This document shows positions 1 to 64,000 of a stretch of 64,000 bases of DNA, in pieces. The stretch spans positions 1-64,000 of the forward strand of contig JBBRRY010000018.1 of assembly GCA_038245905.1 (NCBI GenBank), given 5' to 3'. Every line of letters begins with the position of its first letter. The stretch's first letter is position 1. The notes under the pieces are model-generated. The model was not told where the DNA came from and ran no database searches. It saw nothing but the letters and a program-made list of their open reading frames with translations. A program made the position numbers and the translations under genes. This DNA comes from Thermoanaerobaculia bacterium. Its GTDB lineage: Bacteria; Acidobacteriota; Thermoanaerobaculia; UBA5066.

Positions 1-1
1 C

Positions 2-643
2 ATCACCGTCGGCCTCTACGAGGACGGCACGCCCGGCGAGATCTTCCTCACGATGGCGAAGGAAGGCTCCACGATCTCCGGGCTCATGGATTCCTTCGCA
101 ACGGCCATCTCGCTCACGCTGCAATACGGCGTGCCGCTCGAAGCCCTCGTCGAGAAGTTCAGCCACATGCGCTTCGAGCCCGCGGGCTACACGAAGAATC
201 CCGAGATCCCGATCGCGAAGAGCCTTGTCGACTACATCTTCCGCTGGCTCGCGTCGAAGTTCCTGACGGCGGATCTCAAGGAAAGGGCCGGCGTCATCTC
301 CCGCGAGGTGCCGGGTCCCGCGGCGACACCGGCCGAGTTCAAGAGAAGCGGAACGCTGACGCCGGTTGCCGAAGCCGCGGCCGGCCCGATCCTCGCGGCG
401 AATGCGGCCTTTCAGGCCGTCACGAGCGCCAGCGCCAGCGGGAAGGCGGAACCACCCGCGGCCGGGGGCGCGGCGGAAGCGCGAGCCATCGGGTTCGCGG
501 TCCCGGCGCCTTCGTACGCGAGCCGGCTCGCGTTCGAAAACAGCACCGACGCGCCGAGCTGCCACGAGTGCGGCAGCCTCATGGTGCGCGGCGGCGCCTG
601 CTACAAGTGCCTGAACTGCGGCGCGACGAGCGGCTGCAGCTGA
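2..643 (+). CDS. nrdJ: Class II (B12-dependent) ribonucleotide reductase, C-terminal part (5'-truncated by window edge)
   Basis: Frame is open from base 2: ITVGLYEDGTPGEIFLTMAKEGSTISGLMDSFATAISLTLQYGVPLE. Ends in the zinc ribbon DAPSCHECGSLMVRGGACYKCLNCGATSGCS typical of NrdJ C-termini. Confidence 0.9.
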   Translation: MTVGLYEDGTPGEIFLTMAKEGSTISGLMDSFATAISLTLQYGVPLEALVEKFSHMRFEPAGYTKNPEIPIAKSLVDYIFRWLASKFLTADLKERAGVISREVPGPAATPAEFKRSGTLTPVAEAAAGPILAANAAFQAVTSASASGKAEPPAAGGAAEARAIGFAVPAPSYASRLAFENSTDAPSCHECGSLMVRGGACYKCLNCGATSGCS

Positions 644-649
644 ACCCGT

Positions 650-2299
650 TCAGCGTCCGAAGACCCGTTCCCTGAGCGCCGCGAGGAGACCGCGGCGACG
701 GATCACGATCTCGCTCCGGCCGGGCGCCGGCCGGACGAGGATCGCGCCCCAGGCCGTCGTCTCGACTCGGCCCCCTTCGCCCGCGCCGACCGCGAGGAAG
801 GGGTTCGTGAACCAATTGATGACGAGGACCCCGCCGGTAGCCGCGTCCACGATGAGGCGGAGCTCCAGAACGTCCGCGCGGCCCTGGAGCGCGGACCCTG
901 GAGACGCGGCGTCGATGACGCAGTTCGTCGTCTCGAGAAACGGTCGCGGCGGCGGAAGCGAAATCCCGTGCGGACGAAACGCCCCGCTGAAGACCGACGT
1001 CTTCACGAGCGCTTCCGCCTCCAGGCTCGCCTCGATTTCCTTCACGCCGAAAATCCGGCCGGGGGGCGGTCTCCCGACGCCGTACCAGACCTGGGAGACG
1101 ACGGCCAGGAGCAGCGTTGCGCGGAGGGCGTAGCGGAACATGGGCCGTGGAGCGCTGGCCTCCAGCAGATCGAGCGAAAGGCACAGGACGAAAATCGAAG
1201 CCGGCGTCGAGAAGGCCAGAAGGCGCCAGGGAAACTGGATGAACTGGATCGCCGGCGCGAGGCGGTAGAGCGGCGCCGAGAGCGGCGTTTGAAGGACGAG
1301 ATAGAAAACAGCCGACAGGGCGGCGAGAAACCAGGCCGGACGCGTCTCCTCGAACCGGATCGCCGAGAGCCGGCGGCGGGCGAGGCCCACTGCCACGGCC
1401 GCGAAGGCGACGAGGGAAAGCGTGTTGAAGCCACGCCCGATCTCCACGGAATAACCGGCCGTGCTCGACGTCCAGCCGCCCGCTCGATCGTAGAGGTACT
1501 CCCCGAGCGGCGCAAAGTTCCGGAACACGCTGAACATTCCCGTCCGGAGGCGGTCGAGATCGAGATCTTTGCCGAAGAGCCAGATTCCGAACACGAAGGG
1601 CCCCGTCACGGGGAGGACGACAAGCGCAGCCCGGCCGAGGTTGAGGAATGCCTGCCGCCGGTCCTTCGAGAGAACGAGGGCGCCCCAGAAGGCGACGAAA
1701 ACGAGTGCGAAAGCGAAGATGAAGATCGTCGACTGCGCGAAGAAGATCAGAGACAGGATGGCGCCGAGCCCCCATCCCGCACGCGGCCTTCCGAACACGA
1801 TGCCGAGTGCGGCGACCGTGAGCCAGGGAACGAGCATGAAGGCCGCGAACTCTCCGAATGCTCCCCTCACGACCCAGTCCGTGTAGGCATAGTTGGAAAA
1901 GACGAGGAGCAGGGCTCCGCTCACCGCGTGAAGCGGTCCGAGCCCCATGGCGAGGAGCGCCCGGCGCATTCCGATCGCGCCGAGGAAAAGAAGGAGCGGA
2001 ATCACGACCTTGACGGCCGTGTAGGAGGAGCCCGTGGCGAGCGCGACGGCGCCCGCGAGCGTGTTGAAGAGGCGATGGTAGAAGAAGGGGAACGGCGAGC
2101 CGTAGCCGTTTTCGGCGAGGGGCGTCCAGAGAGGCAGGAAATTCCCGCCCGCAAAAGCGAGCCGGAAGATCTCGACCTTCTGAAAGCAGGCCACTCCGTC
2201 GTGGTTCTCGGGCCAGCCGGAGAGGACGAGGATCCGCGAGCAGGCGAGGAGGCTGGCCAAGAGGAGAAGGGCATACGGGCCCGCGCGCCGAAGCGTCAT
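650..2299 (-). CDS. Polytopic membrane protein, GT-C-like (6-pyruvoyl-tetrahydropterin synthase-related / YfhO-like) putative glycosyltransferase
   Basis: Many TM helices; motifs PLWTPLAENGYGSPFPFFY, RGAFGE and IQFPWRLL characteristic of this family. Confidence 0.65.
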   Translation of the reverse strand: MTLRRAGPYALLLLASLLACSRILVLSGWPENHDGVACFQKVEIFRLAFAGGNFLPLWTPLAENGYGSPFPFFYHRLFNTLAGAVALATGSSYTAVKVVIPLLLFLGAIGMRRALLAMGLGPLHAVSGALLLVFSNYAYTDWVVRGAFGEFAAFMLVPWLTVAALGIVFGRPRAGWGLGAILSLIFFAQSTIFIFAFALVFVAFWGALVLSKDRRQAFLNLGRAALVVLPVTGPFVFGIWLFGKDLDLDRLRTGMFSVFRNFAPLGEYLYDRAGGWTSSTAGYSVEIGRGFNTLSLVAFAAVAVGLARRRLSAIRFEETRPAWFLAALSAVFYLVLQTPLSAPLYRLAPAIQFIQFPWRLLAFSTPASIFVLCLSLDLLEASAPRPMFRYALRATLLLAVVSQVWYGVGRPPPGRIFGVKEIEASLEAEALVKTSVFSGAFRPHGISLPPPRPFLETTNCVIDAASPGSALQGRADVLELRLIVDAATGGVLVINWFTNPFLAVGAGEGGRVETTAWGAILVRPAPGRSEIVIRRRGLLAALRERVFGR

Positions 2300-2308
2300 G
2301 AAGGAATA

Positions 2309-3892
2309 CTAGAGCGTCATCGGGGACCAGAGGCGCCAGAGGTTGCTCCGGACGGAAGGGGGCGGCGCGCCCTTGGCGTGAGGGAACGCATATTCCGCGA
2401 AAAGCGACGGCCGGGTCGAGCGCGAAGGGGGTCCCAGCGCGGCGCCCCATCCGTCGAGTGCGGGCGTGTGCTCGACGAGGACGACATCGGCCTCGAATCC
2501 GGCGAGAGGGACGTCGTCGCCACGCGGCGCCCCCTCCGGAATCGCGGCGTGGAAGACTTGCTCGATGCGTTGCCAGCAGAAGTACTTGAAAACGTCACGG
2601 CCCGAGCGCGACACCACGATTACGCGCCGGCCCTCGGCCGTCAGGTCTCGCGCACGCTCGGCCATCGCGGTGGCCGCTTCGTGAAAATAAAGGGCCGCGC
2701 TCTCCGACCGCCCGAACGTCGAGACCCAGGCGCGGGCCTGGAGGCAGAGCGAGAGAACGAGGAGGGCGGCGAGCGGCACCTCGAGCCGCGGCGCACGTGA
2801 GAGAAGCGCGTCGCACCCGAGCGCGGCGAAGACGAGCCACGCAGGAAGCAGGATGAGGAGCCGCGTCAGGCTCGGGCCGTAGAGCCCGAGAAGCACACCG
2901 CCGGCGGCCCACGTCACGAAGAGAAACGAAAGCGCCGCGGATTCCCTTCCGCGCCGCCACGCGAGGAGGCCGAGGACGGCGAGCGGCCCCAGGACGAGGT
3001 CGAACGGGTCGAGACCGCTCGCCGTCAGCGCGACACCCGTGACGTCGAAGACGTGACCCGGACCCTTCCAAACGCGGTAACGCTCGGGATAGAAGAATGG
3101 AAGGAGGAACGTCGCGAGAACATTACCGAGCTTGTCGAGCGGCGTGCCGCGCGATACGTAGTAGCCGCGGTCGACGAGCATTCCGGGCGCGCGGAGGAGG
3201 AAGAGCAGATTTGGGATCGAGACGAGCCCGAAACCGAGGAGCAGGCGCCGCGCCTCGCGGCGCAGCGCGGGCCGCGCGGCAGGCGCGCGGCGCCAGCGCC
3301 ACGCGAAGTGGAGCACCCAGGCGATCGGGAGGAGGCGGCAGGCCGAGTACGCATAGACGCCGAGTGCGAGGAGGGCGCCGGCCGCGAAAGGCCGATCTGC
3401 CACGTCGCGCTCGACGCGGTCGTCGAGCAGGAAACACGCACCGAGGAGGACGAGCGGGGCCGCGCTCGCTCGAAGTCCGACCTCTCCGGAATGAAAGAGC
3501 CAGAGGGACGAGGCGGGAACGAGAAGAGCGATCCCGACTGGCAGCGTCGGCCGGATACGCCGCAGGAGTGCGGCGACGAGCACGAGGGTCGCGGTCGACG
3601 CGAGGATGCTCGGGACGAGGAGGGCGGTCCGCGTCGGCCCGAGCGCGGCCACAAAGGCACCCGTGACATAGAGCCAGAGCGTCTCGGCGGAGGGACCGAT
3701 GGAGACGGTGAGGACCTCGAAGCGGTGGAGGAGGACGAGGCGAAGGCCACGCATCGCCTCGATGACGGGGTCCGCGGCGACGCCCGGTGGGACGCGCCCA
3801 GCCGCGAGCGCGTGCAGACCGAGATAGGCCGCGGCCCCAAGGCCGATGACGGCGGCGCGGGCGGAGGCGGGTCCAGGCCGCTCGGCCGGCAC
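2309..3892 (-). CDS. ArnT/PMT-like (GT-C) membrane glycosyltransferase
   Basis: Multi-TM protein with PPGVAADP after TM1 and GALLALGVYAYSACRL. Start re-called to GTG 3892, just after the upstream stop. Confidence 0.6.
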   Translation of the reverse strand: MPAERPGPASARAAVIGLGAAAYLGLHALAAGRVPPGVAADPVIEAMRGLRLVLLHRFEVLTVSIGPSAETLWLYVTGAFVAALGPTRTALLVPSILASTATLVLVAALLRRIRPTLPVGIALLVPASSLWLFHSGEVGLRASAAPLVLLGACFLLDDRVERDVADRPFAAGALLALGVYAYSACRLLPIAWVLHFAWRWRRAPAARPALRREARRLLLGFGLVSIPNLLFLLRAPGMLVDRGYYVSRGTPLDKLGNVLATFLLPFFYPERYRVWKGPGHVFDVTGVALTASGLDPFDLVLGPLAVLGLLAWRRGRESAALSFLFVTWAAGGVLLGLYGPSLTRLLILLPAWLVFAALGCDALLSRAPRLEVPLAALLVLSLCLQARAWVSTFGRSESAALYFHEAATAMAERARDLTAEGRRVIVVSRSGRDVFKYFCWQRIEQVFHAAIPEGAPRGDDVPLAGFEADVVLVEHTPALDGWGAALGPPSRSTRPSLFAEYAFPHAKGAPPPSVRSNLWRLWSPMTL

Positions 3893-3897
3893 GCCCC

Positions 3898-4329
3898 TCA
3901 GCGCTTTCCGAAGAGCTGGTCGAACGCCGAGCGGGCGCCGTCCGGCGAGCCGGCGGCTTTCGTGCCGGTGAGATCGAGCGACACCGTGGGCGCGTAGAAG
4001 GTGCAGGCGTTCGCTCTCGATTTCGCGGGGATGGGCGCGGGAATCTCCTGCCGGCACTGCTGGTGCGCGGCGCCGTCAAAGAATCGGCATTGCGCGCACG
4101 CGTGGAGAGCGGCGCCGCACTTCTTGCAGACGGACTCGGGCCCGACTTCGGCGTCGTTCTTCTCGCTGCAGGTCTTGCATCGGAAGACGTCGGCCCGGTT
4201 GCGGTCGGCGCCGCGGCCCTTCGGACCGATCCTCTCGCCTCGAGCGGGGCCCGAAGGGCCGAAGCCGCTCCCGCTCCCGGAGCGTTCCACGTCCTTGTAT
4301 CCGCGCTGGCGATACTTTTGTTCGGTCAT
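3898..4329 (-). CDS. Conserved hypothetical Cys-rich (zinc-binding) protein
   Basis: CKTC, CKKC, CAQC plus two further Cys; C-terminal ARSAFDQLF; SD-like AGGA upstream. Confidence 0.7.
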   Translation of the reverse strand: MTEQKYRQRGYKDVERSGSGSGFGPSGPARGERIGPKGRGADRNRADVFRCKTCSEKNDAEVGPESVCKKCGAALHACAQCRFFDGAAHQQCRQEIPAPIPAKSRANACTFYAPTVSLDLTGTKAAGSPDGARSAFDQLFGKR

Positions 4330-4406
4330 CTGTCCTGCTTCCTGTCTTCGGCGCGTCGCGCCCCCGCGGTCTTCAAACTAGAATGCCTCCCGAGGTCCGC
4401 GACATC

Positions 4407-4769
4407 ATGAAGATCATCCTGCGCATTCTCATCAATGCCGCCGCTCTCTGGGCCGCGGCTTCGTTCGTGCCCGGCATTCGCGCGGGCGGGCTCGGCTCTA
4501 TCCTGGCGCTCGCGCTCGTCTTCGGCCTGGTGAACGCCTTCGTGCGTCCTTTCCTGAAGCTCGTGAGCTGCCCCATCATACTGCTCACGCTGGGTTTGTT
4601 CACGCTCGTCGTGAACGCCTTGATGCTCATGCTGGCGGCCTGGCTGGGGCGCGGGCTCGGCATCGAATTCACGGTCGACGGATTCGTGCCGGCGTTCCTC
4701 GGGGCACTCCTCATTTCGGTCGTGTCGACGCTCCTCTCCTGGATTCTGATCGCAAGGACCGACGGCTAA
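4407..4769 (+). CDS. YvlD/DUF360 'phage holin family' 4-TM membrane protein
   Basis: GLVNAFVRPFLKLVSCPIILLTLGLFTLVVNA signature. Start ATG 4407. Confidence 0.85.
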   Translation: MKIILRILINAAALWAAASFVPGIRAGGLGSILALALVFGLVNAFVRPFLKLVSCPIILLTLGLFTLVVNALMLMLAAWLGRGLGIEFTVDGFVPAFLGALLISVVSTLLSWILIARTDG

Positions 4770-4874
4770 GGCCCGAACCGGGCCGGAACGGACCCCGGAC
4801 CGCCCGCGACGAAGTAGTTCAAATGGGGGATGGACGTGCCCCCGGGTTGCCGGATGCTCAGGCTGGAGGAAGCC

Positions 4875-6512
4875 GTGTTCGGCATCCCGTTCCATCGGCA
4901 TCTGGGTTTCAAGCTGACGGGCGCCGCGGCGATGGTCTCGCTCGCGACGATTTCGCTGTTCGCGTTCTTCTCGATCCGCTCCCAGCGGGATCATTCCATC
5001 GGCGAGGTCATCCGAGGTGCCGCGCTGTTCTCGAGCACGATCGCGAGCAGCACGCGGGATTTCATGCTCGAGGATCAGCGGCACGACGCCTACCGGATCA
5101 TGGAGAGCATCGGCCGCCTCGAGGGCATCGAGAAGGTCCGCGTCCTGAACAAGGAAGGCCGCATCACGTTCTCGACGAATGCGCGCGACATCGGCGCGTC
5201 GGTCGACAAGGATGCCGAGGCCTGCACGGCGTGCCACGCGGCGGGCCAGCCGATCGTGGCGCCCACGACGTCCGCGCGCAGCCGCCTGTTCCGTTCGAAC
5301 GGCCACCGCGTGCTGGGCATGGTGACGCCCATCTACAACGAGCCGGCCTGCTCGACGGCCGCCTGCCACGCCCACCCGTCCGACAAGCACGTCCTCGGCG
5401 TTGTCGACATCGGCATTTCGCTGAAGGAGATCGACGCGAGCCTGCGCACCCAGTCCCTGCGCCTGGCGGGCGGCGCGCTCGCCGCGGTGGTCGTCCTCGC
5501 CGCGCTCATGAGAGCCGCTGCGCGCCGCATCGTCTTCCGCCCCGTGGCGGAGCTCCTGGAGGCCACGCAGCGCGTCGGTCACGGCGACCTGTCGGCGACG
5601 CTCGCCGTTCGCTCGACGGACGAGCTCGGAATGCTGGCCACCTCGTTCAACGAGATGAACGCGTCGCTCGCCCGAACGCACCGCGACCTCGAGATCCTCA
5701 CCGACGATCTCGAACGTCAGGTGGAGGACCGCACGGCGGCGCTCCGAAGCGCGCACGAGGTCCTCGCGCGCAGTGAGAAGCTGGCCTCGCTCGGCCAGCT
5801 CTCGGCCTCCATCGCGCACGAGATCAACAATCCCCTCGCGGGGATCCTCACGTTTGCTCGCCTCATGACGCGGATGCTCGAGACCGGCCTGCCGGACGAC
5901 GCGACGCGCGCGGCGTGCCTCAAGAACCTGGCGCTCATCCGGAGGGAGTCCGAGCGCTGCACCGTCATCGTCCGGAACCTCCTCGACTTCGCGCGGGTCA
6001 GGCCGCTGGAGCTGAAAGTGTTCGACCCGCTGCTCGCGCTCGAAGAGGCGCTCTCACTCGCGGCGCACAAGATGCAGATCCAGAACATCACGGTCGTGAA
6101 GAAGCTCGAGGGAACGGGTGCCGTGAATGCCGACTTCGGGCAGCTTCGGCAGGCGTTCATGAACATCCTCCTGAACGCGTGCGACGCGATGCCGGGCGGC
6201 GGTACGCTGACGCTCACCTCCCACTTCTTCTCCGGCAGTCGCGAGGTCGAGATCGGTGTCGGCGACACGGGCGCGGGAATGGCGCCCGAGCTCCTCTCGC
6301 GGATTTTCGACCCGTTCTTCACGACGAAAGAGAAGGGTACCGGGCTTGGGCTCTCCGTCGTCTACGGCATCGTCGAGAAGCACGGCGGCTCCATGCGGGT
6401 CGCGAGCGGCGTCGGGAAGGGCACGACGATGACGATCCGGCTCCCTCTCGCCGCCGAGGGCGGCGGGGCCCCGGCGCCTTCCGCGGTGGCCAGGCCGGCC
6501 GCGGCCCCGTGA
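4875..6512 (+). CDS. Sensor histidine kinase with periplasmic heme-c sensor domain, HAMP, HisKA, HATPase
   Basis: TM - periplasmic CTACH and CSTAACH - TM - HAMP (DELGMLATSFN); H-box AHEINNPL; DPFFTTKEKGTGLGL. GGAGG lies 5 nt before GTG 4875. Confidence 0.9.
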   Translation: MFGIPFHRHLGFKLTGAAAMVSLATISLFAFFSIRSQRDHSIGEVIRGAALFSSTIASSTRDFMLEDQRHDAYRIMESIGRLEGIEKVRVLNKEGRITFSTNARDIGASVDKDAEACTACHAAGQPIVAPTTSARSRLFRSNGHRVLGMVTPIYNEPACSTAACHAHPSDKHVLGVVDIGISLKEIDASLRTQSLRLAGGALAAVVVLAALMRAAARRIVFRPVAELLEATQRVGHGDLSATLAVRSTDELGMLATSFNEMNASLARTHRDLEILTDDLERQVEDRTAALRSAHEVLARSEKLASLGQLSASIAHEINNPLAGILTFARLMTRMLETGLPDDATRAACLKNLALIRRESERCTVIVRNLLDFARVRPLELKVFDPLLALEEALSLAAHKMQIQNITVVKKLEGTGAVNADFGQLRQAFMNILLNACDAMPGGGTLTLTSHFFSGSREVEIGVGDTGAGMAPELLSRIFDPFFTTKEKGTGLGLSVVYGIVEKHGGSMRVASGVGKGTTMTIRLPLAAEGGGAPAPSAVARPAAAP

Positions 6513-7093
6513 GCGAGGTCGCCCTGTGGTGGATCGGGACGGGAAACGTCGACCCGGAGCTTCTCGCGGGTGTGCGCGCTCACGTCGAGAGAGTCTTCCG
6601 GTTTCCCGTGCGCCTCGACGTTCCGGCGGGCCGGCCGGAGGAGGCGTTCGACGCCCAGCGGAAGCAGCACTCCTCCCATCGCATCCTCCTGTGGCTCGCG
6701 GCGAACCGGCCACGCGGCGCCGCACGCCTGATCGGCCTGACGGACGCGGACCTCTTCATCCCGGTCCTGACGTTCGTCTTCGGCGAGGCGCAGCTGAAGG
6801 GCCCTGTCGCCGTAGTGTCGACCGCGCGTCTCCTGGGCGCGGGACTTCCCGGCGAGGCGGCCCGCTTCCCGATCCGGTTCCGGACCGAAGTCATTCACGA
6901 GCTCGGGCACACGTTCGGGCTCCTTCACTGCCGCATTCCACGCTGCGCGATGGCGCGCTCGGCGAGCCTTCGGGACGTGGACGCCAAGCAGCCGGACCTC
7001 TGCGAGACGTGCCGGGCCCTGTTCCTCGAGAACGCCTTTGAGATCGGAGAAACCCATGAGCAAGAAGAACACGCGGATCCTGCTGGTCGATGA
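6509..7093 (+). CDS. Archaemetzincin-family zinc metallopeptidase (M54)
   Basis: HELGHTFGLLHC-x4-CAM...CETC and DADLFIPVLTFVFGEAQL. GTGA overlap with the kinase stop; no signal peptide. Confidence 0.88.
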   Translation: MSEVALWWIGTGNVDPELLAGVRAHVERVFRFPVRLDVPAGRPEEAFDAQRKQHSSHRILLWLAANRPRGAARLIGLTDADLFIPVLTFVFGEAQLKGPVAVVSTARLLGAGLPGEAARFPIRFRTEVIHELGHTFGLLHCRIPRCAMARSASLRDVDAKQPDLCETCRALFLENAFEIGETHEQEEHADPAGR

Positions 7094-8426
7094 CGAAGAG
7101 ATCGTGCGGGAGTCCCTCTCGGGCTGGCTCGAGAAGGACGGCTACACGATCGGCACGGCGCCGGACGGCCTCGCGGCCGTCCGGGCCGTGGAAGAGGGCC
7201 GGTGGTCGATTCTCCTCGTGGACCTGAAGATGCCGGGCATCGACGGCCTCGAAGTGCTGAGGCGCGTCAAGGAGAAGAGCCCCGACACCGCCGTCGTCGT
7301 CATGACGGCGTATGCCACCGTCGACACCGCAGTGAACGCCATGAAACTCGGGGCGTTCGACTACATCGTGAAGCCCTTCGACCCTGAGGAGGTCAGCCTC
7401 CTGGTCGAGAAGATCGTCGCGCAGCAGGCGCTCGTGAGGGAGAACGTGATTCTCCGGAAGGCGCTCAAACGCGAGTTCCGGTTCCACGACCTCGTCACGA
7501 AGTCATCGGCGATGCAGGGCACGCTCGAGCTCGCGCGGACCGCCGCGCGCAGCCCCTCGACGATCCTCGTCCTCGGCGAAAGCGGCACGGGCAAGGAGCT
7601 TCTCGCCCGCGCCATCCATGCCGAGAGCCCGCGCCACGACAGACCCTTCGTGGCGATGTCCTGCGCGTCCCTCACGGAGACCCTCCTCGAATCCGAGCTC
7701 TTCGGCTACGAAAAGGGCTCCTTCACGGGCGCGAACGCGCGCCGGGAAGGCAAGTTCGTAGCGGCGAACGGGGGCACCCTTTTTCTCGACGAGATCGGCG
7801 ATATCAGCCCGAAGCTGCAGCTCGACCTCCTGCGCGTCCTCGAAGAACGCCGTGTGACGCGCGTCGGCGGGACGGAATCGATGCCGGTGGACGTTCGCAT
7901 CATTGCCGCGACGAACCGGGATCTCCAGAAGGCCATCGCCGAGGGCCGCTTCCGGGAGGATCTCTTTTATCGGCTGAACGTCATCACGCTCACGCTCGCT
8001 CCGCTCAGGGGCCGCAAGGAGGACATCCCCCTTCTCGTCGACATCCTGCTCGAGCAGCTCGCCGTGGAGATGAAGAAGCCGGTCGAGGGCGTGTCGCCCG
8101 AGGGCATGGCGCTTCTGCTTGCCCACTCCTGGCCGGGCAACGTGCGCGAGCTCAGAAACGTCCTCGAGCGCGGCGTCGTCGTTTCGACGGGGCCGCTCCT
8201 TCTGCCGGCCGATCTGGGCCTCACGCTTCGCGGGGAGGAGGTGCCGTCGCATCCTGCCTCGCTCGCCGAGATCGAACGGCAGCACATCGCCGCGGTGCTC
8301 AGGAACACGGGGGGAAACGTCTCGCAGGCCGCGCGAATCCTCGACATCGACCGCGTGACCCTTTACAGCAAGATCCACAAGTTCGGGCTGAAGCGGGCGG
8401 ACGACGGCGTTTTCGAGCCCGCCTAA
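7056..8426 (+). CDS. Sigma54-dependent response regulator (REC-AAA+-Fis HTH, NtrC/AtoC family)
   Basis: LVDD / DLKMP receiver; GESGTGKE; ESELFGYEKGSFTGA; LFLDEIG; WPGNVRELRN; C-terminal HTH. Confidence 0.95.
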   Translation: MSKKNTRILLVDDEEIVRESLSGWLEKDGYTIGTAPDGLAAVRAVEEGRWSILLVDLKMPGIDGLEVLRRVKEKSPDTAVVVMTAYATVDTAVNAMKLGAFDYIVKPFDPEEVSLLVEKIVAQQALVRENVILRKALKREFRFHDLVTKSSAMQGTLELARTAARSPSTILVLGESGTGKELLARAIHAESPRHDRPFVAMSCASLTETLLESELFGYEKGSFTGANARREGKFVAANGGTLFLDEIGDISPKLQLDLLRVLEERRVTRVGGTESMPVDVRIIAATNRDLQKAIAEGRFREDLFYRLNVITLTLAPLRGRKEDIPLLVDILLEQLAVEMKKPVEGVSPEGMALLLAHSWPGNVRELRNVLERGVVVSTGPLLLPADLGLTLRGEEVPSHPASLAEIERQHIAAVLRNTGGNVSQAARILDIDRVTLYSKIHKFGLKRADDGVFEPA

Positions 8427-8555
8427 GGAGCGGTGAGAAAGACAACGCCCCGTTGAGGACCTGAACGCTTCCGGCCGCAGGGCCGCCGGACTGGAATCGC
8501 CCCAAACCTCCTGTCGACAAGCAATTGACACCTCGCAAGGCGAACCGTAGGAGCG

Positions 8556-8570
8556 TGGCGCGGGCATTGC
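8556..8570 (+). promoter_or_regulatory. Sigma54 -24/-12 promoter of the Fe-S/NrfD/GcvH-like operon
   Basis: TGGCGCG-GGCA-TTGC with exact GG-N10-GC spacing, directly downstream of a sigma54 activator gene. Confidence 0.85.
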
Positions 8571-8588
8571 GATGAGACCGATGTTGCC

Positions 8589-8828
8589 ATGAAAGAGACA
8601 TCGACCACCTGCCCGCTCCTCAAAGAAGTCGTGATGCTTTATTGCGACGCCTGCCCGACGAAAAAGATGCTGCCTCTTGACCACCTCGTGTCGGCCCGGC
8701 CCTGTCAGGCGAGCCAATACGAGGACTGCCCCCTGTATCAGGAGGCCGTGAAGAGGCTCGGGACAGGCGCTGCTTACACGGAGCCGCTCGCCCTGGCGGC
8801 GAATGGCTCCGGGAGGGAGGCCCCATGA
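8589..8828 (+). CDS. Small Cys-rich protein (79 aa), first gene of the sigma54 operon
   Basis: CPLL..YCDAC..KKMLP..PC..YEDCPLY (5 Cys); stop overlaps the next ATG (ATGA). Confidence 0.7.
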   Translation: MKETSTTCPLLKEVVMLYCDACPTKKMLPLDHLVSARPCQASQYEDCPLYQEAVKRLGTGAAYTEPLALAANGSGREAP

Positions 8829-8911
8829 TCGCCACGGTACCCCTCGTCCTTCTTTTCGTTCTTCTCCTCCTCCTCAACGAACGCGCGCTCTCGCGCGCGG
8901 CCCGGGCCTGA
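8825..8911 (+). CDS. 28-aa single-TM peptide MIATVPLVLLFVLLLLLNERALSRAARA (absent from the ORF track)
   Basis: GGAGGGAGG SD; ATGA overlap with the upstream stop; 16-residue hydrophobic run then a basic tail; ends 11 nt before the next gene. Confidence 0.65.
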   Translation: MIATVPLVLLFVLLLLLNERALSRAARA

Positions 8912-8922
8912 GAGAGGCCGCG

Positions 8923-9834
8923 ATGAAGCTGAATCGCCGGTCTTTGTTCAAGCTCGCCGCCGCCGCCGGAACCGCCGGAGTGGCCGGCGCGGCGGCGACG
9001 TCGCGGGCCTCGGTCCTGCCCGCCTCGAAGGACGCGCGGGGCGTCCTCGTCGATACGACGCGCTGCGTCGGCTGCCGCGCCTGCGAGGCCGCCTGCGCCG
9101 AGGCGAACGCGCTGCCAGGCCCCGAGAAACCCGGGGACGATTCCGTGTTTGCGTCGAAGCGCGCGACGAGCCCCACGGCCTACACGGTCGTCCAGAAGAG
9201 CGCCCTCAAGAGTTCGGCTGGCGACGACCGCTATGCCAAGACGCAGTGCATGCACTGCGTGACGCCCGCCTGCGCCTCGGGATGCGTCGTCAAGGCTCTC
9301 GAGAAAACGCCCGAGGGGCCGGTCGTGTACCACACGGACCGCTGTCTCGGATGCCGCTACTGCATGATCGTGTGCCCCTTCGGAGTTCCGAAGTACGAGT
9401 TTTCGAGCGCGACGCCGCTCGTGAAGAAGTGCACCTTCTGCGCCGAGCGCCAGAAGAAGGGCCTCTCGCCGGCCTGCACCGAGGTCTGCCCCTCGGGCGC
9501 GCTCCAGTTCGGCAAACGCGCCGACCTCCTCGAGGAGGCCAAGACGCGCATCTACACGAACCCCGACAAGTACGTCCACGAGATCTACGGAGAGAGCGAA
9601 GCCGGAGGCACGAGCTGGCTGTACATCTCCGACGTGCCGTTCGCGTCGCTGGCGCTCCCCGCCGGCATCGAGAAGAAATCGTATCCGGAGCTCGCCGACG
9701 GCGCGCTCTCGGCCGTGCCTTTCATCATCACGCTCTGGCCCCCGCTCCTGATGGGCATGTACACCTTCTCGAAGCGCCGCGACGAAGTGGCGGCGGCGGA
9801 AGGCACCGAAAGGCAGGAGGAAGGTCATGTCTGA
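8923..9834 (+). CDS. Tat-exported 4x[4Fe-4S] ferredoxin subunit, HybA/HmcB/NrfC-like, C-terminal TM anchor
   Basis: Tat signal MKLNRRSLFK; 16 Cys in four ferredoxin groups (CVGCRACEAAC, CMHCVTPACASGC, CLGCRYCMIVCP, CTFC..CTEVCP); C-terminal hydrophobic helix. Confidence 0.9.
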   Translation: MKLNRRSLFKLAAAAGTAGVAGAAATSRASVLPASKDARGVLVDTTRCVGCRACEAACAEANALPGPEKPGDDSVFASKRATSPTAYTVVQKSALKSSAGDDRYAKTQCMHCVTPACASGCVVKALEKTPEGPVVYHTDRCLGCRYCMIVCPFGVPKYEFSSATPLVKKCTFCAERQKKGLSPACTEVCPSGALQFGKRADLLEEAKTRIYTNPDKYVHEIYGESEAGGTSWLYISDVPFASLALPAGIEKKSYPELADGALSAVPFIITLWPPLLMGMYTFSKRRDEVAAAEGTERQEEGHV

Positions 9835-11056
9835 GCAGGCGCTGAAACCCGCGTTCCTCGGTGGCACCTGGATGAAGGAGAACGTCTTTCTCGGGATGTC
9901 CTTCCGGGCTTACGTGAAGAGTCTCTTGACTCCCTTCAACGCGATTGCCGCCGCGATCCTTCTCGCCGGAATCCCGACGATGATCTTCCGCTTCTGGAAA
10001 GGTCTCGGCGCGGTGACGAACCTGTCCCAGACGAACCCGTGGGGCATCTGGGTCGCCTTCGACGTCGTGTGCGGCGTCGCGCTCGCGGCGGGCGGCTACA
10101 CGGTCGCCTGCGCTGTCTACATCTTCGGCCAGAAGGCTTACCGGCCGATCCTGCGCCCTGCGATCCTGACCGGCTTCCTCGGTTACGCCCTCGTCCTGTT
10201 CGGGCTCATCGTGGACCTCGGCCAGCCGTGGCGCCTCCCCTATCAGTTCTTCCTGACGCCCGGCACCACGGCGGTCATGTACGAGGTCGGCTGGTGCGTC
10301 TTCCTGTACTTGATGGTCATCGGCCTCGAGTTCGCGCCCGCCTTGCTGGAATGGCTCGGCCTCGTGAAAGTGCGCCGCCTCCTCGGCTCGCTCACGATCG
10401 GCATCATCGTCCTAGGCGTCACCCTCTCGACGCTCCACCAGTCTTCCCTTGGTGCCTTCTTCCTGATGACGCCGGGCAAGCTCCACCCTCTCTGGTACTC
10501 GCCGTTCCTCCCGATCTTCTTCTTCGTCTCCTCGATCGCTGCCGGCATCGGCATGGTGATCGTCGAGAGCGCGCTCTCGCATCGCGCCTTCCACGACCGG
10601 CTCGACCCGGCGGCTCCGGTCGATCTCGACAAAATCACGCTCGGGCTCGCCAAGGGCGGCGCGGTGGTCCTCTTCGCGTACTTCTTCATCCGGCTGCAGG
10701 GCCTCGTCGCGAGCGGCCGCTTCGACCTCCTCGCGACCGGTTGGGGAGCCTGGTACCTCCTCGAGATCCTCGGCTTCATCCTCCTGCCGTCGCTCCTCTT
10801 CGCCTTCGCGGCGCGGCGTCAGAGCGCGCGGTTGGCCCGGGTCGCCGGGCTCCTCACGGTCCTCGGTGTCGTCCTGAACCGCTTCAACGTCTCGCTCATC
10901 GCCTTCAACTGGAACGTCCCGGACCGCTACGTCCCGAGCGCGGGCGAGGTCATCACGTCGCTCACGATCGTGACGATCGGCGTCCTCGTCTTCCGCTGGA
11001 TCGTGGACCGCATGCCGGTCGTGCACGAGCACCCCGACTGGCGCGGCGCGCACTGA
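9827..11056 (+). CDS. NrfD/PsrC-family integral membrane subunit (HybB/HmcC-like)
   Basis: TNLSQTNPWGIWVAFDVVCGVALAAGG, DLGQPWRL, LSTLHQSSLG, KLHPLWYSP; about 10 TM helices. Confidence 0.9.
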   Translation: MSEQALKPAFLGGTWMKENVFLGMSFRAYVKSLLTPFNAIAAAILLAGIPTMIFRFWKGLGAVTNLSQTNPWGIWVAFDVVCGVALAAGGYTVACAVYIFGQKAYRPILRPAILTGFLGYALVLFGLIVDLGQPWRLPYQFFLTPGTTAVMYEVGWCVFLYLMVIGLEFAPALLEWLGLVKVRRLLGSLTIGIIVLGVTLSTLHQSSLGAFFLMTPGKLHPLWYSPFLPIFFFVSSIAAGIGMVIVESALSHRAFHDRLDPAAPVDLDKITLGLAKGGAVVLFAYFFIRLQGLVASGRFDLLATGWGAWYLLEILGFILLPSLLFAFAARRQSARLARVAGLLTVLGVVLNRFNVSLIAFNWNVPDRYVPSAGEVITSLTIVTIGVLVFRWIVDRMPVVHEHPDWRGAH

Positions 11057-11074
11057 GAAGGGAAAGAAACAGCC

Positions 11075-11740
11075 ATGAACGAACACAGCCTCCTCAGCCC
11101 CTATACCGCGAAGGCCCTCGAATACGGTCTCGCGATCTCCTATCTCGTCCTCTTCGTTCCCTTCTGGCGCTTCGTCCAGGGCGAGACGCCCGCCCACGCC
11201 TTCGGCTTTGGCTGGTTCCAGGTTCCGAACGGGGTCCACCTGCACGCCGGTCACGCCTGGGCGCGGCCCGAGGGCGGCACGGTGGAAGTCGGCCTCGACG
11301 ACTTCGCGCACAAGCTCTTGGGCCCCATGGACCAGATCTTCCTGCCTCCGATCGGAGCGCCGGTGCGGCAGGGACAGAAGGCGTTTTCCCTCATGGCCGG
11401 AGGCCAGGAGCTCGACGTGCTCTCGCCGGTCGACGGCCACGTCGTCGCGGTGAACGAGACGGCCCGCGCGCATCCCGGCGATGCGCTCCGCGACCCATAC
11501 GGCGCGGGTTGGCTCATGAAGGTCGAACCCCGCTGGCTGACCGGCAACCTCAAGAACCTCTTCACAGGCGAGGGAGCCCGCCGTTTCCTCGACGCCGCGG
11601 CCGGGAAGCTCGCCCAGCGCCTGACGCCTCAGCTCGGGGTGGTTCTGCAGGACGGCGGCACTCCGGTCCACGGCATCGCCCGGGCCCTCGACCCGGATCA
11701 CTGGGACGAGCTGGCCCGCCGGTTCCTGGGCGGAAAGTGA
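11075..11740 (+). CDS. Membrane-anchored GcvH-fold protein lacking the lipoyl lysine (copy 1)
   Basis: HAWA..VEVGLDDFA..SPVDGHVVAVN..DPYGAGWLMKV H-protein pattern; the ESVK hairpin is replaced by MAGG; N-terminal TM helix. Confidence 0.85.
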   Translation: MNEHSLLSPYTAKALEYGLAISYLVLFVPFWRFVQGETPAHAFGFGWFQVPNGVHLHAGHAWARPEGGTVEVGLDDFAHKLLGPMDQIFLPPIGAPVRQGQKAFSLMAGGQELDVLSPVDGHVVAVNETARAHPGDALRDPYGAGWLMKVEPRWLTGNLKNLFTGEGARRFLDAAAGKLAQRLTPQLGVVLQDGGTPVHGIARALDPDHWDELARRFLGGK

Positions 11741-11750
11741 GCCTCACGTC

Positions 11751-12101
11751 ATGAGACACGTCCGTCTGTCGGCCATTCTCCTGACGCTCGGGCTCACCGT
11801 CACGGTTCTCGGGGGCGGCCTCCCCCGCCTTCCGAAGGACCGCACTCTCCCTCAGGGAGACGGCAGCCCAGGCGTCGTGACCTTCCGCCACGCGAGCCAC
11901 GTCGACGGCACGAAGCCAGACTGCACGACGTGCCATCCGGCGCTCTTTTCGATCCTGCCTCCGTCCTCGACGCGCGCGGCCCTCGCGCTCAAACACGCCG
12001 ACATGGAAAAGGGTGCGGCGTGCGGGAAATGCCACGACGGCAAGAGCGCCCACGGATTCGAGGACTGCGCGACCTGTCACGCGGTACCGAAAGAAAGGTG
12101 A
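11751..12101 (+). CDS. Periplasmic triheme c7-type cytochrome
   Basis: Signal peptide; VTFRHASH; three CxxCH motifs (CTTCH, CGKCH, CATCH). Confidence 0.9.
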   Translation: MRHVRLSAILLTLGLTVTVLGGGLPRLPKDRTLPQGDGSPGVVTFRHASHVDGTKPDCTTCHPALFSILPPSSTRAALALKHADMEKGAACGKCHDGKSAHGFEDCATCHAVPKER

Positions 12102-12106
12102 GCATC

Positions 12107-12820
12107 ATGGAAGCCCTCCTCGCGCTGCTTACGGGAGTCGCCATCTTCGTGGTCGGCCTCCTGGCCCGGCTTCTCTTCCTCGTCGCCTTCGTCGCGGTCG
12201 CCATCGTGCCGGTCCTTGCGGCATGGGGGCTCTATTACGCGGCGGAAAAAACCCTCCTGTGGCTGAAGGCCCGCCGCCTCGGACTCGTGGAAGTCGAGGG
12301 GCTCCTTCTGGCTGAGAACCGGCGCTACGCACCCGCGCACACATGGCTCGACGAAGAGCACGGCGGCCGCCTGCGAGTAGGCCTCGACGATCTCGCCGGA
12401 CACCTCGTGCATGGCGTCACGGCCGTCACCTTGCCGCAGCCTGGCAGCACGATCGCCGCCGGCCGTCCCGCCGTGACGATCGCCTGCGGTGCCCGCACCG
12501 CCGTCATTGCGGCTCCGGTGACCGGGACGATCGTCGCCGTGAACGCGCGCGTCGGGAATCACCCGACGCTCCTCCGTTTGTCCCCGTACGAGAAGGGGTG
12601 GCTGTTCACGGTGCGTCCGGCGTCGGACGCCTATCGCAGCTTCCCGATCGGTCTCGAGGCACGAGCGTGGTTCCGCGGCGAGGAGGCGCGTCTCTCGCGC
12701 TTTTTCGAAGGCGAGCTCGGGCTTGCCGCTGCGGACGGCGGCGAGCTCATTCTGCCGCCGTCGGTTCTCCTGTCCGAGGAAAAGTGGCGACAGGCCGTTT
12801 CGTCTTTCCTCGAGGCCTGA
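12107..12820 (+). CDS. Membrane-anchored GcvH-fold protein lacking the lipoyl lysine (copy 2)
   Basis: Long N-terminal hydrophobic segment; HTWL..LRVGLDDLA..APVTGTIVAVN..SPYEKGWLF; hairpin ACGA in place of ESVK. Alternative start GTG 12098. Confidence 0.85.
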   Translation: MEALLALLTGVAIFVVGLLARLLFLVAFVAVAIVPVLAAWGLYYAAEKTLLWLKARRLGLVEVEGLLLAENRRYAPAHTWLDEEHGGRLRVGLDDLAGHLVHGVTAVTLPQPGSTIAAGRPAVTIACGARTAVIAAPVTGTIVAVNARVGNHPTLLRLSPYEKGWLFTVRPASDAYRSFPIGLEARAWFRGEEARLSRFFEGELGLAAADGGELILPPSVLLSEEKWRQAVSSFLEA

Positions 12821-12849
12821 GCCCCGGCTGTCCGCCGCACGGAACCCCG

Positions 12850-12877
12850 AAGGCCGCCCTCCTGGGCGGCCTTTTTT
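12850..12877 (+). terminator. Intrinsic terminator closing the sigma54 operon
   Basis: AAGGCCGCCC-TCCT-GGGCGGCCTT followed by a T run. Confidence 0.9.
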
Positions 12878-12923
12878 CCGTCTTTCTGTCAAAATCGGCG
12901 GTTCGAAAGAAGGAGACTCACCC

Positions 12924-13763
12924 ATGCGTCGAACCGTTCTCGTCCTCGTCCTCGCCCTCACCGCCGCCTGTGGACAGAAGCCCGCGGCCCCCGCGGCCGA
13001 GAAGCCGGCCGCCGCGCCCGCGGCCGCCGCCGTTCACCAGGCTCCCCAGCCGGCGCTGACGAGTGTTTCGGGCACGGTCGAGGAGACCCTCGACGCCTCC
13101 GACTACACGTACATGCGCCTCAAGACGAACGGCGGCGGCGAGACCTGGGCCGCCATTACGAAGGCGAAGATCCAGAAGGGCGACCACGTCACGGTCGTGA
13201 ACGCGATGTCGATGGACGGCTTCGAAAGCAAGACGCTGAACCGAAAGTTCGACCACATCGTGTTCGGCAGCCTCGGAGACGGAAAGGCGGGCACGCCTCC
13301 GGCGCCTGTCTCGGCGCACGGCGCCGCGGCCGACACGCCGAAGGATGCACCGATGGCCGCGCCGCACGCCTCCGTCTCGGACGTCAAGGCGGACGCGATG
13401 GACATGAAGGTCGCGAAGGCCGAAGGGAAGGACGCTTACACGATCGCGCAGGTCTTCGCCGACCGCGCGAAGCTGAAGGACAGGATCGTGACCGTGCGCG
13501 GCAAGGTCGTGAAGGCGAACGGCGGCATCATGGGCCGCAACTGGTACCACATCCGCGACGGCTCGGGCTCGCACGAGAAGAAGGACGACGACCTGACCGT
13601 GACGTCCAACGACGCCGCGGTCGTCGGCGACGTCGTCGTCGTGAAGGGCGTCGTCCACGTCGAAAAGGACTTCGGCGCCGGCTACCAGTATCCCGTCGTC
13701 CTCGAGGACGCGAAGGTCACGAAAGAGCCGGCCTCGACACGGGTGGAGGCGTCGCGGCCGTAG
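12924..13763 (+). CDS. Lipoprotein with NrfJ-like and OB-fold domains
   Basis: AAGGAG SD; lipobox LTAAC; GTVEETLDASDYTY..WAA..FESKTLNRKFDHIVF; IMGRNWYHIRDGSG..KDFGAGYQY. Confidence 0.7.
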   Translation: MRRTVLVLVLALTAACGQKPAAPAAEKPAAAPAAAAVHQAPQPALTSVSGTVEETLDASDYTYMRLKTNGGGETWAAITKAKIQKGDHVTVVNAMSMDGFESKTLNRKFDHIVFGSLGDGKAGTPPAPVSAHGAAADTPKDAPMAAPHASVSDVKADAMDMKVAKAEGKDAYTIAQVFADRAKLKDRIVTVRGKVVKANGGIMGRNWYHIRDGSGSHEKKDDDLTVTSNDAAVVGDVVVVKGVVHVEKDFGAGYQYPVVLEDAKVTKEPASTRVEASRP

Positions 13764-13793
13764 GGCGCGTCGCCCCGACACAACGAATTGATG

Positions 13794-15947
<2,154 letters not shown>

Positions 15948-16050
15948 TGTTTTCGGAATCTTACCCGCCAGGAGGAATGATCCGGGGAGCCGGCGCGATC
16001 CGGAATAGGGAAGGGACGATCAGCCGTCCCGCCCACGATGGAGGTTTCCC

Positions 16051-16872
16051 ATGACGTCTTGCCATCCGCGTCTCTTTCGCGTCTCTAGCGCCGCCACCCT
16101 GATCCTCGTCCTCGCCTCGGCGGCCTTCGCGCCCCACGCGCTTCGGGCCGCCTCGAAGTTCTCGTATGAGGACTGGAACAAGGTCCTCGGGAAGTTCGTG
16201 GACGCCCGCGGCTACGTGAACTATGACGCGCTCGCGAAGGACCGGGGGGATCTCGACCGGTTTCTCGCTTCCATCGAAAAAGCGAGTCCACGCTCCAACC
16301 CCGAGCTGTTCCCGGCGAAGAACGACCGGCTTGCATACTGGCTCAACGCATACAACGCGCAGGTCTTCAAGGGCGTCCTCGCGCGCGGGCCGGAGAAGGA
16401 AAGCGTCTGGAAGGGCGGCCTTTTCTCGGGCTACTCGTTTTTCGTCGGCATGGATATAGTCCTCGGCGGCGAGAAGCTGAACCTGAAGAAGCTCGAGGAC
16501 AAAACGGTACGCGAGGAGTTCAAGGACCCCCGCGTCCATGCCGCCCTGAACTGCGCCTCGAAGGGCTGTCCGCGCCTTCCCGCGGTCGCGTTCGACCCCG
16601 AGAAGCTCGACGACCAGCTCGACGAAGGCATGAAGGGCTTCGTGGCCGACGCCCGCAACGTGTCGATCGACGATGCCGCGAAGACCGTCACGCTCTCGAA
16701 GATCCTGGACTGGTTCGCCGGCGACTTCATCTCCTACGAGAAGGCCCACGGAGACCCGAACGGCACCCAGATCGACTACGTGAACCGCTACCGTGGCACG
16801 CTGCCGAAGATTCCGAAGGGCTACGCCATGAAGTTCTTCGAGTACGACAAGAGCGTGAACAGGCAACAGTAG
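16051..16872 (+). CDS. Secreted DUF547-domain protein
   Basis: Signal peptide; LAYWLNAYNA; DPRVHAALNCASKGCPRL; SKILDWFAGDF. Confidence 0.85.
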   Translation: MTSCHPRLFRVSSAATLILVLASAAFAPHALRAASKFSYEDWNKVLGKFVDARGYVNYDALAKDRGDLDRFLASIEKASPRSNPELFPAKNDRLAYWLNAYNAQVFKGVLARGPEKESVWKGGLFSGYSFFVGMDIVLGGEKLNLKKLEDKTVREEFKDPRVHAALNCASKGCPRLPAVAFDPEKLDDQLDEGMKGFVADARNVSIDDAAKTVTLSKILDWFAGDFISYEKAHGDPNGTQIDYVNRYRGTLPKIPKGYAMKFFEYDKSVNRQQ

Positions 16873-16883
16873 ACTCCCAGTTC

Positions 16884-17711
16884 TTGGTTCATCCTTCCAT
16901 CGCGGTTCTGGACGTCGGCTTCGTGAAGCATCCGGACCTGCCTCCGCGCCGCGTGATCGCGTGCCGTGACGCGACGGGCCGCCGCGTCGTGCCGTTCCGC
17001 TACGGCGACCCGAGGTTCTACGCCGAGCACGGGACGCGCACGATGCTGCTCGCGGCCGGGGATGGTCACGGAAGCGGCCTCGTCTCGCCGTCTCCGCACG
17101 CCCGGGTCGTGCTTCTGAAGGTGGGGTTGGGACACCGCGTCCCGAGGCACGCGATCGTGCGGGCCTTCCGCTGGCTCCTCGCGCGGGGAGCCGCATACGG
17201 GATCCGCGTCGTCCTCTGCCCGTTCGGGGACGATCCCGAGAGGCGGGGCCATCGCAGCGAGGTCCCTTCCCTCGTCCGGGCCCTGGATGAACGCGGCATC
17301 GTGGTCGTCGCGGCTGCGGGTTGGGATCCGGCGGGGGCGTGCGTGTCGCCAGCCTCCTCGCCGCATGCCATCGGGGTCGGTGGCTGGGACATCGAGGCGA
17401 AGCGTCCGGCTCGCGGGCCGCGGGTGGGCGTCGTGGGCGGGGTCTTGAAGCCAGATCTTCTCGCTCCGGCGGTACCGCTCGTCGTGCCGGCGCTGGACGG
17501 GCTGCATCGGGAGAAGGCGGGGGGAACCTCGTTCGCGGCCTCCCTCGTGGCGGGGGCCACCCTGGCGCTCGTGAGCGCGGACCCCCGGCTCGACCGCGCT
17601 GGCGTCCTCGGTCTGCTTTCGGGCGTCGCCCGGCGGATACCCGGCCAGCCCCCGGCCCTCGATCTCCGCGCGCTCTTCCGGTTGGGGATTCCCGTCCGGC
17701 GAGCAGGCTGA
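16884..17711 (+). CDS. Compact S8 (subtilase)-family peptidase-like protein
   Basis: IAVLDVG (Asp), HGT (His), GGTSFAA (Ser), KPDLLAP. Confidence 0.75.
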   Translation: MVHPSIAVLDVGFVKHPDLPPRRVIACRDATGRRVVPFRYGDPRFYAEHGTRTMLLAAGDGHGSGLVSPSPHARVVLLKVGLGHRVPRHAIVRAFRWLLARGAAYGIRVVLCPFGDDPERRGHRSEVPSLVRALDERGIVVVAAAGWDPAGACVSPASSPHAIGVGGWDIEAKRPARGPRVGVVGGVLKPDLLAPAVPLVVPALDGLHREKAGGTSFAASLVAGATLALVSADPRLDRAGVLGLLSGVARRIPGQPPALDLRALFRLGIPVRRAG

Positions 17712-17723
17712 TATGTTATCGGG

Positions 17724-18200
17724 GTGAATCAAAACGCAGACGAGCGGCGGGTCTTCGACGACTTCCTGAGAAAGAAGGGCCTAAAGGTCACGCGTGAGCG
17801 GACGGCCCTCTTCGACGAAATCTTCTCGACCCATCGGCACTTCGACGCGGAGGATCTCGTCATCCGCATGCGCGACCGCGGCACGAAGGTGAGCCGAGCG
17901 ACGATCTACCGCACGCTGGAGCTCCTGCACGAATGCGGGCTCGTGGGGCGCGTGCGGCTGAACGAGGAGAAGTACCGCTACGAGAGGCTGCGCAAGGGTG
18001 AGCACCACGATCACCTCGTGTGCTCGAGCTGCGGGAAGGTCATCGAGTTCATCGACGCGGCCATCGAGAAGCGCCAGGAAGCGGTCTGCAAGGAATACGA
18101 CTTCACCGCCACGTCGCACTCCCACCAGATCCGGGGCCTCTGCTCGGCCTGCCGCAAATCGGCCTCAAAAACCACCGCGAGGTCCGCCGGCGTAGTCTGA
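17724..18200 (+). CDS. Fur-family transcriptional regulator
   Basis: HFDAEDL, SRATIYRTL, HHDHLVCSSCG, CSAC. Confidence 0.92.
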   Translation: MNQNADERRVFDDFLRKKGLKVTRERTALFDEIFSTHRHFDAEDLVIRMRDRGTKVSRATIYRTLELLHECGLVGRVRLNEEKYRYERLRKGEHHDHLVCSSCGKVIEFIDAAIEKRQEAVCKEYDFTATSHSHQIRGLCSACRKSASKTTARSAGVV

Positions 18201-18202
18201 GG

Positions 18203-19624
18203 GTGGCCCCCGCCCTCGTCCTTCTTCGCCGAAACCTCCGCCTGGACGACAACCGACCGCTGGATGCGGCGCTCAGGGCTTCGGAGGCCGTCGTCCCGGT
18301 GTTCGTCCTCGACGACCACTTCATCACGGAGGATTTCTCGCCGCCCCGGCTCGCGTTTCTCGCCGGATCTCTGAAAGATCTGGCGGTCGCTCTCGAGGCG
18401 AAGGGCTCGCGTCTCGTCGTGCGGAAAGGGCCCGTGGGCGCCGCGCTCGCCGCGCTCGCCCGGGAGACGGGAGCGGACGCGGTCTTCACGCACGCGGACC
18501 ACGAGCCGCACGGGCGGGCTCTCTTCGCGGACGCGCGCGCGTCGCTGGACGCTCTCGGCGTAGCGCTCCACGCGGTCGAGGATCTTCTCCTCGTCCCTCC
18601 GGATGCGCTCCTGACAGAGGCCGGCAAGCCCTTCACGGTCTACACCCCGTTCTCCCGGCGATGGCTCGAACGCGACAAGGAGGCGCCCCTCCCGGAGCCG
18701 TCTCGGATTCCGACCCCCGACGCGGTTCGCGCGGCGTCGTTTCCGTCGATTCCCCTCGACAGGCCGAGCGGCCTCCGCCAGACAGGGGCTTCGCGCAATC
18801 CGCGCGGCGGATCGGGAGAGGCCCGGCGCGTCTGGAACGCCTTCCGTGAATCCGCGCTCGTGCGCTACGCCGTCGAGCGCGACCGGCCGGATCTTCCCGG
18901 CACGTCGCGCCTCTCGCCTCACCTGCGCTTCGGGACGATCGGGATCCGCAGAGTGCTCGCCGAGGCGAAGGAGACATGGAAGGAGGCCTCGGCCGCGGGT
19001 CGAAAGAGCATCGAGACGTTCATCAAAGAGCTCGCCTGGCGCGAGTTCTACGCCGCCATTCTCTTTCACAATCCGCGCGTCCTCACGGAGAACTTCCGGA
19101 TCGAATTCGACGCCTTCCCATGGCGCACAGGCGAGGAGGCCGACCGCCTCTTCGCGGCGTGGGCTGGGGGCCGCACCGGCTATCCGATCGTGGACGCCGG
19201 AATGCGGCAGCTCCTCGCGGAAGGCTGGATGCACAACCGCGTGCGGATGATCGTCGCGTCGTTTCTCACGAAGGACCTTCTCCTCGACTGGCGCCGCGGC
19301 GAACGCATTTTCCGACGTCATCTCGCCGACGGCGACCCGGCCTCGAACGGCGGAGGCTGGCAGTGGGCCGCGGGTTCGGGCACCGACGCGCAGCCTTTCT
19401 TCCGCATCTTCAATCCGGTCCTGCAGGGCCGGAAGTTCGACCCCGACGCGGCCTACGTGAAGCGGTGGATTCCGGAGCTCGCGAACTCCGCGGCGGAACC
19501 GGCCGATCTCCACGCCCCGTGGACGCTCGAGACGCCGCCGCCGGACTACCCTGCTCCCATTGTCGATCACCTTGCCGCTCGCGCCGCGGCGCTCGCCGCA
19601 TTCGCGACGCTGAAGAAGGCGTGA
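18203..19624 (+). CDS. phrB: Deoxyribodipyrimidine photolyase (class I CPD type)
   Basis: RNLRLDDN, TSRLSPHLRFG, GRTGYPIVDAGMRQL, GWMHNRVRMIVASFL, WQWAAG. Start GTG 18203. Confidence 0.9.
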   Translation: MAPALVLLRRNLRLDDNRPLDAALRASEAVVPVFVLDDHFITEDFSPPRLAFLAGSLKDLAVALEAKGSRLVVRKGPVGAALAALARETGADAVFTHADHEPHGRALFADARASLDALGVALHAVEDLLLVPPDALLTEAGKPFTVYTPFSRRWLERDKEAPLPEPSRIPTPDAVRAASFPSIPLDRPSGLRQTGASRNPRGGSGEARRVWNAFRESALVRYAVERDRPDLPGTSRLSPHLRFGTIGIRRVLAEAKETWKEASAAGRKSIETFIKELAWREFYAAILFHNPRVLTENFRIEFDAFPWRTGEEADRLFAAWAGGRTGYPIVDAGMRQLLAEGWMHNRVRMIVASFLTKDLLLDWRRGERIFRRHLADGDPASNGGGWQWAAGSGTDAQPFFRIFNPVLQGRKFDPDAAYVKRWIPELANSAAEPADLHAPWTLETPPPDYPAPIVDHLAARAAALAAFATLKKA

Positions 19625-19630
19625 CCCGTC

Positions 19631-21778
19631 TCAGGGAAGGGGTTGAGCCGTTGGCAGAGACGCAGCCGGCGGAGCGGCGTCGAGCGGCAGCCCGTAAAGC
19701 GACGAGTAGACGCACTGGAAAAACAGCACGCGCTTGACGTAGAGGCGCGTCTCCGAGAACGGGATTGACTCGAGAAATTCGTCTTCGGGTGCGAGGCCGG
19801 ACGCCTTCTTCCACGCGCGCACACGCCCGGGCCCGGCGTTGTATGCGGCGAGCGCGGCGGCGGTGTCGCCCGAGAAGGTGTCGAGGAGCTGCCGCAGGTA
19901 GCGCGCACCAAGTCGCAAGTTCGCCGTTGGATCGGCGAGGTCGGGGCGCCCCTTGCCCTTCTCGCTCCGATAGAGAACGCGGCCCGTTGACGGCATCAAC
20001 TGCATGAGGCCAAGGGCGCCTGCGCGCGACTTCGCGTCCTCGGTGAAGACGCTTTCCTGCCGGATGAGGCCGAAGAGAAGCGAGGCGGGTACCCCCGCGG
20101 CGCGAGCGGCCTCGACGATCCGGTCGGCATGGGCAAGCGGGTAATAGGCTGCGCGCGCTTCCGGGGGGACCGCGCCTTCCTCGGGAGTTCCGAGCTCCGG
20201 ATAGCGCCGCTTCAGGACCGCCGCCGCGCGGCGATGGTCGCCCCTCTGAGACGCCGCGCGGCCCGCGAAGAGCGGATCGAGCGAGCCCTCGCTCTCGGCG
20301 GCGTCCTCGGCGAGTCCGGGGAATCCGCAGCGGAGAAACTCCCGCGACGGCAGGGCGGCCTCCCCCGAAGCCTCGTCCTGTTCACGTGCGGCGAGCGCCG
20401 GCGGCGCGGCCGGAAGCGTCACGCCGAGCGCGGCGGCCGCCCAGCGCCCATAGAGATCGGGAACGGTGCCCGGCACGAGCGCGGCGTAGAGCGCTCTCGC
20501 GGTCGTCGGGTCGCCAGACCTCTCGTGCGCCCGCGCCGACCAATAGGTTGCGCGCCGGCGTAGGAATGCTCCCCGGTATGCGGGGATCTGTTCGTCGAAG
20601 AGTCGCGCCGCTCCAGCGAAATCGCCGCTTGAGTAGCGTGCCCACCCGTCCGCGAACCATTCCGCCGCGCCGGCGTCCGTCGTCGGGTCGAGTGCGAGAA
20701 GCGGCGCCAGGAGGAGGCGGGCGTCGTCTCTGCGCCCGGTCTTCCAGGCGAGACGGATTCCGCCTTCGAGGAGCCGGCGCCGGTCGTCGTCGGGGAGAGG
20801 ACGGCCGAGGAGCTCGTCGAGCGCGGCCAGCCTGACGCCGGCGGCCGCCTTCGCCTTCTCGGAGACGGGTGGGCCCGGCTTGCCGGGCAGGTTGGCGGGT
20901 CCGCGACGGCTGCGGCGCGCCTGGCGGGGTTCAGGGACTCCGAGGAGGCGCGTCTCGACGAGCCACGAGAGCGTGGCCCGGTGGAGCGCCTCGGTTTCGT
21001 CCGCCGGGTCGGCGGGTCCGAGGGCGAGAAGGCGTCTTGCGTCGCGCGGGCTCCCCGCGAGAAGCCACGCATCGACGGCCTCCGCGCGCGAACGAGCCGG
21101 CACAGCCGGTCCGAGCGAACGCAGGAGCGCGGACGCCCGTTTGGAATCGCGGCCCGCGATGGCCCGGGCCCGGGCGATACGAATCTCGACGGACGCCTGG
21201 CGAACAGCCGCCTCGAAGGCATTCCGGTCGTGTTCGTCGAAGAGATCCGCGGCGCGGGCGGGAGCGTCGGGGAAGATCGCCGCGAGGCGGACGAGGCGGC
21301 CGTCGACGTCTCCGCCCAAGGCGACGCGCGACTCGGCGAGTGCCTGGGCGATGAGGGCGCGGGTCTCTGGTCTTTCAGGCGCAGGGCGCGCGGCGAGAGC
21401 TGCGCGCACCGCATTGCGCTCTTGCTCTGTTGCGGCTAGACGCGCGGCGCGCGCGAGGGCGGCGCGCGCGAGAGCGGGAGACTGTTCGCCCGCCGCGAAG
21501 GCGAGGAGGGCGGGCACGCGATCCGCGCCCACGTGGGTTGCTGCCGAAAGTCCGATCCACGCGGGGAGGCCCGGAATGCCGAGAGGCGACGCGTCGAGAC
21601 CGGCGACGAGGGCGGCAGCGGAGCCGTCGCCCTTCGCGAGCGCGAGGGACGCGGCGAGAAGGCGCGCCCTGAGGGCCGCCGCTTCCGTGGGGACCGCCCG
21701 CGCGTCGGGCGCCGCCGACGCCCGGGCGATGCTTCCCGCGAAAAGCGCGCCGGCGAGAAGAAAAATCCGGAGTGTCAG
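19631..21778 (-). CDS. Soluble lytic transglycosylase (Slt family) with TPR-like N-terminal region; probable CTG start
   Basis: IRQES, SRAGALGLMQLMP, ALAAYNAGPG, ETRLYVK. The frame extends to CTG 21778, giving the signal peptide MTLRIFLLAGALFAGSIARA. Confidence 0.85.
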   Translation of the reverse strand: MTLRIFLLAGALFAGSIARASAAPDARAVPTEAAALRARLLAASLALAKGDGSAAALVAGLDASPLGIPGLPAWIGLSAATHVGADRVPALLAFAAGEQSPALARAALARAARLAATEQERNAVRAALAARPAPERPETRALIAQALAESRVALGGDVDGRLVRLAAIFPDAPARAADLFDEHDRNAFEAAVRQASVEIRIARARAIAGRDSKRASALLRSLGPAVPARSRAEAVDAWLLAGSPRDARRLLALGPADPADETEALHRATLSWLVETRLLGVPEPRQARRSRRGPANLPGKPGPPVSEKAKAAAGVRLAALDELLGRPLPDDDRRRLLEGGIRLAWKTGRRDDARLLLAPLLALDPTTDAGAAEWFADGWARYSSGDFAGAARLFDEQIPAYRGAFLRRRATYWSARAHERSGDPTTARALYAALVPGTVPDLYGRWAAAALGVTLPAAPPALAAREQDEASGEAALPSREFLRCGFPGLAEDAAESEGSLDPLFAGRAASQRGDHRRAAAVLKRRYPELGTPEEGAVPPEARAAYYPLAHADRIVEAARAAGVPASLLFGLIRQESVFTEDAKSRAGALGLMQLMPSTGRVLYRSEKGKGRPDLADPTANLRLGARYLRQLLDTFSGDTAAALAAYNAGPGRVRAWKKASGLAPEDEFLESIPFSETRLYVKRVLFFQCVYSSLYGLPLDAAPPAASLPTAQPLP

Positions 21779-21782
21779 CTGC

Positions 21783-23423
21783 TCAGCTCACCGAGCCGAG
21801 CGCCTCGGCCCGACCGTCGGCGAGGATGCGAACGAGCTCGTCGCGGAAGAAGTCCGTGTCCTGGCGGACGGCGGCGGGCGTCCTTTCGTCGTAAACCTGG
21901 CGGCTCCTCTCGATATCGTCCTTGAGGCGATCGTAGAGGTCGTTCAGGCTGCGGCCTTCTTCCACCTTCTTCTCGTTGTAGAGCTTGATCTCCGAAATGA
22001 GCAGACGGGCCAGCCGGCGAGCGTCGTCGTGCGCGCGTTGCGGGCTGTCGGCGGCCGCCGCGCGACCGCGCGGAACGAAGCCTGAAATCGGCCGCACCGT
22101 AGTCGCGATATCACGCGGAGGCGTTACGGCGGAGGTCGAAGCGCGGGCGGGCTTCTGCACGGTGACGTCGCCTTCCGTGGGCGACGTCACGCGCCCGGAC
22201 GCGCGCAGGGCCTCGAAAGCACCGGTGAAATCGCCGGTCGAAGCGTTGGAGAGCGGCGAGGCGAGTGATCCGGGAAGCGAAGCGGAGAGCGGGGGGGCTG
22301 GGGCCGGCGGGTGCGAGGGGGAGAACGAGGGGGCCGCCGGGAACGAGAGCGACGACGGGAAGGAGGGAGCGGGAGGCGCGGGAGGCGCGGAAGCGGCGCC
22401 CATCGAAGGAATCTGGCTCGTGAGCCCGGGATCGGACGAGAAGGAACGAATGCCCGGTGGGACCCTGGTCTTCGCGGACTCTTCGATCGCGCGCAGTGCT
22501 TCTCCGGCGTCGGTGGAGCGCGAGCGCGAAGGAGGCAGCGAAACGGAAACGGACGCCGAGGGCTGCGGAGGAGAGGCCTCGGCTTCGAAATCGGAGATGC
22601 CCGGCGGCTGCGAAGAAGGCGCCATCGAGGGCTCGAAGCGCGCGATCGCCTCTCCCGTGGGCGTGAGCGATGGAGACGGGATCTTCTTGCGCGCGGCCAG
22701 GAGATCCACCGCGAGCCCGGTCACGAACGTGAGGACCTCGACGGCGGCCTCGTTCAGCCTGCCTTCCTCGCCCGGAAGCTCGTCGGCGCAGACGACGCCG
22801 GCGAGCCGGTCGCGGATGACCATCGGGACGAGGAGGGTGCGCGCGGGCGCCTGCCCTCCAAGAGCGAGACGGAGCGGGCCGGCTTCGCTTGGCGGCTCGG
22901 CGAGCACGGAGCGCTGCGACTTGAGCACCATGGCCACGAATGGGTCGTCCTCGCCGCCCAGGTCGAGGGAACGCACGGCCTCGTCGCGTCCTCCGGACGC
23001 GTCGAATCCGAGAGCCTTCCAGCCGGTGAGCCGGTCGTTCCGAAGGACGAGGAGGGCGACCCGCGACGCATGCGCGTTCACGCGCGTGAGAAATCGCGAG
23101 AGGACGTCGACCTGTGTGCGAGCGGACTCGATGGCGGCGAGAGAACCGCGTACGACGGTCCAGTCGGCCTGGGGCGCGCCCGGGGCGGAGGCAAGAGCGG
23201 GCGCCGGGGGCGTGGGCGCCGCGTCTTCGAGCATCAACCCGACGATGTCCTCCGGGAGCAGCGGCTCCGCGTGCGCCGGGATCTTGTCCGACAGCGTGGT
23301 GAGGAGGACCTCGATGTCTCTCCGCGCGTCCACGAGCGACGATTTCCACGTCGCGAGGTGATCCTCGAGATGCGTGGAGAGCGATTCGATCAAGCGGCGT
23401 GTCGCTACGGGGTCGACCGACAT
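21783..23423 (-). CDS. GAF-domain protein with Pro/Ser-rich linker and conserved C-terminal helical domain
   Basis: GAF-like LLVPMVIRDRLAGVVCAD; low-complexity linker; ARRLARLLISEIKLYN..LKDDIERSRQVY. Confidence 0.7.
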   Translation of the reverse strand: MSVDPVATRRLIESLSTHLEDHLATWKSSLVDARRDIEVLLTTLSDKIPAHAEPLLPEDIVGLMLEDAAPTPPAPALASAPGAPQADWTVVRGSLAAIESARTQVDVLSRFLTRVNAHASRVALLVLRNDRLTGWKALGFDASGGRDEAVRSLDLGGEDDPFVAMVLKSQRSVLAEPPSEAGPLRLALGGQAPARTLLVPMVIRDRLAGVVCADELPGEEGRLNEAAVEVLTFVTGLAVDLLAARKKIPSPSLTPTGEAIARFEPSMAPSSQPPGISDFEAEASPPQPSASVSVSLPPSRSRSTDAGEALRAIEESAKTRVPPGIRSFSSDPGLTSQIPSMGAASAPPAPPAPSFPSSLSFPAAPSFSPSHPPAPAPPLSASLPGSLASPLSNASTGDFTGAFEALRASGRVTSPTEGDVTVQKPARASTSAVTPPRDIATTVRPISGFVPRGRAAAADSPQRAHDDARRLARLLISEIKLYNEKKVEEGRSLNDLYDRLKDDIERSRQVYDERTPAAVRQDTDFFRDELVRILADGRAEALGSVS

Positions 23424-23519
23424 AGGTCTCCTGACGGCGCCTTGGGGCGTGGCCTTCGGCGTCGTGTTCCCGGCATTATATTCGGACAGCGCGCCTTAGC
23501 GGGACACGGGCCGGGGTGA

Positions 23520-23548
23520 TTGACGCCCGCCCCAACCCGTTTTAGCAT
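23520..23548 (+). promoter_or_regulatory. Sigma70 promoter of rpsU
   Basis: TTGACG-17 nt-TAGCAT. Confidence 0.7.
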
Positions 23549-23621
23549 GCGGGGTTTGCCCGCGCCCTCTGAACCCCCCTTGGTTCGGGGCACTCGGGGC
23601 CGGAGAGGAGGGAGATCTTTA

Positions 23622-23828
23622 GTGCCACTGATCCACGTCAAGGAAGACGAATCGTTCGAGAACGCCCTGCGCCGCTTCAAGCGCAAGTGCGAGAAATCCG
23701 GAATCCTCTCCGAGCTCAAGAAACGTCAGCACTACGAGAAGCCCTCGGCCAAGCGGAAACGCAAGGCCATTGCCGCCCGCAAGAAAATGCTCCGTAAGTT
23801 GGCGGAAGAGCGCCGTACGGGGATGTAG
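23622..23828 (+). CDS. rpsU: 30S ribosomal protein S21
   Basis: [33 protein letters not shown]; GTG start after GGAGGGAG. Confidence 0.97.
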
Positions 23829-23839
23829 ATTCCCGATCC

Positions 23840-26245
23840 GTGAGTCATCCCGAACTCGACTGGCCCGGCGCGCTTCGGCTCGCCGGGCGTTTTTGTTCCA
23901 CGGAGCGCGGCCGGGACCGAGTCCACGGGGCCACGCCGTCGCCGGATCCGTTCGAAGTCGTGCGCCGGCTCGCCGTCACGCGGGATCTCCTCGCGCGCCG
24001 CGCCCTTCGCCCTCCGGTCGCTCTCGGGGGGCTCGACGAGGGGGCGCCCCTCGTCTCGCGCCTCGGCCCTCACGGGCGCGCGCTTCCGCCCGAGGACCTC
24101 CTCGACCTCTTCCTCCTCGTCGAGCGCGCAGAGGGCGCGCGCCTCGCCGTGCCCGTTCCCGACCTCCCGCTCGTTACGCTTTCCGACGTGCTCTTTCCTC
24201 TCGCTTCCTTCGAAGACCTGCTCGCGGAGAGGGAGCCCACGTTCGAGCTCGACGGGCGTATCAAGGACACGGCGTCCGCGCGCCTCTACGCGATCCGCTC
24301 GTCGATCCAGAGGCTCCGGAAGGAAGTCGTCCGGAAGCTCGAGGACGTCGCTCGGGCGCATCCGGACGCGCTGACGGGCGGCTACGTGACGGAAAAGGGC
24401 GGGCGCTACTGCCTGCCCGTGCGCGCGGACCGGCGCGATCAGGTGGGCGGCCTCCTGCACGAGCGGTCGGGCTCGGGACAGACCGTCTTCGTCGAGCCGC
24501 TCCTCATCGTCGAGGACAACAACGCGCTCCAGGAAGCAGTCGAAGAAGAGCGCGAGGAGGTGCACCGCATCCTCGTCGCGCTGACGGGCCGCTTCTCGGC
24601 GCGGCGCGACGACCTCGTCGTCTCCGTGGAGGTGCTGACGGAGCTCGACGCGTATCAGGCGCGCGCGGAATTTTCGTCGCGCGTCGCGGGTGTCTTCCCG
24701 GACTTCTCGGATCGGTTTGTCCTCAGGGCCGCGCGCCATCCCCTTCTCGACCGGCGCCTCGCCGAGCTCCGGGCGGACGTCTTCGGCGAGCTCGAGGAAC
24801 GGCATTCGGACGCCGTGCCGCTGGACCTCGAACTACCCGAAGGCTCGCGGCTCCTGCTCCTCTCCGGCCCGAACGCGGGCGGTAAGAGCGTCGCCATGAA
24901 GACCGCGGGCCTCTTCGCGCTTCTCGCGCAGTCGGGTTTCGCGATCCCGTGCGGCCCGGGCTCCACGCTTCCGGTCTTCGACAAGGTGCTCGTCGTCGCG
25001 GGCGACGCTCAGGACCTCCTCGGCGACCTTTCCTCGTTTGCGGCGGCCATGACGCGCACGGCCCGGGTCCTTCAGGAAGCCACGTCGAAGAGCCTCGTCC
25101 TCCTCGACGAGCTCGGCAGCGGCACCGATCCGGACGAGGGGGCGGCGCTCGCGATCGCCGTCCTGGACGAGGATCTCCTTCGCGGCGGGTTCACGATCGC
25201 GACGACGCACCTGTCGGCGGTGAAGGAGTGGGCTCAGGACAGGAGCGGCGTCCTGTCGGCCGCGATGGAATTCGACGAAAAGGCAGGCCGGCCGACGTTC
25301 CGCGTGAGGGCCGGCGCCAGCGGGCGCTCGCGGGCGCTCGCGGTCGCGGAGAAGGCGGGCCTGCCCTCGCGCGTCCTCGCCTCCGCGAAGAAACGGCTCG
25401 GCACGAAGTGGGAGGCCGCCGACGCGGCCTTGACGCGCCTCGAGACCGAGACGCGAAGAGCCCGCGAGGAAGCGGACAAGGCGAAAGCGGCGGCGGAGAA
25501 GGCGGCTGCCCGCCTCCTCGATCTCGAGAGGGAACGCGCGGCGCTCGCCGCCGAACGGGCGAGGGTGAAGGAAAAGGCGAAGGAGCAGGTCGACAAAGCC
25601 CTCGTGACGCTGCGCGAGAAGACGCGGGCCGAGCTCGAGCGCATGCGCGAGGATCTGAAGGCGGGCCGGTCGATCACACGCGGCGCGCTCATGACCGTCA
25701 CCGAGTCGGCGCGCGAGGCCGCGCTGGGTATCTTCGGCGGAGACGACGAGCCTCCCCGTCTAGCCGGTCCCGTTTCCATCGGTATGGAGGTCCGCATCGC
25801 GGGCCTCGGCGCCACGGGCCGGCTCCTCGCGCTCGCCGTGGGTCGCGGCGAGGCCGAAGTCGAGGTAAAGGGGAAGCGCGTGCGGGTGAAGCTGGAGGCG
25901 CTCTCCCCCGCGGCGGCCGTTCCGGCGAGCCTCCGCGCGGTCTCGCCGAAGGCCGCGGGCGCGGTTCGGGCCGCGACGGCCCCGCCATCCGGCGTCCTCG
26001 CGACGAGCGAGGTCGTCCTCGTCGGGCAGAGGATCGACGACGCTCTTCCCTTGGTCGAAAGGGCCATCAACGACGCACTTCTTTCGGGCAAGGGGGCGCT
26101 CCGCCTCGTCCACGGCCACGGGACGGGCCGGCTCGCGGCCGCGGTGCGGGAGTTTCTGAAGACGCATCCCGGAATCGCGTCCTATCGCTGGGGCGACGCC
26201 GAGGAGGGCGGTCAGGCCGTCACGATCGCGAGGCTGGATGTCTGA
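23840..26245 (+). CDS. mutS2: MutS2 (ABC ATPase, coiled coil, Smr domain)
   Basis: SGSGQTVFVEP, GPNAGGKS, LLDELGSGTDPDEGAALA, TTH, Smr VHGHGTGRL. Confidence 0.92.
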   Translation: MSHPELDWPGALRLAGRFCSTERGRDRVHGATPSPDPFEVVRRLAVTRDLLARRALRPPVALGGLDEGAPLVSRLGPHGRALPPEDLLDLFLLVERAEGARLAVPVPDLPLVTLSDVLFPLASFEDLLAEREPTFELDGRIKDTASARLYAIRSSIQRLRKEVVRKLEDVARAHPDALTGGYVTEKGGRYCLPVRADRRDQVGGLLHERSGSGQTVFVEPLLIVEDNNALQEAVEEEREEVHRILVALTGRFSARRDDLVVSVEVLTELDAYQARAEFSSRVAGVFPDFSDRFVLRAARHPLLDRRLAELRADVFGELEERHSDAVPLDLELPEGSRLLLLSGPNAGGKSVAMKTAGLFALLAQSGFAIPCGPGSTLPVFDKVLVVAGDAQDLLGDLSSFAAAMTRTARVLQEATSKSLVLLDELGSGTDPDEGAALAIAVLDEDLLRGGFTIATTHLSAVKEWAQDRSGVLSAAMEFDEKAGRPTFRVRAGASGRSRALAVAEKAGLPSRVLASAKKRLGTKWEAADAALTRLETETRRAREEADKAKAAAEKAAARLLDLERERAALAAERARVKEKAKEQVDKALVTLREKTRAELERMREDLKAGRSITRGALMTVTESAREAALGIFGGDDEPPRLAGPVSIGMEVRIAGLGATGRLLALAVGRGEAEVEVKGKRVRVKLEALSPAAAVPASLRAVSPKAAGAVRAATAPPSGVLATSEVVLVGQRIDDALPLVERAINDALLSGKGALRLVHGHGTGRLAAAVREFLKTHPGIASYRWGDAEEGGQAVTIARLDV

Positions 26246-28055
26246 GCCCCTCTACGACATCACGGACGACGTCAAGCGCGACGTTCTCCAAGCCACGGAT
26301 CTCGTCCAGCTCATTGGCGCGATGACGTCGCTCAAGAAGGCAGGCCGCTCATGGAAGGGCCTGTGCCCGTTCCACACCGAAAAGAGCCCGTCGTTCCACG
26401 TGCATCCCGACAAGGGTTTCTACTACTGCTTCGGCTGCGGCGCGAAGGGGGACGCGATCACGTTCGTAAGGGAGACGGAGCGTCTCGAATTCCCGGACGC
26501 GGTGGCGTATCTGGCCCGGCTCGCGGGCATCGCGCTTCCGATGCGGCGGAGCGGCACGCGAGTGGATCGCGGCAAGGAGACGCGTGCGGCCGAGGCGCTG
26601 AGCCTCGCGGCGGCGTTCTTCCGCACGAATCTCGACAAGCACCCGGCCGCACGGGCGCTTCTCGAGAAGCGCGGGCTCACGCCCGAGGAAGGGCACGCCC
26701 ACGGCTTCGGAGCGGCCCTCGACGCCTGGGACGCCCTGAAGATCTCTCTCGCGCCGCGTGTCCAGGAAGACACCTTGATCGAGGCGGGGCTCCTTCAGAA
26801 GAACCCCGAGACCGGGCGCGTGTACGACCGCTTCCGCAACCGGCTGACGATCGAGATCCGCGACGGGCGCGGCGAGATCCTGGGCTTCGGCGCGCGCGCG
26901 TTCGGGGACGACCAGCCCAAGTACCTCAACTCGCCGGAAACGGCGCGCTTCTCGAAGGGAAAGCTCCTCTACGGACTCGACCGCGCGAAAGAGGCGATCC
27001 GTAGAGAAGACGAGGTCATCCTCGTCGAGGGATACTTCGACCGGATCGCCTGCGAAAGGGCGGGCGCCGCGAACGCGGTCGCCTCGATGGGAACGGCGCT
27101 CACGTTGCCGCAAGTCGACCTCCTCGCGCGACAGGCTGCGACGGTCGTAGTGGCGTATGACGGCGACGCGCCCGGCGTCGCCGCGGCGTACAAGGCGTTT
27201 CCGCTCCTCGTCGCCCGGGGAGCTCATGTTCGCCAGCTCGCACTGCCCGAGGGACATGACCCCGACTCGTATCTCGCGGCGCACGGTCCGGAATCGTTGC
27301 GCGCCGCGATCGCGGGGGCGCCACCGCTGCTGGAGGCGCTTCTCGTCAGGATTCCAGCGGCCGCCGGCCAGGATCCGACGGAGCGGGCCGCGAGGTTGCG
27401 CGTCGCGGTGGACATCCTCTCCGTGGCGCCGGATCCGGTTCTCCGTCACGAGCTGCTTTCCGGCCTCGCGCGGGGAGCCGGCGTTCCGCTTTCGGTCCTC
27501 GCCCCGCCTCCGGGGAAGAAAACCGGCCTCTCGCTGGTTAAGCCGACGTCGGAGGCCGCGGCGCCGCGGCAATCCCTTGAGCTGCCGGAACAGGAGGCGC
27601 GTGTGCTTGCAGCACTTCTTTCTGACTGGCCGCAAAGCGCCCCTCTCACGACGAGGATCCCTGTGGAAATTTTTTTTCATCCTGTTGCGAAAGAACTACT
27701 TATGGCTCTTAAGGAGCTCCCGGTGGGGACCGGAGCCCTTGATTTTTCGCAACTTACGTCACATCTTGGAGCGGATGCGGGTCCCCTCGCCGCTGAGCTG
27801 CTCCTTCGACAGGGCGACTCGAGGGCAGATACCCCGGGTGAAAGCGGGCTCGGCCGAATTCATATCCCATTGCTGCAGTTGAAGATACGTTCCATGGAGG
27901 AAACCGCGAGAGGCCTCCAGCCAGAGATACAGGACGCCGCGGCGGCCGGAAACCTGGAGGGGCGCGACGCGGCTTACCGCCGCAAGCAGGCCCTCGTCGA
28001 AGAGATCCGGAGTCTGAAGGCGGAACTAAAAGCGGAAACAGCGAGACGAATTTAG
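26238..28055 (+). CDS. dnaG: DNA primase
   Basis: [15 protein letters not shown] zinc domain; PKYLNSPET; TOPRIM VEGYFD and YDGD. Confidence 0.97.
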
Positions 28056-28098
28056 AGCGCGCCGGGGACTCCCGAAAGCGTATGGAAGCGAGAAGTCG

Positions 28099-29853
28099 GT
28101 GACGGTAGAAGAAAAGCACCCCGAAGTCAGGACCCTCATCAACCTCGGCAAGGAGCGTGGGTACCTGCTCTACGACGAGATCTATCAGGCTCTGCCCGAA
28201 GAGCTCGCGAACGCGCCCGAAGAGCTCGACGAGATCTATATCCGGTTCGGCGATTACGGCATCGAGGTCGTAGACGTTCCCGAGAAGGCGACGAAGAAGG
28301 CCGGGCCGGCCGCCGGCACCGAGACGACGGTTCCGGATCCGACGACCGTCGAGAAGACAAACGATCCGGTGCGGATGTACCTGCGCGAGATGGGCACCGT
28401 GAAGCTGCTCGACCGCGAAGGCGAAGTTTCGATCGCACGCCGCATCGAGAACGGCGAGGCGAAGATCTACCGCGCCCTGTCGACGAACAAGGTGGTTCTC
28501 GGCGAGATCCTGAAGATCGTCGAGCAGGCCAAGAAAGACAAAAACGTCGCGCGTGGGTTCCTCGAGTTCGCCGCCGCGGCGCTCGAGGAAGCGGACGAGA
28601 TCGACCCGAAGACGGCGAACCGGATCGGGTCGATCCAGAAGCACTTCGAGAAGGTCGGAAAGCTCGACGGCGAATTGCGCAAGCTTGCCGACCGAAAGCG
28701 GCCCGCGCCGAAACCCAAGAAGCTGACGGTCAAGGCCCTCGTTTCCGCCAAAGCCAAGGCGAAGGCCGTGGGGAAGCCCGTGCCGCCCACGAAGCCGCAG
28801 CCCGTCGTCGATCCCGCGATCGACCGGCGCGTCTCGGAGATCGCGCGCCTCATTCACGCGATCGACTTCACGCCGGCGACGCTCCTGCGCATGGTGAACA
28901 TGCTCAAGGACCTCGACCGGCAGTTCGCGATGCCGGAGGCCACGATCCGGCAGGACCTCACGAACCTCAAGAAAGAGAAGAACGAAGTCCGCCGCGACTT
29001 CTACAAGCGTCGCGTCGGGAAGTACCGGCAGATGCTCAAGGACCTGGAGGAGAAGTACCGGATCGACCACGACGAGATCAAGCGGACGATGAAGCTCATC
29101 CGCGAGGGCGAGGGCGAGGCCGACCAGGCCAAGCAGGAGCTCATCGTCGCGAACCTCCGCCTCGTCGTCTCGATCGCGAAGAAGTACACGAACCGCGGCC
29201 TCCAGTTCCTCGACCTGATCCAGGAAGGCAACATCGGCCTCATGAAGGCGGTCGAGAAGTTCGAGTACCGCCGGGGCTACAAGTTCTCGACGTACGCCAC
29301 GTGGTGGATCCGCCAGGCCATCACGCGCGCCATCGCCGACCAGGCCCGCACGATCCGCATCCCGGTCCACATGATCGAGACGATCAACAAGCTCACGCGG
29401 ACCCAGCGCTCGCTCGTGCAGGAGCTGGGCCGAGAGCCGACCGCCGAAGAGATCGCCAAGCGCATGGACATGCCGGCCTTCAAGGTGCGCAAGATCATGA
29501 AGATCGCGCAGGAGCCGATTTCCCTCGAGACGCCGATCGGCGAAGAGGAAGATTCGCATCTCGGCGACTTCATCGAGGACCGCCAGGTCATCTCGCCGAT
29601 CGACGCCGTGATCGTCGCGAACCTGAAGGACCAGACGCGCCGCACCTTGAAGACGCTGACCCCGCGCGAGGAGCAGGTTCTCCGCATGCGCTTCGGGGTC
29701 GGCGACGGCTCGGAGCACACGCTCGAGGAAGTGGGAAAGAGCTTCAACGTGACTCGGGAGCGCATTCGCCAGATTGAAAGCAAGGCGCTCCGGAAGCTCC
29801 GGCACCCCAGCCGGGCAAAGAAACTCCGGCCCTTCGTGGACGTCGGGCAGTAA
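28099..29853 (+). CDS. rpoD: Primary sigma factor sigma70
   Basis: [59 protein letters not shown]. Confidence 0.98.
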
Positions 29854-29864
29854 GGTGTTATATT
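29836..29864 (+). promoter_or_regulatory. Candidate sigma70 promoter of the tRNA
   Basis: GTGGAC-17 nt-TATATT with extended TG at 29856-29857. Confidence 0.5.
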
Positions 29865-29880
29865 CCCGTTTCGGCCGTAA

Positions 29881-29953
29881 GGGTCCGTAGCTCAGCGGTC
29901 AGAGCCACCGGCTCATAACCGGCGGGTCCCTGGTTCGAATCCAGGCGGACCCA
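29881..29953 (+). tRNA. tRNA with CAT anticodon, most likely tRNA-Ile2 (lysidine); CCA not fully encoded
   Basis: Acceptor GGGTCCG/CGGACCC, discriminator A, anticodon arm CCGG-CTCATAA-CCGG, T loop GGTTCGAATCC. The paired G1-C72 excludes fMet. Confidence 0.9.
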
Positions 29954-30055
29954 CCGGACGATTCGATGGCGACGTGAAAGAGGGAGATTCGACATCCGGG
30001 CGCGCAGAAACACTTCCGATCCCTCGGGCGCATTCGAGCGCCGGGGGTCCGTCCA

Positions 30056-30088
30056 GACGGGTGCCGCGTGGCACCCGTTTTTGCTTTT
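30056..30088 (+). terminator. Terminator-like hairpin downstream of the tRNA
   Basis: ACGGGTGCC-GCGT-GGCACCCGT followed by TTTTGCTTTT. Confidence 0.75.
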
Positions 30089-30135
30089 CAGGGGGCTAGC
30101 ATGAAGACCGGAACCATGATGACCGGAACGAACAA

Positions 30136-30867
30136 GTGAGCGTGACGATGACGAGTCCGCTCGACAGACTATTCCTCCTCCAGGAAGTTCTTCTCGAGGT
30201 CGACGCCAAGACCCTGCGGCGCGAGCGCACGCCGGACCATCTCGTCCATATCGAGGCGGCCTATCTCGACGCCCGGCGGCAGCGCGACGACGCGGGGGCG
30301 GTCCTCTCGCAGGCCGGGGACCGCAAGAAGGTGCTCGACGGCGAGATCCAGGATTTCAACGAGCACTTGAAGAAGTACCAGCAGCAGCTGCAATCCGTAA
30401 AGACGAGCCGCGAGTACAGCGCGCTCCTGAACGAGATCGACGGCATCAAACGCGAGGTGAGAACCCGTGAGGACGAGCTCCTTTCCCTCGACGAGGCGAT
30501 GGCCGGCTCCTCGACGGAGCTCAACCTTCGGGACGAGGCGTTCCCGGCCGAAGAGGCCGGCTACGAAGAGCAGATGAAGGAGTGGCGGGCCGAGCAGGCC
30601 GCCCTCGACGCCGAGATCGCCGAAGCGAATAAGAGGGTGAAGAGCCTCCGGGCCGAGCTCGAGCCGCGCCTCCTGAAGACGTTCGAGCAGATCCGGCACA
30701 AGCGGGCCGGTGTGGCCGTGGCCAGGGTCGACATGGTGGGGCCGCAGACGGCCGCCTGTTCGGCCTGTCACGTGCGCCTCAGGCCGCAGCTTCTCTCCGA
30801 TCTGCGGCTTTCCAAGGAGACGGTCTTCTGCGAGAGCTGCAAGCGGATCCTCTACTGGGTTCCGTGA
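30136..30867 (+). CDS. Coiled-coil C4-type zinc-ribbon protein (DUF164/CT398 family)
   Basis: Long coiled coil with SREYSALLNEI; CSACH..CESCKRILY. Confidence 0.88.
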   Translation: MSVTMTSPLDRLFLLQEVLLEVDAKTLRRERTPDHLVHIEAAYLDARRQRDDAGAVLSQAGDRKKVLDGEIQDFNEHLKKYQQQLQSVKTSREYSALLNEIDGIKREVRTREDELLSLDEAMAGSSTELNLRDEAFPAEEAGYEEQMKEWRAEQAALDAEIAEANKRVKSLRAELEPRLLKTFEQIRHKRAGVAVARVDMVGPQTAACSACHVRLRPQLLSDLRLSKETVFCESCKRILYWVP

Positions 30868-31289
30868 GGCGCGCGGGAACGCTCGTTCTCTATTTCGACG
30901 GGGCTTCGCGCGGGAATCCCGGTCCCGCGTCGTACGGCGTGTGGTCGCCCGACGGGCTCCATGACGCCAAAACGCTCGGCTCCACGACGAACAACGTGGC
31001 CGAGTGGCGCGGCTTTCTCGCGGCCCTGGACCTCGCGCTCCGCGCGCTCGAATCGGGCGCGCGGGACGTCGAGATCCGGGCCGACAGCCAGCTCGTCCTC
31101 CGGCAGTTCTCCGGCGAGTACCGCATGAAGGCGCCGCATCTCGTGGGCTTCCTCGAAGAGGCCCGCCGGAAAGCGCGTCAGATTCCAAGGCTCAGCGTCG
31201 TCCATGTGCCGCGCGAGGAGAACCACGAGGCCGACGCTCTCGCGAACGCGGCTCTTGACGATGCTCTCGCCGCCGCTCGTTCGAGGTAG
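30864..31289 (+). CDS. rnhA: Ribonuclease HI family protein
   Basis: FDGASRGNPGPA, TNNVAEW, DSQLV, HVPREENHEADALAN. Confidence 0.88.
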   Translation: MRRAGTLVLYFDGASRGNPGPASYGVWSPDGLHDAKTLGSTTNNVAEWRGFLAALDLALRALESGARDVEIRADSQLVLRQFSGEYRMKAPHLVGFLEEARRKARQIPRLSVVHVPREENHEADALANAALDDALAAARSR

Positions 31290-31304
31290 AGAGGCACAGT
31301 CGCC

Positions 31305-31979
31305 ATGACTCGTGGCGAAGAGATTGCCGCACGCCTCGCCGACGTGACGGGGCGGATTGCCGCGGCTGCCGTACGTTCCGGACGTAAGCCCGAAGACGTC
31401 CTCCTCGTCGTGGTGGGGAAGACGCATCCGGTCGAGGACCTTCTTGCGGCCTACGCCGGCGGAGCTCGCGCCTTCGGCGAGAACCGCGTCCAGGAAGCCG
31501 AGGAGAAGTTTCCGGGGCTGCCGCCCGATGCCTCGGGTCATCTCATCGGCCCCCTCCAGTCGAACAAGGTGAACCGTGCCGTGAAGGCGGCCGCGGTGAT
31601 CCAGACGATCGATTCCGAGGACCTGGCGCGGCGCCTCGACTGCGCCGCGGCGGCCTTAGGGAAGCGCCTCGATGTGTTCGTCCAGGTGCGCCTCGGCGGG
31701 GAGGCCACGAAGTCGGGCATCGAGCCGCCCGGCGCCGCCGCACTCGTCGAGGCCGTGCGCGCGCTCCCCGCGCTCGACCTCAGGGGACTCATGACGATTC
31801 CTCCCCCCGGAAACACGCGTCCGCACTTTGCGGAGCTGCGTGAGCTCGGGAAACGTCTCGGCGTTTCCGGGCTCTCGATGGGGATGAGCGACGATTTCGA
31901 GACGGCCGTCGAAGAGGGCGCGACGCTCGTGCGGGTGGGCTCGGCGATCTTCGGAGAGAGAACGAGAGAGACTTCCTAG
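31305..31979 (+). CDS. yggS: PLP homeostasis protein YggS
   Basis: FGENRVQE, HLIGPLQSNKV, GLMTIPP, LSMGMSDDFE, VRVGSAIFG. Confidence 0.95.
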   Translation: MTRGEEIAARLADVTGRIAAAAVRSGRKPEDVLLVVVGKTHPVEDLLAAYAGGARAFGENRVQEAEEKFPGLPPDASGHLIGPLQSNKVNRAVKAAAVIQTIDSEDLARRLDCAAAALGKRLDVFVQVRLGGEATKSGIEPPGAAALVEAVRALPALDLRGLMTIPPPGNTRPHFAELRELGKRLGVSGLSMGMSDDFETAVEEGATLVRVGSAIFGERTRETS

Positions 31980-32002
31980 AAGGTGAAGAGGGGAGATCGA
32001 CG

Positions 32003-32695
32003 ATGAGGCTGCCGAACGCGATGCATTTTGCCGCGCCACCGGGCTGGCGGCGCATCCCGCCCGTGACGCGCGCGCTCCTCGTCCTCGTAGCGGCGGGCTA
32101 TCTCCTGACGCTCGCGTGGCCCGCGGCGGCCGCTTGGCTCGCGCTCGCGCCGGGTGCCGTCCTCGCAGGACAGGTCTGGCGCGTCCTGACCTACGCTCTC
32201 GTGGGAACGTCGATCTCGGGGATCCTTTTCTCGCTCCTCCTCGTGTGGAGCCTCGGCAGCGAGGTCGAGCCGCGCTGGGGCTCGCGCCGGTTCGCCGTGT
32301 TCCTCGCGGGCGCCACAATCGTCGCGGGCGTCTGCGGCCTCTTCGTCGGAGGCGGCGTCGGACTTTCGCCGACGCTTCTCGCGCTGATCTTCGCGTGGAT
32401 GCTCGAGGGACCTTCGCAGAGTCTCCTCTTCTTCGGAGTTTTCCCGATGACGAGGCTCGGCTTCTCGCTCCTCGCCTTCGTCCTCGTGGTCTTCTCCGAG
32501 CTCGAGAGCACCCGTTCCCTCCCGCGCCTCCTCTTCGTGCTCGGCGGCCTGCCGGTCGCGTGGCTTTTCGTCCGCGGCTTTCGCGGCGGCGGCGGTGGCC
32601 GAGGCGGCGGACCGCGCTTCCCGCGGGTCCGGAACCCGTTCCGGCGCCGCCGCTTCACGGTCGTCGACACGGAGCGCGACTTTCGCGTCCATTGA
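32003..32695 (+). CDS. Rhomboid-like / DUF1751 membrane protein
   Basis: PPVTRALL..GQVWRVLTY..GSEVEPRWGSRRF; catalytic Ser/His not evident. Confidence 0.65.
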   Translation: MRLPNAMHFAAPPGWRRIPPVTRALLVLVAAGYLLTLAWPAAAAWLALAPGAVLAGQVWRVLTYALVGTSISGILFSLLLVWSLGSEVEPRWGSRRFAVFLAGATIVAGVCGLFVGGGVGLSPTLLALIFAWMLEGPSQSLLFFGVFPMTRLGFSLLAFVLVVFSELESTRSLPRLLFVLGGLPVAWLFVRGFRGGGGGRGGGPRFPRVRNPFRRRRFTVVDTERDFRVH

Positions 32696-32725
32696 ATTGA
32701 GTCCAAAGGGTTTATAATCAGGCGC

Positions 32726-33241
32726 ATGAGACCTTCCATCAGCGCTCTCGAGATCCGCAAGAGGCAGTTCCCGAAGCGTTTCCGCGGCTTCGACCCCGCC
32801 GAAGTGACGAACTTCCTCGATGCCTTTGCCGAGGACCTCGAAGAGATGTCCCGCGAGCTGGACGAGCTGGAGCGCGAGAACGCGCGGCTCCGGGAGGAGA
32901 ACGCCCGTCACCGCGACACGGAGGCCACGCTCAAGGAGACGCTGCTTCTCGCCCAGCGCTCGGCCGACAGTCTCCGCGCGACGAGCGAGAAGGACGCTGG
33001 CCGCATCGTGCACGAGGCCGAGACGAAAGCCGAGCGCATGGTGCAGCAGGGCTTCGAGCGGATGGCCGATACGGAGAAGAAGATCCGCGAGCTCCGCATG
33101 GAGCGCCGGAACTTCCAGCTGAAGCTCCAGAGCACGATCGAGCTCTTCCAGCAGGTCCTCAACTTCGACAAGGAAGAAGACGAGATGGAGAGTTCCCTCT
33201 CGATTCACCGCCCGAAGAAGCGCGAGGGAGAGACGGCCTGA
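32726..33241 (+). CDS. divIVA: DivIVA-domain protein
   Basis: EIRKRQFPKRFRGFDPAEVTNFL followed by a coiled coil. Confidence 0.88.
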   Translation: MRPSISALEIRKRQFPKRFRGFDPAEVTNFLDAFAEDLEEMSRELDELERENARLREENARHRDTEATLKETLLLAQRSADSLRATSEKDAGRIVHEAETKAERMVQQGFERMADTEKKIRELRMERRNFQLKLQSTIELFQQVLNFDKEEDEMESSLSIHRPKKREGETA

Positions 33242-34515
33242 AGCGGCTGTCCATCCGGCATCTCGCCGAGCTGGCGACGCCGGAGGGAACCTCGGCCCGT
33301 GCCGGCGCCGCCCAGGGCGTCCTCCGTCGGGTGAGGGACGCCGCGCTCCGCATGGAAGACGGTCTCATCGTCTTCGCGGGGTCCGATGCGGAGCTCGTCC
33401 GGCTCTATGGCGAGGAACCGGCGTCTCACGAGACCGTGCTCGACGGGCGGGGGAAGACGGCCGTTCCCGGCTTCGTCGACGCGCACACTCACTTGCCCTG
33501 GGACGGCTTCCGCGAGGACGAGTTCAACCGCCGCCTCAAAGGCGAAACCTATGCCGGGATCGCGGCGGCGGGCGGAGGTATCGTCGCGACCGTAGCCGCG
33601 ACTCGGGCCGCCTCGGAGGAGAAACTCGCGCTGAACGTTCGTGCGCGCCTCGACCGGATGCTCCTCCACGGGACGACGTATTGCGAGGCGAAGACGGGCT
33701 ACGGCCTCGACCTCGCCAACGAGACGAAGCAGCTCAAGGCGCTTCTCGCAGGGGCGAGGGGGCACGCCGTCGGCGTCGCATCGACGGCGCTTCCCGCTCA
33801 CGATTTTCCGCCCGAGCGGCGCGGGTCCCCGGCGCTCCGGGCGCGCTACGTCGACGAGTGCCGGCACGAGATCATCCCGGCCCTCGCGGCCATCGGCGCG
33901 CGCTTCGTGGACGTCTTCTGCGAGGAGGGCGTCTTCTCGCTCGAGGAGTCCGCCTCGATCCTCGAGGCGGGGAAGGCGCTCGGCCTCGTCCCGCGCGTGC
34001 ATGCCGACGAGCTCACTCCGCTCGGCGGCGCGTCGCTCGCGGCGCGGATGGGAGCCGCCTCGGCCGACCACCTCCTCTACGCGACCGACGCCGGTATAGA
34101 GGACATGGCGAAGGCGGGCGTCGTCGCGACGCTCCTGCCGGGCACGTCGGTGTTCCTCCGGATGAACCGCTACGCGCCCGCGCGAAAAATGATTACCGCC
34201 GGTATCCCAGTCGCGCTCGGAACCGACTGCAACCCAGGTTCGTCGTACACGGAGTCGCTTCCGGCCGTCGCGTTCCTCGCCTCCGTCGGGATGGGCCTGA
34301 CGGTGGAGGAGACGCTGACGGCCATGACTCTCAACGCGGCGGCTTCCCTCGGCGAGGGGGCGCGGCGTGGGACGCTTGAAGCCGGGAAGGCGGGCGACGC
34401 GGTCCTCCTCGACGGGCCGTCGCTCGAGCACCTCGTCTACCACTGGGGCGTGAATCTCGTGACCGACGTTGTCGCGGGCGGCTGCCATGTCGTTCAACAC
34501 GGCCTGCTACGCTGA
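33238..34515 (+). CDS. hutI: Imidazolonepropionase; probable CTG start
   Basis: PGFVDAHTH, GGGIVATV, EAKTGYG, DVFCEEG, HADEL, ADHL, GTDCNPG. The N-terminal LSIRHLAELATP lies upstream of the track start. Confidence 0.92.
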   Translation: MKRLSIRHLAELATPEGTSARAGAAQGVLRRVRDAALRMEDGLIVFAGSDAELVRLYGEEPASHETVLDGRGKTAVPGFVDAHTHLPWDGFREDEFNRRLKGETYAGIAAAGGGIVATVAATRAASEEKLALNVRARLDRMLLHGTTYCEAKTGYGLDLANETKQLKALLAGARGHAVGVASTALPAHDFPPERRGSPALRARYVDECRHEIIPALAAIGARFVDVFCEEGVFSLEESASILEAGKALGLVPRVHADELTPLGGASLAARMGAASADHLLYATDAGIEDMAKAGVVATLLPGTSVFLRMNRYAPARKMITAGIPVALGTDCNPGSSYTESLPAVAFLASVGMGLTVEETLTAMTLNAAASLGEGARRGTLEAGKAGDAVLLDGPSLEHLVYHWGVNLVTDVVAGGCHVVQHGLLR

Positions 34516-34519
34516 GCGG

Positions 34520-35167
34520 ATGAACCGCCTCGCTTCTCTCTCCTCCCTTTCCGTCGCCGACTTCGCCGCAGCCCTCGCTTCCGACGCCGCCGTGCCAGGT
34601 GGAGGGTCGGCCGCGGCCGCCGGCGGCGCGAACGCCGCCGGCCTCCTCGCGATGGTTGTCCGGCTCACCCTCGGCAAGGAGAAGTACAAGGCTGCTTGGG
34701 AGGAGCTGACGCCGCTCGCGAATCGGCTCGACGACGCCCGCGTCAAGCTCCTTGGCCTCGTCGACGAGGACGCGAAGGCCTTCGACGCCGTCATGGCCGC
34801 GCGGCGCCTCCCGAAGGAAACCGACGCCGAGAAGACCGCGCGTCAGACGACGATCGACGAGGCGAACGTTCTCGCCACGGCGGTCCCGATGCAGACGGCC
34901 TTCTTCGCGCACGAGGCGTTGAAGACCGCTCCCCTCGTCCTCGAGAAGGGAAACCCGAACGCGGCTTCCGACGCATGGGCGGGCGCCCTCGCCTCGTGGT
35001 CCGCCGTCCTCGCCGCGCTCGCAAACGTGAGGATCAACCTGCCCGGCGTCTCCGACCCGGAGCTTCAACGGGGCTTTCGCGAGGACGCCCACGCGATGGA
35101 AAGAACCGCGGGCGAGGCGTTCGAGAAGACGCGCGCGCTGGCCCGTACCCGCGGTCTCGCCGCGTGA
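34520..35167 (+). CDS. Formiminotetrahydrofolate cyclodeaminase-family protein (FTCD C-terminal domain)
   Basis: LASDAAVPGGGSAAA, LVDEDAKAF, GNPNAASDA, NVRINL. Confidence 0.88.
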   Translation: MNRLASLSSLSVADFAAALASDAAVPGGGSAAAAGGANAAGLLAMVVRLTLGKEKYKAAWEELTPLANRLDDARVKLLGLVDEDAKAFDAVMAARRLPKETDAEKTARQTTIDEANVLATAVPMQTAFFAHEALKTAPLVLEKGNPNAASDAWAGALASWSAVLAALANVRINLPGVSDPELQRGFREDAHAMERTAGEAFEKTRALARTRGLAA

Positions 35168-36225
35168 GGTCCCGGGCCCGCCGCGCCGCGGGCGCGGCCC
35201 TCCTCCTCGCGGCGCTCGGTCGGCCTGTGTCCGCCGCCGTTCTCGGTTTCGACCGTCCGGCCGACGCGTTCGAGCCGTCGCCGGGTTTCCACCTAGGCGC
35301 GCCCGCGCCGGAGGACGCTCCCGCCGGCGCGCATGCGGGTCCCGATGCTGTGGCGAAGCCCGCGGTGCCGCCGAAGCGACCGCGTTTCTGGGACGCCAAG
35401 ACGACGGCGATCACCGCCGGCGTCATCATCGGCGCTCCCGTCCTCGGCTACTTCACGTGGTGGCGGGTGGACAGCCGCCCGACGTTCGAGTTCGCGAACG
35501 AACGCTGGTTTCAGAGTGATACGTACGCAGGCGGCGCCGACAAGGCGTCGCACATCTTCCTCGGCTACTTCGGGACGCAGGTCCTTCAGAACGCGTACCG
35601 CGCCATTGGCAAGAAGCCCGCCGAGGCCCGCGCGCTCGCCCTCGGCGTCGTCGCGCTGACGGGCGCGCTGATCGAGATCGGCGACGGCTATTCGAAGTAC
35701 GGCTTTTCCTGGGAAGACATCACGGCGAACACGATCGGCTCTCTCGTCGCGACAGGGATCGACGCCTGGGGCCTCAAGGACACCGTCGGACTGCGCTTCG
35801 GTTACGTGAAGACCCTCAAGCCGGATGAATGCTGCCGGTTCGGAGGCTACGGGGACGACTATTCGAAGGAGATCTACTCGGCGGACCTCAAGCTCGCCGG
35901 ATTCCTCCCGCGTCTCGCGATCAAGCCGGGAGCCGCGCGGTTCTTTCTCCTGTCGGTCACGTACGGCTCGAAGGGGTACCGGTACTCGGCGGAGCCGGTG
36001 CGCGAGCGCAACGTAGGGCTCGAGATCGGCCTCAACCTAAAGGAGGTCTTCGTCGCGGTCGGGGTTCCCGAGAAGCCGTTGTGGGGGAGGGTCCTCCTCG
36101 GCATCGCGACGTATTTCCGGTTTCCGTACACGTCGTTCGGCTGGCACTACGACCTGAACCACGGCACGTGGAGCGGCCCGGACACCGGGGACCGCTTCGA
36201 CCCCGGCTCGATCATTTACGACTGA
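35164..36225 (+). CDS. DUF2279/YfiM-like membrane or exported protein
   Basis: Signal-like N-terminus; GGADKASH, IEIGDG, GFSWEDITAN; GTGA overlap. Confidence 0.7.
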   Translation: MRSRARRAAGAALLLAALGRPVSAAVLGFDRPADAFEPSPGFHLGAPAPEDAPAGAHAGPDAVAKPAVPPKRPRFWDAKTTAITAGVIIGAPVLGYFTWWRVDSRPTFEFANERWFQSDTYAGGADKASHIFLGYFGTQVLQNAYRAIGKKPAEARALALGVVALTGALIEIGDGYSKYGFSWEDITANTIGSLVATGIDAWGLKDTVGLRFGYVKTLKPDECCRFGGYGDDYSKEIYSADLKLAGFLPRLAIKPGAARFFLLSVTYGSKGYRYSAEPVRERNVGLEIGLNLKEVFVAVGVPEKPLWGRVLLGIATYFRFPYTSFGWHYDLNHGTWSGPDTGDRFDPGSIIYD

Positions 36226-36282
36226 CCCCTCGCACCGGGGCTGGCCCATGAGTCCCGACGCCGCCGGATAGACTCGCGAACG

Positions 36283-39063
36283 ATGGCAGATCCGCCGGCG
36301 AATCCGCTCCCCACCATTCCGACCCTCGCCCTCATCGACGCGTCGAACTATCTCTATCGCGCGTTCTACGCGATCCGCGGGCTCACGGGTCCCGGGGGCC
36401 GGCCCACGAATGCCGTCTACGGCTTCCTGAACATGTGGCGAAAGTACGTCGTGGATCGGAAGCCCGTGGCCGTCGCGGTGTGCTTCGACCGGTACGAGAA
36501 GACGTTTCGTGAAGAGCTGGACCCGAGCTACAAGGCCCAGCGGCAGGCGATGCCGGACGACCTCGTACCGCAGATCGAGGATGCCAAGAGGGTCTGCCGG
36601 CTTCTCGGCCTGGCCGTCGTCGAGGAAGCGGGCTACGAGGCGGACGACCTCATCGGCTCGATCGCCGTGGTGGCGAAGGAAGCGGTCTTCCGCGCCGAGA
36701 TCTGCTCGGCCGACAAGGACCTCTTCCAGCTCGTGAATGACCCGGACGTCGCCGTCTGGCATCCCGTGAAAGAGATGCTGCTCGACGAGGCAGGCGTTCT
36801 CGAGTTCTTCGGTGTCAAGCCGTCGCAGGTGATCGACGTCCTCGCGCTCATGGGCGACTCGTCCGACAACATCCCGGGAGTCCGGGGAGTCGGCGAGAAG
36901 ACGGCGAAGGAGCTCATCGCGACGTTCGGATCTCTCGACGAGATCTACGCGCGCCTCGCCGAGGTCAAGGGAAAGAGGAAAGAGCTTCTCGCCGCCGGAC
37001 GCGAGGAGGCCTACCGCTCGCAGACGCTCGCGACGGTGCGCTGCGACCGGCCGCTGCCGGCGGCCCCGGAGGATCTGCTCGAGCATTTCCGCATCCGTCC
37101 CCTCACGGATGAAGCCGTCGCCCCTCTCGCGGCGTTCTATGAGGAGCTCGGCTTCGCGAAGCTCCGCAAGGAGCTTCTCGAGACGCGCCATGGCGAGCCT
37201 GAGACTGCGGCTCCGGCCGCGTCTCGGGCTTCTCTGGCCTCGCCCACGCTTTCTCTCTTCGACGAGGAGGCCGTCGTTGCGGGAGTGGCGGACCCGGCGC
37301 GCTGGGAAAAGGCGTCGTCGGGCTTCCTCGGGCTCGTCGCGTCCGCGCGGAAGGCGGGCCGCGCGGCCGTCCACGTGGAGTCCGGTCCCGGGGCTCCCTG
37401 GCCCGCACCGCCGCTCGCGGCGATCGTGGCCGTGCCGGGCGGCGAGACGGTGGCCTTTGCTCTCGACGAAGCCGGAACGCTCGCGCTCGCGGCTCTCTTC
37501 AGGGACGTGCCCCTCGTCGCGCACGACGCCAAGCGGCTCTTTCTGGCGGCCGATGCGCTCGGGATTGCGCCTCCCTCGCGCGTAGAGGACTCCATGCTCG
37601 CGAGCTACGTCGTCTCGCCGGGCCTCCACGCGCACGATCTCGCGGGCGACGCGCGGGGCATTCTGAACCTCCCTCCGGAGGCGGTGCCGCCCCTGAAGGA
37701 TCTCGCCGGCGGAGCGCCCGTCACGCTCGACCTCCTTGCGTCGGAAGCCGGGCGGAAGTGGCTCTCGCCGCGGGCCCGCCTCCCCCTCGCGCTCCTCGAC
37801 ACGCTCGCGCCGCGTCTCGCGGAGGGCTCGGCCTTGAGGCGCGTCCTCGATGACATCGAGCTGCCGCTGATTCCCGTCCTCGCGCGCATGGAGATCGCGG
37901 GCGTCGCCGTCGACCGCGGTGTGCTCGCGGAGATGTCGAAAGAGTTCGACGGGCGGCTGGCCGCGCTCGAAGCGAAGATCATCGAGGCGGCGGGAGAGCC
38001 CTTCAACATCGGCTCGCCTATGCAGCTCGGGCGGATCCTCTTCGAAAAGCTCGCGTACCCCGCGGTCAAGAAGACGGCCAAGACGAAGTCCTGGGCGACG
38101 GACTCCGACGTGCTCGAGGAGCTGGCCGCGCTCGCGACGGGCCCCGTGCCGGGGCTCGTCCTCGAGTGGCGCGAGATCTCGAAGCTGAAGGGCACGTACG
38201 TGGACGCGCTTCCCCTCGCGATCGCCGCCGACGGGCGCATCCACACGCGGTACGACCAGGCGGTCGCGGCGACGGGACGCCTCTCCTCGAACGCGCCGAA
38301 CCTCCAGAACATCCCGGTTCGCACGGAGGCCGGCCGCGCGATCCGCCGGGCCTTCGTCGCGCCGCCCGGCCGCGTCCTCGTGGCCGCGGACTACTCCCAG
38401 ATCGAGCTCCGCCTCCTCGCGCACCTGTCGGGGGACGAGGCGCTCCAGGAGACGTTCCGGCGCGGGGAAGACATCCACCGGGCCACCGCCGCGAAGATCT
38501 TCGGCATCTCGCCCGAGGCCGTCACACCGGACCAACGCCGCGGCGCGAAGACGATCAATTTCGGCGTCCTCTACGGTATGGGTCCGTTCGCGCTCGCGAC
38601 GCAGCTCGGCGTACCGCGCGCGGAGGCCAAGGAGTTCATCGCCGCCTATTTCGAGAGGTTCCCGAGAATCCGCGCGTGTCTCGACTCCATCCTCGAGAAG
38701 GCGCGCGCGACGGGCGGAACCGAGACGATCTTCGGGCGCGTGCGGCCCATCCCCGGCCTCCACGACCGGAACCACAACGTGCGCGCGAACGCCGAGAGGA
38801 TGGCGATGAACGCCCCGTTCCAGGGCGCCGCCGCGGATCTCATCAAGATCGCGATGCTCCGCCTCGACGCGGCGCTCTCTTGCGAGATCCCTCAGGTGAG
38901 GCTCCTCCTGCAGGTGCACGACGAGCTCGTTCTCGAGTGTCCGGAGGCTCTCGCGGGAAAGACCGCGGCACTCGCGAAGGTGACGATGGAAGGCGCGGCG
39001 ACGCTCTCCGTGCCTCTCACCGTCGACGTGGGCCAGGGCCGAAACTGGGCTCAGGCGAAGTGA
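36283..39063 (+). CDS. polA: DNA polymerase I
   Basis: 5' nuclease GYEADD and GDSSDNIPGV; polymerase TGRLSS, ADYSQIELR, AKTINFGVLYG, QVHDEL. Confidence 0.97.
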   Translation: MADPPANPLPTIPTLALIDASNYLYRAFYAIRGLTGPGGRPTNAVYGFLNMWRKYVVDRKPVAVAVCFDRYEKTFREELDPSYKAQRQAMPDDLVPQIEDAKRVCRLLGLAVVEEAGYEADDLIGSIAVVAKEAVFRAEICSADKDLFQLVNDPDVAVWHPVKEMLLDEAGVLEFFGVKPSQVIDVLALMGDSSDNIPGVRGVGEKTAKELIATFGSLDEIYARLAEVKGKRKELLAAGREEAYRSQTLATVRCDRPLPAAPEDLLEHFRIRPLTDEAVAPLAAFYEELGFAKLRKELLETRHGEPETAAPAASRASLASPTLSLFDEEAVVAGVADPARWEKASSGFLGLVASARKAGRAAVHVESGPGAPWPAPPLAAIVAVPGGETVAFALDEAGTLALAALFRDVPLVAHDAKRLFLAADALGIAPPSRVEDSMLASYVVSPGLHAHDLAGDARGILNLPPEAVPPLKDLAGGAPVTLDLLASEAGRKWLSPRARLPLALLDTLAPRLAEGSALRRVLDDIELPLIPVLARMEIAGVAVDRGVLAEMSKEFDGRLAALEAKIIEAAGEPFNIGSPMQLGRILFEKLAYPAVKKTAKTKSWATDSDVLEELAALATGPVPGLVLEWREISKLKGTYVDALPLAIAADGRIHTRYDQAVAATGRLSSNAPNLQNIPVRTEAGRAIRRAFVAPPGRVLVAADYSQIELRLLAHLSGDEALQETFRRGEDIHRATAAKIFGISPEAVTPDQRRGAKTINFGVLYGMGPFALATQLGVPRAEAKEFIAAYFERFPRIRACLDSILEKARATGGTETIFGRVRPIPGLHDRNHNVRANAERMAMNAPFQGAAADLIKIAMLRLDAALSCEIPQVRLLLQVHDELVLECPEALAGKTAALAKVTMEGAATLSVPLTVDVGQGRNWAQAK

Positions 39064-39113
39064 AGGAGCTCGGGAGAGCGAATTCCCGGCGCCATCCCGC
39101 TAGAATCAACCGG

Positions 39114-40019
39114 ATGCGTGCAGGCCTTTTCTTCGGCGTGGGGGCGATCGCCTTCGCGGGCCTGGCCGGATTCGCGGGAAGCGGGGGACGCGCGGAGGCC
39201 CAGACGCCGGCCTCCCGGCCCGTCGAGGCGCTGCCCGACGTGGCGCGCCTGACTCCCGCCGAAATCGCGTATGTCCATCCGCTCTATCGGGTGCTCGACG
39301 ACGCGCCGAAGCTTGCGGAACGCACGAACCCGCTCGATCTCGATACGCGGCAACCTCTCCTCTTCACGGTGCACCTTCTCGAAACCGGAAGGGTCGCCGA
39401 GGCCTTTCCCGTCGAGCCGCCGCTCAAGGCGTTCACGACGCCCCTTCCCGCGCTCTTGCCCCGCTGGCGGTTCACGCCTGCGAAGAAGGGCGGTCAGCCG
39501 GTCCAGACGTGGATGACGTACGGCATCGAGCTCGCGGTTTCGCTCGAGAAGGCCGTCTTCACGGCCTTCACCCTCGAGCCGATCCGGAAGGACGATCCGC
39601 TCGTCGCCACGGTTCCGGACACGACCGGCGACGCGTGGATGTCTCGCTATCCGCACGACGTCGACCCGAAGGATTCGTCGGCAATCTCGATCGAGGACGT
39701 CGACGTGCTTCCGTCTCCCGAGAAGACCCCGTGGAGCCTCGACGCATCGCGCGCCCGCGCCCGTGTGACCGCGCTCGTCGAAGTCTCCGAGCAGGGCACG
39801 GTCAGCCGTTTTCTTCCGACCGGCGAAACGGAACCGCTCCTGGGCGCCTGGGTGAAGGCATTCGCGGCGAAGTGGCGCGTCACGCCGGCCACGGCGGGCG
39901 GGCGGCCGGTCTCATGCTGGATGGCGCTCGACGCCACGCTCGACTACACGCTCGATTCGGCGAAGAAAAAGAGCGAGCGCGTCGTCAAGAAGAACCTGCG
40001 CGGGGTGGGGTCGAAGTAA
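39114..40019 (+). CDS. Exported protein with two TonB C-terminal-like repeats
   Basis: Signal peptide ending AEA; WRFTPAKKGGQPV and WRVTPATAGGRPV. Confidence 0.55.
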   Translation: MRAGLFFGVGAIAFAGLAGFAGSGGRAEAQTPASRPVEALPDVARLTPAEIAYVHPLYRVLDDAPKLAERTNPLDLDTRQPLLFTVHLLETGRVAEAFPVEPPLKAFTTPLPALLPRWRFTPAKKGGQPVQTWMTYGIELAVSLEKAVFTAFTLEPIRKDDPLVATVPDTTGDAWMSRYPHDVDPKDSSAISIEDVDVLPSPEKTPWSLDASRARARVTALVEVSEQGTVSRFLPTGETEPLLGAWVKAFAAKWRVTPATAGGRPVSCWMALDATLDYTLDSAKKKSERVVKKNLRGVGSK

Positions 40020-41954
40020 CTACTCGACTTTCCGGACGTCGCCCATTCGCCGGGTCTTTTTCTTCGCGTCGAAATACTCGAGGAGAGGAATGAGCGTCTT
40101 CCTGGTGAGGCCGAGGAGATCCCGGAAGCCCGCGACGCTCAGCGTCTGTCCCCGCACGGTTTCGAGCTTCTTCTCGGCGGCGAGAGCGACGTCCTTGTGA
40201 ACGACGAGGTCGGGCGACAGCCTGACGAGCGTGCCGGACTTCACGAGATGCGATACGAGGCCTTCGACGACGGCCGGCTTCGTCCCGAGGACGAGTGCGA
40301 GCTCGTGAGGGTGCGGCGGCTCGAACCCCGCCGCGCGAAACCCCTCGGCGATCTTCGCCGCGAAAGAGGCGGAGTCGCCGGCGAGATCCGCGGCCTTCGA
40401 GCCTGCCGGGACGATGCGGTCGCCGTCGAGCGCGATCTTCTTTCCGGCGAGAAGGACGCCGATCCATCCGTCGACCGCGGCGTGGGAGAGGGCCTTTCCG
40501 AGCCGCTCGCCAAACTCGCTCTTCGCGAACGAGACGGAAACGTTGCCGCTCTTCCGGCGTTCGGCGAACGCGGCTGCGGCGCGCTCGGCGAGGGAGGACG
40601 CGGCCCCCGCGTGCGCGTAGAGAGCGGGCGCGATCCTGAGGGCTCTGCCGGAGGATGAGAGCTCGTCGAGGAGTGCGGCAGCCGCCGGAGCCGGCACCCC
40701 GAGGCGAGGCCCGAGGCGGGCCGAGGTGAGGCCCGCCGGGCCGGCTTCGAGCAGGAAGAGGTCCGCGAGATCCCGGGCGTCGCCGCCTTTGAGCACGGAG
40801 AGAGCGTGCGACAGGTGGGTCGCCTCACCGCCGCTCCGGCGCCGGACGCGCGGGCGACCGGCGTCAAGGACGCGCCCCCCTCCGACCGTCTCGACGGGCG
40901 AAGGCCTCCTGAGGACGAATCGGTCGCCGGGGCGCGCGGGCAGAGGCGAGTCCAGCGTGATCTGAAGGAAGCCGCTCGAGCCGGGCGCGAACGTGCGCTC
41001 GCCGGGAGCGCCGGGTTCCGGACGCGCTCCCAGCATGTGCACGCGCCCCGCGACGTCCGCGGTCCCGAGGTGAACGCGCAGGCGCGCACCGTCGTCGATG
41101 GGGCTCTTCACCGAAGGCAGCCACGTGACCTCGACCGTCAGCACGGAGGACGCTTCGAGTCCGCCGCGCGCCGCGAGCGCCTGCCCCCGGCGGAGGGCGA
41201 GACGTTCGACGCCGGCGAGGTTCAGGCTCGTTCGTTCCCCGGCCCACGCCTCCTTGCGCTCCTCGCCGTGCACTTCGATGCGCCGGACGCGCACGTCCTT
41301 CTCTTCGGGAAAGAGCGTGAGCGTGTCTTCCACGGCGATGCGGCCGCCGTCGAGCGTTCCCGTGACGACGGGCCCGAAGCCCTTCATCGTGAACGCGCGG
41401 TCGAGAAACAGGCGCGGCACGCGCTTCGTGCGGTCCTCGCGCACGACGCCCCGGGCCGCCCGCGTGAGGGCCGCCCTCAGCGCGTCGAGACCGGCGCCCG
41501 TGACGGCCGAAACGGCGACGAGCGGAGCGTTCGCGAGGAACGAGCCCTTGACGAGGGCGCGGATCTCGTCTTCCACGAGGGCGCCGGTCTCGGCGTCCGC
41601 GAGGTCGCTCTTCGTGCGCGCGATCACGCCCGAGGAGACCGCGAGGAGCTTCAGGATGTCGAGATGCTCGCGCGTCTGCGGCATGACGGAATCGTCCGAC
41701 GCGACGGCGAAGAGCACGAGGTCCACGCCCTGCGCCCCGGCGACCATCGTCTTCACGAACTTCTCGTGGCCAGGCACGTCGACGAACGAGAACATCGTGT
41801 CGTCCCACGCCGCGTGGGCGAAGCCGAGGTCGATCGTGATGCCGCGCGCCTTCTCCTCCGGCAGGCGGTCGGGGTCGGTCCCCGTGAGCGCCTTGACGAG
41901 CGCGCTCTTGCCGTGGTCGATGTGTCCGGCGGTGCCGACGAGAACGCGGCGCAT
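40020..41954 (-). CDS. selB: Selenocysteine-specific elongation factor
   Basis: GTAGHIDHGKS, DRLPEEKARGITIDLGF, DVPGHEKF, MPQTREH; C-terminal winged helix LTRKTLIPLLEYFD. Confidence 0.95.
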   Translation of the reverse strand: MRRVLVGTAGHIDHGKSALVKALTGTDPDRLPEEKARGITIDLGFAHAAWDDTMFSFVDVPGHEKFVKTMVAGAQGVDLVLFAVASDDSVMPQTREHLDILKLLAVSSGVIARTKSDLADAETGALVEDEIRALVKGSFLANAPLVAVSAVTGAGLDALRAALTRAARGVVREDRTKRVPRLFLDRAFTMKGFGPVVTGTLDGGRIAVEDTLTLFPEEKDVRVRRIEVHGEERKEAWAGERTSLNLAGVERLALRRGQALAARGGLEASSVLTVEVTWLPSVKSPIDDGARLRVHLGTADVAGRVHMLGARPEPGAPGERTFAPGSSGFLQITLDSPLPARPGDRFVLRRPSPVETVGGGRVLDAGRPRVRRRSGGEATHLSHALSVLKGGDARDLADLFLLEAGPAGLTSARLGPRLGVPAPAAAALLDELSSSGRALRIAPALYAHAGAASSLAERAAAAFAERRKSGNVSVSFAKSEFGERLGKALSHAAVDGWIGVLLAGKKIALDGDRIVPAGSKAADLAGDSASFAAKIAEGFRAAGFEPPHPHELALVLGTKPAVVEGLVSHLVKSGTLVRLSPDLVVHKDVALAAEKKLETVRGQTLSVAGFRDLLGLTRKTLIPLLEYFDAKKKTRRMGDVRKVE

Positions 41955-41955
41955 G

Positions 41956-43623
41956 TCAGTACTCCGGTCCCGTGAAGGTCGAGGCCTTTTCGGGCGCGAG
42001 CGGCTCGCCCGCGAGCTTCGCACGCACGTGCTTGGCGACGCGCAGGCCGTCGAGAGCCGCCGAGACGATGCCGCCCGCGAACCCAGCCCCCTCGCCCGCA
42101 GGGAAAAGACCGGGCACCGTCGTCGACTCGCACCAGCCGTTGCGTTCGATGCGGACGGGCGAGGACGTGCGCGACTCCGGGGCGAGGAGGACCGCCTCGT
42201 CGGAAACGAAACCGCGCATCTTCAGGTCGAAGGCCCGGAGTCCCTCCGCCAGAGCCTCGAGATAGGGCTCGGGCAGGATGCCGTCGAAGAGCGCGGGAAC
42301 GACCGCCGGGCCGTACGTCGTGTGCGGAATCTCCCGCGGCTCGACGCGCCCCGTGCGGCTCTTCAGAAAGTCGGTGACGCGGAGCGCGGGGGCGGCGTAC
42401 GTCGAGCCTCCGGCGCGGAACGCCGCTTCCTCGACGCGGCGCTGGAGCTCGCGCCCCCGGAGCAGCGGCTCGCCCGGCTGGGAGTCGAAGTCCTCGTCGC
42501 GCGTCTGAACGACGATTCCGGCGTTCGCGTAACCGGAGGAGCGCTTGTACCGCGACATCCCGTTCGTCACGACGCCAGAGGGCTCCGACGAGCACGCGAT
42601 GACCTCGCCGCCCGGGCACATGCAGAACGTATAGATGCCGCGCCCGTTCGACGCGACGTGCGCCTGCTTGTAGTCGGCGGGCATCACGCCGCACGAGGAC
42701 GAGAGCTGCGCGTACTGGATGAGGTCCACGGCGTCCTGGGGATGCTCGATCCGGACTCCCATCGCGAAGTGCTTCCGCGTCATCGCGACGCCGCGCCGGA
42801 GAAGCATCTCCATCGTGTCGCGAGCCGAGTGGCCGAGAGCGAAGATCGCGAGCTCGGCCGTGATCTCCTCCCCCGAGGCCAGGATCAGGGCGTGAAGGCG
42901 GTTGTCCTTACCCCGCGTCACGAGATCGACGACCTTCGCGCGGTAGCGCAGCGTGGCGCCGTGCTCGAGAAGGTGCTTGCGGACGTTCCGGAGGACGACG
43001 ACGAGCCGGTCCGTGCCGATGTGCGGCTTCGCGTCGACGAGAATCGAGGCCGGCGCGCCGAAGCGGTGCAGCGTCTCGAGGACGACCGCGATCTTGTCGT
43101 GGCGCTTGCCGCAGGCCAGCTTCCCGTCGCTGAACGTGCCGGCGCCGCCTTCCCCGAACTGGACGTTCGACTCGGGGTCGAAGACGCCGGACGTCCAGAA
43201 CTTCATCACCGCGCGGTAGCGGTCTTCGGCCGGATCTCCGCGCTCGAGCACGGTGACGGGGATGCCCGCGTCCACGAGTGCGAGCGCCGCGAAGAGGCCC
43301 GCGGGTCCCGTCCCGACCACGGCGGTCTTCGCGGCGCGCTCGACCGGCGGGAGGAGGAGATCGGGGCCGTGCGGAGCAGGAGCGTCCGCGAGGCGGAGAG
43401 GAGGGGAAAGCCGGGGGGCGAGCGGCGCCTCGGAAGAGAACTCCACGCTCAGGTCCCAGAAGAGGGCGGGCTTCTGCCGCGCGTCCAGCGAGCGGCGCAC
43501 GAGGACGAAATCCGAAAGCCCGTCTGGCGAGACGCCGAGGGCGCGCGCGACGACGGCGAGGTCCACGCTCTTCGGCGCACGGGCGCGGAGGCCGGAGAGA
43601 CGGTAACGAAACGAGCCCGGCAC
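41956..43623 (-). CDS. Uncharacterised FAD-dependent oxidoreductase (COG2509-like)
   Basis: VGTGPAGLFAA, NVQFGEGGAGTFSDGKL, PHIGTD, FCMCPGG, GEGAGFAGGIVSAA. Start GTG 43623. Confidence 0.85.
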   Translation of the reverse strand: MPGSFRYRLSGLRARAPKSVDLAVVARALGVSPDGLSDFVLVRRSLDARQKPALFWDLSVEFSSEAPLAPRLSPPLRLADAPAPHGPDLLLPPVERAAKTAVVGTGPAGLFAALALVDAGIPVTVLERGDPAEDRYRAVMKFWTSGVFDPESNVQFGEGGAGTFSDGKLACGKRHDKIAVVLETLHRFGAPASILVDAKPHIGTDRLVVVLRNVRKHLLEHGATLRYRAKVVDLVTRGKDNRLHALILASGEEITAELAIFALGHSARDTMEMLLRRGVAMTRKHFAMGVRIEHPQDAVDLIQYAQLSSSCGVMPADYKQAHVASNGRGIYTFCMCPGGEVIACSSEPSGVVTNGMSRYKRSSGYANAGIVVQTRDEDFDSQPGEPLLRGRELQRRVEEAAFRAGGSTYAAPALRVTDFLKSRTGRVEPREIPHTTYGPAVVPALFDGILPEPYLEALAEGLRAFDLKMRGFVSDEAVLLAPESRTSSPVRIERNGWCESTTVPGLFPAGEGAGFAGGIVSAALDGLRVAKHVRAKLAGEPLAPEKASTFTGPEY

Positions 43624-43655
43624 GGCCCGTATTCTGAGGCTATCCTTCAGGCCGG

Positions 43656-44393
43656 ATGATCGCCCTCGTCCTCGCGGCCGGTTTCGGCACGCGCTTCCGG
43701 CCCGAAACACTCACACGGCCAAAAGCCCTCCTCCCGCTCGGCGGCCGGCCAATCCTCTTCCACGTTTTCGACCATCTCCTGGGGCAGGGCGCGGACGCCT
43801 TCGTCGTGAACGCGCACCATCTCGCGAAGGACATGCGCGGTGCGGTCGGGGAGTCGTACGCGGGCGTCCCCATCGCATGGTCCCTCGAGGAGGAGATTCT
43901 GGGCACGGCGGGCGGCATCCGGCGCGCAGACGAGCGCGGCCTCCTCGGGAGCGGACCGTTCCTCGTCGCGAACGCCGACGTCCTGACGACGCTGCCGCTC
44001 GGGCGTCTCCTCGCGGGGCGGCACGAGCCCGGGGTCGTGTCGGCGCTCGCGGTTCTCCCGAACGGAAACCCTTCCGTCGACACGCCGCTCTGGGCCGATG
44101 CGTCGGGGCGGCTCGTGACGGTGGGTGGCGAGCGCCCCGGGCCCGACGCCACGGGGCCGTGGCTCTTCACCGGGCTTCAGGCCGCCACCCCCGCGCTCGC
44201 CGCGCGCGTTCCCGCGGGTTTCAGCGAGCTTGCGCGGGACGTTCTCGCGCCATCGGCCCGCTCCCGGGACGGCGCGTTCGTGCTCGTCCCGTACGCGCCC
44301 GCCGACGGCCTCTGGTTCGACCTTGGAACGCGCGAGCGGCTGACGGCCGCCGAGGCAGCCCTCGAGGCTCTCAACTCTCCTGCCTCCGACTGA
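43656..44393 (+). CDS. Sugar-phosphate nucleotidyltransferase (MurU-like)
   Basis: LAAGFGTRFRP..PKALL, LGTAGG, VANAD, WFDLGT. Confidence 0.8.
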   Translation: MIALVLAAGFGTRFRPETLTRPKALLPLGGRPILFHVFDHLLGQGADAFVVNAHHLAKDMRGAVGESYAGVPIAWSLEEEILGTAGGIRRADERGLLGSGPFLVANADVLTTLPLGRLLAGRHEPGVVSALAVLPNGNPSVDTPLWADASGRLVTVGGERPGPDATGPWLFTGLQAATPALAARVPAGFSELARDVLAPSARSRDGAFVLVPYAPADGLWFDLGTRERLTAAEAALEALNSPASD

Positions 44394-44398
44394 CACCG

Positions 44399-44983
44399 TC
44401 ACCATCTTTTGATCCACTGCAGGGATTTGCCGTGCCAGGTGAAGCTCTGGATTTTCGCGTTCGCGGGCGTCACGCGGACGGCCGCCTGGCGGCGCTTCCT
44501 GTTCGAGAGATAGACCGTGCCCGGCGATGCCTTGCCGATCGGCGAGAACGAGCAGATATCGGACCGGCCGAAGCGAAGCGGGTCGGCGACGTTGCCAATC
44601 GGCGCGCCGCCCGGGTCGAGGCCGTCGAAACCGGGCACGAAGGAAAACGAGATACCGGGGTACTTGCCGCGGAGCCAGTAGGGCCCGCCGACGAGTCGGT
44701 CGACGCCCTTCCTTATGTCGGCCGTCGTGACGCCGTTGCCGTTCCCGTCCTGATAGACGGAGAGGACGAGATCTCCGCCCGAGGAGATCCACTTCACTCC
44801 CACGTCGACGCCCTGAAAGACGGCGCGCGAGCGGGCCATGTTCAGGATTCCGGACACTTCGCGGGCGGCTGCCGCAAGACCCTCCTCGGCGAGCAGGTCG
44901 GAGAGGGCGGGAAGGCTGAGGGCGAAGACGAGGCCGAGAATCAGGAGGACGACGAGAAGCTCGGGAAGGGATGTGCCGCGCAT
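44399..44983 (-). CDS. FimT/GspH-type prepilin-like protein
   Basis: Class III signal MRG|TSLPELLVVLLIL; GGAGG SD. Confidence 0.8.
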   Translation of the reverse strand: MRGTSLPELLVVLLILGLVFALSLPALSDLLAEEGLAAAAREVSGILNMARSRAVFQGVDVGVKWISSGGDLVLSVYQDGNGNGVTTADIRKGVDRLVGGPYWLRGKYPGISFSFVPGFDGLDPGGAPIGNVADPLRFGRSDICSFSPIGKASPGTVYLSNRKRRQAAVRVTPANAKIQSFTWHGKSLQWIKRW

Positions 44984-45057
44984 GATCGGCTTCCTCCGCG
45001 AGGAGGGAGGGGGCGGCCCGGCGGAAATCCGCGCGCGCCGCCCCCTCGTCGCCTTCG

Positions 45058-45465
45058 TCAGGCCTTCCCCTTCTTCGTGCTCGAGGCGCCGGATTTCTTC
45101 GTCGCCTTCGAGGTGCTTCGTGTCCCCTTCGACGAAACCTTCTCGGCGAGGGTCGTCGGACCCGAAACAGACAGGTAGGGCTTCAGAGTCGTGAAGAACT
45201 TCTCACCCACGCCCTTGACCTCCATGAGGTCCTCGATGCGGCGGAACGGACCGTGCTGGGCGCGATGCGCGACGATCCGGTCGGCGAGCTTCGTGCCGAC
45301 GCGCGGCAGTCGCGCGAGCTCGGCCGAGGCCGCCTGGTTGATGTTGACGGTCTTGTGCGGGGCCAGCGCGTCACCTTCCGCCACGGCGGGATGCGACGCG
45401 AGACCGGAGAGGGAGAGCCCGAGTACGGGCACGATGAGAGCGCGGACGATTGGACGCAGGACCAT
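45058..45465 (-). CDS. comEA: ComEA-family helix-hairpin-helix DNA-binding protein
   Basis: Signal peptide; VNINQASAAELARLPRVGTKLADRIV..GPF..DLMEVKGVG; Lys-rich tail. Confidence 0.88.
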   Translation of the reverse strand: MVLRPIVRALIVPVLGLSLSGLASHPAVAEGDALAPHKTVNINQAASAELARLPRVGTKLADRIVAHRAQHGPFRRIEDLMEVKGVGEKFFTTLKPYLSVSGPTTLAEKVSSKGTRSTSKATKKSGASSTKKGKA

Positions 45466-45619
45466 TGGAAACTCCTTTCGAGTTCGTTGTCGTTGAGGAA
45501 ATTCAGAACATTCAGGACATTCCGGGATTCGGGTGTTCCTTCCGCTGATTCCCGGGCGCGCCCGGGTGCGCGTTCCGTTTCATTTCATGAAGCCTCGTCT
45601 CCTTTCGCGGCAACACATC

Positions 45620-45634
45620 GCAGGTCTCGTGCCC
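45620..45634 (-). promoter_or_regulatory. Candidate sigma54 -24/-12 promoter for comEA-pilin
   Basis: Minus strand GGGCACG-AGAC-CTGC with GG-N10-GC spacing. Confidence 0.55.
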
Positions 45635-45875
45635 CGTGGGCGTGAAAGAACGCAACCCGCTGGCCCTGCGTGGATTGAACGAGGGGCGATTTGCGCGAGG
45701 CAGAGGGCGGACTGTCAGGGCCTCCTGTCAGCCGACTGGCCGGGCCCGTCTCAAGTCCCTGCGTAGAGGAGACTTGGAACGGCCGCACGAACCCGTCGTG
45801 ACCTGACAGGCGCTTCTGACACCCGATCCAGTCCACAACCTCCGCCGTAGGACAATCGGTGCGGCAGGAGACCTC

Positions 45876-46490
45876 GTGAATCCCTCGTCTCATCTCATCC
45901 TGGGCATTTCGGGCGCGAGCGGTGCGCGCCTGGGCCTGCGCGCCCTCACGCTCTTCGCCGGCTCCCCGGACGTCTCGTGCCTTCACCTCGTGGTCTCGCC
46001 GCGCGCGCTCCTCGTGGCGCGGACGGAGATCGACGCGGGCATTTCCTCAACCCAGGCGCTCGTGGACGCCGCGGGCCTCGACCCGGCGACGCATCAGAAG
46101 CTCGCCCTGTACTCCGAGGGCGCGGTGGACGCCCCGATCTCGTCGGGGTCGTTCCGGACGCGCGGGATGGCCGTCCTGCCGTGTTCGGCGGGCACTCTCG
46201 CGTCGATCGCGCACGGGACGTCCCGAGGCCTCCTGCAGCGGGCGGCCGACGTCTGCCTCAAGGAGAGGCGCCGGCTCGTCCTCGGCCTCCGAGAGACGCC
46301 GCTTTCCCTGATCCACGCCGAGAACATCGCTCTCGTGACGCGCGCCGGCGCGATCGTCGCACCCCCCGTTCCGGCGTTCTATGCGGCGCGCACGGTTGAG
46401 CAGATGCTCGACGCGTACCTTCTCCGGGTCGCGGACCTCTTCGACATTCGCGTCGCGACGGACGACTTCCGCTGGAAAGGCGGAGCGTGA
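45876..46490 (+). CDS. ubiX: Flavin prenyltransferase
   Basis: GISGASG, ISSGSF, PCSAGTLA, RAADVCLKERR, RETP, PAFY. Confidence 0.93.
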   Translation: MNPSSHLILGISGASGARLGLRALTLFAGSPDVSCLHLVVSPRALLVARTEIDAGISSTQALVDAAGLDPATHQKLALYSEGAVDAPISSGSFRTRGMAVLPCSAGTLASIAHGTSRGLLQRAADVCLKERRRLVLGLRETPLSLIHAENIALVTRAGAIVAPPVPAFYAARTVEQMLDAYLLRVADLFDIRVATDDFRWKGGA

Positions 46491-47365
46491 CGGACGGCCT
46501 CGGCTCCGTGGGCCCGCGCGCAAGGCGCTTCCTCTCCCTCGTCACCTTCTCGCACACGATCTTCGCGCTGCCCTTCGCGCTCCTCTCGGCGGTGCTCGCC
46601 GCGGGCGGCCTGCCGAAGGCCGGAACGCTTCTCTGGATCCTCGTCGCGATGGTCGGCGCGCGCTCTTCGGCGATGGCGTTCAACCGGATCGTGGATCGCG
46701 ACGTCGACGCCGTGAACCCCCGCACCGCGCGGCGCGAGATTCCCTCGGGTTCCGTGTCGGTCTCCGCGGCGGCGGCCTTCTGCGCGTTCTCCGCGGGGAT
46801 ATTCGTCGCTGCTGCGTGGTTCCTGAACCCGCTGTGCTTCGCTCTCTCGCCCGTCGCGCTCGCGATCGTTCTCGGGTACTCCTTCACGAAGCGGCTGAGC
46901 GCTCTCTCCCACCTCGCCCTCGGACTGGGCCTCGCGATTGCGCCCGTCGGGGCGTGGATCGCGGTGACGGGCCGGTTCGCGGCGACTCCGGTCGCGCTCG
47001 GCCTCTCGGTCCTCTTCTGGGTGGCGGGTTTCGACGTGATCTACAGCCTGCAGGACGAGGCGTTCGACCGCGCGCATGGCCTCTTCTCGCTGCCCGCTCG
47101 TCTCGGCGCCCGCCGCGCGCTCGACTTCTCGACGATTTTCCACGCGGTTTCGCTCGTGCTCCTGTACGGTGTCTTCGTCCTTTCGGAAGGCGGACCGCTT
47201 TTCGGCGCGGGCGTCGTCCTGGCGGGGATCTTCCTCGTCAGGCAGCACATCCTCGTGTCCCCGAAGGACCTTTCACGGGTCGACGCCGCCTTCTTCGCCG
47301 CGAACGGCTGGCTGTCCGTGGCCGTCTTCCTCTGCGGTGCTCTCGACGTCCTCCTCAGGCGCTAA
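46487..47365 (+). CDS. UbiA-family prenyltransferase (MqnP-like)
   Basis: HTIFALPFA, AMAFNRIVDRDVDAVNPRT, GFDVIYSLQD. Confidence 0.88.
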   Translation: MTDGLGSVGPRARRFLSLVTFSHTIFALPFALLSAVLAAGGLPKAGTLLWILVAMVGARSSAMAFNRIVDRDVDAVNPRTARREIPSGSVSVSAAAAFCAFSAGIFVAAAWFLNPLCFALSPVALAIVLGYSFTKRLSALSHLALGLGLAIAPVGAWIAVTGRFAATPVALGLSVLFWVAGFDVIYSLQDEAFDRAHGLFSLPARLGARRALDFSTIFHAVSLVLLYGVFVLSEGGPLFGAGVVLAGIFLVRQHILVSPKDLSRVDAAFFAANGWLSVAVFLCGALDVLLRR

Positions 47366-47377
47366 ACTCGCCGCCTC

Positions 47378-48040
47378 GTGCCGGCGCCCACCCCGAAGGA
47401 ATTCCCGCTTCGCCACATCGCGATCGAAGGTCCGATCGGCGTCGGGAAGACCTCGCTCGTGGGCCTCCTCGCGAAGCGGTTCAGCGGCACGCAGATCCTC
47501 GAGGACGTCACGAATCCGTTTCTCGGGGATTTCTACGCCGGGAAGAAGGGCGCCGCGTTCCAGACGCAGATTTTCTTCCTCCTGTCGCGTTACCGCCAGC
47601 AGCAGGAGATCGCCCAGATCGACCTCTTCAGGAACCTCGTCATCGCGGACTACACGTTCGCGAAGGACAAGATCTTCGCGTACCTCACGCTGAACGACGC
47701 CGAGATCGCACTCTACGACAAGCTCTACGCCACACTCGCCGCGAGCGTCCCGCGGCCCGACCTCGTCGTGCACCTGACGGCAAGCGTCGAGACGTGCCTC
47801 TCACGCATCAAGAAGCGCGGCCGGACGTACGAGAAGGCGATCGCGCCGGAGTACCTGAAGTCCCTCGTCGAGGCCTACAACTATTTCTTCTACCACTTCC
47901 GGGACTGCCCGCTCCTCGTCGTCGAGACGAACGACATCGACTTCGTCGAGAAGAAGGGCGATCTCGAAGACCTCATCGCGCAGATTACGCGCCCGTTCCG
48001 CGGGACGCAGATTTACGTCCCGCGCGGCTCGAAGAAGTAG
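47378..48040 (+). CDS. Deoxynucleoside kinase
   Basis: IAIEGPIGVGKTSL, AFQTQIFFLLSRYRQ, RIKKRGR. Confidence 0.9.
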   Translation: MPAPTPKEFPLRHIAIEGPIGVGKTSLVGLLAKRFSGTQILEDVTNPFLGDFYAGKKGAAFQTQIFFLLSRYRQQQEIAQIDLFRNLVIADYTFAKDKIFAYLTLNDAEIALYDKLYATLAASVPRPDLVVHLTASVETCLSRIKKRGRTYEKAIAPEYLKSLVEAYNYFFYHFRDCPLLVVETNDIDFVEKKGDLEDLIAQITRPFRGTQIYVPRGSKK

Positions 48041-48382
48041 GGAATGGCTGAGAAGCAGTCTCTCCAATTTTTCTCTTGCTTTTGCGGGCGTTCTTGATTC
48101 TCATTGATGGAATAATTCTCGGAGAGTTCGGTGGTCCATTCCCCGACGTCTTCGCCGGCCCATGAGGTTCATGGCCGGAAGGTTCTGGTCAAGGAGGTTC
48201 GCCCCTATTTCCAACCCCTGGGGTCACATACGGGAAACGGCCCCACCGAAGCCTCCCGAAGTCCCGGAGCCGGTAAAGGTTTCCCACTCCCCAACCCGGC
48301 GGTCGCCGCTTCCTCTGGAGCTGCGCCCGCGATTCCCCCACGGTTCTCCGATTCCGAATCGGAAACCATCTCTGGAGCTCTG

Positions 48383-48670
48383 ATGTATACGGACAAGACC
48401 ATCCCCTGTATCGACTGCAGCGCCCCCTTCACGTTCACCGCGAACGAGCAGGAGTTCTACGCCCAGAAGGGCTTCTCGAACGAGCCCAAGCGCTGCAAGA
48501 ACTGCCGCGACAAGCGCAAGACCGGCGGCTTCGGCGACGGCGGCGCGCGCCAGCTCTACAACGTGACGTGCGACGCGTGCGGCAAGACGACACAGGTCCC
48601 GTTCAATCCCACGAACGGCAAGCCCGTTTACTGCCGCGACTGCTACCGCGAACGGCGTCCGGCAAGGTAA
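48383..48670 (+). CDS. Small double zinc-ribbon protein (zf-trcl plus CxxC-x17-CxxC)
   Basis: DKTIPCIDC..FTFTANEQEFY..PKRCKNC; CDACG..VPFNP..PVYCRDC. GGAG SD before ATG 48383. Confidence 0.88.
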   Translation: MYTDKTIPCIDCSAPFTFTANEQEFYAQKGFSNEPKRCKNCRDKRKTGGFGDGGARQLYNVTCDACGKTTQVPFNPTNGKPVYCRDCYRERRPAR

Positions 48671-48679
48671 GGGGGTTCG

Positions 48680-48706
48680 GGGGGAAAGGGTAGGACCCTT
48701 TCCCCC
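48680..48706 (+). terminator. 12-bp perfect hairpin after the zinc-ribbon gene (no clear U tract)
   Basis: GGGGGAAAGGGT-AGG-ACCCTTTCCCCC. Confidence 0.5.
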
Positions 48707-48749
48707 GGAATTCCAGCGCGCTACGCGCGCTGCTAAAGTTCCTTCCGAA

Positions 48750-49688
48750 ATGGCTGTGCTCGCTGCACGTCCGCTCTTCGTCGCCGATTCCGCGCTGGAC
48801 CTCGTCGGAAACACGCCGATGGTCCGGCTCACGCGGTTCGCCGGGAGCGGGGCGGCCGAAATTCTCGCCAAGTGCGAGTTCCTGAACCCTGGTGGCTCCG
48901 TGAAGGACCGCATCGGCGTCGGCATGATCCGCGATGCGGAAGAGAAGGGCCTCCTGAAGCCGGGCGGAACCATCATCGAGCCGACGGCGGGAAACACGGG
49001 TATCGGTCTCGCGCTCGTGGGCGTCGCGCGCGGGTATCGCGTGATCCTCTGCGTGCCGGAGAAGTTTTCGATCGAGAAGCAGAAGGTCATGGCGGCGCTC
49101 GGCGGGACCGTCGTGACGACGCCCGACGCCCTCGGGATGAAGGGCGCGATCGACAAGGCGCACGCCCTCGCGGCGGAGATTCCGGGCGCGTACGTCCCGC
49201 AGCAGTTCTCGAATCCGTCGAATCCGCGCGCGCACTACGACACGACCGGCCCCGAGATCTTCGAGCAGTGCGGCGGCAGGCTGGATGCGATCGTGATCGG
49301 AGCGGGCTCGACCGGGACGTTCGTCGGTGTCGCCCGCTTTCTCTCCGAACGCCTGCCGAACCTCCTCAGGGTCGTCGTCGAGCCGCAGGGCTCGATCCTC
49401 GGCGGCGGGAAGGCCGGCCCGCACAAGGTCGAAGGCATCGGCCAGTCGTTCTTTCCGGAGATCTGGGATCCCGCGCTCGTCGACGAGGTGATCGCGATCG
49501 ACGACGACGAGGCGTTCGCCGCCGTTCGCGAGCTCGCGCGGACGGAGGGTCTCCTCGGCGGCGGCTCCGCGGGCTGTAACGTGGCGGCCGCGCGTAAGCT
49601 CGCGCGAAGGCTGGGCCCCGGCAAGCGCGTCGTGACCCTCATCCCGGACGGCGCCGAACGCTACACGAGCCAGGGACTCCTGGGATGA
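48750..49688 (+). CDS. PLP-dependent cysteine synthase / O-acetylserine-dependent cystathionine beta-synthase (MccA-like)
   Basis: NPGGSVKDR, EPTAGNTG, QQFSNP, HKVEGIG. Confidence 0.88.
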   Translation: MAVLAARPLFVADSALDLVGNTPMVRLTRFAGSGAAEILAKCEFLNPGGSVKDRIGVGMIRDAEEKGLLKPGGTIIEPTAGNTGIGLALVGVARGYRVILCVPEKFSIEKQKVMAALGGTVVTTPDALGMKGAIDKAHALAAEIPGAYVPQQFSNPSNPRAHYDTTGPEIFEQCGGRLDAIVIGAGSTGTFVGVARFLSERLPNLLRVVVEPQGSILGGGKAGPHKVEGIGQSFFPEIWDPALVDEVIAIDDDEAFAAVRELARTEGLLGGGSAGCNVAAARKLARRLGPGKRVVTLIPDGAERYTSQGLLG

Positions 49689-50905
49689 CGACGAAAACCG
49701 GCAAGGAGACGCCCGTGAAATCGAAGGTTCCCGGATTCGCGACCAGGTGCATCCACGCCGGGCAGGAGCCCGAGCCCCTTACCGGCGCGGTGACCGTGCC
49801 GATCTTCCAGACCTCCACGTTCGTCCAGGAGGCGTTCGGAAAGCCGCGCCAGGGTTACGAATACGCGCGCACGAAGAACCCCACGCGCCTGGCGCTCGAG
49901 ACGCAGCTCGCCGCGCTCGAGGGTGGGGCCGACGGCTTAGCCACCGCGCACGCGTTCGCATCGGGCATGGCGGCCGAGACGACGATCATGCTGAGCTTCG
50001 TGAAGGCAGGCGACCACGTCCTCGTCAGTCGCAACACGTACGGCGGCACGTATCGCTTCTTCTCGAAGGTTCTCGCGAACTTCGGCGTGACGTTCGCCTA
50101 CATCGACACGACGGACGCCGAAACCGTCCGCAAGGCGGTCACGCCGGCCACGCGGATGCTGTTCATCGAGACTCCCACGAACCCCACGATGGAGATCTCG
50201 GACCTCCGGGCCCTCGCGGGAGTCGCGCGGGACGAAGGAAAGAGAATCGGCGCGAAGATCCGGATCGTCGTCGACAACACGTTCGCGACGCCGTACTTCC
50301 AGAAGCCTCTTGCCCTCGGGTGCGACGTCGTCGTGCACTCCACGACGAAGTACTTGAACGGCCACTCGGATTCGGTGGGCGGCGCGGTCATCTGCGCGGA
50401 CCCGGAGGACGGCGCGAAGATCGGCTTCACGCAGAACGCGGCGGGCGCGATCCTGTCGCCGTTCGACTCCTTCCTCGTCTCCCGGGGCATCAAGACGCTT
50501 CCCGTCCGCATGCGCGCCCACGACGCGAACGGCCGCGCGGTGGCGGCGTGGCTCTCGAAGCAGGCGAAAGTGAAAAAGGTCTTTTATCCGGGTCTCTCGT
50601 CGCACCCCGGCCACGCCGTCGCGGCGCGCCAGATGTCCGGTTTCGGCGGCATGATTTCGTTCGACCTCGGGTCGATCGAAGCCGCGAAGCGCTTCCTCGA
50701 CCGGGTCGTCGTGTGCTCCCTCGGCGAGTCGCTGGGCGGCGTCGAGAGCCTCATCTCGCACCCCGCCTCGATGACGCACGCGAGCGTCGAGCCCGAAGAA
50801 CGCATTCTGCGCGGCATCACGCCCGGTCTCGTGCGCCTCTCGGTCGGCATCGAAGACCTCGAAGACATCCTCCAGGATCTCGAGAACGCCCTCGACGGGG
50901 TGTGA
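49685..50905 (+). CDS. Cystathionine gamma-lyase/synthase (MccB-like)
   Basis: YARTKNPT, ETPTNP, DNTFATP, HSTTKYLNGHSD, ESLGGVESL, RLSVGIED. Confidence 0.9.
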   Translation: MTTKTGKETPVKSKVPGFATRCIHAGQEPEPLTGAVTVPIFQTSTFVQEAFGKPRQGYEYARTKNPTRLALETQLAALEGGADGLATAHAFASGMAAETTIMLSFVKAGDHVLVSRNTYGGTYRFFSKVLANFGVTFAYIDTTDAETVRKAVTPATRMLFIETPTNPTMEISDLRALAGVARDEGKRIGAKIRIVVDNTFATPYFQKPLALGCDVVVHSTTKYLNGHSDSVGGAVICADPEDGAKIGFTQNAAGAILSPFDSFLVSRGIKTLPVRMRAHDANGRAVAAWLSKQAKVKKVFYPGLSSHPGHAVAARQMSGFGGMISFDLGSIEAAKRFLDRVVVCSLGESLGGVESLISHPASMTHASVEPEERILRGITPGLVRLSVGIEDLEDILQDLENALDGV

Positions 50906-50906
50906 T

Positions 50907-51686
50907 TCAGGATCGGCGAAGCAGCCAGACGCCGCCCGCGGCGAGGAGCGCGGCGAGCCCCGCCCGCGCGCCGGCGTCCAGCGCAGGAATCCCCGTGGCC
51001 GGGGGAGCGCCGACGATCGGATCGTCGTAAATGACGATGAGGACGGGCCTGAGGGAATCGTCCGATTGCTCGCGCGACCCGAAGCGCTTCGCGGTCGGCG
51101 CGATCTGGGACTCGTCGATGCGCAGCTGCCATCCGAAATTCGTGGCGGGCAAGTTGATCCAGCCCTGCACGTCGCCGACGAGCGCTGGGGTCGTCGCCCA
51201 GAAGTAGTTGACGAGGGAGCTTCCGAGAAGCGTCGTGGCGCTCGGGAAGGACGCCGTGTCCCCCCCAGGGCTCGTCCAGGGCGTTCCCGGGTAGACACGC
51301 ATCGTCCAGGTGGGATCGCCCGCCGTCGCCGGGGCTCCGCTTCCACCGGGGATGCCGGCGTCCGACGTGCCCTCGCCCCAGGGGGCCGAGACTCGATAGA
51401 GCGACGCGAATACGCTGCCCGAATTCGAGCGTGTGAGGCTCAGGCCCACCTGCACGGAGGAGACCGTAACCCCCGCCGGAACGCCCGCGAGGTCGAAGCG
51501 GAGAAAGCCACGGCGAACGCGGTCGGTGTTGTTCCGTCCCGCGAAGAGGCCGGAGCTCTTCGAATCGCTGGAGTCCCCGTTCTCCTCGAAGATCGTGGCA
51601 TCTGCGGCGGGTGCGAGGACCACCGTGACGATTCCCGCCTCGGCGGTCCACGCGGAATACAACAAGCAGAAAAGCAGAGCTCGCAC
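50907..51686 (-). CDS. Secreted DNRLRE/CBM96-like domain protein with IPTL-CTERM-type sorting signal
   Basis: Signal ending AEA; ADATI..RRGFLRFDL..WGEG..NFGW..RPVL; C-terminal IPAL-hydrophobic-LRRS. Confidence 0.65.
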   Translation of the reverse strand: MRALLFCLLYSAWTAEAGIVTVVLAPAADATIFEENGDSSDSKSSGLFAGRNNTDRVRRGFLRFDLAGVPAGVTVSSVQVGLSLTRSNSGSVFASLYRVSAPWGEGTSDAGIPGGSGAPATAGDPTWTMRVYPGTPWTSPGGDTASFPSATTLLGSSLVNYFWATTPALVGDVQGWINLPATNFGWQLRIDESQIAPTAKRFGSREQSDDSLRPVLIVIYDDPIVGAPPATGIPALDAGARAGLAALLAAGGVWLLRRS

Positions 51687-51697
51687 GGACGGGAGTG

Positions 51698-52093
51698 TCA
51701 GTCGATCGTCACTTCCCCCGGCTCGTCTTCTTCGTCGTCCGACGGATTTCGTATTCCCGTCGAATTTTCGGCCACCCATTTCACGAAGGCGGGATCGGCA
51801 TGGTCCGCGGGGAAGCCGAGGATTTCGGCCAGCTCATAGGCGTTCAGCTCCTTCACGATGGCCCGAACGCGCTCGAAGTTCTCCGGTACCGTCTTGACCA
51901 TGAGCAGGAGCTCGCCCTCGTCCCGGACCTTTCCCTTCCACCGGAAGACCGACCTCACTCCGGGCAGGATGTTCACGCAGGCCACGAGCCGGCTGTCGAC
52001 GAGGTGGTGGGCGATGTCGAGGGCCTGTTCCTCCGTGCCGACGGACGTCACGACGACGAGGACCGACGGAGCGGCTTTCGCGGGGTTCTTCAC
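51698..52093 (-). CDS. cutA: Divalent-cation tolerance protein CutA
   Basis: LVDSRLVACVNILPGVRSVFRWKG..E..YELAEI. Confidence 0.9.
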   Translation of the reverse strand: MKNPAKAAPSVLVVVTSVGTEEQALDIAHHLVDSRLVACVNILPGVRSVFRWKGKVRDEGELLLMVKTVPENFERVRAIVKELNAYELAEILGFPADHADPAFVKWVAENSTGIRNPSDDEEDEPGEVTID

Positions 52094-52100
52094 GCGAAAC

Positions 52101-52129
52101 AAGGTACGGGAGGCCCGGCGCGGCGTCAA
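52101..52129 (-). promoter_or_regulatory. Sigma70 promoter for leaderless cutA
   Basis: TTGACG-17 nt-TACCTT-7 nt-GTG. Confidence 0.7.
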
Positions 52130-52141
52130 GCGAGGGGCGGG

Positions 52142-52825
52142 TCAGTCCCTCGTCACGTCCTCGAGAGCCTGGAAGTCGGGAATCGAGAATCCCTCCGGGC
52201 CGGTGATCACGACGTTTTCCTTTCCCCAGCGGCTCATGACCCGGATCGCGGACTCGACCGTGGTCGCCGTCAGGTCCGCAATGTCCTGGCGGGAGAGAAC
52301 GAGCGGAATGGTGGCGCCCGCGCCCTCGCGATGGCCCACGCGTGCCGCGAGCATGAGAAGAAGCCGCGCAATGCGCTTCTCGACAGAGCCCGTCAGGTCC
52401 GCGAGCCGCCGTGAGATTTCGAACTGCCGCAGCATCAGCCCCTGAAGAAGCCGTCGCGTCATTTCGGGATGGCCGTCGATCGTCGCGAAGAACTCCTTCT
52501 CCGGAACACGCAGGATCGTGGAGGGCTCGAGGGCGACGGCCGAGGCCGGGAATCGTTTCCCTTCGAAAAGCGCGACCGCTCCGATCGGCTCGCCGATGCC
52601 GAAGAGCCCGAGGATCACGTCACGTTCCGGCGCCGCCTTCACGATCTTCACGCGGCCGATCACGACGAAGCAGAGGTCGGTCGCCGCCTCCCCCTCGCGA
52701 AAGACCTCCTCGCCCTTCTCGTAGACGGCGACTCGTGAGACGGGGGCCAGGAGCTTTCGCTCCTCGGCGTTGAGGCACTGAAACAGCGGAACGGCGTCGA
52801 AGTGGGGAAGAGCGGCGCCGGACAC
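52142..52825 (-). CDS. Crp/Fnr-family regulator (Dnr/HcpR-like; no FNR Cys cluster)
   Basis: cNMP domain VFREGE..GRVKI..GE; HTH LSRQDIADLTATTVESAIR. Confidence 0.9.
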   Translation of the reverse strand: MSGAALPHFDAVPLFQCLNAEERKLLAPVSRVAVYEKGEEVFREGEAATDLCFVVIGRVKIVKAAPERDVILGLFGIGEPIGAVALFEGKRFPASAVALEPSTILRVPEKEFFATIDGHPEMTRRLLQGLMLRQFEISRRLADLTGSVEKRIARLLLMLAARVGHREGAGATIPLVLSRQDIADLTATTVESAIRVMSRWGKENVVITGPEGFSIPDFQALEDVTRD

Positions 52826-52849
52826 GGCCGGAGCATAGAACGCCCCCGG

Positions 52850-54211
52850 TCAGGAGGACCGGGCAGGCAGCGCCAGCGGCGAAACGGCAGGAGCGGCCGA
52901 ACGGGCGCCACGCGGCCGGAGCGTCGCGACGAGGACGTGGGCCCAGAGGAGGAGCCCGGCCGTCGCGAAGATTCCGGTGGTCCCGACGAGGCGGTACAGG
53001 GGCAATCCGCCAAGGCCCAGCGCGACGGGGATCTGCAGCGCGCGGAGGACCGCCGCCGCGCAAACGAGCGCGAGCGCGAATTGCGCTTCCCGTGGACGCG
53101 CGAGAGCGCGGCCGGTGAAGGCGGGGACGAGGCGCAGGCTCATCGCGAGGATGAGCAGCGTCAGGAACCCGATCGTATAGACGTGGCGCGCGCCGTCCCA
53201 GATGAACTTGTGGACGGAGGCGCCGGACAGCTCTCCGAGACAGGCGGAAACCGAGAGCGCTGCGAAGAGGCCCAGAAAGGCGAACGGCGTGCGGAGCGCG
53301 AGCAACCCGCGAGATCCGGGAGGGCCGGCGTTCAGCGCGAGAATCCGGCTCGCCGAGAGGAACAGGAAGATCGCCCCCGCGAGGAGGAGCGTCCCGGCGA
53401 GCGTCAGCGCACGCGAGGTGGCGGCCGCCGGACCCGGAATCCACGCGGCGCCGAGAAGGAGAACGCCAACTCCCTGCAGCATCGCGACGGCCCGGGCGCT
53501 GCGGGCTGAAGGGCGAGGCAGTCCGAGGAACGCCGGAACCATTCGCGACGCGAACCCGAACACCCACGAGAGGACGAATCCGTAGGCGGCGATCGCGTAG
53601 AACGGCTCGAGGAGGGCGGCGGGAATCTCGGACTCGACGTGGCCGGCGAGGAACGCGGCCTGCGCCGCGGACAGAGCTGCGGCTGCCACGGCCCAGGCGG
53701 TTCCGAGGAGAATGTGCAGAGAGAGCGGATCGGCAGTGGCGCCGCGCCGCGTGAGTACCGGAAACGCCCAGCCCGTGAACGCGAAGACTCCGGCCAGCTC
53801 CAGCGCTCCCGAGAGCAGGGAGAGAAAGCGGCCGATCGCCCAGGGTGCCAGCGGCTGTCCGATCGCGCGCAAGAGGGCGCCGCCTCCGACGCCGATGAGC
53901 ACCGCGAGGAGCACCTCGCGGGACGGAGGTGCGGCCCCGAAGATGCGCGGGATGGCCTGGAGCGCGACCCCGAGGATGAAAAGACCGGCGAAGCCGACGA
54001 GCTGGACGTGCGCGTGGACCTGAAGATGCGACGGTAGAACGGTCCCGGTCGCGAACGCCATGCGCCAGATCGCCCAACCACCCATCGACACGCCGAGCGT
54101 CACGGCGAGCGTCAGCGCCGTGAAGACGAAGCTCGGAAAGAGGTTTCGGGGCGCCGGGGAGTTTCCGGGGGCGCAGGCGCTGCAACAGGGGACGGTCGGG
54201 GAGTGGGCCAT
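52850..54211 (-). CDS. NnrS-like polytopic membrane protein
   Basis: About 12 TM helices; HAHVQLVGF, ARHVYTIGF, RMVPAF/RLVPAF repeats; adjacent to a Crp/Fnr regulator. Confidence 0.65.
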   Translation of the reverse strand: MAHSPTVPCCSACAPGNSPAPRNLFPSFVFTALTLAVTLGVSMGGWAIWRMAFATGTVLPSHLQVHAHVQLVGFAGLFILGVALQAIPRIFGAAPPSREVLLAVLIGVGGGALLRAIGQPLAPWAIGRFLSLLSGALELAGVFAFTGWAFPVLTRRGATADPLSLHILLGTAWAVAAAALSAAQAAFLAGHVESEIPAALLEPFYAIAAYGFVLSWVFGFASRMVPAFLGLPRPSARSARAVAMLQGVGVLLLGAAWIPGPAAATSRALTLAGTLLLAGAIFLFLSASRILALNAGPPGSRGLLALRTPFAFLGLFAALSVSACLGELSGASVHKFIWDGARHVYTIGFLTLLILAMSLRLVPAFTGRALARPREAQFALALVCAAAVLRALQIPVALGLGGLPLYRLVGTTGIFATAGLLLWAHVLVATLRPRGARSAAPAVSPLALPARSS

Positions 54212-54255
54212 GAGTGCTCCGAATGAAAGGTAACCCTCCGCCGGCCCCGTCCTAT

Positions 54256-54269
54256 ATGACCGCCGTCAT
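54256..54269. promoter_or_regulatory. Crp/Fnr-type palindromic operator
   Basis: Perfect palindrome ATGAC-CGCC-GTCAT (TGA-N6-TCA core) between divergent genes. Confidence 0.7.
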
Positions 54270-54323
54270 CCTGCGATGAAGTCTCACGGCGGACGCCCGC
54301 CCGTTCGTGGTTAACATCCACGG

Positions 54324-55658
54324 ATGAAACCTGGCGGGCCCGCCAACGAGGCGCTTTACCGCGGGCTTTTCGAGGCTGCGGCGGACGCGATGCTCGTCGT
54401 CGACGCGGCCGGCGAAATCGTTCTCGTGAACGCGGCGGGCGCGGCCCTCCTCGGCGCGGCTCCGGAGTCGCTGACCGGCCAGCACATCGACGCCTTCGTG
54501 CCGGCTCGTTTCCGCGACCACGGAAAGCAGCGTGCGGACTACGGCGCCCGGCCTAAGGCACGTCGGATGGGAAGCAGCCTCGACCTCCTCCTCCGCCGCG
54601 CGGACGGGCGCGAGGTCGCAGTGGACATCTCGCTCACCCCGGTGACGGTCGCCGGACAGATGCTGGTGGCCTGTGCGATCCGTGACCTGAGCGGACGACC
54701 GGAAGTCTCCGAGAGCCTTCGCGTGCAGGCGACCGCGCTCCGGTCCGCCGCCAACGGCATCGTCATCACGGACCGCGCGGGTACGATTACATGGGTCAAC
54801 CCCGCCGCCTGCGCGATCACGGGGTATGCGTCCGACGAGCTCATCGGCCAGCACACCCGCATCCTGAAGTCGGGCCGCCACGGCAGCACCTTCTACGCGG
54901 ATCTCTGGAAGACCGTCCTCCGCGGCGACACGTGGTCCGGGACGATCGTGAACCGCCGCAAGGACGGATCCGAGTACCACGAGGAGCAGACGATCGCTCC
55001 GGTCGTCGACGAGGCCGGCGGAATCACGCACTTCATCGCGATCAAGCAGGACGTCACCGAGCAACGCCGCGTCCAGGAGGCGCTCGCGCGCGCGAACGAG
55101 GCGCTCGCGGCGCAGGTCATGAAAATCGAAGTCCTGAACGGAAGGCTTCGCGAACAGGCTGTCCGCGATCCGCTCACCTCCCTCCACAACCGGCGCTACC
55201 TCGACGAAACGATCAATCGCGACATGGCGCGCGTGAGCCGCGGGGGCCTGCCGCTCGCGGTGGCGGCGCTCGACCTCGACCGCTTCAAGGAGATCAACGA
55301 CACCCATGGCCACGCGGCCGGCGACCAGGTGCTCCGCCGGATGGCGGACGTCCTCCGGCTGCACGTGCGCGCCTCGGATCTCGTGTGCCGATCCGGCGGC
55401 GAGGAATTTGTCGTCGTGATGCCGGGCGCCACGCTTCCCGCAGCCCTCGCGAGCGCCGGGAGGTGGCGGGTTACGTTTGCGAGCGAGCTCATCTCCGTGC
55501 GCGAGGGCGTCTCCGTCTCATGCACCGTATCGATCGGCGTCGCACTTCACCACAGCCGGAAGGAGACGTTCGACGCCTGCCTCGAACGCGCGGACGCGGC
55601 GCTCTACGCGGCCAAGCGCTTCGGCCGCGACCGCGTCGTCAGCGCGGAGGTCGAATAG
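54324..55658 (+). CDS. PAS-PAS-GGDEF diguanylate cyclase
   Basis: Two PAS domains; DPLT..NRR, DLDRFK, RASD I-site, SGGEEF. Confidence 0.93.
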   Translation: MKPGGPANEALYRGLFEAAADAMLVVDAAGEIVLVNAAGAALLGAAPESLTGQHIDAFVPARFRDHGKQRADYGARPKARRMGSSLDLLLRRADGREVAVDISLTPVTVAGQMLVACAIRDLSGRPEVSESLRVQATALRSAANGIVITDRAGTITWVNPAACAITGYASDELIGQHTRILKSGRHGSTFYADLWKTVLRGDTWSGTIVNRRKDGSEYHEEQTIAPVVDEAGGITHFIAIKQDVTEQRRVQEALARANEALAAQVMKIEVLNGRLREQAVRDPLTSLHNRRYLDETINRDMARVSRGGLPLAVAALDLDRFKEINDTHGHAAGDQVLRRMADVLRLHVRASDLVCRSGGEEFVVVMPGATLPAALASAGRWRVTFASELISVREGVSVSCTVSIGVALHHSRKETFDACLERADAALYAAKRFGRDRVVSAEVE

Positions 55659-55777
55659 CGAGGGGCGCCCCATCGAAAGAGCAGCACTGGCGGCGAGAAG
55701 GAAGCGCGGACGGATCTGGTTCATGGGACCTCCGTTCGGTCTGGCGCCGGCACTCTACCGCATGGGTTCTCCTTAGC

Positions 55778-55797
55778 GTATATGTCTGATATATACT
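55778..55797 (+). promoter_or_regulatory. brnTA -10 element with overlapping inverted-repeat operator
   Basis: GTATAT-7 nt-ATATAC overlapping TATACT (55792-55797). Confidence 0.65.
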
Positions 55798-55803
55798 CAG
55801 TTG

Positions 55804-56112
55804 GTGACAGGCTCCGATCCCCTGGAGGACTGTACCGGGTTTGATTGGGACGATGGAAGTGTCGAGAAGAGCTGGATCCGCCACCGTGTCGCATTCTGGG
55901 AGGCCGAAGAGGTCTTTTTCAACGAGCCTCTCGTCGTCGCGACCGACCGGTCGCATGCCGCCGGGGAGCCGCGCTATTTCTCGCTCGGTCGATCTGATTC
56001 CGGGCGCAGGCTCTTCCTGTGTTTCACCGTCAGGCGTTTCCTGATTCGCATCATTTCGGCTCGCGACATGACGCGCAGAGAGGCTTCGACATATGAGCAT
56101 TCAAAAGCGTAA
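55804..56112 (+). CDS. BrnT-family toxin
   Basis: GFDWD..KSWIRH.V.F.EAEEVF..EPRY..IRIISARDM. Confidence 0.9.
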   Translation: MTGSDPLEDCTGFDWDDGSVEKSWIRHRVAFWEAEEVFFNEPLVVATDRSHAAGEPRYFSLGRSDSGRRLFLCFTVRRFLIRIISARDMTRREASTYEHSKA

Positions 56113-56383
56113 GCAGATCCCCTCGTTCGCTTCCGAAGAAGCGGAACGCATCTTCTGGGCCTCTCACGACTCGACCCAGTATGTCGACTGGGCAAAGGCC
56201 CGTCGTCCGTTCTTCCCGGCCCTCCGGCCCACGCTTCGGACGATCTCGCTGCGACTGCCCGAATCGATGATCGGGCAGCTCAAGGTCCTTGCGAACAAGC
56301 GCGATGTGCCCTATCAGTCGCTTCTGAAACAGTTCCTCGCCGAGCGGCTGCAACGGGAGATCACCAAAGCCTCCAGCGGCTGA
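56093..56383 (+). CDS. BrnA/CopG-like antitoxin
   Basis: IPSFASEEAERIFWASHDS..TISLRLP..KRDVPYQSLLK; overlaps the toxin stop. Confidence 0.9.
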   Translation: MSIQKRKQIPSFASEEAERIFWASHDSTQYVDWAKARRPFFPALRPTLRTISLRLPESMIGQLKVLANKRDVPYQSLLKQFLAERLQREITKASSG

Positions 56384-56405
56384 GAGACCTTGCCCTCGAC
56401 CTTCA

Positions 56406-56507
56406 GCCGCGCACTGGGGCTACATGGCGACCGGCGTCGACAGCGACGCGACATTGAAAGCGAACAGCGAAGGCTTCGCGAACCTCGCGCTTCGCGTGCG
56501 CCGGCTC
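56406..56507 (+). pseudogene. Relic fragment of an FMN-dependent alpha-hydroxy-acid oxidase
   Basis: Translates AAHWGYMATGVDSDATLKANSEGFANLALRVRRL, resembling the family N-terminus; the rest of the gene is absent. Confidence 0.6.
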
Positions 56508-56588
56508 TCCGGTGCGCACGCGGCAGTCGTCTTCATGAATTCCTCCAGGGGCTTCCGATGGCTGAGACCTTGCTCTCGCGCAAGTAGC

Positions 56589-57218
56589 TCAGAGCTCCCT
56601 GACGATCGCCTTCCTCTTCTCCTGATACTCGGCTTCCGAGAGCACGCCGGTCTTGAAGAGGCGCTCGGCCTCCTTCAGGCGCGCCTCGACGGATGCTCCG
56701 CCGGCCGCGGACGGCGCCGCGGACGCCCCGAGGCCGTCGTTCCCGCCGCGCGGCCGTCCGGACGTGAACAGCACGTTGCGGAATTTCTCCGGGTGGAGGA
56801 TGCGCGGGAAGACGACGGTGCTGTCGCTCCCGGCCGTCTGGATCTCCACGTCTCCGTAGGACAGCCAGCGCCCGCCCAGCGTCGAATGCACGTTCACGTC
56901 CTGGATCTTCTCCAGCGGGATCTGCCTCACGGACCTCTCGAGGACGCCTGTCTTACGGATCACGCGGAACGACGTCACCGCGAACTCGTCGAAGGAGTCC
57001 GCGAGCCATCGCCACGCCATCGCCGCGAGCCCGAGGACGACGAGGATGCCGCCTGCGGCCAGAGGGATGACGTTCCCGGGATCCAAGGCCTGACCCGCGG
57101 CGGCGGCGACAACTCCGAAGACGGCTACCGCGGCCGCGGGCACGAACCGAACCCAGTGATAGCGGGGCTGGAGCAGCACCTCTTCGCCCGGCATGAGGTT
57201 CTTCTCGACGTACGACAT
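56589..57218 (-). CDS. Membrane protein with bacterial PH domain and SHOCT domain
   Basis: MSYVEKNLMPGEEV; 2 TM; VTSFRVIRKTG..IPLEKIQDV..YGDVEIQTAG; GVLSEAEYQEKRK. Confidence 0.85.
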   Translation of the reverse strand: MSYVEKNLMPGEEVLLQPRYHWVRFVPAAAVAVFGVVAAAAGQALDPGNVIPLAAGGILVVLGLAAMAWRWLADSFDEFAVTSFRVIRKTGVLERSVRQIPLEKIQDVNVHSTLGGRWLSYGDVEIQTAGSDSTVVFPRILHPEKFRNVLFTSGRPRGGNDGLGASAAPSAAGGASVEARLKEAERLFKTGVLSEAEYQEKRKAIVREL

Positions 57219-57246
57219 CTACAGCCCCTTCACGGCGGAAAAGAGA

Positions 57247-60200
57247 CTACTCCTTCGGCTTCTCCGCCGGACGCTCCATCTCCTCGGCCGTCGTCGCGAG
57301 GCGGCGGGTCACGATGAACTTGAAGAAAAGCGGAATGAAGAAGACCGCGAGGCCGGTCGCCGCGAGCATGCCGCCCATGACGCCCGTGCCTACGGACTTG
57401 CGCGCGCCGGCGCCCGCGCCCGTCGAGACGGCCAGCGGCAGGACGCCGAGGATGAAGGCGAGGGACGTCATGAGGATCGGCCGGAACCTCAGTCGCGCCG
57501 CCTCGAGCGCGGCGGCCGCGGGATGCCAGCCCTGCTGCCACTTCATGAGCGCGTACTCCACGATGAGGATCGCGTTCTTGGCCGCGAGGCCGAGGAGCGT
57601 GACGAGCCCGATCTGGAAGTACACGTCGTTCGTGAAGCCGCGCAGGTTGACGGCGACGAGCGCCCCGAACGTCCCGAACGGCAGCGCGAGGAGGACGGAG
57701 ACGGGCAGCGTCCATCTCTCGTAGAGCGCCGCGAGGATCAGGAAGACCATGATCGCGCCCGCGCCGAGCGCAAGGCCGGAGCTGCCCGACGAGCGCTTCT
57801 CCTGGAACGACGAGCCCGTCCAGTCGAACGTGAAACCCGGCGGGAGCGACGCCTTCGCGACTTTCTCGACGGCCGCGAGCGCCTGCCCCGAGCTGACGCC
57901 GGGCGCACCGGCGCCGAAGAGCTTCACGGCGGGGAGGTTGTTGTAGCGGTCGAGGCTGTCGGGACCCGAGCTGAACTGGACCTTCGCGAAAGCCGAAACG
58001 GGCACCATCGCGCCCGTCTTGCTCCGCACGTACATGCGGCCGATGTCTTCCGGACGCTTCCGGTATTGCGCGTCGGCCGACATGAGGACCTGCCACGCGC
58101 GGCCCGACTTGTTGAAGTCGTTCACGTAGTAGCTCCCGAGCGTCGCGGCGAGCGTGTTGAACGCCTCGTCGAGGGGCACGCCGAGCGCCTTCGCCTGCTC
58201 GCGGTCCACGTCGACGTAAAGCTGCGGCGTCGCGGCGCGCCAGAGCGTGTTGACGAGCCCGAGCTGTTTTTCCCCGTGCACCGCGCCGAGGAACGCGCCG
58301 AGCGCCTGCGCGAGCTGCTTCGGCCCGCCGTCGCCCTTGTTCTGGATGTACATCTCGAAGCCGCCCGTATTCCCGAGGCCGAAGATCGCCGGCGGGTTGA
58401 AAGCGAGGACGAGCGCTTCCTTGATGCCCGCGGTCTTCCCGAAAAGCTCGCCCACGAGCGCCGTCACGGGGACCTTCCGCTTCTCCCACGGCTCCTGCAC
58501 CACGAACATCGTCGCCGCGCTGTTCTTGTAGCCGCCGCCCAGGAAGTCGAAGCCGGTGAAGGCGATGATGTCCTTGTTCGCCGGGTTCGACCGGATCGCC
58601 GCGACGACCTGGGACACGACGCGGTCGGTCCTCTCGAGCGACGCACCGTCGGGCAGGTACACCGCCCCGATGTAGTAGCCCTGATCCTCGTCCGGCACGA
58701 GGGACGTCGGGGTCGTCTTCCAGAGGACGGCCGTGACGGCGACCATGACGAGGAAGACGACCGCCGCGACGCTCGACCGCCGGAAGAGGACGCGGACGCC
58801 GCCGATGTAGCGCGTCGTCACGCGGTGGAACCAGTCGTTGAACCACGTGAAGAAGCGCCCCGTCTCCTTGTGCTCCCGCTTCATGATGAGGACGCAGAGC
58901 GCCGGCGTCAGGACGAGCGCCGCGACGCCCGAGAGGACGACCGAGATCGAGATCGTGATTGCGAACTGCCGGTAGAGCTCTCCGGTCAGTCCCCCGAGGA
59001 ACGCGATCGGCACGAACACGGCGCAGAGAACGAGAACGATCGCGACGACCGGCCCGCTCACCTCTTCCATCGCCTGGATCGCTGCGTCGCGGGCGGACGC
59101 GTGCGTCTCGTGCATGATTCTCTCGACGTTCTCGAGGACGACGATCGCGTCGTCCACGACGATGCCGATCGCGAGCACCATTCCGAAAAGCGTCAGCGTG
59201 TTGATCGAGTAGTGGAGGGCGTAGAGCCCCGCGAACGTCCCCAGGAGCGACATGGGGACCGCGACGACGGGGATGAGCGTCGCGCGCCAGTTCTGCAAGA
59301 AGAGGAACACGACGAGAAACACGAGGACGATCGCCTCGAGGAGCGTCTTGACGACCTCCGTGATCGAAACCTCCACGAAGCGCGTCGTGTCGAACGCGAT
59401 CCGGTACGAGAGCCCCTTCGGGAAGCTCTCGGCGAGCCGGGCCAGCGTGCGGGTCACCTCGTCGCCCACGGCGAGCGCGTTCGAGCCGGGCTGCAGGAAG
59501 ATGCCGATGAGCGTTGCGGGCTTTCCGTTGATGCGGCCGAGGAAGTCGTAGTCCTTCGCGCCGAGCTCCACGCGCGCGACGTCCTTGAGGCGCAGCGTCG
59601 TCCCGCCGCGGTTCGAGCGGAGGATCACGTTCTCGAACTCCTCGGGAGTCGAGAGGCGGCCCTTCGTCGTGATCGTGTAGACGGTCTCCTGCGAGCCGCC
59701 CGTCGGCATCTGGCCGATTTTCCCGGCCGCGAACTGCGCGTTCTGCTCGTTGAGGGCGGCCGCGATGTCGCTCGTCGTGACCCCGAGCTGCGTCATGCGG
59801 TCGGGCTTGATCCAGATCCGCATCGCGTAGTCCTTCGCGCCGAAGATCTGGACGTTCGTCGTTCCGGGCACGCGCTTCAGGACGTCGAGCACGTTGAGCG
59901 TGACGTAGTTCGACGTGTAGATGTCGTCGAGGGACTCGTCCGGCGAGTAGAACGCGACGACCTGCAGGAACGCCGACGAGCCCTTGAACACCGTGACGCC
60001 CTGCCGCCGCACTTCCTGCGGCAGCTTCGCCTCCACCTGCTTGACGAGGTTGGAGACGTCGACGGAGGCCTGGTCGATGTTCGTGCCGATCTCGAACGTG
60101 ACCGTGATCGTGAGGAGGCCATTGCCGCTCGACGTCGAGGCCATGTACATCATGTGCTCGACGCCGTTGATCGCGTTCTCGAGGAGCGCGGCCACGGTCT

Positions 60201-60378
60201 GCTCCAGGACCTCGGCCGACGCGCCCGGGTACACCGCGACGACCTGCACGACCGGCGGCGCGATCTCGGGATACTGCGCGATCGGCAGGTTGCGCATCGC
60301 CGCGAGGCCGGCGAGCGTGATGAAGATGGAAAGGACGAACGCGAAGACGGGCCGGTCGATGAAGAAGCGCGAGATCAT
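57247..60378 (-). CDS. RND multidrug efflux permease (HAE1/AcrB family)
   Basis: MISRFFIDRPVFA, PIAQYPEIAPP, GIVVDDAIVVLENVER, AKNAILIVE, RFRPILMTS. Confidence 0.95.
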   Translation of the reverse strand: MISRFFIDRPVFAFVLSIFITLAGLAAMRNLPIAQYPEIAPPVVQVVAVYPGASAEVLEQTVAALLENAINGVEHMMYMASTSSGNGLLTITVTFEIGTNIDQASVDVSNLVKQVEAKLPQEVRRQGVTVFKGSSAFLQVVAFYSPDESLDDIYTSNYVTLNVLDVLKRVPGTTNVQIFGAKDYAMRIWIKPDRMTQLGVTTSDIAAALNEQNAQFAAGKIGQMPTGGSQETVYTITTKGRLSTPEEFENVILRSNRGGTTLRLKDVARVELGAKDYDFLGRINGKPATLIGIFLQPGSNALAVGDEVTRTLARLAESFPKGLSYRIAFDTTRFVEVSITEVVKTLLEAIVLVFLVVFLFLQNWRATLIPVVAVPMSLLGTFAGLYALHYSINTLTLFGMVLAIGIVVDDAIVVLENVERIMHETHASARDAAIQAMEEVSGPVVAIVLVLCAVFVPIAFLGGLTGELYRQFAITISISVVLSGVAALVLTPALCVLIMKREHKETGRFFTWFNDWFHRVTTRYIGGVRVLFRRSSVAAVVFLVMVAVTAVLWKTTPTSLVPDEDQGYYIGAVYLPDGASLERTDRVVSQVVAAIRSNPANKDIIAFTGFDFLGGGYKNSAATMFVVQEPWEKRKVPVTALVGELFGKTAGIKEALVLAFNPPAIFGLGNTGGFEMYIQNKGDGGPKQLAQALGAFLGAVHGEKQLGLVNTLWRAATPQLYVDVDREQAKALGVPLDEAFNTLAATLGSYYVNDFNKSGRAWQVLMSADAQYRKRPEDIGRMYVRSKTGAMVPVSAFAKVQFSSGPDSLDRYNNLPAVKLFGAGAPGVSSGQALAAVEKVAKASLPPGFTFDWTGSSFQEKRSSGSSGLALGAGAIMVFLILAALYERWTLPVSVLLALPFGTFGALVAVNLRGFTNDVYFQIGLVTLLGLAAKNAILIVEYALMKWQQGWHPAAAALEAARLRFRPILMTSLAFILGVLPLAVSTGAGAGARKSVGTGVMGGMLAATGLAVFFIPLFFKFIVTRRLATTAEEMERPAEKPKE

Positions 60379-60389
60379 GGGGAGCCCGC

Positions 60390-61568
60390 TCAGTTCCCGA
60401 GCGGCGACGGCTTCACCGGAGCGCCGGGGAAGAAGATGCGCGCGACGCCGTCGACGATCACTTTGTCGCCCGCCTTCAGCCCCTTCCGGATCACCCAGGC
60501 GTTCTTCTCGTTCCCGGAAAGGCGCACCCATTCGCCGACCTCGACGGGATGCGGCTCGGCGACGGGTCCGGCCTTGCCTTCTCCAACCACGTAGACGAAC
60601 TTGCCGGTGGGGGCGTCCTGCACCGCCCGCTGCGGAATCGCCATGGCCCCGGGCCTCTTCGCCCCCGCGAGAATGACCTTCACGAACTGCCCCGGCGCGA
60701 GCATCCCGTCCGCGTTCGGAAACGTGGCCCGGAGAGAGAAGCTGCCCGTCGCGGCGTCGGCCTTGTAGTCCTCGAAGTTCACCTTGCCCGTTGGGCCGAG
60801 CGGCGCGCCGTCGGACGACCGGAGACGAACGGCGAAGCCGCCCTTCGGCAGCGCGAGGGCGCCCGAGAGGGTCTCCGCCTTCCGCGTCCTCTGCTCGGCC
60901 TCGGCCACGCCGAAGTTCACGTCGATCGGATCCGTCTGCGCAATCGAGGTCAGCAGGCTGTCGCCCTGCGCGTTCGCGAGGCTCCCCTCCACCTTCAGCG
61001 CGCGCCCCGCCACACCCGCGAGCGGCGCCTTCACGTCCGTGTAGGCGAGTTCGATGCGGGCGGACGCGAGCCGGGCCTTCGCGGACTCGATCGCGGCATG
61101 CGCGAGATCCGCGTTCGAGAGCGCGTCGTCGACTTCCTTGGGGCTCACGACCTTCTTCTGGCCGAGGAGCTTGTAGCGCTCGAGATCCCGCGCCGCCTGC
61201 CTGTCGCGCGACTCGGCCTGGGCGAGGTCGGCCTCGGCAACGTTGACCTGCGCCTGGAAGGTCCTCGGGTCGATCTTGAAGAGCGTCTGACCCGCGGCGA
61301 CGCGGGAGCCCTCGGTATAGAGCCGCTGCTGGATGATCCCGGTGACCTGCGCGCGCACCTCGACCTCGCGCGAGCCTGCAACCTGCCCCACGTACTCGAA
61401 CTCCACGTCCACGTCCTTCGGCTCGGCGACGACGAACGCCACGTCGGTGGGCGGCGGTCCGGGGGGAGGGGCGCTCTTGCCCTTGCACCCGGACAACGCG
61501 AGAGGAACGACGAGGGCTGCGGTGATGAGGGGGGCGACGAGGACGGCGGACTTGAGATGGGTTCGCAT
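60390..61568 (-). CDS. RND periplasmic adaptor (MFP) lipoprotein
   Basis: Lipobox LSGC; EVRAQVTGII..EGSRV..LFKID; TDVKAP; IPQRAV. Confidence 0.92.
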   Translation of the reverse strand: MRTHLKSAVLVAPLITAALVVPLALSGCKGKSAPPPGPPPTDVAFVVAEPKDVDVEFEYVGQVAGSREVEVRAQVTGIIQQRLYTEGSRVAAGQTLFKIDPRTFQAQVNVAEADLAQAESRDRQAARDLERYKLLGQKKVVSPKEVDDALSNADLAHAAIESAKARLASARIELAYTDVKAPLAGVAGRALKVEGSLANAQGDSLLTSIAQTDPIDVNFGVAEAEQRTRKAETLSGALALPKGGFAVRLRSSDGAPLGPTGKVNFEDYKADAATGSFSLRATFPNADGMLAPGQFVKVILAGAKRPGAMAIPQRAVQDAPTGKFVYVVGEGKAGPVAEPHPVEVGEWVRLSGNEKNAWVIRKGLKAGDKVIVDGVARIFFPGAPVKPSPLGN

Positions 61569-61597
61569 CGCGGGGGCGAATGGTACCCGAGTGCCGT

Positions 61598-62470
61598 TCA
61601 GAGCCCCTCCAGGAACTCCCGCGCGACCTCCGCCACTCTCCGGTGCTTGCCCGCGACCTCGTAGTTCAGCTTCCGCATCGCGGGGCTCGTGATCTTTCCC
61701 GCCAGCTCCTCGAGCGCCGTGCGAATCCGGGGATCGTGCGCGAGGCACTCCTCGCGCACCACGAACGCGGCTTCGTACGGCGGGAAGTAAGAGAGATCGT
61801 CGTCGAGCGCGACGACGTCCATCGCCGACAGCTGGCCGTCCGTGGAGTTCGCGGCCACCATGTCGACGTCCCTGTGCTGGAGCGCCTCGTAAAGGAGGCC
61901 GAGGTCCATCGTCCTCGGCGTTCCCCTGAGCGGAAGGCCGTACGTCTTCTGCAGCCCCGCGAGGCCGTCGGGCCGCTGGAGGAATTCGTAGCCGACGCCG
62001 AGCGCCCACGGCTCCTTCCGCTTCGCCGCCTGGCTCAGCGTCTTGATCCCGCCGGCTCGCGCGTCCGCGCCGCGGATCACCATCGCGAACGTGTCGTCGA
62101 AGCCGAGGGGGCTCATCCACGAAAGCTTCCACCGCGTGCGGTACGCCTCCGCGACCGTCCGCGCCACGGCCTTCCGGTCGGACGAGAGGGGCAGCTTCAG
62201 CACCGCCGAGAGCGCGGTGCCGGTGTACTCGGGATAGAGGTCGATCTGCCCGGCCACCAGCGCGGCGTGCGCGACGAGCGTTCCGCCGAGGTCCAGCTTC
62301 CGCGTCACCTTCGCTCCGAGCCGCCGCTCGAGCTGCTGCGCCGCGATCTCGCCGAGGAGCGACTGCTCCGTGAAATTCTTCGAGGCTACGACGAGCGTTG
62401 GTGGACGCGCGCAGCCGGCCGCGAGAGCCGCCGCGAGCGTCAGGCCGGCGAGAAACGTCGCTCGAGCCAT
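61598..62470 (-). CDS. Osmoprotectant (glycine betaine/choline) ABC substrate-binding lipoprotein
   Basis: Lipobox AAGC; SKNFTEQ, IDLYPEYTGT, FPPY. Confidence 0.9.
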   Translation of the reverse strand: MARATFLAGLTLAAALAAGCARPPTLVVASKNFTEQSLLGEIAAQQLERRLGAKVTRKLDLGGTLVAHAALVAGQIDLYPEYTGTALSAVLKLPLSSDRKAVARTVAEAYRTRWKLSWMSPLGFDDTFAMVIRGADARAGGIKTLSQAAKRKEPWALGVGYEFLQRPDGLAGLQKTYGLPLRGTPRTMDLGLLYEALQHRDVDMVAANSTDGQLSAMDVVALDDDLSYFPPYEAAFVVREECLAHDPRIRTALEELAGKITSPAMRKLNYEVAGKHRRVAEVAREFLEGL

Positions 62471-63057
62471 CCGAGCCCTCCATCCACGACAAGCGCGAGA
62501 AGCGCGGCCGGCACGGCGCCGGACAGGATCAGGTCGACGTCCACCGAGGCAAGCCCGCGGAAGATGAAGACGCCGAGGCCGCCTCCGCCGATCGCCGCGG
62601 CGATCGTGGCCGTGCCCACCGTCGTCACCGCGGCCACGCGCACACCCGCGAGAATCGTCCGCGCCGCGAGCGGCAGCTCGACGCGCACAAGGCGCTGGCG
62701 GGGCGTCATCCCCATCGCCACGGCCGACTCCACGACCGCGGGATCGACGCCGAGAAGTCCCGTCAGCGTGTTTCGGAGGATCGGCAGGAGCGCATAGAGG
62801 ACGAGCGCCACGATCGCGGTGCGCTTGCCGATGCCGCCGATGAAGGGGAGCGGGATCAGGAGCCCGAAAAGCGCGAGGCTCGGCACCGTCTGCAGCACGT
62901 TCGCGAAGCCCAGCACCCACGCGCGCCACGCCGCCTTGCGGCTCAGCCAGATGCCGAGCGGGATCCCGATGAGCGAGGCGATCGAGAGCGCGACGAAGAC
63001 GAGGACGACGTGCTCGACGGTGAGGTCCAGGATCTCGCGCGCGAGGCTGCCCGGCAT
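62440..63057 (-). CDS. Osmoprotectant ABC permease
   Basis: QTVPSLALFG, YALLPILRNT, EAA-like ESAVAMGMT, IGGGGLG. Confidence 0.92.
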   Translation of the reverse strand: MPGSLAREILDLTVEHVVLVFVALSIASLIGIPLGIWLSRKAAWRAWVLGFANVLQTVPSLALFGLLIPLPFIGGIGKRTAIVALVLYALLPILRNTLTGLLGVDPAVVESAVAMGMTPRQRLVRVELPLAARTILAGVRVAAVTTVGTATIAAAIGGGGLGVFIFRGLASVDVDLILSGAVPAALLALVVDGGLGWLERRFSPA

Positions 63058-63809
63058 CAGCTTTCCAGCTTCCAGTCGAGGCCGGCGAGAAACGTCCGGA
63101 CCTCGGGGCTCGCGGCGCCCCCTGCGGTGAGAAATTCCTTCGGCGGCGCGAGCGCCTCGAGGCGGCCATCGTGCAGGAGCGCGACCCGCGTCGCGAGGCC
63201 GAGCGCCTCACGCACGTCGTGCGTCACGAAGAGGGAGGTCTTCTTCCACGTCTTCCGAAGGTGGACGAACTGGCGTTGCAGCTCGAGGCGCGTGATCGGG
63301 TCGAGGGCGCCGAATGGCTCGTCGAGGAGAAGGATCATCGGGTCGGCCGCGAGCGCGCGCGCTACGCCCACGCGCTGGCGCTGCCCGCCGGAGAGCTGCC
63401 TGGGCATCCGCGTCCGGAACTCCGCCGGCGACAGGTCCATCCGCGAGAGCAACTCGTCCACCCGCGTCTCGACGCGCGCCTTCTCCCAGCCCTCGAGCTC
63501 GGGCACGAGCGCGACGTTCTGGGCGACCGTGAAGTGCGGGAAGAGCCCTGCCTCCTGAAGCACGTACCCGATGCCTCGGCGAAGCCGGATGACATCCCAC
63601 TCGCGCGTCGACTTTCCGTCGACGTAGACCTCTCCCGACGTCGGAAAGAGAAGCGCGTTCACCATCCGGAGGGCGGTCGTCTTGCCCGAGCCGCTCCGGC
63701 CGAGCAGCACGAACGTCTCTCCCGCCGCGATCTCGAAGTTCAGATGGCGGAGGACCTCTTTCCCCTGCACGTCGTACGAGACGTCCCGAAAGGCGATCGC
63801 GGGGGGCAT
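63057..63809 (-). CDS. Osmoprotectant ABC ATP-binding protein
   Basis: GRSGSGKTT, LSGGQRQRVGVARALA, LLDEPFGALDPITR. Confidence 0.93.
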   Translation of the reverse strand: MPPAIAFRDVSYDVQGKEVLRHLNFEIAAGETFVLLGRSGSGKTTALRMVNALLFPTSGEVYVDGKSTREWDVIRLRRGIGYVLQEAGLFPHFTVAQNVALVPELEGWEKARVETRVDELLSRMDLSPAEFRTRMPRQLSGGQRQRVGVARALAADPMILLLDEPFGALDPITRLELQRQFVHLRKTWKKTSLFVTHDVREALGLATRVALLHDGRLEALAPPKEFLTAGGAASPEVRTFLAGLDWKLES

Positions 63810-63864
63810 CGGGAAAAGTATAGGGCGGGCGTGATTCGGAAGAAGGTCTCTGGCCGCTCGTGCC

Positions 63865-63999
63865 TCAGCGGTAGTACCCGACCACGTCGAGGATCAGGTG
63901 GACGGTGCCCGGGGCGTCGTTCGTGACCCCCGCGCTTCCGTCGAGCGCGAGCTTGACCTGCGCGTTGTTCGCCCGCGTCGCGCCCTGAGCGAACGAGAG
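63865..63999 (-). CDS. C-terminal end of a probable secreted protein (truncated by window edge)
   Basis: LSFAQGATRANNAQVKLALDG..GTVHLILDVVGYYR*, a recurrent beta-rich C-terminal module. Confidence 0.65.
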   Translation of the reverse strand, partial: LSFAQGATRANNAQVKLALDGSAGVTNDAPGTVHLILDVVGYYR

Positions 64000-64000
64000 C

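Follow-up and report, generated by a model that had tools for sequence, protein, structure and literature searches.

In the window (the whole stretch of 64,000 nucleotides analyzed here), we found a gene cluster that is real, widely conserved in anaerobes of soils and sediments, and uncharacterized. It is a two-operon system, made up of control genes and an induced operon. The explanation that we prefer, with a probability of roughly 0.45, is an inducible quinone-to-cytochrome c7 module of the Nhc/Cbc type with a nonlipoylated Cys4/GcvH cassette on its cytoplasmic side. Full-text literature searches found no description of this gene combination in print, in line with the sequence-only reading of this DNA, which knew of no functional account of it.

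Gene order and control genes

All the elements that the sequence-only reading had listed, from the sensor kinase to the terminator, were found on the + strand between positions 4830 and 12880 (Table 1), with the kinase start corrected from 4875 to 4830. The folding energy of the terminator region (positions 12825 to 12890) was -34.5 kcal/mol (z, -4.38), a value equalled by none of 200 shuffles.

Table 1. Features of the cluster, with positions in the window
Feature	Position	Strand	Evidence
Sensor histidine kinase, two c-type heme motifs	4830..6512	+	Pfam HAMP, HisKA, HATPase_c
Archaemetzincin-type zinc metalloprotease	6509..7093	+	NF033823, Peptidase_M54
NtrC-type sigma54-dependent response regulator	7056..8426	+	Sigma54_activat, Response_reg, HTH_8
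Sigma54 -24/-12 promoter TGGC-N7-TTGC	8556..8570	+	motif match
79-aa cytoplasmic Cys4 protein	8589..8828	+	no known family
28-aa single-helix membrane mini-protein	8825..8911	+	conserved hydrophobic ORF
HmcB/HybA-type periplasmic iron-sulfur subunit	8923..9834	+	NF045715, NF008134
HmcC/HybB-type NrfD-family quinone-interacting membrane subunit	9827..11056	+	Pfam NrfD, NF045714
GcvH-like protein 1 (GcvH1)	11075..11740	+	GCV_H
Periplasmic triheme c7-type cytochrome, signal peptide	11751..12101	+	TIGR04257, Cytochrome_C7
GcvH-like protein 2 (GcvH2)	12107..12820	+	GCV_H
Intrinsic terminator, 11-bp GC-rich stem then U run	12849..12880	+	folding

The kinase has a CXXCH motif at residue 132 and a CX4CH motif at residue 174, flanked by two hydrophobic segments, and both heme motifs were kept in 34 of 34 orthologues. 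The archaemetzincin (NF033823, 147.8 bits; cut-off, 145) carries HELGHTFGLLH, that is, HExxHxxGxxH, and four Cys, conserved at 95% or more. Its GTG start overlaps the kinase stop, and the gene also overlaps the start of the activator, for which there is an alternative TTG start at 7038. The activator consists of receiver, AAA+ (with a GSFTGA loop), and HTH_8 domains (Response_reg, 108.7 bits; Sigma54_activat, 236.2 bits; HTH_8, 51.3 bits). The promoter motif is one of three matches in the 64 kb (0.89 expected by chance), and in 39 of 42 related loci, a relaxed form, TGGY-N8-TGC, precedes the first gene by 16 to 66 nt; kinase, protease, and activator also occur together in 39 of 42. We propose that a periplasmic diheme c-type kinase, translationally coupled to the archaemetzincin and the NtrC-type activator, would sense the periplasmic redox state or a ligand and that this kinase/activator system would switch on the sigma54 promoter. 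The protease presumably has a role in the system as well.

Proposed electron-transfer module

The HmcB-like protein has a Tat signal, 16 Cys forming four 4-Cys cluster motifs, and a C-terminal membrane anchor, while the HmcC-like protein shows ten hydrophobic peaks in its hydropathy profile and matches Pfam NrfD (71.5 bits versus 25.8). Their best-scoring curated families were those of the Desulfovibrio Hmc complex (HmcABCDEF), although both HmcB (NF045715, 353.1 bits; equivalog cut-off, 420) and HmcC (NF045714, 514.6 bits; equivalog cut-off, 550) fall short. The Hmc complex includes the 16-heme HmcA, the cytochrome b HmcE, and the HdrD-like HmcF; the operon has none of them, and a triheme c7 and the GcvH-like proteins occupy their place. 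The c7 matched TIGR04257 (61.9 bits; cut-off, 40) and Cytochrome_C7 (47.8 bits) and has three CXXCH motifs. It is present in 44 of the 48 loci that bear HmcC; the four without it include L021, a close relative with 85 to 96% protein identity, and it is missing from seven of eight reordered loci.

The two subunits also resemble HybA and HybB, the anchor of Escherichia coli hydrogenase-2 (33% and 32% identity), with the Tat signal, the cluster motifs, and the tail anchor in common. However, they score under the HybA (NF008134, 244.7 bits; cut-off, 263) and HybB cut-offs, and the host genome lacks a NiFe hydrogenase. PMC8076601 names seven HybB residues as functional. Six of the seven are kept in the window, in invariant columns (R89, Y99, D109, E148, H184, and R329 of HybB, corresponding to R110, Y120, D130, E168, H204, and R352 of HmcC), and the seventh, Ser129 in HybB, is Ala. 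Judged by these residues, HmcC looks functional.

The closest parallels in composition are NhcABCD and the Geobacter Cbc3 and Cbc4 complexes (CbcVWX and CbcSTU), enzyme-free assemblies in which an integral membrane subunit and a 4x[4Fe-4S] protein go together with a small multiheme cytochrome c. PMC8076601 counts NhcABCD among NrfD complexes and NhcC among the 10-helix NrfD subunits. In 10.1101/2025.04.14.648717, Cbc4 is described as a putative quinone-cytochrome c oxidoreductase; its cytochrome c, its 4x[4Fe-4S] protein, and its integral membrane subunit come without an enzyme. The cytochrome of the window, a triheme c7, is neither a nine-heme protein nor a tetraheme of the NapC type, and the descriptions of those complexes that we consulted make no mention of a Cys4/GcvH-like cassette, a peptide, or an archaemetzincin. 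In the explanation that we prefer, one half of the induced operon would be an Hmc/Nhc/Cbc-type membrane and periplasmic module, in which the Tat-exported, tail-anchored HmcB-like protein would sit on the ten-helix HmcC-like quinone subunit. The pair would exchange electrons between the menaquinone pool and c7, from which they may pass to the multiheme cytochrome pool of the cell, making a further enzyme unnecessary. The host genome has 17 ORFs with at least three CXXCH motifs, nine of which carry 8 to 11.

The Cys4/GcvH cassette and its conservation

Both GcvH-like proteins matched GCV_H (64.2 bits for GcvH1 and 69.1 for GcvH2), at about half of the GcvH cut-off. The AlphaFold2 model of GcvH2 (pLDDT, 93.9) confirmed a true GcvH fold; its best target-normalized TM-score in Foldseek was 0.90, to the H-protein 3a8i_E, with an rmsd of 1.2 to 2.2 Å among the closest chains. 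The GcvH motifs HxW, VGxDD, LP, PxxG..N, and PY..GW are kept. Unlike GcvH, the proteins of the window have membrane anchors and a 60-residue C-terminal extension carrying a DGG motif. In alignment A3, GcvH1 consists of an N-terminal membrane helix, the barrel, and an extension with QDGG; in alignment A2, GcvH2 begins with a long hydrophobic helix in which Arg21 is invariant, followed by the barrel and a C-terminal extension with an invariant AADGG. The lipoyl-lysine column of GcvH1 holds Gly in 59 of 70 sequences and Lys in none, and the GcvH2 barrel likewise lacks the lysine in this column. The two had been called lysine-less, which was too broad, as they contain 7 and 4 Lys; the residue is absent only at the lipoylation hairpin. 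Since it is absent there, GcvH1 and GcvH2 are, by their sequences, unable to carry lipoate. A normal GcvH is encoded elsewhere in the host genome, on contig C11. By the positive-inside rule, the GcvH domain is predicted to be cytoplasmic (K/R bias in 33 of 40 GcvH1 and 48 of 48 GcvH2 sequences).

The 79-aa Cys4 protein had no Pfam or NCBIfam match, its 103 relatives are all unnamed, and its predicted structure was a poor model (pLDDT, 58.6). Its cysteines (positions 8, 19, 39, and 47) are conserved, and it is present in 43 of 45 loci with HmcBC. Among 23 long relatives that we read, 10 have the Cys4 domain fused to a GcvH-like domain, with all four Cys invariant in 10 of 10. At the position of the mini-protein, a hydrophobic ORF of 22 to 44 aa was found in 37 of 38 related loci; in 13 of 14 type-2 loci, a 22-aa form comes before the GcvH pair that stands alone there, and L032 has a 38-aa form.

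The neighborhood comparison, covering metagenome-assembled genomes (MAGs) of Acidobacteriota and Anaeromyxobacteraceae, bore out the expectation that the gene combination is conserved elsewhere: all nine larger genes were kept in 34 of the 56 related loci with enough flank. GcvH1 is immediately upstream of the GcvH2 gene in 65 of 71 loci. Among 12 hand-picked loci of distant Acidobacteriota, seven had the gene set in altered order, an eighth was cut by the contig end, and four had a lone GcvH-like gene. Genes downstream of the cluster were conserved solely within a lineage. Soil RNA contigs 85 to 99% identical to the cluster, from three libraries of two studies, span every gene and the gene junctions, which hints, if weakly, that relatives express the cluster.

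Role of the cassette and the question of an enzyme

The GcvH domains had been proposed as the cytoplasmic interface of the complex. Their predicted location agrees with this, but the cassette also occurs without HmcBC, in 17 of the 65 loci whose flanks were long enough (no HmcC) and in 6 of 23 fusion loci despite at least 3 kb downstream, and therefore it is not simply a subunit of the HmcBC module. Most of the 17 are Anaeromyxobacteraceae loci with only peptide, GcvH1, and GcvH2 behind their own sigma54 site. The cassette could be the true, self-standing effector of the kinase, archaemetzincin, and activator, a stress or signaling device of the cytoplasm or membrane, with HmcBC-c7 as a frequent but merely co-regulated, physically unjoined passenger, a proposal we find doubtful. 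It would account for the 12 loci in which a solitary cassette has a sigma54 site and a peptide of its own, for L123, L127, L144, and L147, whose whole visible unit is kinase-protease-activator-fusion, for L128 and L130 (kinase-activator-fusion, with no protease detected), and for P0344, a receiver domain fused to Cys4 and GcvH-like domains. Eleven loci have rubrerythrin after the stand-alone pair, but being all close kin, they amount to about one event. However, the cassette has HmcB and HmcC beside it in 45 of 61 loci (near the GcvH2 gene) and in 13 of 23 fusion loci, and the association outlasts altered gene order. GcvH1 is immediately 3' of HmcC in type-1 and fusion loci, and it is in exactly those loci that GcvH1 and GcvH2 are membrane anchored, whereas elsewhere there are soluble fusions. 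Furthermore, the Anaeromyxobacteraceae stand-alone pairs seem to have arisen by duplication of the full locus: both kinds occur within one MAG (L046 and L055), and the pairs and L046 have nearly the same peptide.

It is unlikely, in our view, that the cassette is itself redox active, with an iron-sulfur or thiol center in Cys4 that, together with the GcvH fold, would make a lipoate-free carrier and, as DsrC or LbpA does, shuttle reducing equivalents between a cytoplasmic partner and a membrane or Hdr-type complex. The invariant Cys of the fusions would fit, as would P0324, with a NuoI-like two-cluster ferredoxin domain in place of Cys4, and P0292, with three GcvH domains (no hairpin lysine), an FAD oxidase, and an HdrD-like Fer4 plus CCG part. 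Among known systems, RnfC, which belongs to a membrane redox complex, has a barrel-sandwich hybrid domain, a lipoyl-like barrel that works without lipoate; RnfC_N is a weak Pfam match of P0292, whereas the window's proteins had no significant RnfC_N match in the Pfam search. HdrC-, HdrB (CCG)-, HdrA-, and MvhD-like genes come after the fusion in L172, and the GcvH-like LbpA proteins of sHdr sulfur oxidation act outside glycine cleavage, near redox complexes and with Hdr-like ones (PMC6067878). Yet LbpA requires its lipoylated lysine (10.64898/2026.10.01.755906), which is absent here, no Hdr genes lie in the window, and the Hdr neighborhood was seen in just 1 of 23 loci. A CCG protein is missing from the operon, and the two CCG-bearing frames of the genome are unlinked to it. 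HmcC is without cofactor motifs and the cassette helices without conserved His, leaving no visible transmembrane electron path; of 81 GcvH2 sequences, no more than 52 carry the hairpin Cys, GcvH1 is entirely free of Cys, and the Cys spacing of the Cys4 protein is unlike that of ferredoxin.

As had been claimed, no catalytic subunit is encoded between promoter and terminator, and none of the related loci that we examined has one there. The host genome has no NiFe hydrogenase large subunit (genome 96% complete) and eight molybdopterin-family matches. HybA/HybB and NrfC/NrfD pairs serve hydrogenase, molybdoenzyme, or NrfA enzymes, but it is very improbable that HmcBC is an orphan anchor for such an enzyme encoded elsewhere, its self-contained look being misleading, given the missing hydrogenase, a molybdoenzyme match that adjoins a different one of the four NrfD genes (on C43), the lack of a catalytic gene in all related loci examined, which span two phyla and three gene orders, and a cytochrome supplied by the operon. 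The absence of an enzyme is in itself no anomaly: the operon's own c7 is a natural periplasmic partner, NhcABCD is counted among NrfD complexes, and Cbc4 is enzyme-free.

We retain the Nhc/Cbc-type module with its nonlipoylated cassette as the preferred reading. The other half of the induced operon would be this cytoplasmic-face cassette, made up of the Cys4 mini-protein, the one-helix peptide, and the two GcvH-fold proteins with their membrane anchors; we propose that it docks on HmcC via its membrane helices. There it may serve as an adaptor or regulator that works without lipoate rather than as a wire, for example, by gating a cytoplasmic half-channel or reporting the state of the module. 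What is new is the conservation of the 28-aa membrane peptide, the direct joining of the Cys4 protein to this type of GcvH-like domain in other organisms, and the recurrence of the Cys4/GcvH cassette with the kinase, archaemetzincin, and sigma54-activator genes without HmcBC, once beside HdrCBA-MvhD.

Gene layout and conservation of the cluster

The region has a G+C content of ca. 68% and carries eleven co-directional features on the + strand, namely, a three-gene regulatory unit, a sigma54 element, and seven further genes, followed by a hairpin. The gene set, promoter, and terminator described in the sequence-only reading were confirmed in this way. The hairpin was found by direct folding and was not among the predictions of the terminator scanner.

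Features of the cluster and the evidence for each
Feature	Position	Strand	Evidence or characteristics
Histidine kinase	4830-6512	+	HAMP, HisKA, HATPase_c; CXXCH and CX4CH flanked by the two hydrophobic segments
Archaemetzincin	6509-7093	+	GTG start overlapping the kinase stop codon; HExxHxxGxxH and four Cys
NtrC-type activator	7056-8426	+	Sigma54_activat, 236 bits; start within the 3' end of the protease gene
Sigma54 -24/-12 element, TGGC-N7-TTGC	8556-8570	+	Pattern search
79-aa Cys protein, no family	8589-8828	+
28-aa hydrophobic peptide	8825-8911	+
Tat-signal HmcB-like protein	8923-9834	+	16 Cys in four cluster motifs; C-terminal anchor
NrfD-family HmcC-like protein	9827-11056	+	Pfam NrfD
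GCV_H protein GcvH1	11075-11740	+	GCV_H, 64.2 bits
Triheme c7 cytochrome	11751-12101	+	TIGR04257; three CXXCH
GCV_H protein GcvH2	12107-12820	+	GCV_H, 69.1 bits
Terminator hairpin and U run	12849-12880	+	Folding: -34.5 kcal/mol, z -4.4

The upstream regulatory unit consists of the kinase, archaemetzincin, and activator genes, which overlap one another. Both heme motifs of the kinase were kept in 34 of 34 orthologues. The archaemetzincin belongs to NF033823 (147.8 bits; cut-off, 145), and its HExxHxxGxxH plus Cys4 site was conserved among 40 sequences. By its predicted -24/-12 element and the adjoining enhancer-binding protein, the operon would be sigma54 dependent. In 39 of 42 related loci, such an element precedes the leading gene by 16 to 66 nt. 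That of the window is one of three TGGC-N7-TTGC sites in the 64 kb; the other two matches (31313-31327 and 56559-56573) are also on the + strand. The flanks are unrelated to the cluster, with a Ser/Thr kinase on the opposite strand at the 3' side and a holin-family membrane protein at the 5' side. The latter (Phage_holin_4_2, 128 aa, 4383-4769) is encoded on the same strand just 5' of the kinase gene. At gathering score, Rfam matched the window just once, at a tRNA gene (29881-29953). Across related loci, the genes downstream of GcvH2 were conserved only within single lineages, which argues that the unit ends at the terminator.

Conservation elsewhere, named as a check in the sequence-only reading, was extensive. 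The adjacent GcvH1/GcvH2 pair was found in 17 of 18 other genomes of the same genus (the exception is 53% complete); in the order beyond, one of 12 genomes had it. A scan of species-representative genomes provided 135 confirmed GcvH2 relatives, of which 80 were kept and searched with the window's proteins, counting only loci with enough flank. All of them come from metagenome-assembled genomes (MAGs) labeled Acidobacteriota (Thermoanaerobaculia, Holophagales, and Vicinamibacterales), Anaeromyxobacteraceae, “delta proteobacterium,” or, once, “uncultured bacterium”; the cluster occurs also in Anaeromyxobacteraceae, beyond Acidobacteriota. GcvH1 lay directly 5' of GcvH2 in 65 of 71 loci, HmcB and HmcC were both present in 45 of 61, and all three regulators were present in 39 of 42. 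Where HmcBC was present, so was the Cys protein (43/45 loci), and a small hydrophobic ORF separated the Cys gene from hmcB in 37 of 38 loci. All nine larger genes were found together in 34 of 56 loci.

Along similar lines, a sample of 301 Acidobacteriota genomes included 84 with a match to the GcvH2 profile at 1e-25, and in 59 of them (counted by hand) the match reached the C-terminal extension. Twelve of these 59 distant loci, chosen by hand, were fetched. Seven carried one or more GcvH-like genes together with HmcB, HmcC, kinase, activator, and protease in an altered order, an eighth was also reordered with its sequence ending after HmcC, and four had the GcvH-like gene alone. Since the gene set survives the reshuffling of its order, there is good evidence that it is a functional unit.

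Related contigs, mostly 85 to 95% identical, from three soil metatranscriptome libraries (two studies) span all genes and each junction. Given that such contigs prove no single transcript, that they are uninformative on transcript ends, strand, and level, and that DNA can contaminate libraries, they are a weak hint of expression in relatives. The genes could also appear in published transcriptome or proteome tables for Anaeromyxobacter, Geothrix, or Geobacter. Among sequencing runs, only the likely source sample contained most of the stretch, with all other shares at ≤0.13.

GcvH-like proteins and the Cys4 cassette

Both GcvH1 and GcvH2 are members of the GCV_H family by profile and fold, with scores (57.5 and 58.1 bits, respectively) below the equivalog cut-off of TIGR00527 (115.85 bits). 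The AlphaFold2 model of GcvH2, built with 48 sequences (pLDDT, 93.9), has a predicted N-terminal helix (residues 2 to 58), a barrel (60 to 171), and a helical C-terminal extension. Foldseek retrieved H-proteins only, with target-normalised TM-scores up to 0.90, and matches in the ESM Atlas were to unnamed or GCV_H clusters only. What the pair does not share with GcvH is the lipoyl-lysine of the hairpin. We defined this column by aligning both families with the normal GcvH of the host genome (contig C11, ESVKA hairpin). GcvH1 had Gly in 59 of 70 sequences and Lys in none of the 70, while in GcvH2 the position is Ala in the window and A, G, K, D, E, or R in the family (Lys in 12/81), followed by an Arg in 73 of 81. 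With lysine this scarce in the alignments, lipoylation cannot be the conserved function of either family. An extension common to both families contains an invariant DGG motif. Positive-inside K/R counts predict cytoplasmic GcvH domains in 33 of 40 GcvH1 and 48 of 48 GcvH2 proteins. Prediction of a complex between HmcC and GcvH1 plus GcvH2 gave a median of 0.40 against a control of 0.32, which speaks neither for nor against binding.

The 79-aa Cys4 protein was poorly modeled by AlphaFold2 (pLDDT, 58.6) and had only chance-level matches among PDB sequences. Its link to the GcvH-like proteins came from fusions. A first search found no fused forms among proteins of 416 to 2,000 residues, which is weak as evidence; a later profile search detected fusions of 250 to 370 residues, plus one of 1,391. 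In that search, the GcvH2 profile was run over 1.84 billion representatives, giving 464 matches (50%-identity clusters) at an E value of 1e-30, of which 23 longer ones were read. In ten of these 23 proteins, the Cys4 motif is fused ahead of a GcvH-like domain that carries the DGG extension, and all four Cys are invariant; two others have a different Cys-rich repeat, and one has a NuoI-like two-cluster ferredoxin domain. One of the ten fusions, P0344 (363 aa), also carries a response-regulator receiver domain. P0292 (1,391 aa) combines three GcvH domains lacking the hairpin lysine with an FAD-linked oxidase, a two-cluster Fer4, and two CCG domains, an HdrD-like arrangement.

A metagenome scan with the fusions provided 347 confirmed loci, 80 of which were retained; 23 of these were at least 4 kb long with a fusion. 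A kinase, protease, or activator gene adjoined the fusion in 19 of these 23 loci. HmcB and HmcC were present in 13, absent from six despite at least 3 kb of downstream sequence, and not assessable in four in which the sequence ended too soon.

The cassette was also found in its unfused form without HmcBC. HmcC was missing in 17 of 65 loci with enough flank, and in 12 of these 17 a sigma54 element lies 128 to 268 nt 5' of GcvH1. Behind that element, 11 loci from Anaeromyxobacteraceae-type MAGs encode a 22-aa peptide close to that of the window, and the twelfth (L032) encodes a 38-aa form. The short contigs L037 and L049 carry the same kind of stand-alone locus, peptide included. Rubrerythrin is the next gene after the GcvH pair in 11 closely related stand-alone loci of Anaeromyxobacteraceae-type MAGs (L061:8148-10269 and ten kin loci), where the order is sigma54 site, 22-aa peptide, GcvH1, GcvH2, and rubrerythrin. 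One contig has two copies of the stand-alone set (L060 and L061), separated by ca. 120 kb. On the short contig L032 (1-6876), the three regulatory genes and those for the Cys protein and the peptide precede three GcvH-like genes, and HmcBC is not on the contig. A full locus (L046) and a short one (L055) coexist within a single MAG.

Given that the cassette is met alone, and that fusions stand beside regulators without HmcBC, what stays constant is the regulatory triad together with the Cys4/GcvH-like cassette. HmcBC usually accompanies this core but need not, and c7 is a further add-on. The same stand-alone loci speak for the cassette being an independent effector; on the other side stands the regular company of HmcBC in the remaining loci, and we hold this explanation to be possible but doubtful.

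The cassette might instead be a redox carrier itself, in the manner of DsrC or LbpA. The invariant Cys would suit such a role, and one related locus does carry HdrCBA-MvhD, L172, the only Hdr-type neighborhood among the 23 fusion loci and one of the six without HmcBC. In it (L172:2090-8459), archaemetzincin and activator genes are followed on the same strand by a Cys4::GcvH-like fusion and by HdrC-, HdrB (CCG)-, HdrA-, and MvhD/FlpD-like genes. LbpA of the sHdr system, however, has a lipoylated lysine and Hdr-like neighbors, and the window's cluster has neither. We consider a carrier of this kind unlikely. The reading that we prefer keeps the cassette at HmcC, to which it would be attached.

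Electron-transfer core and the missing enzyme

The HmcC-like protein is a member of the NrfD family (PF03916, 71.5 bits; gathering score, 25.8). Its best NCBIfam match was HmcC (NF045714, 514.6 bits), below the equivalog cut-off of 550, with HybB second. Similarly, the best match of the HmcB-like protein was HmcB (NF045715, 353.1 bits; equivalog cut-off, 420), with HybA second. By these NCBI thresholds, the pair is not orthologous to HmcBC. Identities to the Escherichia coli proteins were 33% (HmcB-like to HybA) and 32% (HmcC-like to HybB). A review (PMC8076601) names seven HybB residues as functional (quinone site and proton path). Six of the seven are kept as R110, Y120, D130, E168, H204, and R352 and do not vary among 30 members of the family; at the seventh, Ser129, the window has Ala but the family consensus has Ser. 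Together, the family scores, the identity to HybA and HybB, the kept residues, and the ten hydropathy peaks of the HmcC-like protein suggest that the pair is a “redox dimer” of the NrfC/NrfD type, from the Hmc/Nhc/HybAB branch, which looks functional. Both termini of the HmcC-like protein are predicted from the K/R bias to lie in the cytoplasm. A PDB sequence search with this protein matched no chain at an E value of 0.001. The cytochrome is a TIGR04257 member (61.9 bits; cut-off, 40), with CXXCH motifs at residues 58, 91, and 106.

The Tat signal was absent from the HmcB-like protein in six of the eight reordered distant loci (L094, L097, L100, L103, L104, and L105); these signal-less proteins keep the C-terminal anchor and have a basic patch behind it. 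The idea of an inverted module topology, which they suggested, was rejected because the K/R loop bias of HmcC was the same in all loci, Tat bearing or signal-less. In the close relative L021 (7155-8548; proteins 85 to 96% identical to those of the window), the c7 gene is missing between the two GcvH-like genes, as it is in L047, L067, and L079.

No hydrogenase, molybdoenzyme, or NrfA gene was found in the cluster in any locus read, so that the claimed lack of a catalytic subunit between promoter and terminator was borne out. Hmc has as partner subunits HmcA (16-heme), HmcE (cytochrome b), and HmcF (a CCG protein); in contrast, none of the three is encoded between 8589 and 12820. The CCG matches of the host genome are on contigs C58 and C13. 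The whole-genome check for hydrogenases agreed, with no match to the NiFe large subunit (PF00374) at 96.4% completeness; the HybA/HybB anchor of hydrogenase-2, in contrast, has a NiFe hydrogenase to anchor. The host genome contains three other NrfD genes, one of which adjoins a molybdopterin enzyme. On its contig C21 (412-2103, - strand) there is a frame of the molybdopterin family that contains two in-frame TGA codons; it could encode a selenocysteine enzyme or else represent a disrupted gene. That HmcBC is an orphan anchor for an unlinked enzyme would fit its HybAB likeness, but with no NiFe hydrogenase in the genome and none of these enzymes in any locus read, we consider this very improbable.

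The missing enzyme is real but not strange, since complexes of the same make-up are known. Geobacter Cbc4 comprises a cytochrome c, a 4x[4Fe-4S] protein, and an integral membrane subunit and is regarded as a quinone-cytochrome c oxidoreductase with no assigned role (10.1101/2025.04.14.648717). NhcABCD is counted among the NrfD complexes in the review (PMC8076601). As in Nhc and Cbc3/4, the c7, HmcB-like, and HmcC-like proteins are encoded together, with c7 present in 44 of the 48 loci that have HmcC. Of the sequence-only interpretation, a conserved, enzyme-less gene combination with GcvH domains predicted to be cytoplasmic stood, while the missing enzyme turned out to have ordinary precedents. 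By analogy, HmcBC-c7 would be a putative Nhc/Cbc-like module for quinol:cytochrome c transfer, or the reverse. The host genome has 17 ORFs with at least three CXXCH, nine of them with 8 to 11, so that c7 has a periplasmic cytochrome pool to talk to. Contig C12 carries six ORFs with 5 to 11 CXXCH, four within 53.5 to 61 kb and the others at 1692 and 15504, possibly an electron-export gene set.

Proposed function and its meaning

We propose that the heme-c kinase reads the periplasmic redox state or a ligand, upon which the activator would fire the sigma54 promoter, the protease presumably taking part in this control. HmcBC and c7 would link the menaquinone pool to periplasmic cytochromes, and the cassette, with its Cys4 protein, its peptide, and both anchored GcvH-fold proteins, would sit on HmcC at the cytoplasmic side and serve as an adaptor or regulator that works without lipoate. 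To this three-step reading as a whole, we give a probability of ca. 45%.

A broader proposal is speculative, and we rather doubt it. The Cys4 motif and the peptide, together with the lipoate-free GcvH fold and its DGG extension, might form a new cytoplasmic redox or signal module, descended from H-protein, in which the lipoyl arm was swapped for a Cys4 metal or thiol center. It would plug into NrfD-type quinone modules in most lineages and into HdrABC in some, with the same triad everywhere.

Full-text searches, mostly of open-access articles in their main text, found no paper in which a GcvH-like protein or an archaemetzincin is tied to a module of the NrfD, HybB, or Hmc type. What is apparently new is the lipoate-free H-fold/Cys4 cassette with its heme-kinase/archaemetzincin control; the electron-transfer half is of known make-up.

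NrfD-type modules are a main route by which anaerobes join the quinone pool to periplasmic redox chemistry, and to our knowledge the enzyme-less ones (Nhc and Cbc3/4) are poorly understood. In the cluster, a module of this kind comes with a defined accessory set and with a sensor of its own. The cluster also shows clearly that an H-protein fold can lose lipoylation and still be strongly conserved, and bacterial archaemetzincins gain a testable context. If the broader proposal is true, the module would link a cytoplasmic process to the state of the pools of periplasmic cytochrome and quinone in a manner that is not known from any respiratory complex. If the cassette binds HmcC or is redox active, it would open to testing the control or coupling of electron export by metal-reducing soil bacteria.

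Follow-up and report, generated by a model that had tools for sequence, protein, structure and literature searches.

In Desulfovibrio, the Hmc and Nhc complexes are made up of HmcABCDEF and of an NhcABCDE-type set respectively, and their cytochromes carry 16 or 9 haems. In the PspA-PspF and ZraP-ZraSR systems, a product of the target operon modulates its own sigma-54 system. The N-terminal barrel-sandwich domains of RnfC/RsxC and NqrA have a lipoyl-like fold without a modified lysine and face the cytoplasm in membrane redox complexes. LbpA is a soluble protein that is lipoylated on a conserved lysine. The H-protein fold is that of GcvH (PF01597, TIGR00527), and LbpA, which is H-protein-like, works outside glycine cleavage in the redox system of sHdr sulfur oxidation (as described in passages of PMC6067878). 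The stretch of DNA analysed here, 64,000 nucleotides from a Thermoanaerobaculia bacterium (the window), encodes two H-protein-like proteins, which we call Gh1 and Gh2, and their operon can be compared with each of these systems. Its six genes encode, in order, a 4-Cys mini-protein, an HmcB-like protein, an HmcC-like protein, Gh1, a cytochrome c7 and Gh2, with spacings of 94, -8, 18, 10 and 5 bases, so that Gh1 starts 18 bases after the HmcC-like gene.

8556..8571, forward strand: sigma-54 -24/-12-like promoter element TGGC-N7-TTGC, a pattern match with 2 mismatches, 18 bases upstream of the first operon gene
8589..8828, forward strand: 4-Cys mini-protein, first operon gene (C8, C19, C39 and C47 invariant, n=17 sequences)
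8923..9834, forward strand: HmcB/HybA-like periplasmic four-cluster Fe-S protein (NCBIfam HmcB 352.4 bits, cut-off 420; HybA 244 bits; Pfam Fer4_11)
9827..11056, forward strand: HmcC/HybB-like NrfD-family membrane protein (NCBIfam HmcC 514.6 bits, cut-off 550; HybB 279 bits; Pfam NrfD 1.2e-19)
11075..11740, forward strand: Gh1; residues 9-35 form an HmcD-like membrane helix, residues ~56-174 the H-protein fold and residues 175-221 the C-terminal extension
11402-11404 and 11651-11659, forward strand: Gh1 sites, the lipoyl-lysine column (G110) and DGG respectively
11751..12101, forward strand: triheme cytochrome c7 (Pfam Cytochrome_C7 1.2e-12; NCBIfam triheme domain 61.9 bits, cut-off 40)
12107..12820, forward strand: Gh2; the N-terminus (~3-45) is hydrophobic and is followed by the H-protein fold and the C-terminal extension
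12485-12487, 12491-12493 and 12734-12742, forward strand: Gh2 sites, hairpin Cys127, the lipoyl-lysine column (A129) and DGG respectively
12852..12877, forward strand: intrinsic-terminator-like GC hairpin and T run at the operon end, read from the sequence

The initial annotation had described 11075..12820 as two GcvH paralogues, which is correct as far as it goes, but the span also contains the c7 gene, which had been missed along with the rest of the operon context (the HmcB/HmcC-like module and the 4-Cys protein). It had also placed the start of Gh2 within 11930-12106, whereas the DNA reads ATG at 12107.

The operon shares with Hmc and Nhc an HmcB-like and HmcC-like pair for which these are the best-scoring families, near equivalog level though below the cut-offs, as well as a multihaem cytochrome in the periplasm and a short, possibly HmcD-like helix encoded right after HmcC. 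The HmcB-like protein has a twin-arginine signal (RRSLFK) and a C-terminal membrane helix at residues 261-279, and the HmcC-like protein has 10 hydrophobic segments and carries no redox cofactor. The c7 has an N-terminal signal or anchor and three CXXCH motifs (residues 58, 91 and 106); its presence among relatives is optional, with no match in L006 (a locus that ends early after the Gh genes), L009, L025 and L031. However, the 16- or 9-haem cytochrome is replaced by this 3-haem protein, the HmcD-like helix bears an H-protein-fold domain, a second Gh and the 4-Cys protein are added, and the operon is under sigma-54 control. No cytochrome b (HmcE), CCG protein (HmcF) or 16-haem HmcA was found among the six scanned operon genes. 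These features suggest a membrane module of the quinone:cytochrome c type, in which the HmcB-like Fe-S protein would be periplasmic, the HmcC-like protein would provide the quinone site, and a c7 would usually be present.

Of 20 related loci, 19 have the pattern GG[CT]-N7-TTGC ahead of the 4-Cys gene, where its rate in the window predicts 0.015 occurrences per 160 nt; the strict sigma-54 consensus was found in only 6 of the 20. Among eight differently arranged loci, the GG[CT]-N7-TTGC pattern was found upstream of the Gh genes in one (L033).

Gh1 and Gh2 are confirmed as GCV_H-fold proteins with N-terminal membrane helices. Pfam GCV_H matched Gh1 over residues 59-172 (E 1.4e-17) and Gh2 with E 4e-19, and both proteins, at 24-32% identity to GcvH, keep the core motifs H-x-W, G-x-D-D and P-Y-x-x-G-W-L. 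An AlphaFold2 model of Gh1 (pLDDT 86.5) superimposed on the H-protein structures 1onl, 1htp and 3ab9 with a Foldseek TM of 0.91 and an rmsd of 1.5-1.7 A over about 127 columns. However, the two proteins differ from GcvH in having no lipoyl lysine, in scoring 57.5 and 58.1 bits, about half of the 115.85 required by TIGR00527 at equivalog level, in adding membrane anchors and an extension of about 50 residues, and in being encoded next to HmcB/HmcC-like genes and c7 instead of gcvT and gcvP. The missing lysine sets them apart from LbpA as well, as does its solubility, and no sHdr/Hdr-like gene is found in the Gh operon. Of the two anchors that had been proposed, that of Gh1 is just moderately hydrophobic and below the Kyte-Doolittle window flag, yet AlphaFold2 models it as a helix.

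The loss of the lipoyl lysine in both copies, claimed previously, was borne out by gapless phmmer alignments to solved H proteins: Gly110 of Gh1 aligns with the lipoyl lysine of 1onl and Ala129 of Gh2 with that of E. coli 3a7a/3a8i, Cys127 lying two residues before, and neither hairpin tip contains a lysine. Lysine occupied the canonical column in 3 of 119 extension-bearing genes and never in the E-[ST]-x-K context (0/119), all 23 genes with the canonical E-[ST]-x-K motif were without the extension, and the extension and the canonical motif did not occur together in any of 165 related genes. This supports the description of these proteins as non-lipoylatable H-protein folds, and the scaffold reading offered in the initial annotation also fits the evidence.

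With the catalytic lysine gone, Gh1 and Gh2 could be viewed as functionless gcvH duplicates in decay, but their frames are intact, and the family numbers hundreds of homologues in different phyla, in which synteny is conserved and the new motifs are invariant. We give this possibility practically no weight, and it was ruled out by conservation. The same genome has a separate canonical GcvH with the lipoyl lysine on another contig (C11), between ORFs that look by eye like gcvT and gcvP.

Perhaps another group is carried on the hairpin or the extension in place of lipoate, such as a persulfide on the Gh2 cysteine, for which a thiol or persulfide function had been suggested, or a modification of a lysine or arginine beside the tip. 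Close orthologues (at least 51% identity, plus L031) retain Cys127, but orthologues from the same operon at 37-47% identity have S, N, V, T, A or G in its place, and a cysteine was present in 43 of the 138 homologues of the Gh2 search. Judged by these alignments the cysteine is lineage-specific, which leaves the persulfide idea unsupported. The residue after the tip is basic in many homologues (K 58 and R 42 of 119 homologues; R 77 and K 23 of the 138), but lysine alternates there with arginine, which cannot be acylated alike, the window has Gln in Gh1 and Arg in Gh2 at this position, and Gh1 has no cysteine at all. An alternative carrier of either kind is therefore very improbable.

The C-terminal extension had been described as common to both copies, and hhalign of the two paralogue alignments agrees with this (E 1e-46, 185 columns), pairing DGG with DGG and the C-terminal Trp with its counterpart. 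The DGG is near-invariant: D193, G194, G195 and W210 are invariant in 93 Gh1-type sequences, and D210, G211 and G212 reach 90% conservation or more among 63 Gh2-type sequences. In Foldseek searches of the PDB with the Gh1 model, no match extended past the H-protein core into this region, and for the DGG stretch no counterpart is known.

The 4-Cys mini-protein gave no match in Pfam and NCBIfam scans. Its AlphaFold2 model is of moderate quality (pLDDT 63, pTM 0.35) and retrieved nothing from the PDB by Foldseek at E <= 0.001; all hits of a profile search against PDB sequences had E > 1, and the ESM Atlas returned unnamed clusters only. In other organisms the 4-Cys domain is fused to Gh (P0252, P0245, P0195 and P0227), and in P0252 a receiver domain is part of the same protein, in the order receiver, 4-Cys, Gh. 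In three further proteins (P0271-P0273), Gh is preceded by one hydrophobic helix, and this in turn by four CXXCH motifs. Because of these natural fusions, of cytochrome c to a membrane helix and Gh and of a receiver to 4-Cys and Gh, the Gh domains very probably face the cytoplasm, an orientation that had been overlooked. The mean number of K+R beside the helix is 0.33 on the N-side versus 2.85 on the C-side for Gh1-type proteins (66 of 93 sequences), and 0.67 versus 3.23 for Gh2-type proteins (60 of 63). The NCBIfam HmcD model (NF045712) matched residues 13-36 of the window Gh1 weakly (E 0.095; 12.7 bits, cut-off 34), and at E <= 1 it matched 22 of the 93 Gh1-type members (best 2.5e-5) and none of the other 71. 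Two or more Gh genes were found in 19 of 26 well-flanked loci, and a heterodimer of Gh1 and Gh2, tentatively suggested in the initial annotation, is plausible because tandem Gh-Gh fusions exist in nature (P0216 and P0197).

Upstream of the operon lies a set of three genes, whose constant link to Gh had also escaped notice.

4830..6512, forward strand: sensor histidine kinase (Pfam HAMP, HisKA, HATPase_c)
6509..7093, forward strand: archaemetzincin-like zinc peptidase, Peptidase_M54 (PF07998 E 2.3e-17, 64.1 bits, cut-off 24.4)
7038..8426, forward strand: sigma-54-dependent response regulator with receiver, AAA+ and Fis-type HTH domains (Pfam Response_reg 2.3e-31, Sigma54_activat 2.2e-70, HTH_8 9.4e-14)

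The kinase has an outer domain of about 155 residues between two membrane helices, followed by HAMP-HisKA-HATPase. This outer domain contains two haem motifs, CXXCH (residue 132) and CX4CH (residue 174), both of which persist in 29 of the 30 kinase relatives aligned, at identities as low as 34%. The GTG start of the M54 gene overlaps the kinase stop codon by 4 bases, and its product has the motif HExxHxxGxxHC-x4-CxM-x16-CxxC, which places it in the archaemetzincin family; the consensus given in the relevant passage of PMC3427221 has x17 in place of x16. The true start of the response regulator may be an ATG 18 bases further in.

Of the 26 loci flanked by 4 kb or more at each end, 25 have the sigma-54 regulator, 24 M54, 24 the kinase and 22 HmcB/C, with the reservation that, both families being large, tblastn matches to the kinase and activator may represent unrelated members. 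Sampling of 301 Acidobacteriota genomes found M54 in 59 of the 60 that encode Gh with the extension versus 37 of the 241 others, although these genomes are related and not independent, so that any test overstates the association. Eight loci (L034, L037, L038, L066, L071, L073, L074 and L082) have the kinase, activator and M54 but no HmcBC; the order kinase, activator, M54, Cys-rich Gh is kept there, and their Gh proteins are soluble and fused to Cys-rich domains. A Cys-rich Gh of this kind contains two C-x12/13-C-x5/6-C-x2-C units.

The RnfC/RsxC and NqrA N-terminal domains are, by analogy, the ones that Gh may most closely work like. The similarity is marginal, and these are large multidomain subunits without the DGG extension; at E <= 1 the RsxC model matched 13 of the 93 Gh1-type members (best 0.012) and the NqrA model 4 (best 0.039), the window Gh1 had no match to the RnfC/RsxC and NqrA models at that threshold, and Foldseek aligned NqrA (4u9o) with the Gh1 model at E 0.13. 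Such cofactor-less barrel-sandwich domains in other redox complexes, together with the position of Gh1 directly after HmcC, its HmcD-like anchor and the frequency of HmcB/C in the well-flanked loci, speak for a purely structural or gating role, in which Gh would cover the HmcC-like subunit on its cytoplasmic face (for example at a proposed proton half-channel) or stabilise assembly without any signalling, and the cassette would merely regulate the operon. However, Gh persists in the eight loci without HmcBC, where it is soluble and fused to Cys-rich domains next to a retained kinase, activator and M54, and it is fused to a receiver domain in P0252. Being a subunit of the complex therefore cannot be its whole function, and we regard a purely structural role as unlikely, even if the adjacency of kinase and activator may reflect merely the regulation of the operon.

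The association with M54, both in genomes and in loci, and the co-transcription of its gene with the regulators would fit a proteolytic switch, where the archaemetzincin would cut Gh in or near an exposed DGG loop and so release or inactivate an inhibitor or co-activator that is based on Gh and acts on the sigma-54 regulator. The invariant DGG lies in the least confidently modelled stretch of Gh1 (residues 181-200, pLDDT ~60). Against this, the tail after the DGG is conserved, with W210 invariant, and modelled at pLDDT ~90, unlike a discarded propeptide; M54 occurs in 37 genomes where Gh was undetected; and the abstracts of archaemetzincin papers name no physiological substrate. A switch of this kind is rather improbable.

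The best reading of these results is that Gh1 and Gh2 are cofactor-less cytoplasmic adaptor or regulatory subunits and not swinging-arm carriers. The HmcD-like helix would hold Gh1 beside HmcC, where the two could be in contact, Gh1 and Gh2 would probably pair, and together with the 4-Cys mini-protein, which they may bind, they would form a cofactor-poor, metal-binding adaptor on the cytoplasmic side. This adaptor would be the conserved output of the kinase, sigma-54 activator and M54 cassette, to which it would likely couple or report the membrane module's state, by feedback or as an adaptor, carrying no swinging-arm cargo. There is some resemblance to PspA-PspF and ZraP-ZraSR, where a sigma-54 activator also has a dedicated small target operon with a non-enzymatic, membrane-associated product; however, those products are unrelated to Gh in sequence and fold, and feedback by Gh is a hypothesis. 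Taken as a whole, the explanation of Gh1 and Gh2 as lipoate-free cytoplasmic adaptor subunits of a sigma-54-induced Hmc/Nhc-like module, coupled to the cassette, has in our estimation about an even chance of being right.

Gh homologues are numerous, with 881 among 1993 candidates at E <= 0.001 and 64 cluster representatives at E <= 1e-30, and they are also found in records titled Anaeromyxobacter (P0051 and P0078, for instance) and in Desulfobacterales, Thermodesulfobacteriota and Deltaproteobacteria records. The Gh1 search of the ESM Atlas returned GCV_H clusters only. Contigs from four soil metatranscriptome runs (two studies) cover parts of the operon including Gh1 and Gh2, in libraries of a type that leaves transcription unproven; most of these contigs are 90-95% alike and so come from relatives, and one includes sequence upstream of the promoter. 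Our literature search found no paper linking a GcvH-like protein to NrfD, HybA, Hmc, sigma-54 or archaemetzincin; term searches of PMC11492766 and PMC8076601 gave nothing on Gh-like subunits, and PMC5701242 deals with canonical glycine cleavage genes only. The Gh-bearing operon is thus widespread and apparently undescribed.

In public records the homologues are labelled 'glycine cleavage system protein H', and this mislabelling inflates the glycine cleavage and lipoate metabolism predicted for anaerobes of soil and sediment. The family is a marker for a quinone-linked cytochrome module so far unstudied, of a type used for periplasmic or extracellular electron transfer, and represents an old carrier fold put to new use without its cofactor. 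A bolder and quite doubtful proposal is that Gh is the dedicated effector of a widespread but undescribed bacterial signalling cassette of kinase, sigma-54 activator and archaemetzincin, in which M54 would process the DGG loop and thereby tune the activator, and that in Acidobacteriota and Myxococcota the HmcD-like helix welds Gh to a quinone:cytochrome c module. If this were true, a single protein would couple gene expression to respiratory electron flow, archaemetzincins would have their first physiological substrate, and the H-protein fold would have a role in signalling.

The genes around Gh1 and Gh2, two membrane-anchored proteins with the GCV_H fold and no lipoyl lysine, were identified in the window (68% G+C) by Pfam and NCBIfam scans, and their arrangement is as follows.

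Features of the Gh1 and Gh2 locus
4830-6512, +: HAMP histidine kinase (Pfam/NCBIfam)
6509-7093, +: archaemetzincin-like Peptidase_M54 gene (M54), between kinase and sigma-54 regulator (Pfam/NCBIfam)
7038-8426, +: sigma-54 response regulator (Pfam/NCBIfam)
8556-8571: sigma-54 -24/-12-type element GG[CT]-N7-TTGC, 18 bases upstream of the 4-Cys gene
8589-8828, +: 4-Cys protein, a Cys-rich ORF of 79 residues, first gene of the operon
8923-9834, +: HmcB/HybA-like twin-arginine Fe-S protein (HmcB, 352 bits versus a cut-off of 420)
9827-11056, +: HmcC/HybB-like NrfD-family membrane protein (HmcC, 515 bits versus a cut-off of 550)
11075-11740, +: Gh1 (GCV_H)
11751-12101, +: triheme cytochrome c7 (Pfam/NCBIfam)
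12107-12820, +: Gh2 (GCV_H)
12852-12877: GC hairpin plus downstream T run, at the 3' end of the six-gene set

The six genes from the 4-Cys gene to Gh2 are spaced by 94, -8, 18, 10 and 5 bases, and there is a 4-base overlap between the GTG start of the M54 gene and the stop codon of the kinase gene. The span of Gh1 and Gh2 had initially been annotated as two genes, but since the c7 gene lies within it along with both Gh genes, it holds three; Gh2 starts at ATG 12107 rather than in a longer reading frame, from 11930, overlapping c7. The M54 motif in the window protein has a spacer of x16, with x17 at the same place in the archaemetzincin consensus as published (PMC3427221). Past the terminator, a lipoprotein-like ORF (12921-13763, +; signal with Cys, Ala/Pro-rich linker) has no match in Pfam or NCBIfam and is conserved in close relatives only, at 64-86% identity. 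Directly downstream, on the opposite strand, is a Ser/Thr protein kinase with C-terminal TPR repeats (13794-15947, -).

Both Gh proteins match GCV_H in Pfam (E 1.4e-17 for Gh1 and 4e-19 for Gh2), and an AlphaFold2 model of Gh1 built from 93 sequences (pLDDT 86.5, pTM 0.75) superimposes on H-protein crystal structures with a TM score of 0.91 and an rmsd of 1.5-1.7 A. In gapless alignments to solved H proteins the lipoyl lysine stands opposite Gly110 of Gh1 and Ala129 of Gh2, as the initial annotation had claimed, and neither hairpin tip carries another lysine, so the claimed loss stands. None of 119 homologues from the Gh1 search has lysine in this column (G 74, E 25, D 9, S 4, A 3, H 2 and single others), and the eight commonest residues among 138 homologues from the Gh2 search are G 50, D 24, E 10, A 10, N 9, R 8, T 6 and P 4; one column further on, most homologues of both sets have K or R. 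With the lysine gone and the fold kept, the proposal of a non-lipoylated scaffold is supported, and that of a heterodimer is plausible. The suggestion that Cys127 of Gh2, two residues before Ala129, serves as a functional thiol was not supported, as the cysteine occurs in 43 of the 138 homologues; it is kept in close orthologues only, and same-operon orthologues at 37-47% identity have S, N, V, T, A or G in its place.

The C-terminal extension said to be common to both paralogues, which is about 50 residues long, was borne out by profile-profile alignment of the Gh1 and Gh2 types (E 1e-46 over 185 columns, running through the extension), in which DGG pairs with DGG and Trp with Trp. Across 93 Gh1-type sequences H57, G59, H60, W62, G73, D75, P118, G121, W146, D193, G194, G195 and W210 are invariant, and A209-D210-G211-G212 is at least 90% conserved in the Gh2-type alignment of 63 sequences. 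The DGG loop is of low confidence in the Gh1 model (pLDDT about 60); invariant yet poorly modelled, it would fit a candidate partner-binding or processing site.

In a motif census of 165 Gh/GcvH-like genes from all fetched loci, the GG motif of the extension was found in 119, three of them with lysine in the canonical column, and canonical E-[ST]-x-K in another 23, none with the extension; in this census no gene combined the extension with the lipoylation motif. Gh1 homologues at E <= 0.001 numbered 881 of 1993 candidates, nearly all labelled glycine cleavage H protein at source, and the full-library search with Gh2 gave 3676 matches at E <= 0.001, true GcvH included, and 64 at E <= 1e-30. A canonical GcvH with E-S-V-K is present on another contig of the same genome (C11), flanked by ORFs that look by eye like gcvT and gcvP. 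We rejected the idea that Gh1 and Gh2 are relic gcvH copies, given this separate GcvH, the hundreds of Gh homologues and the invariant motifs.

Other architectures were also seen. Four proteins (P0260, P0229, P0267, P0213) carry the Gh domain behind a helix-rich N-terminal domain of 150-430 residues that has no Pfam match, and P0260 has a C-x13-C-x6-C-x2-C unit as well. In genomes of family f40 (e.g. G036, G052, G066, G127), open frames of 376-489 residues contain strong matches confined to the H-protein part (profile positions 46-196, without the extension), which may be another fused GcvH-like architecture.

The c-type cytochromes mature outside the cytoplasm. In the natural proteins P0271-P0273 an N-terminal stretch bearing four CXXCH motifs is joined through a single hydrophobic helix to a complete Gh domain with DGG, and because the CXXCH part matures outside and one helix intervenes, this layout argues strongly for a Gh domain facing the cytoplasm. 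The positive-inside rule agrees with this predicted orientation: mean K+R counts are 0.33 before versus 2.85 after the helix in Gh1-type proteins (66 of 93 sequences, those with a detected helix) and 0.67 versus 3.23 in Gh2-type proteins (60 of 63). The N-terminus of Gh1 is the sole part of the family matching anything beyond H-protein-like models. HmcD is a small membrane subunit encoded after hmcC, and the NCBIfam HmcD model was matched at E <= 1 by 22 of 93 Gh1-type members (best 2.5e-5); the window Gh1 matched at E 0.095, which is suggestive of an HmcD-like anchor. Weak matches to RsxC (13/93) and NqrA (4/93) were also found among Gh1-type members; both of these proteins carry lipoyl-like domains without the lysine at the cytoplasmic face of membrane redox pumps.

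We fetched 36 genome and 79 metagenome loci, and 81 of them contain an extension-bearing Gh gene. In the 26 loci flanked by at least 4 kb in each direction, a sigma-54 regulator was found in 25 and a histidine kinase in 24, counts that may include unrelated members of these large families; M54 was found in 24, HmcB or HmcC in 22, at least two Gh genes in 19, the 4-Cys gene in 16 and c7 in 15. M54 is rare in bacteria; only the 3 archaea among 14 control genomes were positive. In 301 sampled Acidobacteriota genomes (G152, unpublished, being counted in denominators only), M54 was found in 96 and extension-bearing Gh (E <= 1e-25, match reaching at least profile position 217 of 231, no stops) in 60; 59 genomes had both, 1 had Gh only and 37 had M54 only, although related genomes are not independent. 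The co-occurrence of M54 and Gh spans phyla. Of 20 related loci, 19 carry the GG[CT]-N7-TTGC element in front of their 4-Cys gene, versus 0.015 expected per 160 nt, which points to the operon as the likely target of the adjacent activator, and the six genes are likely under its control.

The kinase has two membrane helices enclosing an outer domain that contains CXXCH at residue 132 and CX4CH at residue 174. The two motifs are present in 29 of 30 relatives, and this conservation suggests a haem-c-based periplasmic redox sensor. The 4-Cys protein has four invariant cysteines (17 sequences) and neither a family match in Pfam or NCBIfam nor a fold match. Fusions of this 4-Cys unit with Gh occur in P0195, P0227, P0245 and P0252, the last comprising a receiver domain, the 4-Cys unit and Gh, with no membrane helix, and P0216 and P0197 are tandem Gh-Gh proteins.

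Eight loci without the HmcB/HmcC pair (L034, L037, L038, L064, L066, L071, L073, L082) keep the order PAS/GAF kinase, activator, M54, Gh, and in all eight Gh is soluble with two C-x12/13-C-x5/6-C-x2-C units. An HdrD-like CCG/4Fe-4S protein adjoins the Cys-rich Gh in L064 (1951-3105). The region L074:6815-14110 has four tandem Gh paralogues, two of which carry CxxC...CxxC at the N-terminus, and then genes for a Pyr_redox_2 protein, a DUF1641 protein and a B12-binding radical SAM enzyme. Putative zinc-/iron-chelating CxxCxxCC proteins (PF03692) lie near Gh cassettes that lack HmcB and HmcC in L071 (7695-9222, two genes) and L074 (23-802), and a nitroreductase-family gene occurs near the L074 cassette and in L060.

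The periplasmic and membrane part, made up of the HmcB-like, HmcC-like and c7 proteins, is predicted to be an Hmc/Nhc-type quinone:cytochrome c module without a catalytic subunit. Hmc/Nhc is the closest known system to the membrane module, which nevertheless falls outside it, scoring under the Hmc cut-offs and having no HmcA, HmcE or HmcF. Pfam and NCBIfam found no cytochrome b or CCG protein among the operon's genes, and therefore there is no obvious electron path to the cytoplasm; as Gh1 also has no cysteine at all, we rejected the Gh domains as redox carriers. Gh shares its fold with GcvH but differs in the defining lysine, curated cut-offs and gene context, and it is not LbpA. Its possible mode of working comes nearest to that of the lipoyl-like domains in RnfC and NqrA, which also lack the lysine, and Gh might, hypothetically, resemble the PspA-like target-operon feedback proteins of sigma-54 systems. 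No description of the Gh family was found in the literature searched, which covered papers outside subscription journals; its fold is known, and the widespread gene cassette in which it occurs is undescribed.

On the best-supported reading, the Gh domains would be cofactor-less cytoplasmic adaptor subunits. Gh1 would be held beside HmcC through its HmcD-like helix and would probably pair with Gh2, as tandem fusions and the usual duplication suggest, and Gh is probably bound to the predicted metal-binding 4-Cys protein, judging by the natural fusions. We infer binding and regulation by Gh from co-encoding. Since the kinase, activator and M54 partners are retained without HmcB and HmcC, and a receiver fusion exists, the core role of Gh may be regulatory or adaptor-like within the kinase-activator-M54 cassette, to which the respiratory module would be an add-on in Acidobacteriota and Myxococcota.
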